From Geobacter sulfurreducens PCA (GTDB lineage: Bacteria; Desulfobacterota; Desulfuromonadia; Geobacterales; Geobacteraceae): a stretch of DNA of 32,000 nucleotides. Numbering within the stretch: position 1 is the first letter of the stretch; every line of letters starts with the position of its first letter. A program made the position numbers and the translations under genes. The stretch lies in NCBI RefSeq assembly GCF_000007985.2, contig NC_002939.5:2280001-2312000 (forward strand), in the 5' to 3' direction. Below, one piece after another: positions 1 through 32,000 of this stretch. The notes beneath the pieces were generated by a model. It did no database searches. It was not told where the DNA came from and saw only the letters and a list, made by a program, of their open reading frames with translations.

Positions 1-1337
1 CGCCGGAAGCGGATAAAGCTCACAAGAGGCCCGTCGGCGCTCCCGACGCGGACTTCAAGCGCCTGCAACGTCGCTCCCGTAATGTCCAGCCGGTAGGTCG
101 AGTTCGCCAGATCAAGGGCTGCAGCAGATGCACACCGTTTCCCCCGCGGCGTGGTGACCACCGTCTCGATGTTCGGCGGCGACAGAACGGCCTTGGCTAC
201 GTCAACGAGGCCGTAACCATAGTAGATGTCCCTGCCCATTTCACCCAGGTCCCGGGCGGCTGCCGCAAGTCGTTGCCTGACCTCGTCGGCAACGGAGCGG
301 TTACCGTTGGTGTCGGTGGTGCCGGCCGAGATGAGAAGCGCCGCCGCACCGGTGACATGGGGTGCGGCCTGCGATGTGCCGAAGTTGATGCGGTAGCCGC
401 CGCCGATCGCCGTGGAATAGATATTGTGCCCCGGTGCGGCCAATTCGACCTGGGGACCGTAACTGGAAAACGTTCCAAGCGTGTCGTCCTGGTAGGTGGC
501 GGAAACCGCCACGACCGAATCGAAAGCGGCGGGATAGAGTACGGCCCCCGGCGAGAAATTGCCGGCCGAAGCCACCAGCACGATTCCCGATCGATAGGCC
601 AGATCGCAGACATCCTTGAGCGCCTGGGAGAACTCCATGCTGCCGAAGCTCATGTTGACGACCTGCATCCGGTTCTCGATGGCCCACTCGATGCCGGCGA
701 TAATGTCGCTCAACTCTCCGCCGAGGCCGCCGTTAAGCACCTTGACCGCATAGAGCTCCGCTGCGGGCGCGACGCCGACCACACCGGTACCGTTGTTGCG
801 GGCGGCGATGATCCCGGCCACGTGGGTGCCATGGCTGAGGGAGTATGCGTCGTCCATGGGATCGTTGTTGTCTGCTACAAAGTTGTACCCCCCCTTGTAG
901 TTGTCCTTCAAATCGGGATGCGTGTAATCAATGCCCGTATCGAGCACTGCCACCCGGACCCCCGCGCCGGTGATGCCGGCCGCCGCAACCTGGTCGGCAC
1001 CGATGTGCTGCGCGCCCCACGCTGCGGCATACTCCTCCGGCGAAGCCGCGGCCGGTTCAATGGACGAAAGCACGAAGTCCGTCTCCACGTAGGCAACGTC
1101 GGGATCTTTCTTCAGGCGCTCGATCTCTTCTTCGGACAGGGTTGCCGATATGGCGTTTACCGCAGAGTGCGTCCTCTTGACGCGACCGCCGTGCCGATAG
1201 ACCTTCTCTTTGTGGCGAACGTCCCTTTTTTCCACCGTGGAGCGAAATCCTACAATGACCTTCCTGTCGGCGGCAAAAGCGTCACCCAGAGGAGGCAGCA
1301 GGATAAAAAGAGCCGTAACGGCGAGCAGATACCTCAT
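1..1337 (-). CDS. ozpA: Secreted subtilisin-like (peptidase S8) serine protease; N-terminus complete, C-terminus runs off the left edge. OzpA-like OmcZ-processing protease by position.
   Basis: Absent from the ORF track because it has no stop in the window. Hand translation of the reverse strand from ATG at 1337 gives MRYLLAVTALFILLPPLGDAFAADRK (signal peptide). An I9-propeptide-like stretch follows (KVIVGFRSTVEKRDV...EIERLKKDPDVAYVETD). The S8 triad motifs are VAVLDTGID (Asp), SHGTHVAGIIAA (His) and NFGTSQAAPHVTGAAALL (Ser). The frame stays open to base 1. It lies 121 nt downstream of the octaheme cytochrome on the same strand. The gene symbol rests on synteny recall only. Confidence 0.88.
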   Translation of the reverse strand, partial: MRYLLAVTALFILLPPLGDAFAADRKVIVGFRSTVEKRDVRHKEKVYRHGGRVKRTHSAVNAISATLSEEEIERLKKDPDVAYVETDFVLSSIEPAAASPEEYAAAWGAQHIGADQVAAAGITGAGVRVAVLDTGIDYTHPDLKDNYKGGYNFVADNNDPMDDAYSLSHGTHVAGIIAARNNGTGVVGVAPAAELYAVKVLNGGLGGELSDIIAGIEWAIENRMQVVNMSFGSMEFSQALKDVCDLAYRSGIVLVASAGNFSPGAVLYPAAFDSVVAVSATYQDDTLGTFSSYGPQVELAAPGHNIYSTAIGGGYRINFGTSQAAPHVTGAAALLISAGTTDTNGNRSVADEVRQRLAAAARDLGEMGRDIYYGYGLVDVAKAVLSPPNIETVVTTPRGKRCASAAALDLANSTYRLDITGATLQALEVRVGSADGPLVSFIRFR

Positions 1338-1416
1338 GGTGCACGTATCCCTTCACGTTCGACGATGGTGAATCACATCGCGAATGCATGTAAATGATGT
1401 CTGGGGAGGAGATGGA

Positions 1417-1441
1417 GGGCAGGGGAACGAATCCCCTGCCC
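1417..1441 (-). terminator. GC-rich hairpin between the cytochrome and protease genes (atypical or partial terminator, or an RNA-stabilising hairpin)
   Basis: Perfect 10-bp stem GGGCAGGGGA / TCCCCTGCCC with a 5-nt loop. It starts 18 nt past the omcZ stop codon in minus-strand sense. No U-tract follows, so it is not a canonical intrinsic terminator. Confidence 0.3.
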
Positions 1442-1458
1442 CGTTGGTCGGAAAGGTA

Positions 1459-2880
1459 TTACCGTTTGACTTTCTTCGGAGCCGCCAGGATTTTGCCGGA
1501 GAGCGGACCGTTGATGGTTTTTACGGTCACGTAGCCGTTGGTTGCAAAGTCCGGGCTGGTGGCAACCACCTTGGTGTCGCTCCAGGAAATGACGTTTGCC
1601 TGGGTGGTTCCGGCGTACACACCGATACCGGCGTCGTACTCGGAGCTCGGTGCCGGTCCGAAACCGGTGCCGGTAATGGTAAGGGTCTTGCCAGTCGCAA
1701 GGGTGGCGGAGGCAATGATCCGCGCCGGCGCGACGGTCAGCTTGGCAAGGTTGCTGACCTTGTTGGCCTTGGTGATGCGGAGCTCGTAGACGCCTTCAAC
1801 GAGGGCGGGTACGGACACCTTGATCTCGCTTTCGGTGACCGAGAAGGGAGTGAGTGTCAGGCTCGTGCTGCCGCTGACGAGCGCAACAGTGGGCTGATAG
1901 GTGGTCACGCCGTCGGGTCCGACGTTGACGAAGCTGGAGCCGACGATGGTCAGGACGGCTTCCTTGCCCGCGGTGACCGTGTAGCTGCTCTGGCCGTTGA
2001 TGGCGGGCACGGTGGCATTGGTGTAGGGCGAGGAATTACCGAACCAGGACCAGTGGCAGCCCTGGCAGTCCCAGTTGTTGCCGATGTGGCCCCAGCCCAG
2101 ATCCTCCAGCCCCGGCTTGACCGTGCCGAGGTTGGCGGCATTGGGGCTGTCCTTCTGGATATTGTGGAGCGAGTTCACGCCGTGGCAGACCTCGCACTGG
2201 CGGATCGGTACATTGGAGGACGTATTGTGGCAGAGGTTGCAGTCGGTGATGCCGGTGCCGTGGTGAGTATCCTGGTTGCTGAAGATCGGGCGGACCGTAT
2301 TGGTCTTCGGATCGATGGCGTTGGGTGCGGCCTGGTGGCATGCTTCGCAGCCCTGAACGATAACAACATTGCCATCCGTAGCGGTTACAGACCTGCCGCT
2401 CGGCATCGGAGTGACGGAGCTTGCGCTGTAGGTCGGAATGTAGTGGCCGTCAAGCGGGTTGTCGATGAAGTTGCCGTGGCAGTACTTGCAGTCCTTGGCA
2501 ACAGCGGCGGGAGAGGTGTGGTGCGGAGTCTGGGTGTGGCAGTTGAAACAGTTTCTGAAATCCTGGAAGGTAAAACCGCCCGAGCCGTCGGGAACCATGA
2601 CGTGGCAACCGGTGGCAAGGGTCGGGGGGACAGTGCCGGAGGTATTGATGCAGCTTGCCGGCGGCGTAACCGTGTTGATCAGGGCGTGATGCTGCTGGAC
2701 GAGCACCGTGTCGCTGACGTGACACTCGAGACAGTCGGCTTTGGTCAGGTTGGGAAACTTGGTATCGTAGATCCCCAGGAACTGGTTTACCGGCGGGGGC
2801 GGAACAGCTGCACCCACCATTGCTGCGCCGGTTAAGACAACGGCTGCGAGCGATGCGCCAATCAGTACCTTTTTCTTCAT
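1459..2880 (-). CDS. omcZ: Octaheme outer-surface c-type cytochrome, OmcZ-type (473 aa precursor)
   Basis: ORF-track entry 1459..2931 starts at a TTG. I trimmed it to ATG at 2880, giving MKKKVLIGASLAAVVLTGAAMVGA (signal peptide) with purine-rich AAGGAG/AAAGGA just upstream (2881-2897). There are seven CXXCH motifs (CLECH, CFNCH, CKYCH, CEACH, CNLCH, CEVCH, CQGCH) and one CX14CH (C-INTSGTVPPTLATG-CH), so 8 predicted hemes. The C-terminal ~170 aa carries two IPT/TIG-like signatures (GKEAVLTIVGSSF, GKTLTITGTGFG). Confidence 0.92.
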   Translation of the reverse strand: MKKKVLIGASLAAVVLTGAAMVGAAVPPPPVNQFLGIYDTKFPNLTKADCLECHVSDTVLVQQHHALINTVTPPASCINTSGTVPPTLATGCHVMVPDGSGGFTFQDFRNCFNCHTQTPHHTSPAAVAKDCKYCHGNFIDNPLDGHYIPTYSASSVTPMPSGRSVTATDGNVVIVQGCEACHQAAPNAIDPKTNTVRPIFSNQDTHHGTGITDCNLCHNTSSNVPIRQCEVCHGVNSLHNIQKDSPNAANLGTVKPGLEDLGWGHIGNNWDCQGCHWSWFGNSSPYTNATVPAINGQSSYTVTAGKEAVLTIVGSSFVNVGPDGVTTYQPTVALVSGSTSLTLTPFSVTESEIKVSVPALVEGVYELRITKANKVSNLAKLTVAPARIIASATLATGKTLTITGTGFGPAPSSEYDAGIGVYAGTTQANVISWSDTKVVATSPDFATNGYVTVKTINGPLSGKILAAPKKVKR

Positions 2881-3186
2881 TCCTTTCTGCTCCTTTCTTG
2901 TGAAGACTCCATTATGAAACATTACATTCAAAGCGATTGACGTATTCCTTCCTCCTTGCCACCTCCTTTCGGCATGTCATGTCCCCTCACTCTGGCAAAT
3001 TCAATGCATGGTTCTGCGACTAAAAGGCGCTGCATCGGACAACCGCAGCAGGACGCATACACATTGACCGGTAGACCCGCATGTCTCTGCGTCCGGCGAT
3101 GCGCAGGCCGGAATGGTCTTCGGGCAGATTTTTCAGATGGTACCTGGCTGTGTTCAGGGGGCGAGCAGGGCCGGGATATCGCATCA

Positions 3187-3214
3187 CATATATCATTAAG
3201 TAGGATAAACACAA
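3187..3214 (-). promoter_or_regulatory. Candidate sigma70 promoter for omcZ (extended -10)
   Basis: Minus-strand reading: TTGTGT (3214-3209), 16-nt spacer ending in TGa, then TATATG (3192-3187). It sits exactly at the AT-rich/GC-rich boundary and implies a ~300-nt leader. This is a motif match only. Confidence 0.25.
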
Positions 3215-4034
3215 CTGTGTACTGTAGCTATTCAGAGCTTTTTGTCAACATACTTTTAAAGGCCATTTTAACGTTCAGCAACAAATTAGCAACACACATA
3301 CTTGCAATCCCGCCAGACAAGAATTTGACGTTCTCTTCCGCCAAGCTCGCCTGATACGCTATTTTACTGCATATAACTAGCAGCGACAGACGAGCAGCAC
3401 CTATCTGACCGGATCAAGTTGGTCAATTTTACGTCAATTGACTGTCGTCACCGTGAAATAGCCAGACCCTTAAAGGCGGCACTTGCGACTGAGTCATTAC
3501 CAAACTTACATGAAACAATGAAAACACATCATGTTACATTTAATTAATATATTCAACTACTACCAACAACCATATCCTCTAATGTTAACACTATCTCAAA
3601 ATTGCAAGCGTCGAGCCGAAATTTTTGATCCAATGGAAGGCATATGGTGTCATCCCAGGCGATTTGATGAGTCACAACAGGGTCAGTCCGAATCTCATGC
3701 GCAATTTCCCTAACTTCAGTTTGAAAATTGCACCTGATATTTTTTTTGCGATCTCAGCTGCCTGATTCTCGAAAATCAGTCCAACTACCGATCATGAATA
3801 CATAATTTCGTTTTATCCACGATTCGCCCGTAAATTCAGAGTATTAGGACTACCCTTCGTATCCTCGCTGTTAGTCGTTCGAGCGAGACAGCATAATGGC
3901 GGTGTACGCTTCGAGGCCACCTGCAGGCGTAAACTATTGTTTTAGTGATATTTATATGTATTTTACCTCTTGTTTGCCCATCTAATCTCTTCTATAGTTT
4001 AGTAAAAGAAAGCAACGCAAAGGAGAAAAGAGCC

Positions 4035-4187
4035 ATGAAATGCCCTATCTGCAACGATCACACGGGAATCGCCATTGATATGCACTCTGACGGCTATGCC
4101 GATAATCTGCTGGAATGCACCACCTGTGGTGCGATCTGGATTCAGGAATTTGAAGGGATTGTTCTGCTCAACAAGAAGGTTGCGTAA
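4035..4187 (+). CDS. Small (50 aa) zinc-ribbon protein, function unknown
   Basis: ORF-track entry 3945..4187 trimmed to ATG at 4035, which has AAGGAG at 4020-4025 (9-nt spacing). The product is MKCPICNDHTGIAIDMHSDGYADNLLECTTCGAIWIQEFEGIVLLNKKVA. Its two CxxC pairs (CPIC ... CTTC) are typical of a 4-Cys zinc ribbon. It is convergent with rodA. Confidence 0.6.
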   Translation: MKCPICNDHTGIAIDMHSDGYADNLLECTTCGAIWIQEFEGIVLLNKKVA

Positions 4188-4200
4188 GGCGGGCCGCCTT
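4186..4200. terminator. Short hairpin between the convergent stops of the zinc-ribbon ORF and rodA
   Basis: AAGGC-GGGCC-GCCTT (5-bp stem) fills the 16-nt gap between the TAA at 4185-4187 and the rodA stop at 4204-4206. It is weak and has no T-tract. Confidence 0.2.
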
Positions 4201-4203
4201 CTC

Positions 4204-5304
4204 CTAGAACATGAAGCGTCGCATGCTGATGTTAAGGAGAATGCCAATGCCCGTCATTGACGTGATCATGGATGTGCCGCCGTAGGAAAACAGAGGCAAT
4301 GGCACCCCGACCACGGGGAAGAGTCCGATTACCATACCGATGTTGATGATGATGTGCCAGAAAAGCATTGCCGTGACGCCCACAGCCACGAGGCTTCCGA
4401 AACGGTCGTTGCAGCGCCGTGCAATCTGGAGCCCCCACAGGGTGAGCACCGCGTAAAGCAGCAGAACAACAAGACTCCCCACAAATCCCCATTCCTCGGC
4501 AAAAACGGAAAATGCGAAGTCCGTGTGCTGTTCCGGCAGGAAGCGGAGCTGGCTCTGGGTCCCCTGGAGAAATCCCTTGCCGAACAGGCCGCCCGATCCC
4601 ACGGCAATCTTGCTCTGGATGATGTGGTACCCCGTGCCGAGCGGGTCCCTCTCAGGATCCAGAAAATTGAGAACCCTGTTTTTCTGATAATCCCTGAGAT
4701 AGTAATGCCAGCCAAGCCAGACGGCCGGTACGGTGGCAATGCATACGGCAGCCAGCGCGGAAAGACGGATGCCGACAAACGCGAGCATGGATCCGGCAAT
4801 GAGGATGACAAGTATCGCCGTGCCGAGATCGGGCTGCTTCATGATGAGAATGGCGGGCGCACCGATCATGAGGGCGGGGAAGGCCAGCTCCCGCAGCCCC
4901 AGGCCGCCTGACACCGGAATATTGGCCAGGATGCGGGCCATGGTGATGATCCCTATGATTTTCATGGGTTCAGATGGCTGAACACTGATAAATCCCAGGT
5001 GAAGCCATCGGGTGGCTCCCATTGAAGTCTTGCCGAAAGCCAGCACCACGAGCAGGAGAAGGAACAGGATGCCGTAGAACCAGTAGGCAACATCCTCCAG
5101 CAGGTGGTAGTCGATGCTGCAGACCAGCAGCATGATGGCGAGGCCGACCAAAACCCAGGACATCTGCTTGAGATAGTAAGGTGTGCCCGACAGAACGTAC
5201 GACGATGAGGCGCTGTAGATATTCACAACTCCTACCGCACAGATAAGCAGCACGAGTCCCAGCAGCATCCAGTCGAAGTTGGTGATGAGTCGTCGGTCGA
5301 TCAT
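4204..5304 (-). CDS. rodA: SEDS-family peptidoglycan glycosyltransferase RodA (rod-shape determining)
   Basis: 366-aa polytopic membrane protein with an FtsW/RodA/SpoVE-like pattern (e.g. GVPLPLFSYGGTSMITSM near the C-terminus). It starts 3 nt after the PBP2 gene stop. Confidence 0.9.
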   Translation of the reverse strand: MIDRRLITNFDWMLLGLVLLICAVGVVNIYSASSSYVLSGTPYYLKQMSWVLVGLAIMLLVCSIDYHLLEDVAYWFYGILFLLLLVVLAFGKTSMGATRWLHLGFISVQPSEPMKIIGIITMARILANIPVSGGLGLRELAFPALMIGAPAILIMKQPDLGTAILVILIAGSMLAFVGIRLSALAAVCIATVPAVWLGWHYYLRDYQKNRVLNFLDPERDPLGTGYHIIQSKIAVGSGGLFGKGFLQGTQSQLRFLPEQHTDFAFSVFAEEWGFVGSLVVLLLYAVLTLWGLQIARRCNDRFGSLVAVGVTAMLFWHIIINIGMVIGLFPVVGVPLPLFSYGGTSMITSMTGIGILLNISMRRFMF

Positions 5305-5307
5305 TGT

Positions 5308-7227
5308 CTATTCCTGATCCTCGCGGGGCTGCGCCCCTTCGTCGGATGTCGCGTTTTCCCCGGAGCCGTCGTCCCCGGCGGCAGTTCCCTTCCCGGCTTT
5401 GACCGGTCGGCGGATGACCCCCTTCCCTTCGAAGTAGGCGCGCAGAATGCTGCCGGCAATGGGTGCCGCCGCCGAGCCTCCGTGCTCGCCGTGTTCGATC
5501 ACCACCGCAACAGCAACTTCGGGGTGCTCATAGGGGGCGTAGGCCACGAACAGGGCGTGATCGCGATACTGATAGGGGATAAACCCGCGCGTATCTCTCA
5601 GCTTGACGACCTGAGAAGTCCCTGTCTTGCCGGCGACCCGGACATCAGGAATCCGTGACATGCCGCCGGTACCACCCGACTCGTTCACGACAGCCCACAG
5701 TCCTTCCTTGACCGACTTGAAACTGCGCGGCGAAATATCGGCCCGGGTGATGATCTCCGGCTGAAACTCCCTGAGGACCTTGCCGTCGCGGTCAATGATC
5801 CGCTTTACCAGCCGGGGCCGGTACACGATACCGTCCGTGGCAATGGCAGCGGTCATTGATGCCAGCTGGATGGGGGTCATGAGGACGTAGCCCTGGCCGA
5901 TGGCCGCACTCAGCGTATCTCCCTGGAACCACCTGGTTTTGTGCCGCTGAAGCTTCCAGGCGGAGGTGGGGATGAGCCCACCCTTTTCATTGTCCAGGCC
6001 GACCCCCATGGGCGCACCGAGGGCAAACTTTTGGGCATAGGCGGAAAGCCGGTCAATGCCGAGCTTCTCGCCGAGCACATAGAAGTAGACGTCGCACGAC
6101 TCGCGAAGGGCTCGCCTCAGATCGACCGCTCCGTGCCCCTTCTTGTCCCAGCAGCGAAACGTGGTATTCCCTAGCGCATAAGAACCCTTGCAGGTTACCG
6201 TAGTGTGGTCGTCGATGATCCCCTCTTCAAGCCCTGCCAGAGCGGTGATGATCTTGTAGGTCGATCCCGGCGGATACTGCCCCTTCAAGGCCTTGTTCTC
6301 CAGGGGATGGCGCTTGTCTTCCAGGTATTGTTTCCAGATTTCGGGGGGCATCCTGCCGGCGAACAGAGCCGGATCGAATTCGGGATTGCTGACGAATGCC
6401 AGAATTTCGCCGGTGTTCACTTCCATGACCACCGCAGCTCCCGCCTGGTCGCCAAAAGCCTGCTCCGCCCGCTTCTGAAGTTGCGCGTCGATGGTCAGGA
6501 CCAGGCTCGACCCCATGGTGGGGGGCGTCTCGGCAATTGTCCTGAGGATCCGCCCCCGGGCGTCTACCTCGATCTGCCGTCCACCGTCGTGGCCGTGGAG
6601 CACCTCTTCCCAGCTGCGCTCAATCCCGCTCTTGCCCAGGTAATCGCCTGAATTGTAGCCGACAAAGGCCGGGTTTTTCAGCTCTTCGTCCGAGATTTCA
6701 CCGATGTAGCCCAGCAGGTGAGCCGCCAGTGTACCGTTCTCATACTGACGTACCGGCTTCATCTCGACCTCGATGCCGGGGAGCCAGAGCCGTTTCTCTT
6801 CCAGAAGCTCCAGTTGGTCACGGGTGATCCCCGATGCGAGAACGATGGGATAGTAGCGGGCACGTCCCTTCCCTTTCTCCCACTTTTTGACGAGTTCATC
6901 CCTGTCGGCACCAAGGAGGGTAACCAGTTGATCGACCAGCCAATCGCGATCGCGGACTTCCTGGGGAATGACGGCAACGCTGAAGGAAGGCCGGTTGCTC
7001 ACCAGGACCGCTCCGTTACGGTCGAATATGGTCCCGCGGGACGCCGCGACGGGCACGAGGCGCAGCCGGTTGTTTTCGGAAAGGCTCTGAAAATCCTCAG
7101 CCTTGATAATCTGGAGGTACCAGAGCCGCGTGACGAGGATGAAGAAAAACACCCCCACCGCGATAAGCAGCACGACCAGCTGTCGCTTCGGCTCCTGCGT
7201 ATCGCGTATGAAGCGCTGACCGTTCAT
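5308..7227 (-). CDS. mrdA: Penicillin-binding protein 2 (elongasome transpeptidase)
   Basis: N-terminal membrane anchor (LVVLLIAVGVFFFILVTRLWYL). Transpeptidase motifs are SxxK (PGSTYKI), SxD/N (ESCDVYF) and KTG (AGKTGTSQV). Its start overlaps the mreD stop by 4 nt. The C-terminal tail is acidic and low-complexity. Confidence 0.92.
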   Translation of the reverse strand: MNGQRFIRDTQEPKRQLVVLLIAVGVFFFILVTRLWYLQIIKAEDFQSLSENNRLRLVPVAASRGTIFDRNGAVLVSNRPSFSVAVIPQEVRDRDWLVDQLVTLLGADRDELVKKWEKGKGRARYYPIVLASGITRDQLELLEEKRLWLPGIEVEMKPVRQYENGTLAAHLLGYIGEISDEELKNPAFVGYNSGDYLGKSGIERSWEEVLHGHDGGRQIEVDARGRILRTIAETPPTMGSSLVLTIDAQLQKRAEQAFGDQAGAAVVMEVNTGEILAFVSNPEFDPALFAGRMPPEIWKQYLEDKRHPLENKALKGQYPPGSTYKIITALAGLEEGIIDDHTTVTCKGSYALGNTTFRCWDKKGHGAVDLRRALRESCDVYFYVLGEKLGIDRLSAYAQKFALGAPMGVGLDNEKGGLIPTSAWKLQRHKTRWFQGDTLSAAIGQGYVLMTPIQLASMTAAIATDGIVYRPRLVKRIIDRDGKVLREFQPEIITRADISPRSFKSVKEGLWAVVNESGGTGGMSRIPDVRVAGKTGTSQVVKLRDTRGFIPYQYRDHALFVAYAPYEHPEVAVAVVIEHGEHGGSAAAPIAGSILRAYFEGKGVIRRPVKAGKGTAAGDDGSGENATSDEGAQPREDQE

Positions 7228-7709
7228 CGAATGTCCCCCAACCGTGCAAGGGGGGTGAAGGTGAAGACGATGGAGGCGACAAGGGCATTCACGAGGCTCT
7301 GGGGAACCAGGCCTTCGAGCAGCGAAGCATAGATGCCGTGGGAAGAAGAAAACAGAAGCAGCAGGAGCAGGCTGAACAGGCCGCTGACCATGGTTGCCGA
7401 GAAGGTGCCGAGGATCATGAGTGAACGGCGGTCAGTGTAGAGGCGCCCGGCCACGAGGCTGAACAGCAGGAAAATGACCAAGTAGGAAAAGGCGTTGAGC
7501 CCCAGGTAGAGCCCGCTGAACGAATCGTGCAGAAGACCGAGGACAAAAGCGAGCACTCCCCAGCCGAGCTCCTCGCGCAACCCCATGAACACTACGAACA
7601 GAATAAGCAGGTTCGGTTTAAAGGGATCGGCGATGTGCGTCGGAATCACGGACACTTGCAGGATGATCGCGGCAAAGACGAGAATGGCGTACCAGATGAG
7701 CTTAATCAT
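7224..7709 (-). CDS. mreD: Rod shape-determining protein MreD
   Basis: 161-aa very hydrophobic protein sitting between mreC and mrdA. It overlaps mreC by 8 nt and mrdA by 4 nt. Confidence 0.8.
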   Translation of the reverse strand: MIKLIWYAILVFAAIILQVSVIPTHIADPFKPNLLILFVVFMGLREELGWGVLAFVLGLLHDSFSGLYLGLNAFSYLVIFLLFSLVAGRLYTDRRSLMILGTFSATMVSGLFSLLLLLLFSSSHGIYASLLEGLVPQSLVNALVASIVFTFTPLARLGDIR

Positions 7710-8526
7710 TGTTCCGGGGAATCAGCACGAGTACTTCCTCGAGCCGGGCAATATTGACGGCGGGGCGGATGTTGATGTTCTGAAAGATTCCGTACTCCCC
7801 CTTCTTTACCATGGTGACCTCACCGATAACCAGCCCTTTGGGGAAAATCCCTCCCATGCCGGAACTGACCACCACGTCGCCGACTTTCACATCCTCTTCC
7901 CGCAGGGAAAACTCGAGGCTGCAGAGTCCTCCCCCCTGCCCCTTGACCACCCCCCGAGCGCGGGAGCGCTGCACCACGGCGGCTATGCCGCTGGCATGGT
8001 CCGTGAGCAGCAGTACCCGGGAACTGCCCGCGGCAACCTTGACCAACTGGCCGACCACACCGCTGGCGGCAACCACCGGCATCCCTTCCGCGAGACCATC
8101 CACGGCGCCCCGGTTGATGACCAGCGTCTTGAACCAGGGAGAGTTGTCTTCTCCGATGACCTGGGCGGCCACCGAGGGGAGTCCGACCGTTCCCTTCAAG
8201 CCGAGAAGTTGCCGCAAGCGGCCGTTTTCATGAATTGCCTCGCGGTGTTCCATGATCCGGCCGTTCAGGATCTTGACCGACTCACGCAACTCCTTATTCT
8301 CGCGGCGCACATCGACTAGGTCAATGTAATCGCCCCAGACGCTTCCCATAAAGGTGCTGACCCGTGAGCCCAGATTGTAAACGGGTGCAAACAGGTCGAT
8401 GATCACCCGCTCGAACAGGTTGGCCTGCTCCTTCTGGCGCAGGTTCAGGGAGTAGAAGGTGAGTGCGGCCAGCAGGGCCACGGCCGCCACGATATAGACT
8501 CGATATTTTCTGATCAGCTCCAGCAT
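7702..8526 (-). CDS. mreC: Rod shape-determining protein MreC
   Basis: 274 aa with an N-terminal anchor (YIVAAVALLAALTFYSL), a coiled-coil-like stretch (RRENKELRESVKILNGRIMEHREA) and a beta-rich C-terminal half (GMPVVAASGVVGQLVKV ... VVSSGMGGIFPKGLVIGEV). This is typical of MreC. Confidence 0.88.
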   Translation of the reverse strand: MLELIRKYRVYIVAAVALLAALTFYSLNLRQKEQANLFERVIIDLFAPVYNLGSRVSTFMGSVWGDYIDLVDVRRENKELRESVKILNGRIMEHREAIHENGRLRQLLGLKGTVGLPSVAAQVIGEDNSPWFKTLVINRGAVDGLAEGMPVVAASGVVGQLVKVAAGSSRVLLLTDHASGIAAVVQRSRARGVVKGQGGGLCSLEFSLREEDVKVGDVVVSSGMGGIFPKGLVIGEVTMVKKGEYGIFQNINIRPAVNIARLEEVLVLIPRNND

Positions 8527-8629
8527 TCAATGCTCGCAGCGCACGTCAACTCCGTGACGGGTACAAACGCGCAAGGGAGGCAATGCCCCCCTGCGGTCAG
8601 CGTAAATCCGGCCTATTGTGTCGGAATGG

Positions 8630-9118
8630 TCAATCCAGGATGAAGGGGGACCCGGCCACGTCCTCGTGGCGGATCTCATCTACCGGTGAGGATTTTCCCT
8701 CTCCGGCATACAGCCTGTTGGGCGCGTTGAAGACAATGCCGTCAACACCGCCGACATTCTTGTAGGCATGGACGACGCCCGGCGGCACGATAACGGACAT
8801 TGGCGCGTCGATCCCCGCGAACAGGGTCTGCTTCACGCCGTGGGTCGGCGAGTCGGGCCGGGAGTCCCAGAGATAGACTTTGAAATTGGACGGACCGATA
8901 AAGCAAAACCAGTCGGTCTGGTCCACGTGCTCGTGAGGCCCCCGGGCAATGCCCGGCCGGGTCATGGAAACGTAGGCCATGACCGGCATGGTCGCGGGAT
9001 CGGTTTCGTCGCTGCGGAACAGTTCGGCGAGCCAGCCCCGCTCGTCCAGGAACTTGCCAAGGGGCTTCACCACCACGTCGTGGATCTTGCCGCGGGTGAA
9101 CTCGGGACTAACGCTCAT
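8630..9118 (-). CDS. rfbC: Cupin-type dTDP-4-dehydrorhamnose 3,5-epimerase-like protein (short form)
   Basis: ORF-track start 9148 trimmed to ATG at 9118, which has GGAGGTG 6 nt upstream. RmlC-like motifs are [12 protein letters not shown] and ARGPHEH...KVYLWDSR. It overlaps the rfbA stop by 11 nt. The assignment within the sugar epimerase/isomerase cupins is not certain. Confidence 0.65.
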
Positions 9119-10010
9119 GAACAACACCTCCGCACAGTTCGGTTTCATTGTAGATACGGGCCAGGTAGTCCCGGTAGGACGACTTGGGGGTCTCGGCGAT
9201 AACCTCGGCCATCCGGCGGCAGTCGATGAATCCCATACGCAGGGCGATCTCCTCCAGGCAGGCGATCTTCAACCCCTGGCGTGCCTCGAGGGTACCGATG
9301 AAATGTGATGCCTCCAGCAGGCTCTGGTGGGTTCCGGTATCGAGCCAGGCAATACCGCGCCCGAGTCTTTCCACCATGAGTTCGCCCCGCCGCAGGTAAT
9401 CAAGGTTCACGTCGGTAATCTCCAGCTCACCCCGGGGAGACGGCGCCAGGTTGCGGGCGACGTCCACAACCCTGCCGTCGTAGAGATAGAGGCCGGGGAC
9501 GGCATAGTTGCTTTTGGGCTGGGCAGGCTTCTCCTCGATGCCGATGGCCTTGCCGTTGCCGTCGAACTGGACGACGCCGTAGCGTTCGGGGTCGTTCACG
9601 TAGTACCCGAAGATCCAGGCTCCCGTCGTGAAATCCTGCACCAGACGGTCGAGCCCCATCTTGCCGTAAAAAATGTTGTCTCCCAGGATCAGGCAGACCG
9701 GGTCACCGGCGATGAACTCCTCGCCCACCAGGAACGCCTGGGCGATTCCCTTGGGTTCGGGCTGCACTTTGTAGGTAAGGGTTATCCCCCACCGGGAGCC
9801 GTCGCCCAGGAGCGCCTGGAAGCGGGGGGTATCGTGGGGGGTAGAAATGATCAGGATGTCCTTGATCCCCGCCATCATGAGCGTGGCAAGGGGATAGTAG
9901 ATCATCGGCTTGTCGTAGACCGGCTGGAGCTGCTTGCTGGCGACGAGCGTGAGAGGATACAGACGGCTGCCGGCTCCGCCGGCAAGTATGATTCCCTTGG
10001 AAATGGCCAT
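9108..10010 (-). CDS. rfbA: Glucose-1-phosphate thymidylyltransferase
   Basis: [41 protein letters not shown] is the canonical RmlA N-terminus and nucleotidyl-transferase loop. 300 aa. Confidence 0.92.
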
Positions 10011-10065
10011 GGACTCTCCTGAACTTCAGTGCCCTCGACACCGAAAACATCTCTTTAAATCAGTA

Positions 10066-10095
10066 GTTATAGCACAGCGGGCAAAACAGCGTCAA
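10066..10095 (-). promoter_or_regulatory. Candidate internal sigma70 promoter driving rfbA-rfbC (and possibly mreCD-mrdA-rodA)
   Basis: Minus-strand reading: TTGACG (10095-10090), 18-nt spacer, TATAAC (10071-10066). The -35 element overlaps the gmhB stop codon. It lies 56 nt upstream of the rfbA ATG, in the only sizeable gap (81 nt) of the sugar operon. Confidence 0.35.
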
Positions 10096-10667
10096 ACGCT
10101 ATCTCCCTCCAGCTCAATAACCCGGCGGGTGGCGGCAAGGATGTCGGCACAGACCAGGACCCCGGCGGGGACCCGGGGACACTCGTCATCACCGTACCCG
10201 GTGAGGACGAGCAGAGAGGTACAGCCCGCAGCCAACCCCGCTTCCACGTCGGACATCTTGTCGCCTATCAGGTACGAACGGGCCAGATCAATGTCCATGT
10301 CCCGAGCGGCGCCGGTAAGCATCCCCGGCAGGGGCTTGCGGCAGGAGCACTCGATGCGGTAGGGACCCACGCCGTGGTGGGGATGGTGGGGACAAAGGTA
10401 GTAGGCGTCGACGAAGGCACCATCCTTGGCCAGTTCGGCATCCATGAAGCGATGGAGCCGGTGCACCGCCTCCTCGTCGTAGTATCCGCGGGCAACCCCC
10501 GACTGGTTGGTCACCACCACCACGAGAAAACCGGCTCCGTTGAGGAGCCGGATCGCCTCGGGGGCTCCGGGGACGAACTCGAATTCATGGGCTTGGTGGA
10601 CATAGCCCTTTTCAACATTGATGGTGCCGTCACGGTCGAGAAAAACAGCGCGTCTGCCACCCGTCAC
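10092..10667 (-). CDS. gmhB: D-glycero-D-manno-heptose 1,7-bisphosphate phosphatase (HAD-IIIA)
   Basis: HAD motifs are FLDRDGTIN, VVVTNQSGVARG and GDKMSDVEAG. The GmhB-typical Zn-binding insertion CPHHP...CSCRKP is present. Confidence 0.85.
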   Translation of the reverse strand: MTGGRRAVFLDRDGTINVEKGYVHQAHEFEFVPGAPEAIRLLNGAGFLVVVVTNQSGVARGYYDEEAVHRLHRFMDAELAKDGAFVDAYYLCPHHPHHGVGPYRIECSCRKPLPGMLTGAARDMDIDLARSYLIGDKMSDVEAGLAAGCTSLLVLTGYGDDECPRVPAGVLVCADILAATRRVIELEGDSV

Positions 10668-10670
10668 CGG

Positions 10671-12143
10671 TCACTCCTCGCCGTAGGCCTTCAGAATCTT
10701 CTCGATGATGTTCGTCGTGGAGCGACCGTCCACGAAGGCCACCAGTTCCACCCGCCCTCCGTAGGATTCGACCACCTCGCGCCCCACTACCCCGTCGAGG
10801 GTGTAGTCGCCTCCCTTGACCAGCACCGCCGGTCTGAGGGTCTCGATCAGGTTGAGCGGAGTGTCTTCATCGAAAACGACCACGTAATCGATGCAATCCA
10901 GGGCAGCAAGGATGTGGGCCCGTTCCTCCTGGCCGATGAGCGGGCGCTTTTCACCCTTGAGCCGCCGGATGGAGGCATCGCTGTTGAGACCCAGGACCAG
11001 CAGGTCGCCGAAGCTGCGGGCCTTCTGGAGATATTTGACGTGCCCCACGTGCAGAAGGTCGAAACAGCCGTTGGTGAACACCACCCGCTTGCCCTGCGCC
11101 TTTTCCGCCGCGATGATGCCGGCGAGGACATCCAGGTTCTTGACCTTGGCGTCCCCCTCGCCGTGCTGGAATCCCAGCGATCCGACAATCTCGGCAGGAG
11201 ATACCGTGGACGTGCCCACCTTCCCCACCGCCACGCCGGCCGCCACATTGGCCAGCCGGGCCCCGTCGGCGAAACCGACCCCGCCGGCCAGGGCCATGCC
11301 GAGCACGGCCAGCACGGTATCGCCGGCGCCGGTCACGTCGAATACCTCGCGGGCATAGGTGGGAATATGCACCACCTGGCCGCCCCGCAGGAAGAGCGAC
11401 ATCCCCTCCTCGCTCCGGGTGATGACCAGAGCGGTCAGATCGGCCGTCTCCAGCAGCCGCTCGCCGGCCCGGCAGAGGCTCTCATCGTCGCGGATGGCGA
11501 TGCCGGAGGCCGCTTCCGCCTCCTTCCGGTTGGGGGTCAAAACCGTGGCACCCCGGTATTTCGCGTAGTCGCTCCCCTTTGGATCAACCACGACGGGGAT
11601 TTCGCGCTTGCGGGCAAAAGCGATCACCTCGGCCAGGAGCGTCGGGGTCAGGACCCCCTTCAGATAGTCCGACACGAGGATCACGTTGAAGCGGTCGCCG
11701 TGGGCGTTCAGGTAGTCGACGATGCGCCGCTCGTTGTCCGGGCCGATCTCGTCCCGGGATTCCCGGTCAATCCGGACGATCTGCTGGTTTGAGGCGAGGA
11801 CGCGGGTCTTTCGGCTGGTAGTGCGCGACGGGTCCTCCACGATGCCGGTCACGTCGATCCCCTTGCCGGAAAAGGCATGGAGGAGAATGGTGCCGTTCTC
11901 GTCCCCCCCCACCACGCTCGCCACGCTCACCCGGCAGCCGAGGGCCACCAGGTTGTTGGCCACGTTGCCGGCGCCGCCGATCCGGATCTCCTCCCGGGTC
12001 ACGTCCACCACCTGAACCGGCGCCTCCGGGGAAATCCGCTCGGCCTTGCCCCACAGGTACTGGTCGAGCATCAGGTCGCCGATCACCAGGGCGTTGATCG
12101 CCCCGGCATGGGCAAAAAGAGATTCGACGTTCTTGCGCTCCAT
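10671..12143 (-). CDS. hldE: Bifunctional D-beta-D-heptose 7-phosphate kinase / D-beta-D-heptose 1-phosphate adenylyltransferase
   Basis: 490 aa. The N-terminal half is a PfkB-type kinase (GGAGNVANNL, DVTGAGDTV). The C-terminal half is cytidylyltransferase-like (VFTNGCFDLLHVGHVKYL). Confidence 0.92.
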   Translation of the reverse strand: MERKNVESLFAHAGAINALVIGDLMLDQYLWGKAERISPEAPVQVVDVTREEIRIGGAGNVANNLVALGCRVSVASVVGGDENGTILLHAFSGKGIDVTGIVEDPSRTTSRKTRVLASNQQIVRIDRESRDEIGPDNERRIVDYLNAHGDRFNVILVSDYLKGVLTPTLLAEVIAFARKREIPVVVDPKGSDYAKYRGATVLTPNRKEAEAASGIAIRDDESLCRAGERLLETADLTALVITRSEEGMSLFLRGGQVVHIPTYAREVFDVTGAGDTVLAVLGMALAGGVGFADGARLANVAAGVAVGKVGTSTVSPAEIVGSLGFQHGEGDAKVKNLDVLAGIIAAEKAQGKRVVFTNGCFDLLHVGHVKYLQKARSFGDLLVLGLNSDASIRRLKGEKRPLIGQEERAHILAALDCIDYVVVFDEDTPLNLIETLRPAVLVKGGDYTLDGVVGREVVESYGGRVELVAFVDGRSTTNIIEKILKAYGEE

Positions 12144-12150
12144 GGCTCCC

Positions 12151-13101
12151 CTACCCCCGTATCCGGTCCAGGATGCCCGCCGCCAGAAGCGGGATCATGA
12201 TCTCGTGGTGGCCGGTGATGGTGTATCCCCGTCCCTTGCCCGACGTGGGACGCTTCACCACGTTCTGCAGGGGCCGGTAATGCTGCTGCATATCGAAATT
12301 GGCGGTTGAGAAGTGATCCACGTGGTGCCCCAGATTCTGGGCGATGGAAAGGGCCTTGAGGAATACCTCGGGCAGGAGCACCGCGCTTCCCACGTTCAGA
12401 TAGACGCCGCCGTCGCCCAGGTCGGCCACCACGGAGGTAAGCAGCCGGAAGTCCCTGAAGGTGGCCTCGCCGATGACCGCGCCGTCCGCCTCGGGGTGCT
12501 GGTGGATGATGTCGGTGCCGACCGCCACGTGGACCGTCACCGGGATATCGTGCTCCACGCAGGTGGCCAGGAGGCTCGACGCGCGGTGGGGATTATTGTT
12601 CTCGACAATGAACCGTCCCACGGACTCGCCATAGCCCAGGCCCCGGGCGACACCCTCCCTGAGGGCCCGGTTGATGTGGCTACCGGTCTCCTCCGCCATG
12701 CCGAAGGTACCGCAGTGGAGAACCGCCCCCACATCCTCGCTCGTCTCGCCAATGAGCGACAACTCGTAGTCATGGATGGACCCGGCGCCGTTCAGGGCAA
12801 CCGCCGTGACGACATCGGCCTCCACCAGTGCCTTCAGGACCGGCTGAAGACCGCACTTGATGACGTGGGCCCCCATGGCCAGGATAACCGGCTTCCCCTT
12901 TTCTCGGGCGGAGACCACGGCGCCGATGACTCCCGTGAGGGCCTCTGCGCCCAACTGGTTCGGCAGGGACCGGAGCAGATCCGCAACGCTCATCCCCGAC
13001 GTGACCGATCCGGCAAAATCGCGCCGGATGCTCACCTTGTTCTTCCGTTCGGCAAGGGGATAGGTGGTGACTCCGGAAAGGTCCACGGGACGGTATTTCA
13101 T
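12151..13101 (-). CDS. Conserved-looking protein of unknown function, deoxyhypusine-synthase-like segment order (putative NAD-binding Rossmann enzyme)
   Basis: 316-aa ORF. Its start overlaps the gmhA stop (ATGA at 13101-13098), and its stop lies 7 nt before the hldE ATG. Segments [59 protein letters not shown] and [12 protein letters not shown] parallel my recollection of deoxyhypusine synthase. Confidence refers to it being a real CDS; the product is unknown. Confidence 0.85.
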
Positions 13102-13667
13102 GGGAACAGCCTCTTTTCGACCAAGTCGCAGACGATGTGAATAATGGTTATGTGCCCCTCCTGGATGCGGGGGGTATCGGCACTCGGCACGGTGAGATCC
13201 AGGTCCACGATATCGCGGATGGAACCACCGTCCCGGCCCAGGAGTCCGATGGTACGACAGCCGCGCTCACGGGCCAGGAGCAGGGCTTCCTGAACGTTGC
13301 GGGAGTTGCCGCTGGTGGAAATACCCACCACCACATCCCCTTCGTCGGCCAGGGCTTCCACCTGGCGGCGGAATATGGCGTCGAACCCATAGTCGTTGCC
13401 GATGGCGGTGAGAATGGAGGTATCGGTGGTAAGCGCCACGGCCGGCAGTCCCCGGCGCTCGAGCTTGAAGCGCCCGACGATCTCCGCCGCGAAATGCTGG
13501 GCATCGGCAGCCGAGCCGCCGTTCCCCATGACGAGGAGCTTGCGCCCCCCTGCCAGAGAATCGGCAAGGAGCTCCGCGAACGATGCGATGCGGCCTGCCA
13601 GTTCCCGTTCGAGCGCCTCCAGGACCTGTCGGCCGGCGCGCAGTTGTGCCGTAATGTCGTCTATCAC
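13098..13667 (-). CDS. gmhA: Phosphoheptose (sedoheptulose-7-phosphate) isomerase
   Basis: SIS-domain motifs are [17 protein letters not shown] and [11 protein letters not shown]. The GTG start at 13667 has a strong AAGGAGGTG 5 nt upstream and overlaps the upstream GT2 stop (GTGA). Confidence 0.9.
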
Positions 13668-14818
13668 TGGGCCACCTCCTTCCGCTCATCCCCCTGGCGG
13701 GTTCCGTCGGAAATTGCTACTGTAACGCAATCGGCCGGGGCTGTCACCGGATTTTGCTCCCCTTCGCGCCGGTAGAGCTCCTCTTCCCGGGCATCGACCT
13801 CCCCCTCGAGCCACGCGAATGGACGAAAGAACATTTCCCCGGGCAGATCAATGCCGTCGATCCCTGCCACCCAGACGAGGTCGTTCTCCTCGGCCGCACA
13901 GCGGTCCGCGATCCTGCGGAGGGCGGAGGGGGCGAAAAAGCGCGGCAGTTCCTCCACGACGATGCTGCGGTGCAGGGAACCGAGCCCTGCGGCAGAAACC
14001 GCCCGCCTGAGTTTACAACCGATCGCCACGGTGAAGCGATGGCCCATGCGGGCCGCTCGCAGCAGCACGCCGAATCGGGCGCGCACGACCTCCGGGTCCG
14101 CCTCGGCAGGGAAATAGACGAGGAACGAAGCCTCGCGGCCCCAACGGGCATCCACCGTTGCCACGCTGGCACTGACCAGCTCCCGGCGGCGCGTGGGCGA
14201 GCCGAGCAGCACCTCATCCCGAAAGGCCACCGGCACGCCTTCGGCTGCCAGGGTCAGGCACCCTCCGGCCAGGGCCCGGCGGGAGTAGTCCCTGAGACAC
14301 AAGAGATCGCCGTCCAGTTCTTCGTCAAAGCCGCCCATGCGCTCGAACAGGGAACGACGGATCAGCATCGCCGCAAAGGAGCCGTGGGAGACCTCGGTTA
14401 CCGTCACATCAGGCTTCCCCCTGCCGCGGCGCGACGTGGCGGCATCCAACACCAGAAGGGGAACTGCGAGACCAATCTCGGACCGTGCCCTCGCCAGTTC
14501 CACCAGTGGCTCGAGCCAGCCGGGCGCCACAACTGTGGTATTACGCACGATCACGACGAAGGGGGCTTCGGCCCGGGACAGGCCACGGTTCACCGCCGGA
14601 ACAAAGCCGCTGGTGATATCGTTCCTCAGGAGCAGGGCCCGCTCGCCGAGCCGCTCGGCGAACTCTTCGAGGAGTCGTTCGGTTTCCCGGTCGCTGCCAT
14701 TGTCGATGAGGATGAGGCGAGCTTCCTGAGTGGACTCCACGAGTGACACGAGACAGTTGCGTGTCTCAACGGGACGGTTCCAGACGGGAACGAGTATGTC
14801 GACGGAGAAGGATGCCAT
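13664..14818 (-). CDS. Family-2 glycosyltransferase with an uncharacterised ~200-aa C-terminal extension
   Basis: [26 protein letters not shown]...LILIDNGSD is a GT-A/GT2 N-terminus with a DxD-like FDEELDGD. The start is uncertain: ATG at 14818 is preferred on family grounds, the ORF-track ATG at 14869 is possible, and neither has a clear SD. Confidence 0.72.
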
Positions 14819-14925
14819 CGGAATGCTGCCGTGTGACTGGATAGAGGGGATGACGGCACGGCCGCACATCGGGTGAGGTGCGGCCGTGCAAACAATGTGT
14901 ATGCGTCCGGGGGGACGGCGTCCGG

Positions 14926-15984
<1,059 letters not shown>

Positions 15985-16172
15985 TCACGCATGCAAAGGG
16001 GGAATGACGTTTTTGAAGCGCTGAATCGTAGCAGAAACCCATCCAGCGTGCAAGGGGGAAAAGCGCCGGATAGTGTAATCATGTTGCGTTCCCATAGGTA
16101 CTTATAGTAGTATTCGGACCCGTCGTTTCCACGGCGCATCCGAATCCATCCGGCACAAAGGAGTCCCCGCCA

Positions 16173-17756
16173 ATGCTCGGCATCATGAGGAAGTACAAGC
16201 AGTCCCCCGTCATCAAGGTGGTCTTCGGCGTCATCGTTCTCTCCTTCATCGGAACCATCTTCCTGGTCTGGGGCAAGGGAGAAGGCAAGCTGACTCCTTC
16301 CAGCTACGCCGTCAAGGTCGACAGGACCAAAATCAGCTACGAGGAATTTCAGCGGACCTACTACCGGCTGCGCGACATTTATGTCCAGCTCTACGGTCCC
16401 GCCCTCACCCCCGACCTGGAAAAACAGCTCAACGTCAAGAAGCAGGCCCTCGACACCCTCGTCGAAGGTGCGCTCGTTCGCAACGCCGCCCGGGATATGG
16501 GAATCAAGGTCAGCAAGGATGATGTTCAGCAGGCCATCGCCGCCATGCCCTCGTTCCAGGTGAACGGAGCCTTCAGCTTCAACCAGTACGTACAGGTCCT
16601 CAAAGCCAACAGGATTGCGCCCAAGGAGTTCGAAGAGGGGCAGAAGGATGAGCTGATGATCAAGAAGGCCCAGGACCAGATCAAATCCCGGGCCACGGTG
16701 AGCGACGACGAGGCGCGCGAGCTTTTCCGCAAGCGCAACGACCGGCTCGCGATTTCCTATGTATCCTACTCCCCCGACGACGTGAAGGCGGAGATCAAGC
16801 TCACCGACCAGGAGCTTACCGACTTTCTCGCCAAGAACCAGAACGACTTCAAGACCCCCGAGAAGATCAGCATCACCTACGTGATGGTCGATCCCCTGAA
16901 GGTGGGTGGCCTTGAGGTGAGTGAGGCCGATATCCAGGCCTGGTACCAGAAGAACATCGACCGCTACCAGGGACCTGCAGGCATCCTTCCGCTGGCCGAG
17001 GTCAAGGAGAAGGTCCGGGAGGACGCCCGGCGCTTCAAGGCCGGTCAGCACGCTTACGAACTGGCCGCCGCCGCTATCAACAAGAACAAGGCAACCGGCG
17101 ACATCGGCGCCGTGGCCCGGGCCCTGGGCGCCAAGACGGAAGAGACCGCCCTGTTCACGGCCCAGCAGCCCGCACCCGCCCTGGCCGGCGAAACAGAGCT
17201 GATCCGCCGGGCCTTCATCCTCAAGGAGGGCGAACTGGGTGGCCCTGTGGAAACGAAAAAGGGAATCTACCTGATCAAGATCAAGGAGCGCAAACCCGCC
17301 GAAGTGCCGCCGCTGGCCCAGATTCGCGCCCAGGTCGAAGAGAAGGCCAAGACAGCGAAGGCAGTGGATCTGGCGAAGAAGAAAGCCGAAGAGGCCCAGG
17401 CAAAGCTGGCCAAAGGCGATTCGACCGGCCTCACGCTCCGGGATTCCGGCCCCTTCGCCTTCGACGCCAAGGGGAACATCCCCACGGTGGGCGCCTCGCC
17501 GGAGCTCATGGAAGCAGCCTTCAAACTCACCACCGCGGCGCCGGCACCCAAGGAGCCGATCCGGGTAGGCGCCCGCTGGATTGCCTTCCGCCTCAAGGAA
17601 CGCACCGAGCTGAACGCCGCCAACTTTGCGGCGCAAAAGGAAAAGATCAAGCAGGAGATCCTGCCGCGCAAGCAGGACGACGAATATCGCAAATGGATCG
17701 AAGAGCTTCGGAGCAAGGCGAAGATCGAGATCAACCCCGCCCTCAAGGACATTTGA
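16173..17756 (+). CDS. ppiD: PpiD-like periplasmic chaperone / parvulin-type peptidyl-prolyl isomerase
   Basis: MLGIMRKYKQSPVIKVVFGVIVLSFIGTIFLVW is a PpiD-type N-terminal anchor. A long SurA-like helical region follows, with a parvulin-like C-terminal signature (GELGGPVETKKGIYLIKIKE). GGAG lies 8 nt upstream of the ATG. Confidence 0.8.
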   Translation: MLGIMRKYKQSPVIKVVFGVIVLSFIGTIFLVWGKGEGKLTPSSYAVKVDRTKISYEEFQRTYYRLRDIYVQLYGPALTPDLEKQLNVKKQALDTLVEGALVRNAARDMGIKVSKDDVQQAIAAMPSFQVNGAFSFNQYVQVLKANRIAPKEFEEGQKDELMIKKAQDQIKSRATVSDDEARELFRKRNDRLAISYVSYSPDDVKAEIKLTDQELTDFLAKNQNDFKTPEKISITYVMVDPLKVGGLEVSEADIQAWYQKNIDRYQGPAGILPLAEVKEKVREDARRFKAGQHAYELAAAAINKNKATGDIGAVARALGAKTEETALFTAQQPAPALAGETELIRRAFILKEGELGGPVETKKGIYLIKIKERKPAEVPPLAQIRAQVEEKAKTAKAVDLAKKKAEEAQAKLAKGDSTGLTLRDSGPFAFDAKGNIPTVGASPELMEAAFKLTTAAPAPKEPIRVGARWIAFRLKERTELNAANFAAQKEKIKQEILPRKQDDEYRKWIEELRSKAKIEINPALKDI

Positions 17757-17781
17757 CCATTAACAAGAGGAGATTCAAGCC

Positions 17782-18672
17782 ATGGCAGAACTGGTGCTCA
17801 AGACCGATTTCCCCGACCTGAAACTTGCCGGCCGCGGCAAGGTACGCGACATTTACGATCTGGGCGACGCGCTGCTCATCGTCACCACCGACCGGATCTC
17901 GGCCTTCGACGTCATCATGAACGAGGCGATTCCCGACAAGGGGTACGTCCTCACCCAGATATCCTCTTTCTGGTTCCGCCAGATGGAGGACATCATCCCC
18001 AACCACATCATCTCCACCGACGTGAAGGACTTCCCGGCCGAGTGCCAGAAGTATGCGGCCCAGCTCGAAGGCCGTTCCATGCTGGTCAAGAAGGCCAAGC
18101 CCCTGCCGGTGGAATGCATCGTGCGCGGCTACATCTCCGGCTCCGGCTGGAAGGACTACAAGGCCACCGGCGCCATCTGCGGCATCACGCTCCCGGCCGG
18201 CCTCGTGGAATCCGACAAGCTGGAGGAGCCCATCTTCACCCCCTCCACCAAGGCGGAACTGGGTGAGCATGACGAGAACATCTCCTTCGACAAGTGCGTG
18301 GAGCTGATCGGGCGTGAACTGGCCGAAAAGATCCGCGACGTCACCATCGCCATCTACAAGCGGGCCCGGGACATCGCCGACACCAAAGGAATCATCATCG
18401 CCGACACCAAGTTCGAGTACGGCATCTACAACGGCGAACTGATCATCATCGACGAGTGCATGACCCCGGACTCCTCGCGCTTCTGGCCCAAGGACAGCTA
18501 CAAGCCGGGCGGCGCCCAGCCCTCCTTTGACAAGCAGTTCCTGCGGGACTACCTGGAGACCCTCGACTGGGGCAAAACCGCGCCGGCGCCGCCCCTGCCC
18601 GAGGAAATCGTCCGCAAGACCGGCGAGAAGTACATGGAAGCCCTGGTCCGTCTCACCGGAAAAGGCAAGTAA
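17782..18672 (+). CDS. purC: Phosphoribosylaminoimidazole-succinocarboxamide (SAICAR) synthase
   Basis: 296 aa. [18 protein letters not shown] and [10 protein letters not shown] are diagnostic PurC motifs. AGAGGAG lies upstream. Confidence 0.93.
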
Positions 18673-18694
18673 CCCGTCCTCTTCCACCAGATCA

Positions 18695-18737
18695 AAAGCA
18701 CGAAACCCCGGCCGCTACGGTCGGGGTTTCGTGCTTT
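18695..18737. terminator. Bidirectional intrinsic terminator between convergent purC and yaeQ
   Basis: Perfect 16-bp stem AAAGCACGAAACCCCG / CGGGGTTTCGTGCTTT with an 11-nt loop. The A/T runs at the stem ends give U-tracts on both strands. Confidence 0.7.
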
Positions 18738-18765
18738 CCGGCTCGGGATGTAAGGGGACGAAGAG

Positions 18766-19320
18766 TCAGCCGGCGGCCGGGGCCGAACCGGCCAGCGATT
18801 CCAGGACGGCCTCCAGGGTCTCTCCCCCCGTTGTCAGGTAGAGGGTGCCGTCGGTAACGGTCAGCTCCCAGGAGATGTTCCGTTCCAGCCCGGCTGCAAG
18901 TTGGGCGACCACGGCATGATCGATCCCCAGAACGCTCAGGTTCGGGACCCCGGTCAGCCGTGCCAGGTGCTGATCGTCCCAACGGAACCTGGCGGGGCCG
19001 CAGGCCAGGAGAACGACCCGCTCCGCATGGCGACACGCTTTCAGCAGCCGCTCCGGGTCAGGCGTACCAACCTCGACCCAGAGCGTCACCCGGCCATCGG
19101 GCCCCTTGCACCACAGGTCGGGCTCGTCTCCCGCGCAGATCCCCTTGGTGAAGGTCAGCTCAGGCTCGTACCAGAGGGCAAAGGCAAGCAGCCTCAAGAC
19201 GACCCGCTCCGCCGTCTCGGACGGATGCCGGGCAAGGGTGGTCTGTAGGGTCTCGTAGATGCCGCGGTCCACGTGCGAAAGCTGGACGACGGCGCGATGG
19301 ACTGTGGATGGCAGGGCCAT
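18766..19320 (-). CDS. yaeQ: YaeQ family protein
   Basis: ORF-track start 19479 trimmed to ATG at 19320, with AAGGAG 8 nt upstream. [49 protein letters not shown] closely parallels E. coli YaeQ as I recall it (MALKATIYKA...[21 protein letters not shown]). Confidence 0.85.
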   Translation of the reverse strand: [184 protein letters not shown]

Positions 19321-19348
19321 GCGGGATGCTCCTTGCGGGCAGGGAATG

Positions 19349-20986
19349 TCAGCAGGCCGCCAGGTGCAGCTGCTGCGATTTTTCGAGATAGTAGCCGTAA
19401 TTCCCTTCGTAGATCCGCATTTCACCATGATCGATCTCGAACACCCGGTCCACCAGCAGCCGGAGGAAGTGGCGGTCATGGCTCACCAGCACCACGGTTC
19501 CGGTAAAGTTCTGCAGCGCGTCCAGCAGAATCTCCCGCGAACGGATATCCAGGTGGTTGGTCGGCTCGTCCAGCACCAGGAAATTGAGGGGCCGGGCCAG
19601 GAGCGTGGCCAGCACCACCCGGCTTTTCTCGCCGCCGGAGAGATTCTCGATGCGCTTGTCCACCGCATCGCCCGAGAAGAGAAAGGCCCCCAGCAGGTTG
19701 CGGATCACGCCGATGGTCGCCAGGGGCATGGCGTCCTGCACGGTCTCGAATACGGTCTTTTTCGGATCGAGCAGTTCCATGGCGTGCTGGCTGAAGTAGC
19801 CCAGGGACACATTGGCGCCCAGGGCCACGCTGCCGTCGGTGGGCTCGGTCCGGCCGGCCAGGACCTTGAGGAAGGTGGACTTGCCGGCGCCATTGACCCC
19901 AACCACGGCGATCTTGTTCTGGCGGCGGATCACGCCGGACACGCCGCTGAAGACTGATTTTTCGCCGCCTCCCGGCAGGCTCCAGCTCTTGGCGAGCCCG
20001 TTGAACACGGCCACGTCGTCGCCGCTGCGAGGGGGGTCGTTGAACTCGAACCGGATCACCCGTTCCTCGGGAGGAATCTCGATCCGATCTATCTTTTCGA
20101 GCTTCTTCACCCGTGACTGGACCTGGGCCGCATGGGATGCCCGGGCCGCGAAGCGGGCAATGAACTCCTCTTCCTTGGCCAGCATCTCCTGCTGCCGCTT
20201 GTGGCTGGCCAGCAGCTGCTCGCGGCGGATGTCCCGCTCCCGCTCGTAGAAATCGTAATTGCCGCCGTAGGTGGTGACGGTCTTATCGGCCACTTCGATA
20301 ATGCGTGTCACGATCCGGTTCATGAAGTCCCGGTCGTGGCTCGTCATGAGCAGTGCGCCCGTGAACTCTCCGGCCAGCCACTCTTCGAGCCAGATAATCG
20401 ACTCCACGTCCAGGTGGTTGGTGGGCTCGTCCAGGAGCAGCACATCGGGTTGCAGGGTCAGAATGCCGGCCAGGGCAATGCGCATCTTCCAGCCGCCGCT
20501 GAAGGACTCCACCGGATGGTCGTAACGGTCCGGGCCGATGCCGAGCCCGGTCAGAATCGTCCGCGCCCGGGTGTCCAGGTCGTAACCGCCCCGGTGCTCG
20601 AACTCCTCCATGGCGGTGCCGTACCGCTCCAGCAGGGCCGCCATGGCATCATCGTCCATGGGCTCGGCCATGGCCGCCTCCATCTCCTTCAGCTCCGCCG
20701 CCAGGCGCACGGTCTCGGCCGAGACCGCCATGACCTCCTCCAGAGCCGTGCGGCCGGCCATTTCCCCCACGTCCTGCGAAAAATAGCCGATGGAGGTCCG
20801 CTTGGCGCAGGTGATCTCGCCGGCGTCCACCTCCTCCTCGCCGGTGATGATCCGGAAGATGGTCGTCTTGCCGGCGCCGTTGGGGCCCACCAGGCCGGTG
20901 CGGCTGCCGGGAAGGATCTGGAAGCTGGCGTCGCGGAACAGAAGCTGGTTGCCGTGTTGTTTGGTGATGTTCGAAAGATGGATCAT
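19349..20986 (-). CDS. ABC-F family ATPase (two fused ABC domains, no transmembrane domain)
   Basis: Trimmed to ATG at 20986 (AGGAG upstream), giving MIHLSNITKQHGN. There are two Walker A motifs (GPNGAGKTT, GVNGAGKST), two signature motifs (FSGGWKMR, LSGGEKSR) and a charged linker (RERDIRREQLLASHKRQQEMLAKEEEFI). Confidence 0.9.
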   Translation of the reverse strand: MIHLSNITKQHGNQLLFRDASFQILPGSRTGLVGPNGAGKTTIFRIITGEEEVDAGEITCAKRTSIGYFSQDVGEMAGRTALEEVMAVSAETVRLAAELKEMEAAMAEPMDDDAMAALLERYGTAMEEFEHRGGYDLDTRARTILTGLGIGPDRYDHPVESFSGGWKMRIALAGILTLQPDVLLLDEPTNHLDVESIIWLEEWLAGEFTGALLMTSHDRDFMNRIVTRIIEVADKTVTTYGGNYDFYERERDIRREQLLASHKRQQEMLAKEEEFIARFAARASHAAQVQSRVKKLEKIDRIEIPPEERVIRFEFNDPPRSGDDVAVFNGLAKSWSLPGGGEKSVFSGVSGVIRRQNKIAVVGVNGAGKSTFLKVLAGRTEPTDGSVALGANVSLGYFSQHAMELLDPKKTVFETVQDAMPLATIGVIRNLLGAFLFSGDAVDKRIENLSGGEKSRVVLATLLARPLNFLVLDEPTNHLDIRSREILLDALQNFTGTVVLVSHDRHFLRLLVDRVFEIDHGEMRIYEGNYGYYLEKSQQLHLAAC

Positions 20987-21228
20987 TGCCGCTCCTGCCG
21001 GAAAAGTGAACTGCTTCACCTATCACGACCGGCACGGGGTGACAACTGTTTTTTGAGGTGCGGCGGGACGCATGGAGCGGCGATCCGGTCGCGGACAGCC
21101 GCTCCGTGCCGGTTTATTGCCCGTCGGGTGCGTTGCAGCGTTTACCGGGACGGCTGCACGGTGACAGGCTCTGGCACAGGCTCCTCGTGAGCGGTGGTAT
21201 GCACCCTGACCGGGGCAGTTTCGGAGAT

Positions 21229-22218
21229 TCAACCGTGGCCACGGTCTTCACTCACACAATCGCTCAGCAGCAAATTTCTTTTATTGAGAGCTCCCACGAA
21301 GCAATCCACAAGTGCGGGATCAAGTGCATTTCCCTTCATTGAGAGGAGGATTTCAACTCCTTTTTGCAAACTATAGGCTCGACGATAGGGCCTTTCAGTC
21401 GTCAGCGCATCATAAACATCGGCAACGGCGACGATCCGTGCCGCCACGGGAATCGCCTCTCCGGCGAGCCGATGGGGATAGCCTTCTCCGTCAAAGCGTT
21501 CATGGTGATAAAGCACGATATTCACGACTGCCGTAGGCAGCTGTGCCTGTCTGGCCATTTCAGCACCCATTACAGGATGCTTCTTTATGGTGTCGAACTC
21601 GCGTGCCGCCACAGGACCGCCGAAGTTGAGAATAGCCTCGGGCACCCCGATCTTGCCGCAGTCGTGAAGCCAACTGCCATAACGGAGGTCCTTGCGCATC
21701 TGCGGCGAAAGCCGCAGTTCATCGGCAATCATCAGGGCGTAGGAGGCAACCCTGCCGCAGTGGCCCCGGGTGTAGGGATCCTTCAACTCGATGGTCTGGG
21801 CAAGGCCCTGAATAACCGTCTCGTCCTCACGGGCAAGGGTGGATAGTGTCAGATAGCGGTGTATTGACTGCTCCACCATCGTCACCAGCTCATCGTTATC
21901 CCACGGTTTGACCACGAACCGGTACACCTCGCCGCGGTTGATCGCCTCAAGGGCGGAGGGGAGGTCGGTATAGGACGTCATCAGGATATTGACCGTCTTG
22001 GGGGCAATGTTTTTCAGCCGGCTGAAAAACTCCACGCCCCGCATACCGGGCATCATGTTGTCTGCCACGACCACTGCAATCTCGTGCCGTTCAAAGAGCG
22101 ACAGGGCCTCGACCGCACTCCCGGCCCGCAACACGTCCATTCCCGTGTCGGCAAAAAGCCGTACCAGAGATTTAAGGATATGCTCTTCATCATCAACAAA
22201 CAGGATACTAACACTCAT
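21229..22218 (-). CDS. Response regulator with receiver domain and HD-GYP cyclic-dinucleotide phosphodiesterase domain
   Basis: Trimmed to ATG at 22218 (GGAGG upstream). The receiver region reads SILFVDDEEHILKSL...VVVADNMMPGM...KPW. The HD-GYP region has HDCGKIGVP and HHERFDGEGYP. Confidence 0.88.
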   Translation of the reverse strand: MSVSILFVDDEEHILKSLVRLFADTGMDVLRAGSAVEALSLFERHEIAVVVADNMMPGMRGVEFFSRLKNIAPKTVNILMTSYTDLPSALEAINRGEVYRFVVKPWDNDELVTMVEQSIHRYLTLSTLAREDETVIQGLAQTIELKDPYTRGHCGRVASYALMIADELRLSPQMRKDLRYGSWLHDCGKIGVPEAILNFGGPVAAREFDTIKKHPVMGAEMARQAQLPTAVVNIVLYHHERFDGEGYPHRLAGEAIPVAARIVAVADVYDALTTERPYRRAYSLQKGVEILLSMKGNALDPALVDCFVGALNKRNLLLSDCVSEDRGHG

Positions 22219-22506
22219 GTACACCCCTCCATTCGGAAACCAGCCCCCCACCCTCATCCTCTCCCATTGCCAGAGTTCGGAGTCGGAACCAGTCACAGCG
22301 ATAGTATTTCACGACAACCTCATCAATGGGCTCACCCCCAGACGGCAGCAATCGCGCCGGGGGCCGAACGCGATCGGAGACATCCCGATTTGAAATCAAC
22401 CCTTTTCATAACGTATCGGATAATCGCGCATAATCCTGTGCGCGGAACCATCGGGAAATTCCTGACAAGGCCTTCCGAAACCCCTGACTGCCTATCGCAT
22501 TCCCCG

Positions 22507-22546
22507 AAAAAAATCCCCGATACCGTCCGAAGGCGGTATCGGGGAT
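22507..22546 (-). terminator. Strong intrinsic terminator (second of a tandem pair), minus strand
   Basis: 13-bp perfect stem ATCCCCGATACCG / CGGTATCGGGGAT plus 2 inner bp around a GAA loop. Seven U follow on the minus strand (A-run at 22507-22513 on plus). Confidence 0.65.
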
Positions 22547-22707
22547 TCGCGGAGAGTGGGTGGTATAGTAGAAGCGCCGGGCAATAAAATCAGCAGGTCC
22601 CCGAAATCTCCCCGCCGCTGCGCAGGGCCCGCCGCGGCAGTCGGGCTGCCATGGCATAGCCTGCACATTTGTTTGAACACCGTGCGGACACGCTGGCACG
22701 ACACGAC

Positions 22708-22738
22708 AAAAAAGGGACCGGATTCGCAATCCGGTCCC
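22708..22738 (-). terminator. Intrinsic terminator of the CODH operon, minus strand
   Basis: 10-bp perfect stem GGGACCGGAT / ATCCGGTCCC with a 5-nt loop. Six U follow on the minus strand (A-run at 22708-22713). It starts 73 nt past the oxidoreductase stop. Confidence 0.7.
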
Positions 22739-22811
22739 TGAGCGGTAGCAATAGGCATCTGCCCTCTCCCCCTTCGCACCGCAACGGCGCCGCGTGCAGA
22801 GGGGCGACAGG

Positions 22812-24080
22812 CTATCCGGCCATGACGCCCTGCATCCCGTACCCCCGCCCGGACGCCCTGCCGGCGCCGCATCCGGTCACCTGCCGGTAGTATGCATCGT
22901 GGCGCGGGGAGGAGAGGATGGTGCGGATTGTGCCGTCGACCCGCTGACGCGAGACGTAGAGCTGATAGACGTATCCCGACATCTTCGTGTCGCCGATGAT
23001 GATGTAGCCGTTGATCATGCCGTCCTTCAGGTAGACCCGGCGCCAGACGTCGCCCCGCTGCCAGGTGACCGGCTCGCCCGTGAAGCTGCCCGCCGAGACG
23101 ATGGGAAAGTCGATGTGCTTCTTGAGCACGTTCGTATTGACCGAGCCGGCGTAGCTGCCGTCGCCGTTCAACAGGTGCCGTGCGGCGGTGCGGGCCTGGC
23201 GCATGGCGTTGGGATAGGTGGCATAAACCCCGGCCTCGCCGGTGACCGCATGGGGGGTGACGGCCACGTCCCCGGCTGCGTAGATGCCCGCTTCCGCCAG
23301 CATCTGCCGGTCCGACGGCACCCCCTTGTCGTCGCCGCGCAGGGGCTCCGAGTTGGGGGAGACTCCGATTGCCACGATCAGCAGCTTCGTCTCCCTGGCG
23401 GTGCCGTCGGAGAAACGGACCGCTGAGAGCTCTCCCCCCGTGGTCACGATGTCGGCCACCGTGGTCCTGAGCCGGATGTCCATCCCGGTCTTTTCCACCA
23501 GTTTCGCGGTGGCGAACTGCCCCCCCTCTTCGTCCGTCATCTGGGACAGGACCCGGGTGTTGCGGTGGACCAGGGTGATGGCGAGCCCGCGGTGCCACAG
23601 GGCCAGGGCCGCGTCCACCCCGATGAAGCCGCCGCCGAACACGACCGCCTCGCCCACGTTGTGCTCGCGGATGTAGCGGTCGATGGCAACCATGTCCGAC
23701 AGAGTCTTGAAACCGAAGACGCCCCGGGTGTCGAGCCAGTCGGGCCGGGGATACCAGCTGCGGGCGCCAGCGGCGTAGAAGAGGCGGTCGTACTGTTCGC
23801 TCCGTCCCGATGCGGTCCGCACCAGCCGCCGCTCCGCATCCACCTCCACCACCGGGTCGGCCAGGCGCGGCGTCACGCGGTAGCGGCCGTAGAAGTCGCT
23901 CCCCTTCCAGTAGACGGTCTCCAGCGGCTCACCGGCCAGGTAGAAGGGGATGACGCAGGGGGAATAGGGAGCAAATTCCTCGTCACCGCACATGACGATC
24001 TCGCCCGCGAATCCGTCGAGCCTGAGCCGCTCGACGAACTCGGCGGCCGCCATTCCCGTCCCCACGGTTACCACCTTCAT
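22812..24080 (-). CDS. FAD-dependent pyridine nucleotide-disulfide oxidoreductase family protein (CODH-associated NAD(P) oxidoreductase)
   Basis: MKVVTVGTGMAAAEF is the FAD dinucleotide fold, VVFGGGFIGVDAA is the second (NAD(P)) fold, and IYAAGDVA is also present. The ATG at 24080 overlaps the cooF TGA by 1 nt, with GGAGG 6 nt upstream. Confidence 0.85.
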   Translation of the reverse strand: MKVVTVGTGMAAAEFVERLRLDGFAGEIVMCGDEEFAPYSPCVIPFYLAGEPLETVYWKGSDFYGRYRVTPRLADPVVEVDAERRLVRTASGRSEQYDRLFYAAGARSWYPRPDWLDTRGVFGFKTLSDMVAIDRYIREHNVGEAVVFGGGFIGVDAALALWHRGLAITLVHRNTRVLSQMTDEEGGQFATAKLVEKTGMDIRLRTTVADIVTTGGELSAVRFSDGTARETKLLIVAIGVSPNSEPLRGDDKGVPSDRQMLAEAGIYAAGDVAVTPHAVTGEAGVYATYPNAMRQARTAARHLLNGDGSYAGSVNTNVLKKHIDFPIVSAGSFTGEPVTWQRGDVWRRVYLKDGMINGYIIIGDTKMSGYVYQLYVSRQRVDGTIRTILSSPRHDAYYRQVTGCGAGRASGRGYGMQGVMAG

Positions 24081-24673
24081 CACTCACCTCCGCGGCGCCG
24101 GGCAAACTCTTTCCGGCGCATCTCCCGCAGCAGTTCGAGGCCGGGCGGCAGTCCTTCCCTGCCAAGGAGGTAGTGCCGCAAGCTTTTGGCGGCCCGTTCG
24201 GCGCGGACGGCCCCGTACTCGGCAAAGACGAGGGCGCCGGAATGGCAGGCCTCGACACAGGCTGGAGTCCCCCCTTCCCTGACCCGTGGGGTGCACAGGT
24301 CGCACTTGTGGGCCACGTCCCGGCCGTAGTCGGAGCGGTGGGTGGCCTTGAAGGAAATGGCATCGAAGGGGCAGACCATGGCGCACATCGCGCAGGCCTT
24401 GCAGCGCGCCGGGTCCAGGATGACCGCGCCGTTTTCCGGGTCCCGGCCCAGGGCGCCCGAGGGGCAGGCATCGAGGCACTCGGCCGGGTCGCAGTGCCGG
24501 CAGGAGAGCGGAAATGCCTCCTCGTCGATGCCGAGCACCCGGACATTCACTTCGGTCCGGTCGTCGCCGAGGGCGGCCAGGAGGGAGCCGCCGGGATGGT
24601 GCCGCACGGCGCACGCGGTTTCGCAGGCCTTGCAGGCGAGGCACTTTTTGTAATCGACGAATATCCGTTTCAT
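24080..24673 (-). CDS. cooF: CooF-like 4Fe-4S ferredoxin-type iron-sulfur protein
   Basis: Trimmed to ATG at 24673 (GAGGGAGA upstream). The four Cys clusters are CLACKACETAC, CRHCDPAECLDACP, CKACAMCAMVCP and CDLC...ACVEAC. Confidence 0.85.
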   Translation of the reverse strand: MKRIFVDYKKCLACKACETACAVRHHPGGSLLAALGDDRTEVNVRVLGIDEEAFPLSCRHCDPAECLDACPSGALGRDPENGAVILDPARCKACAMCAMVCPFDAISFKATHRSDYGRDVAHKCDLCTPRVREGGTPACVEACHSGALVFAEYGAVRAERAAKSLRHYLLGREGLPPGLELLREMRRKEFARRRGGE

Positions 24674-24689
24674 TGCAGGGTCTCCCTCG

Positions 24690-25568
24690 TCAATGGGCAT
24701 GGTGATGGTGGCGGGCATGGTCGCGGGGAGAGGCGCAGGGGCACGGCGGGGAGCAGAGCACTGATGCCAGGCGGGTCACTGCCGCCGCGTAGCCGCTGTG
24801 GCGGTCGGCCATGATCCGTGCCACGTGGGGGTCCAGAGTCTGCAGGAGCGGTTCCGCCGGCAGTTGTACCACCCTGTCGAAGATATCCGGCAGGCTCTGC
24901 CCGGTCTCCCGCTGGAATCGCTCCAGCCGGAGGTCGTCGCCGGTGACCCGGTTCACGGCCAGGTGGACCAGCCCGATGCCGGACTCGCGGGCCAGGGCGG
25001 CGGACTGGAGGGCGACGCTCAGGGCGTTGAAGGAGGAATCCGCCACTACCACGCACTGGCCGAACCCCTTGGCAAGGGATCGGCCGAAGTGCTCCATCCC
25101 CGCCTGGGTGTCGAGCAGGATCGCCTCGTTCATCCGCAGGGCCAGGTGCCGGATCGTGGCGTCGAGGAGCACGTTCTCGGCGCAGAGGCAACCGCCCCCC
25201 GCCTGTTTCACGGTCCCCATCACCAGCAGGCTCAGGTTCTCGGCCACCTTCAGCCCGAGCCGGCTCACCACATCATCCACGTCGGGGTTGAGCTTGAAGA
25301 GCGCGCCCCACCCGTTCCGGCCGGGCCTGATCCCGGTCTTCTCCTCGATGTAATCGGCGTGCCGGTTCAGGGGCACGATGCCGGCCGCCTCCTCGTACGG
25401 GACGCCGAGGGCGTTGGGCAGGTTCATCTGGGGGTCCTCATCCACGGCGAGGACATGGGTTCCGGCCCCGGCCAGGACCGTGGCGAGGCACGAGGTGAGG
25501 GTGGTTTTCCCCACCCCCCCCTTTCCGGTAATCACGACGCGCATTCCGGGCGACTGCGGCTGGCACAT
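24690..25568 (-). CDS. cooC: CO dehydrogenase nickel-insertion ATPase CooC with a Cys/His-rich C-terminal tail
   Basis: Only the last 292 codons of ORF-track entry 24690..26624 are taken. The ATG at 25568 has GGGAGGGGAG 5 nt upstream and lies 17 nt after the cooS stop. It has a deviant Walker A (GKGGVGKTT) and a CxC metal site (GGGCLCAEN). The tail reads CSPPCPCASPRDHARHHHHAH. Confidence 0.88.
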   Translation of the reverse strand: MCQPQSPGMRVVITGKGGVGKTTLTSCLATVLAGAGTHVLAVDEDPQMNLPNALGVPYEEAAGIVPLNRHADYIEEKTGIRPGRNGWGALFKLNPDVDDVVSRLGLKVAENLSLLVMGTVKQAGGGCLCAENVLLDATIRHLALRMNEAILLDTQAGMEHFGRSLAKGFGQCVVVADSSFNALSVALQSAALARESGIGLVHLAVNRVTGDDLRLERFQRETGQSLPDIFDRVVQLPAEPLLQTLDPHVARIMADRHSGYAAAVTRLASVLCSPPCPCASPRDHARHHHHAH

Positions 25569-25585
25569 GACGACTCCCCTCCCTG

Positions 25586-27508
25586 TCAGATCCCGAGGGC
25601 GGCGCGCCGCTCCATGATGATCTGCTCCATCCGGTCGGCCGTGGCCTTCGGGTCTTCCTCCACGAAGAACCACCCGCCCAGGACATCCTTGGCGTCGCTG
25701 GTGAGGATCTTCGTTACCTGCGGTCCGCCCAGGATGGGCGGCAGCGGCCACAGGTGCACGGGAATGCCCGAGCCGACGAAATAGGTGCCGATGGCGACCG
25801 CCTTCTCCGTGGTCCATTCGGGCGCGGACCCGACCAGGGGCAGATCGGAAATGTCCACCTGCAGGTGATCCGCCAGGGCCCCGGCCAGGTTGAGCATCCG
25901 CGAGCAGTCGACGCACGAGCCCATGTGGAGGACCGGTGGAATCCCCAGCTGGCCGCATACCGCCTGGAGCCCCGGTCCGGCCAGCTCGCGGGCGGGCAGG
26001 TCCATGAGCCCCGACTTTGCCGCGGCAATGGCCCAGCAGCCGGTGCCGATCACGAGGATGTCGCGCTTGATCAGCTCCTCGGTCAGGGTGCGGTGGAAGA
26101 AATCCTGCTGCACCTTCACGTTGTTGCAGCCGACGATGCCGGCGACCCCCTTGATGGTCCCCGTGACAATCAGGTCGATCAGGGGCTGGGGCGTTCCGCC
26201 GAGCGCCTTGAGGATCTCCTCCACGGTGAAGCCGACAATGGCGGTGCTGGTGTGCTGCGGGATGTAGACACGGGCCTTGTTGCGGTTCGGGAAGGCGTCG
26301 ATGGCGGTCTTGATGATGCGGGTGGCGATGGCGTCGGCCTCGTGCTCTTCGAACTGGATGTGGAGCGCGCCGGGGATCTTGGCCTGTTCGCTCGTGGTGA
26401 CGAACTTGGTGTGGAAGCAGGAGGCGAGATCGGCCAGGGCCGGGTAGATGCACTGCACGTCCACCACCATGGCGTCGACGGCACCGGTCATGATGGCCAG
26501 CTCGCTGTGGGACTCGTTCCCCGCCATGCCGACCCCCTGGCGCAGCAGCACCTCGTTGCCGGTGCAGCAGAGCCCCACCACGTTGACCCGCTTGGCCCCC
26601 ACGGCCTCGGCCGCGGCGCGACATTCGGGGGACTGGGCCATCTCCACCACCTTGGCCGACAGGATGGGCTCGTGGCCGTGGACCACCACGTTGACGCTCT
26701 CCGCCTCCAGCACGCCGAGATTGGCCTTCACCGGCCTGATGATGGGCGAGCCGAGCAGGATGTCCTGCAGCTCGGTGGCGATCAGGGAGCCCCCCCAGCC
26801 GTCGGAAAGGGAGCAGCGGACAGATTGGGCCACCAGGGAAAGGGGATCGTGGTCGCAGCCGAAGTGGGTGCGGTGCAGGATGTCAACGGCCTCCCGGTCG
26901 ATGGCCCGCGGCAGGAGCCCGGTCTTCGCGCCCGTGGTGCGGTAGAGGGTCTCCTCCAGCTCCCGCAGGCGCTGGAACCGCTTCTTGGGCATGTACTTCT
27001 CCATGAAGACGATGGGCTCTTCCCCCTGGTTGCCGAAACAGTCGATGGCCACCGCTGCCACGTCGCCGGCTATCTCGGCGGTCGACCGGCCGGCCGTGGG
27101 GATGCCCAGGCGCTCCGCAACCGCCGTGAGCTTGTCCGGGTCGGCAATGTGGTAGTCGGTGTTGCTGCCGTTGGCCACCGCCTTGAGGAGCAGCGCCACC
27201 TTCCGGCCGTGATCGGAGTGGGAGGAGGAACCAACCGCGGCCATCCGGGCCAAGTTGCGCGCCACCATCGTATCGGCGGTGGCCCCGCAGACCCCGCGGG
27301 TGGGGCCGTCGCCGAAGGGGTCGATCCGGCACGGTCCCATGGAGCAGATCCGGCAGCAGGTGCCGAGCTGGCCGTAGCTGCATTGGGGCTGCTGCTGTTC
27401 GTAACGCTCCCAGATGGTTGCGTATCCTTCGCGGTCGGCGATACGCAGCATCTCCTTCGCGGCCGGATCGATACTGCGGCTGTCATGACCGTTGCGTGCC
27501 TGGTCCAT
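25586..27508 (-). CDS. cooS: Anaerobic Ni,Fe carbon monoxide dehydrogenase catalytic subunit
   Basis: Trimmed to ATG at 27508 (GGGAGGAG upstream). The N-terminal D/B-cluster motif is CSYGQLGTCCRICSMGPCR. The protein is 640 aa and CooS-like throughout (e.g. VVHGHEP, GLCCTGNE, GSCVDCSR). Confidence 0.95.
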   Translation of the reverse strand: MDQARNGHDSRSIDPAAKEMLRIADREGYATIWERYEQQQPQCSYGQLGTCCRICSMGPCRIDPFGDGPTRGVCGATADTMVARNLARMAAVGSSSHSDHGRKVALLLKAVANGSNTDYHIADPDKLTAVAERLGIPTAGRSTAEIAGDVAAVAIDCFGNQGEEPIVFMEKYMPKKRFQRLRELEETLYRTTGAKTGLLPRAIDREAVDILHRTHFGCDHDPLSLVAQSVRCSLSDGWGGSLIATELQDILLGSPIIRPVKANLGVLEAESVNVVVHGHEPILSAKVVEMAQSPECRAAAEAVGAKRVNVVGLCCTGNEVLLRQGVGMAGNESHSELAIMTGAVDAMVVDVQCIYPALADLASCFHTKFVTTSEQAKIPGALHIQFEEHEADAIATRIIKTAIDAFPNRNKARVYIPQHTSTAIVGFTVEEILKALGGTPQPLIDLIVTGTIKGVAGIVGCNNVKVQQDFFHRTLTEELIKRDILVIGTGCWAIAAAKSGLMDLPARELAGPGLQAVCGQLGIPPVLHMGSCVDCSRMLNLAGALADHLQVDISDLPLVGSAPEWTTEKAVAIGTYFVGSGIPVHLWPLPPILGGPQVTKILTSDAKDVLGGWFFVEEDPKATADRMEQIIMERRAALGI

Positions 27509-27581
27509 ATGCTCCTCCCTCGCGTTGTGCAGGTGTGGTTTTCCTACCTGTAGCCGAAGTGACCATGAAATGCCAGCCGAC

Positions 27582-27634
27582 ACTTGCGGAAGGTGTCTGG
27601 GACTTGTGAACGGTGGGAAACGGGGAGTGAACCG
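27582..27634 (-). promoter_or_regulatory. Three phased direct repeats: candidate LytTR (RcoM-like) operator of the cooS promoter
   Basis: In cooS-sense reading: CGGTTCACTCCC (27634-27623), CCGTTCACAAGT (27613-27602) and CCTTCCGCAAGT (27593-27582). Start-to-start spacing is 21 and 20 bp. The proximal repeat ends 74 nt upstream of the cooS ATG. The core CCGTTC resembles the AlgR (LytTR) 9-mer CCGTTCGTC as I recall it. Confidence 0.4.
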
Positions 27635-27640
27635 CCGGCG

Positions 27641-28339
27641 CTACTTCAGGCCGAGATCCGTCAGGAAGCGCTGCATCTTGTCGCGGCTCACCGGGAGGCG
27701 GACTTCGCCCCCACCCGCCGCGACGGTGCACTCGCTGCTTTCCCGGTGGACTTTCCTGACCTTGGCGAGGTTGACCAGGTAGCTGCGGTGGATGCGGTAG
27801 AAGATGTCCTCGGAGAGCCGTTTTTCCATGGCCCCCAGGGACAGGTCGCTGTGGAATTCGCCCGCTTCGGTATAGATGAGGGAGTAGATATTGTCCGCCT
27901 TCAGGTAGACGATCTCCTCAGGCCTGAGCAGGTGGATGTCGCCGCGGGAAGTGACCGGCACCCGCGTGAGCTTTCGCTCGGCAACGATGAAGGGGGTGAT
28001 GTCGTAAAACAGGGCGCAGATCTTTTCGCTGGCGGGGTCCCGCTCCGCCACGGTGATCAGCTTGACGAGGAGGTAGCGGTCGTGCCCCTCGCTGGTGATG
28101 AACTTGAGGGAAAGAGGGATGTGCCGCTGCGCCTGGCGGGCCAGCCGCAGGGTCTCCTTCACCTTTTCCCGCGCCGCCTCGTCGTGGATATCCAGGAGAT
28201 CCCCCGCAAAGATGCGCTCACGGGGGATATGCCCGAAAATCATGAACACCATGCTGCTGACGGAGGAAATGGTCAGGTCGTCGTTGAAGATCACGACCCC
28301 CGGTTCCATCTGTTCGATCATGGAGAGGATGCGGTTCAT
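27641..28339 (-). CDS. rcoM: PAS-LytTR transcriptional regulator, RcoM-like putative CO sensor
   Basis: 232 aa. The N-terminal ~120 aa is PAS-like (GVVIFNDDLTISSVSS...LFYDITPFIVAERKL). The C-terminal part is a LytTR DNA-binding domain (IHLLRPEEIVYLKADNIYSLIYTEAGEFHSDLSLGAMEKRL...FYRIHRSYLVNL). It lies directly upstream of cooS on the same strand. I could not verify heme ligands. Confidence 0.7.
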   Translation of the reverse strand: MNRILSMIEQMEPGVVIFNDDLTISSVSSMVFMIFGHIPRERIFAGDLLDIHDEAAREKVKETLRLARQAQRHIPLSLKFITSEGHDRYLLVKLITVAERDPASEKICALFYDITPFIVAERKLTRVPVTSRGDIHLLRPEEIVYLKADNIYSLIYTEAGEFHSDLSLGAMEKRLSEDIFYRIHRSYLVNLAKVRKVHRESSECTVAAGGGEVRLPVSRDKMQRFLTDLGLK

Positions 28340-28376
28340 GGCGATGCTGCTCCTCGACGGCTGCAGGGTTCCGAGA

Positions 28377-28406
28377 GGTATATCATCGGCCGCGGGGTCG
28401 AGTCAA
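28377..28406 (-). promoter_or_regulatory. Candidate sigma70 promoter of the rcoM-like gene
   Basis: Minus-strand reading: TTGACT (28406-28401), 18-nt spacer, TATACC (28382-28377). It lies 38 nt upstream of the ATG at 28339. Confidence 0.3.
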
Positions 28407-28467
28407 TTCCTCCCCGCGCGGCGTGGCCCCGCCCAAGGCCGACCGGGGCGGCTCCGCAACGATAGAA

Positions 28468-28506
28468 TTCACTAATAGGATTTGTCTGATAAAATGATAA
28501 CTTCAC
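28468..28506 (+). promoter_or_regulatory. Candidate katG promoter with an overlapping Fur/PerR-like AT-rich box
   Basis: TTCACT (28468-28473), 16-nt spacer, TAAAAT (28490-28495). GATAAAATGATAACTTCAC (28488-28506) resembles GATAAT-hexamer Fur-family boxes and covers the -10 element. Confidence 0.3.
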
Positions 28507-28600
28507 AATCGACACAGAAAAACACCACGGCACCATCCGGGCGTGACGGAGGATTCTGCTGCCGAGTGACAACCGAAAGGCAAAATCGCCGACGAAGTGA

Positions 28601-30823
<2,223 letters not shown>

Positions 30824-30838
30824 CCCTGACAACGCAAA

Positions 30839-30874
30839 GGGGACGCAGTTGATCGGCGCATCAACTGCGTCCCC
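30839..30874 (+). terminator. katG terminator hairpin
   Basis: Perfect 15-bp stem GGGGACGCAGTTGAT / ATCAACTGCGTCCCC with a 6-nt loop, starting 16 nt after the katG TGA. It is followed by TTGAAT, a short T-tract. Confidence 0.65.
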
Positions 30875-31075
30875 TTGAATCAATGTAGTCAACCCATTCG
30901 GCATCGGCCGACGGCCGTGTCACCCCGGTAAGTAGAGAAGTTTTAGGCCAACAGGACTACCGTCCCAGAACAACCAAAGGAAATTAAAGGCAAATAAATT
31001 TATCACTGTCTTTCCCGGCTTTCTCACAGGGCGAAAAACCGCTCAGACCATTCAATTAAGACGTTAGGCGTCAAA

Positions 31076-31744
31076 TTGCGAGGTAGTGCATTGCGAGAGT
31101 TCCGCTTTGCGGTCGGTTCAAAGGACGGTCTGCGTTCAACCGTGTGGAAGTGCTGGGTCCAGGGGGCCGAGGCCTACATTACTGGACGGCTGTTCGGCAA
31201 CGAGATGAAGATCTCGCTGCATTCTTCTGGGGAGTGTCAATGGTCCTGCACGGACATATGGGTCCGACGAGACCCAAGCCGCAGAAACGCCGATCGGCAT
31301 ATCGCCAAGTGGCATGTGACCTACCCACAAGACAACAACGCGATATTAGCCTTTCGCGTCGCAGTTCCTGTATCAGAGCTTCGTTCGGAGCCTATTACAT
31401 CGAGCCAGAAAAAGGCATTCTGGATAGGGAACGCACCGGTCGGATCGACTGTTGAATTTTGCTTCTATTTCACTCGACAACTTGATTACCCGCCACCCAC
31501 TGATGGCAACCCTGCGCTTCGGCACATTGCATCCCTCAAGTTGCGCGACGGGCGCTGGTTAGTCGTCTTTGTTTGGTTGCGGTCTCTTTCAGCTAGTGAC
31601 ATTGCCGCCGCTCGAGATGCGGCGGTAGCGCAAGCACGCGCAGATGGAATACAAGTTTGTGCAGAACACCGCCTAGCACTGTTTGCCTTGCCGACTGCCG
31701 AAACATCGGCGGCAGTGCTCGAAGTCTGTGCGACTGCTACCTAA
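31076..31744 (+). CDS. Hypothetical protein, no recognisable domain, in a lower-GC patch
   Basis: Open frame of 222 codons. The most plausible start is TTG at 31091 (GAGGT 6 nt upstream), and the first ATG is at 31204. The sequence is protein-like in composition (FRFAVGSKDGLRSTVWKCWVQGAEAYITGRLFGNEMKISLHSSGECQW...), but I recognise no motif. Confidence 0.5.
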   Translation: MRGSALREFRFAVGSKDGLRSTVWKCWVQGAEAYITGRLFGNEMKISLHSSGECQWSCTDIWVRRDPSRRNADRHIAKWHVTYPQDNNAILAFRVAVPVSELRSEPITSSQKKAFWIGNAPVGSTVEFCFYFTRQLDYPPPTDGNPALRHIASLKLRDGRWLVVFVWLRSLSASDIAAARDAAVAQARADGIQVCAEHRLALFALPTAETSAAVLEVCATAT

Positions 31745-31840
31745 CCTTTCGGTTGACTCCATCCCCACCCTATCCTCTCAACCGCCACAACTCCTACCCA
31801 TCAGAAACCACGGCACGCCAGAACCAACAAACAGCCGACA

Positions 31841-32000
31841 TCAGAGACTATCATGCTCGGTACGCGTGATGATCTCGTCCTGCAGTTCCCGCGACAGGTC
31901 GCAGAAGTAGTCGCTGTAGCCCGCCACGCGCACGATCAGGTCGCGGTGGGCATCGGGGTCGGCCTGGGCGGCGCGGAGCGTGTCGGCGCGCACGACGTTG
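31841..32000 (-). CDS. C-terminal end of a glycyl-radical enzyme (pyruvate formate-lyase family); N-terminus outside the window
   Basis: Hand translation of the reverse strand gives ...[52 protein letters not shown], with stop TGA at 31843-31841. RVAGYS is the glycyl-radical signature (RVxGY/F). Confidence 0.8.

What the first reader, a model, noticed from the sequence alone, without database searches (positions are those of the whole stretch)
1..2880. OmcZ-type octaheme nanowire cytochrome with a CX14CH site and IPT/TIG pro-domains, paired with its S8 maturation protease
Seen:
- A 473-aa secreted protein carries 7 CXXCH plus one CX14CH (C-INTSGTVPPTLATG-CH), followed by two IPT/TIG-like beta domains.
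- A secreted S8 protease lies 121 nt downstream on the same strand. It has a signal peptide, a propeptide and an Asp/His/Ser triad.

Established (from memory, not verifiable here): this heme arithmetic and gene pair is what has been reported for Geobacter sulfurreducens OmcZ (GSU2076) and OzpA (GSU2075). The ~50-kDa OmcZ-L is cut by OzpA to the ~30-kDa OmcZ-S. OmcZ-S polymerises into highly conductive extracellular cytochrome filaments in anode biofilms.

Inference: the removed part is the IPT/TIG region, acting as an assembly-blocking pro-domain.

This is the most remarkable system in the window, but I believe it is already described. Its regulatory surroundings are not (see the following findings).
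Basis: partly seen in the sequence, partly recalled or inferred. Interest (0 to 1): 0.8.

Follow-up and report, generated by a model that had tools for sequence, protein, structure and literature searches.

The report
Known OmcZ nanowire cytochrome and its protease
This stretch is the already well-studied Geobacter sulfurreducens gene pair omcZ/ozpA: an eight-heme cytochrome that becomes a conductive extracellular filament once its neighbouring protease cuts off its C-terminal half.

Summary
Window 1459..2880 (-) encodes a 473-aa protein with 7 CXXCH motifs plus C77-X14-C92-H93 and two C-terminal IPT/TIG domains. An S8 protease gene with a signal peptide, an I9 propeptide and D133/H169/S322 starts 121 nt downstream. 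The window edge cuts it at residue 445 of 485.

The cytochrome is 100% identical over all 473 residues to the sequence deposited for the OmcZ filament structure 8D9M. Residues 25-282 equal the processed form in 7LQ5. Published GSU2076/GSU2075 primers match exactly. Window 1-2931 is base-for-base identical to a complete 3.7-Mb genome record (CP002031.1).

Published work held here states that OzpA cuts the 50-kDa form to the 30-kDa form. It also states that the C-terminal part hinders filament assembly, and that purified OzpA plus the 50-kDa form makes nanowires in vitro.

In 120 relatives all 16 heme cysteines and 17 histidines are conserved wherever the position is present. The CX14CH loop is optional: 72 of 119 have plain CXXCH, as already reported. 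All 10 related genome loci keep the protease next door.

One small extra is a strong GC hairpin between the two genes, present in all 11 loci. Verdict: already known; low discovery interest.

The parts
1459..2880 (-). omcZ coding sequence (473 aa plus stop). This is the precursor of the octaheme nanowire cytochrome OmcZ (GSU2076).
   Evidence: 100% identity over 473 aa to PDB 8d9m_A. The ATG at 2880 is preceded by AAGGAGCAGAAAGGA.
2809..2880 (-). Signal peptide, residues 1-24.
   Evidence: The processed chain 7lq5_A starts at A25. eLife 2022 models the protein from P27 and treats residues 1-26 as the signal peptide.
2035..2808 (-). Heme domain, equal to OmcZ-S (residues 25-282), the filament subunit. 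It holds all 8 heme sites and all 17 histidines.
   Evidence: Identical to 7lq5_A, 258 aa. The calculated mass with 8 hemes is 32.6 kDa. All 16 Cys and 17 His are conserved in 121 family sequences wherever the position is present, apart from one H120P.
2602..2652 (-). Heme-2 attachment site C77-X14-C92-H93, the atypical CX14CH.
   Evidence: eLife 2022 places this loop in the subunit-subunit interface. In relatives the spacing is X2 in 72, X14 in 24, X13 in 10 and X11 in 13.
1462..2034 (-). C-terminal pro-region (residues 283-473). It consists of a short variable linker that contains the reported cleavage point (after FGN282 or SS284), then two IPT/TIG Ig-like domains.
   Evidence: Pfam TIG x2. 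AF2 model with pLDDT 94.7 and two beta sandwiches. Foldseek top matches are MET/plexin IPT domains. The region is absent from both solved filaments. A C-terminal region is kept in every relative, about 190-215 aa in nearly all.
1416..1442 (-). Intercistronic stem-loop GGGGCAGGGGA-ttcgt-TCCCCTGCCCT. It has 11 pairs (10 Watson-Crick and one G-U), a dG of about -24 kcal/mol and no U tract, and it starts 19 nt after the omcZ stop codon.
   Evidence: An uninterrupted 12-18 bp GC-rich hairpin lies 20-43 nt after the stop in all 10 homologous loci. Its role is inferred, not shown.
1..1337 (-). ozpA (GSU2075), residues 1-445 of 485. It has a signal peptide, an I9 propeptide (about residues 25-95), an S8A subtilisin catalytic domain (about 106-385) and the start of a C-terminal extension. 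The last 40 residues lie outside the window.
   Evidence: Pfam Peptidase_S8 1e-58 and Inhibitor_I9. Subtilisin E with its propeptide matches at E 3e-76 over residues 23-383. The window part is identical to the first 445 aa of the 485-aa gene next to omcZ in CP002031.1.
372..941 (-). Span holding the catalytic residues of OzpA: D133 (939-941), H169 (831-833), oxyanion N260 (558-560) and S322 (372-374).
   Evidence: Motifs LDTGID, HGTHVAG, SAGN and GTSQAAP. All four residues are invariant in the 10 neighbouring proteases of related loci.

Best explanation
This is the omcZ-ozpA gene pair of Geobacter sulfurreducens, the first two genes of a conserved cluster: omcZ, ozpA, a SurA-like prolyl isomerase and a giant Ig-repeat protein. 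OmcZ is made as a precursor with a signal peptide and receives eight c-type hemes, seven at CXXCH sites and one at C77-X14-C92-H93. This gives the roughly 50-kDa form, OmcZ-L. OzpA is a secreted subtilisin made with an I9 propeptide. It cuts OmcZ-L in the short variable linker just after the last heme motif, at about FGN282/SS284. The cut removes the two IPT/TIG domains. The remaining roughly 30-kDa heme domain, OmcZ-S, polymerises into conductive filaments used in anode biofilms. The sequence anatomy, the identity to the solved subunit and the conserved gene pairing were shown here. The cleavage, the block on assembly by the C-terminal part and the in vitro assembly are taken from papers. The suggestion that the hairpin between the genes lowers protease expression relative to the subunit is my inference only.
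For: Identity: 473/473 to 8d9m_A and 258/258 to 7lq5_A. Published primers match exactly. There are zero mismatches over window 1-2931 to CP002031.1, and 445/445 to the adjacent 485-aa S8 protein. Anatomy: 7 CXXCH plus CX14CH, TIG x2, and a two-domain Ig/IPT model with pLDDT 94.7. The protease has an S8 triad and an I9 propeptide. Calculated masses with 8 hemes are 52.0 and 32.6 kDa, which fit the 50- and 30-kDa forms. Family: 10 of 10 related genome loci have the S8 gene directly downstream on the same strand, and the prolyl isomerase and Ig-repeat gene follow wherever the next genes could be read. All heme Cys and His are conserved in 121 sequences wherever the position is present. Literature: OzpA processes the 50-kDa form to the 30-kDa form, and the Ig domains are missing from the filament. 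The C-terminal domain hinders filament formation, and ozpA mutants lack nanowires. Purified OzpA plus OmcZ50 gives nanowires in vitro. The part after the cleavage site is called the 'self-inhibitory part'. The two genes are co-transcribed.
Against: Nothing found here contradicts this explanation. There are three limits. The primary papers (Kai 2021, Gu 2023, Inoue 2010) are not held in the library, so the experimental claims are cited through papers that report them. The exact cleavage residue is not settled: 282 in 7LQ5 against 284 in the eLife 2022 paper. The last 40 residues of OzpA are outside the window.
Confidence: 0.97

Rival explanations
1. The C-terminal IPT/TIG pair is not only a steric block on polymerisation. 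It may also have a positive role, such as keeping the octaheme domain soluble, guiding export across the outer membrane, or docking OzpA or the Ig-repeat protein of the cluster. This would add to the main explanation rather than replace it.
For: The region is kept in every one of 120 relatives, at about 190-215 aa in nearly all. It has residues invariant in 58 aligned sequences: G314, P358, G363, K371, S376, G404 and W433. That is more constraint than a simple bulky cap would need. The cluster also encodes a large Ig-repeat protein of unknown role.
Against: Purified OzpA plus the 50-kDa form is enough for filament formation in vitro. The fourth gene was reported as not required. No experiment found here assigns an export role to the domain.
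Confidence: 0.3
2. The S8 protease is a general extracellular subtilisin that lies next to omcZ by chance and has no dedicated maturation role.
For: Its catalytic domain is an ordinary subtilisin. It matches subtilisin E, BPN' and Carlsberg at E 1e-58 to 3e-76. No NCBIfam model specific to OzpA exists.
Against: The pairing is kept in 10 of 10 related loci whose cytochromes are only 52-59% identical to OmcZ. The literature reports loss of processing in ozpA mutants and direct cleavage in vitro.
Confidence: 0.03
3. The long ORFs on the opposite strand (273..1397 + and 1384..2835 +) are the real genes.
For: They are long, at 374 and 483 aa.
Against: They have no Pfam match. The minus-strand products are identical to a protein with a solved structure and to a canonical subtilisin. 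Long antisense ORFs are expected in DNA that is 60-65% GC.
Confidence: 0.01

Closest known systems
OmcZ (GSU2076) of Geobacter sulfurreducens, cryo-EM filament structures PDB 7LQ5 and 8D9M
   Same: The protein is identical over all 473 residues. It has the same CX14CH at C77/C92, the same FGNSS processing region and the same C-terminal Ig/IPT domains.
   Different: Nothing differs. This is the same gene.
OzpA (GSU2075), the subtilisin-like OmcZ protease
   Same: It has the same position 121 nt downstream. It matches the published 2075RT-R primer. It is identical over 445 aa to the 485-aa neighbour of omcZ in a complete genome record.
   Different: Only the first 445 of 485 residues fall inside the window.
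OmcS and OmcE cytochrome filaments of Geobacter
   Same: These are also extracellular polymerised multiheme c-type cytochromes.
   Different: According to the eLife 2022 paper they have a different fold and heme arrangement. They use inter-subunit histidine coordination, which OmcZ lacks. No protease-removed pro-domain is described for them in the papers read here.
Subtilisin E / BPN' with I9 propeptide (PDB 3WHI and others)
   Same: OzpA has the same propeptide plus S8A catalytic domain architecture and the same D/H/N/S catalytic residues.
   Different: OzpA has an extra C-terminal extension of about 100 aa, conserved among its orthologues, and a dedicated substrate.

Membership tests
OmcZ nanowire cytochrome family | Eight c-type heme attachment sites in the N-terminal domain of about 260 aa | tested here: met
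   7 CXXCH plus CX14CH. All 16 Cys and 8 proximal His are conserved in 121 family sequences wherever the position is present.
OmcZ nanowire cytochrome family | Full-length sequence similarity to the subunit of the solved OmcZ filament | tested here: met
   473/473 to 8d9m_A and 258/258 to 7lq5_A.
OmcZ nanowire cytochrome family | Distal histidines for bis-His ligation of all hemes within one subunit | tested here: met
   The heme domain holds 17 His. Nine are non-motif His, and all are conserved in relatives apart from one H120P. The ligation geometry itself comes from the literature.
OmcZ nanowire cytochrome family | C-terminal tandem Ig/IPT pro-region after a short linker that follows the last heme motif | tested here: met
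   Pfam TIG x2. AF2 model with pLDDT 94.7 and Foldseek IPT/Ig matches. A C-terminal region is present in all 120 relatives.
OmcZ nanowire cytochrome family | Atypical CX14CH at heme 2 | tested here: met
   It is present here. It is not family-defining, because 72 of 119 relatives have CXXCH at this site. This agrees.
OmcZ nanowire cytochrome family | Proteolytic conversion of the 50-kDa form to the 30-kDa form, and polymerisation into conductive filaments | not testable with these tools
   Literature only. The calculated masses of 52.0 and 32.6 kDa are consistent with it.
OzpA-type S8 maturation protease | S8A catalytic residues Asp/His/Ser plus the oxyanion Asn | tested here: met
   D133, H169, N260 and S322 are invariant in 11 sequences. 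Peptidase_S8 E 1e-58.
OzpA-type S8 maturation protease | Signal peptide and I9 propeptide (secreted zymogen) | tested here: met
   Inhibitor_I9 E 4e-7. The alignment to pro-subtilisin E starts at residue 23. The signal peptide was judged by eye from the sequence (hydrophobic N-terminus ending AFA|A).
OzpA-type S8 maturation protease | Encoded immediately downstream of an omcZ homologue on the same strand | tested here: met
   121-nt spacer here. The arrangement holds in 10 of 10 related loci.
OzpA-type S8 maturation protease | Complete coding sequence | tested here: not met
   The ORF runs off the window start. 445 of 485 residues are present. This is a limit of the window, not a pseudogene.

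The most novel reading that the evidence does not exclude
The strong GC-rich stem-loop just after the omcZ stop codon (1416-1442) has a counterpart in all 10 related loci, even though the sequences have diverged. It may be a conserved read-through attenuator or a protector of the mRNA 3' end. Either role would set a high ratio of subunit to protease within one operon. I found no description of it in the papers read here, but I did not search the literature for it specifically.
Probability: 0.4. Interest if true: 0.2.

Novelty: already known. Interest (0 to 1): 0.08.

Why it matters
The system itself matters. OmcZ filaments are the conductive matrix of Geobacter anode biofilms, and they are being engineered as protein electronics. 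For a genome scan, however, this is a re-identification of a gene pair that already has solved structures, a characterised protease and in vitro reconstitution. Its value here is as an anchor for interpreting the neighbouring regulatory findings in the same window.

Tried and rejected
- **Rfam scan.** A scan of the whole window at gathering thresholds gave 0 matches, so no known riboswitch or sRNA lies near omcZ.
- **NCBIfam.** There is no model for the cytochrome. For the protease only sub-threshold hits to other S8 families appeared, such as mycosin at 194 bits against a 278.75-bit cut-off, so none of those names apply.
- **Genome scan.** The genome-contig scan returned 10 relatives at 52-59% identity but not G. 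sulfurreducens itself. The exact-sequence look-up then found the protein in complete genomes.
- **Primary papers.** Kai 2021, Gu 2023 and Inoue 2010 could not be opened. Their results are cited through eLife 2022, a 2025 review, Nat Commun 2024 and a 2026 preprint.
- **Terminator scan.** The consensus scan did not call the intercistronic hairpin, because it lacks a T run. It is therefore not a canonical intrinsic terminator.
- **Antisense ORFs.** The ORFs at 273..1397 and 1384..2835 have no Pfam match and were rejected.
- **Variable heme-2 spacing as a possible new point.** It is already published: 15 of 146 clusters were reported as atypical, and a subset of Borg homologues lacks the motif.
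Full report
**1. What is in the sequence**

The minus-strand ORF 1459..2880 translates to 473 residues plus a stop. It has 16 cysteines, all of them in heme-attachment motifs. Seven are CXXCH motifs, starting at C50, C111, C131, C178, C214, C229 and C272. One is C77-INTSGTVPPTLATG-C92-H93, that is CX14CH. Pfam reports two IPT/TIG stretches (E 3e-11) and cytochrome c7/c3 matches.

The ORF could extend to a TTG at 2931. However, the ATG at 2880 follows a good ribosome-binding sequence and gives exactly the deposited 473-aa protein.

The next minus-strand ORF starts 121 nt downstream at 1337. It carries Peptidase_S8 (E 1e-58) and Inhibitor_I9. It aligns to pro-subtilisin E from residue 23 to 383 (E 3e-76). 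It has D133, H169, N260 and S322 in the canonical subtilisin motifs.

This ORF runs off the window start, so it is incomplete there.

**2. Identity**

- The cytochrome is 100% identical over 473 residues to chain 8d9m_A. Residues 25-282 are 100% identical to 7lq5_A, a 258-residue chain.
- The eLife 2022 paper on the OmcZ filament gives residue numbers that fit this sequence exactly: the loop between C77 and C92, H93, FGN at 280-282 and FGNSS to 284.
- The primers used in 2009 to test co-transcription of GSU2076 (omcZ) and GSU2075 match without mismatch at 1585-1604 (-) and 1058-1077 (+).
- An exact-sequence look-up finds the protein in complete genomes of about 3.7 Mb. Window 1-2931 has no mismatch to CP002031.1.
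- In that record the protease gene encodes 485 residues. The 445 residues in the window are identical to its N-terminal part.

The window therefore holds omcZ and 92% of ozpA from G. sulfurreducens.

**3. The C-terminal region**

I modelled residues 283-473 with an alignment of 57 relatives. The model has mean pLDDT 94.7 and consists of two beta sandwiches.

The region is absent from both solved filaments. Calculated masses with eight hemes are 52.0 kDa for residues 25-473 and 32.6 kDa for residues 25-282. These fit the 50- and 30-kDa forms. They also fit the 51.986 kDa measured for a tagged 50-kDa form.

**4. Mechanism, and what is shown by whom**

The sequence anatomy, the identity and the conserved synteny were shown here. 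The following points come from the literature:

- OzpA processes the 50-kDa preprotein to the 30-kDa octaheme form.
- The part after the cleavage site is called self-inhibitory.
- Purified, self-matured OzpA converts the purified 50-kDa form to the 30-kDa form, and filaments form in vitro.
- omcZ and GSU2075 are co-transcribed.

The exact cut site is not settled: residue 282 in 7LQ5 against residue 284 in the eLife 2022 paper. In my alignment the cut falls in a short variable linker between the conserved WSW-x-G-N segment and the conserved VP that opens the first IPT domain.

**5. Family survey**

A genome scan gave 10 full-length relatives at 52-59% identity in Geobacteraceae and Desulfuromonadales genomes. 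All 10 have an S8 protease directly downstream on the same strand, at 51-54% identity to OzpA and with the catalytic residues intact. Wherever the following genes could be read, they are a protein of about 320 aa and a very large protein. In the two loci scanned with Pfam these are a SurA-like PPIase and an Ig-repeat protein (He_PIG, MBG_3, Big_9). The same layout is present in G. sulfurreducens. This matches the published 'three-gene operon plus a repetitive fourth gene'.

A protein search gave 164 relatives at E <= 1e-10. The 120 listed were aligned with the window protein, giving 121 sequences. All 16 heme cysteines, all 8 proximal histidines and 9 further histidines are conserved wherever the position is present, apart from one H120P.

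The spacing at heme 2 varies: CX2CH in 72, CX14CH in 24, CX13CH in 10 and CX11CH in 13. Heme 1 also varies: CX2 in 99, CX5 in 16, CX4 in 2 and CX6 in 1.

So the cysteine pair is conserved but the 14-residue loop is a lineage-specific insertion. The optional nature of the loop is already reported.

**6. Small extra observation**

An 11-pair GC-rich stem-loop lies 19 nt after the omcZ stop codon, at 1416-1442, with a dG of about -24 kcal/mol and no U tract. Every one of the 10 related loci has an uninterrupted 12-18 bp GC-rich hairpin 20-43 nt after the homologous stop (dG -21 to -33). The stem sequences differ between loci. Since the genes are co-transcribed, my inference is a read-through attenuator or 3'-end stabiliser that favours the subunit over the protease. 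This is untested, and I did not search the literature for it specifically.

**7. Things excluded**

- Rfam finds nothing in the window.
- The long plus-strand ORFs overlapping both genes have no Pfam match and are GC-driven artefacts.
- NCBIfam has no model for OmcZ, and only sub-threshold hits for the protease.

**8. Verdict**

The system is already known in structural and biochemical detail. Discovery interest is low. The hairpin and the motif-spacing survey are minor additions.

Noticed in passing
window 1416-1442 (-); L001-L010, 20-43 nt after each omcZ-homologue stop codon: A strong GC-rich stem-loop without a U tract lies between omcZ and ozpA. It is present in all 11 loci even though the stem sequences differ (dG -21 to -33 kcal/mol). 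It could be a read-through attenuator or 3'-end stabiliser that sets the subunit-to-protease ratio.
   Followed up: partly
window 2881-4203: About 1.3 kb upstream of omcZ holds no gene apart from one 50-aa ORF. Much of it (about 3150-4200) is AT-rich, at 39-45% GC against about 60% in the flanking genes. A sigma-70-like TTGACA-16-TACAGT site on the minus strand lies at 3248..3221, about 340 nt before the omcZ start. Rfam finds nothing here.
   Followed up: no
window 4035-4187 (+): A small 50-aa ORF (MKCPICNDHTG...CTTCG...) with two CxxC pairs is called as a gene in the matching genome records. It has only weak zinc-ribbon Pfam hits (E about 0.004). It sits between rodA and the omcZ upstream region and is divergent from omcZ.
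   Followed up: no
family alignment of 121 OmcZ relatives (P0001-P0120 plus the window): Heme 1 also shows non-canonical spacing in some relatives: CX5CH in 16, CX4CH in 2 and CX6CH in 1. Thirteen relatives at about 41-48% identity, including proteins named from Geobacter pickeringii, G. hydrogenophilus and Geobacter sp. AOG1, have CX11CH at heme 2.
   Followed up: partly
L006 575-5777, L008 558-5781, L009 549-5771, L010 304-5688: In four related loci a 23-heme cytochrome of 1400-1800 aa lies just upstream of the omcZ homologue. In three of them (L006, L008, L009) a protein of about 250-300 aa, which has no Pfam match in L006, lies between the two. In G. sulfurreducens and in L001 the upstream neighbours are mreC-mreD-mrdA-rodA instead.
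   Followed up: no
L012 11016-17375 (beyond the window start): Downstream of ozpA in G. sulfurreducens lie a 321-aa PPIC-type prolyl isomerase and a 1779-2005-aa protein made of He_PIG, Big_9 and MBG_3 Ig-like repeats. Related loci carry the same two genes. The 2026 preprint reports that the large protein is not required for filament formation, so its function is open.
   Followed up: partly
P0034 (479 aa, from a 3.73-Mb contig, named G. sulfurreducens by its source): A protein labelled G. sulfurreducens is only 52% identical to OmcZ. It has IPT/TIG domains and CX13CH at heme 2. It may be a divergent-strain orthologue or a paralogue such as GSU1334, which the eLife 2022 paper mentions as having a similar predicted fold.
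   Followed up: no
window 273-1397 (+) and 1384-2835 (+): Long antisense ORFs of 374 and 483 aa overlap ozpA and omcZ. They have no Pfam match and are an artefact of GC-rich coding DNA.
   Followed up: yes
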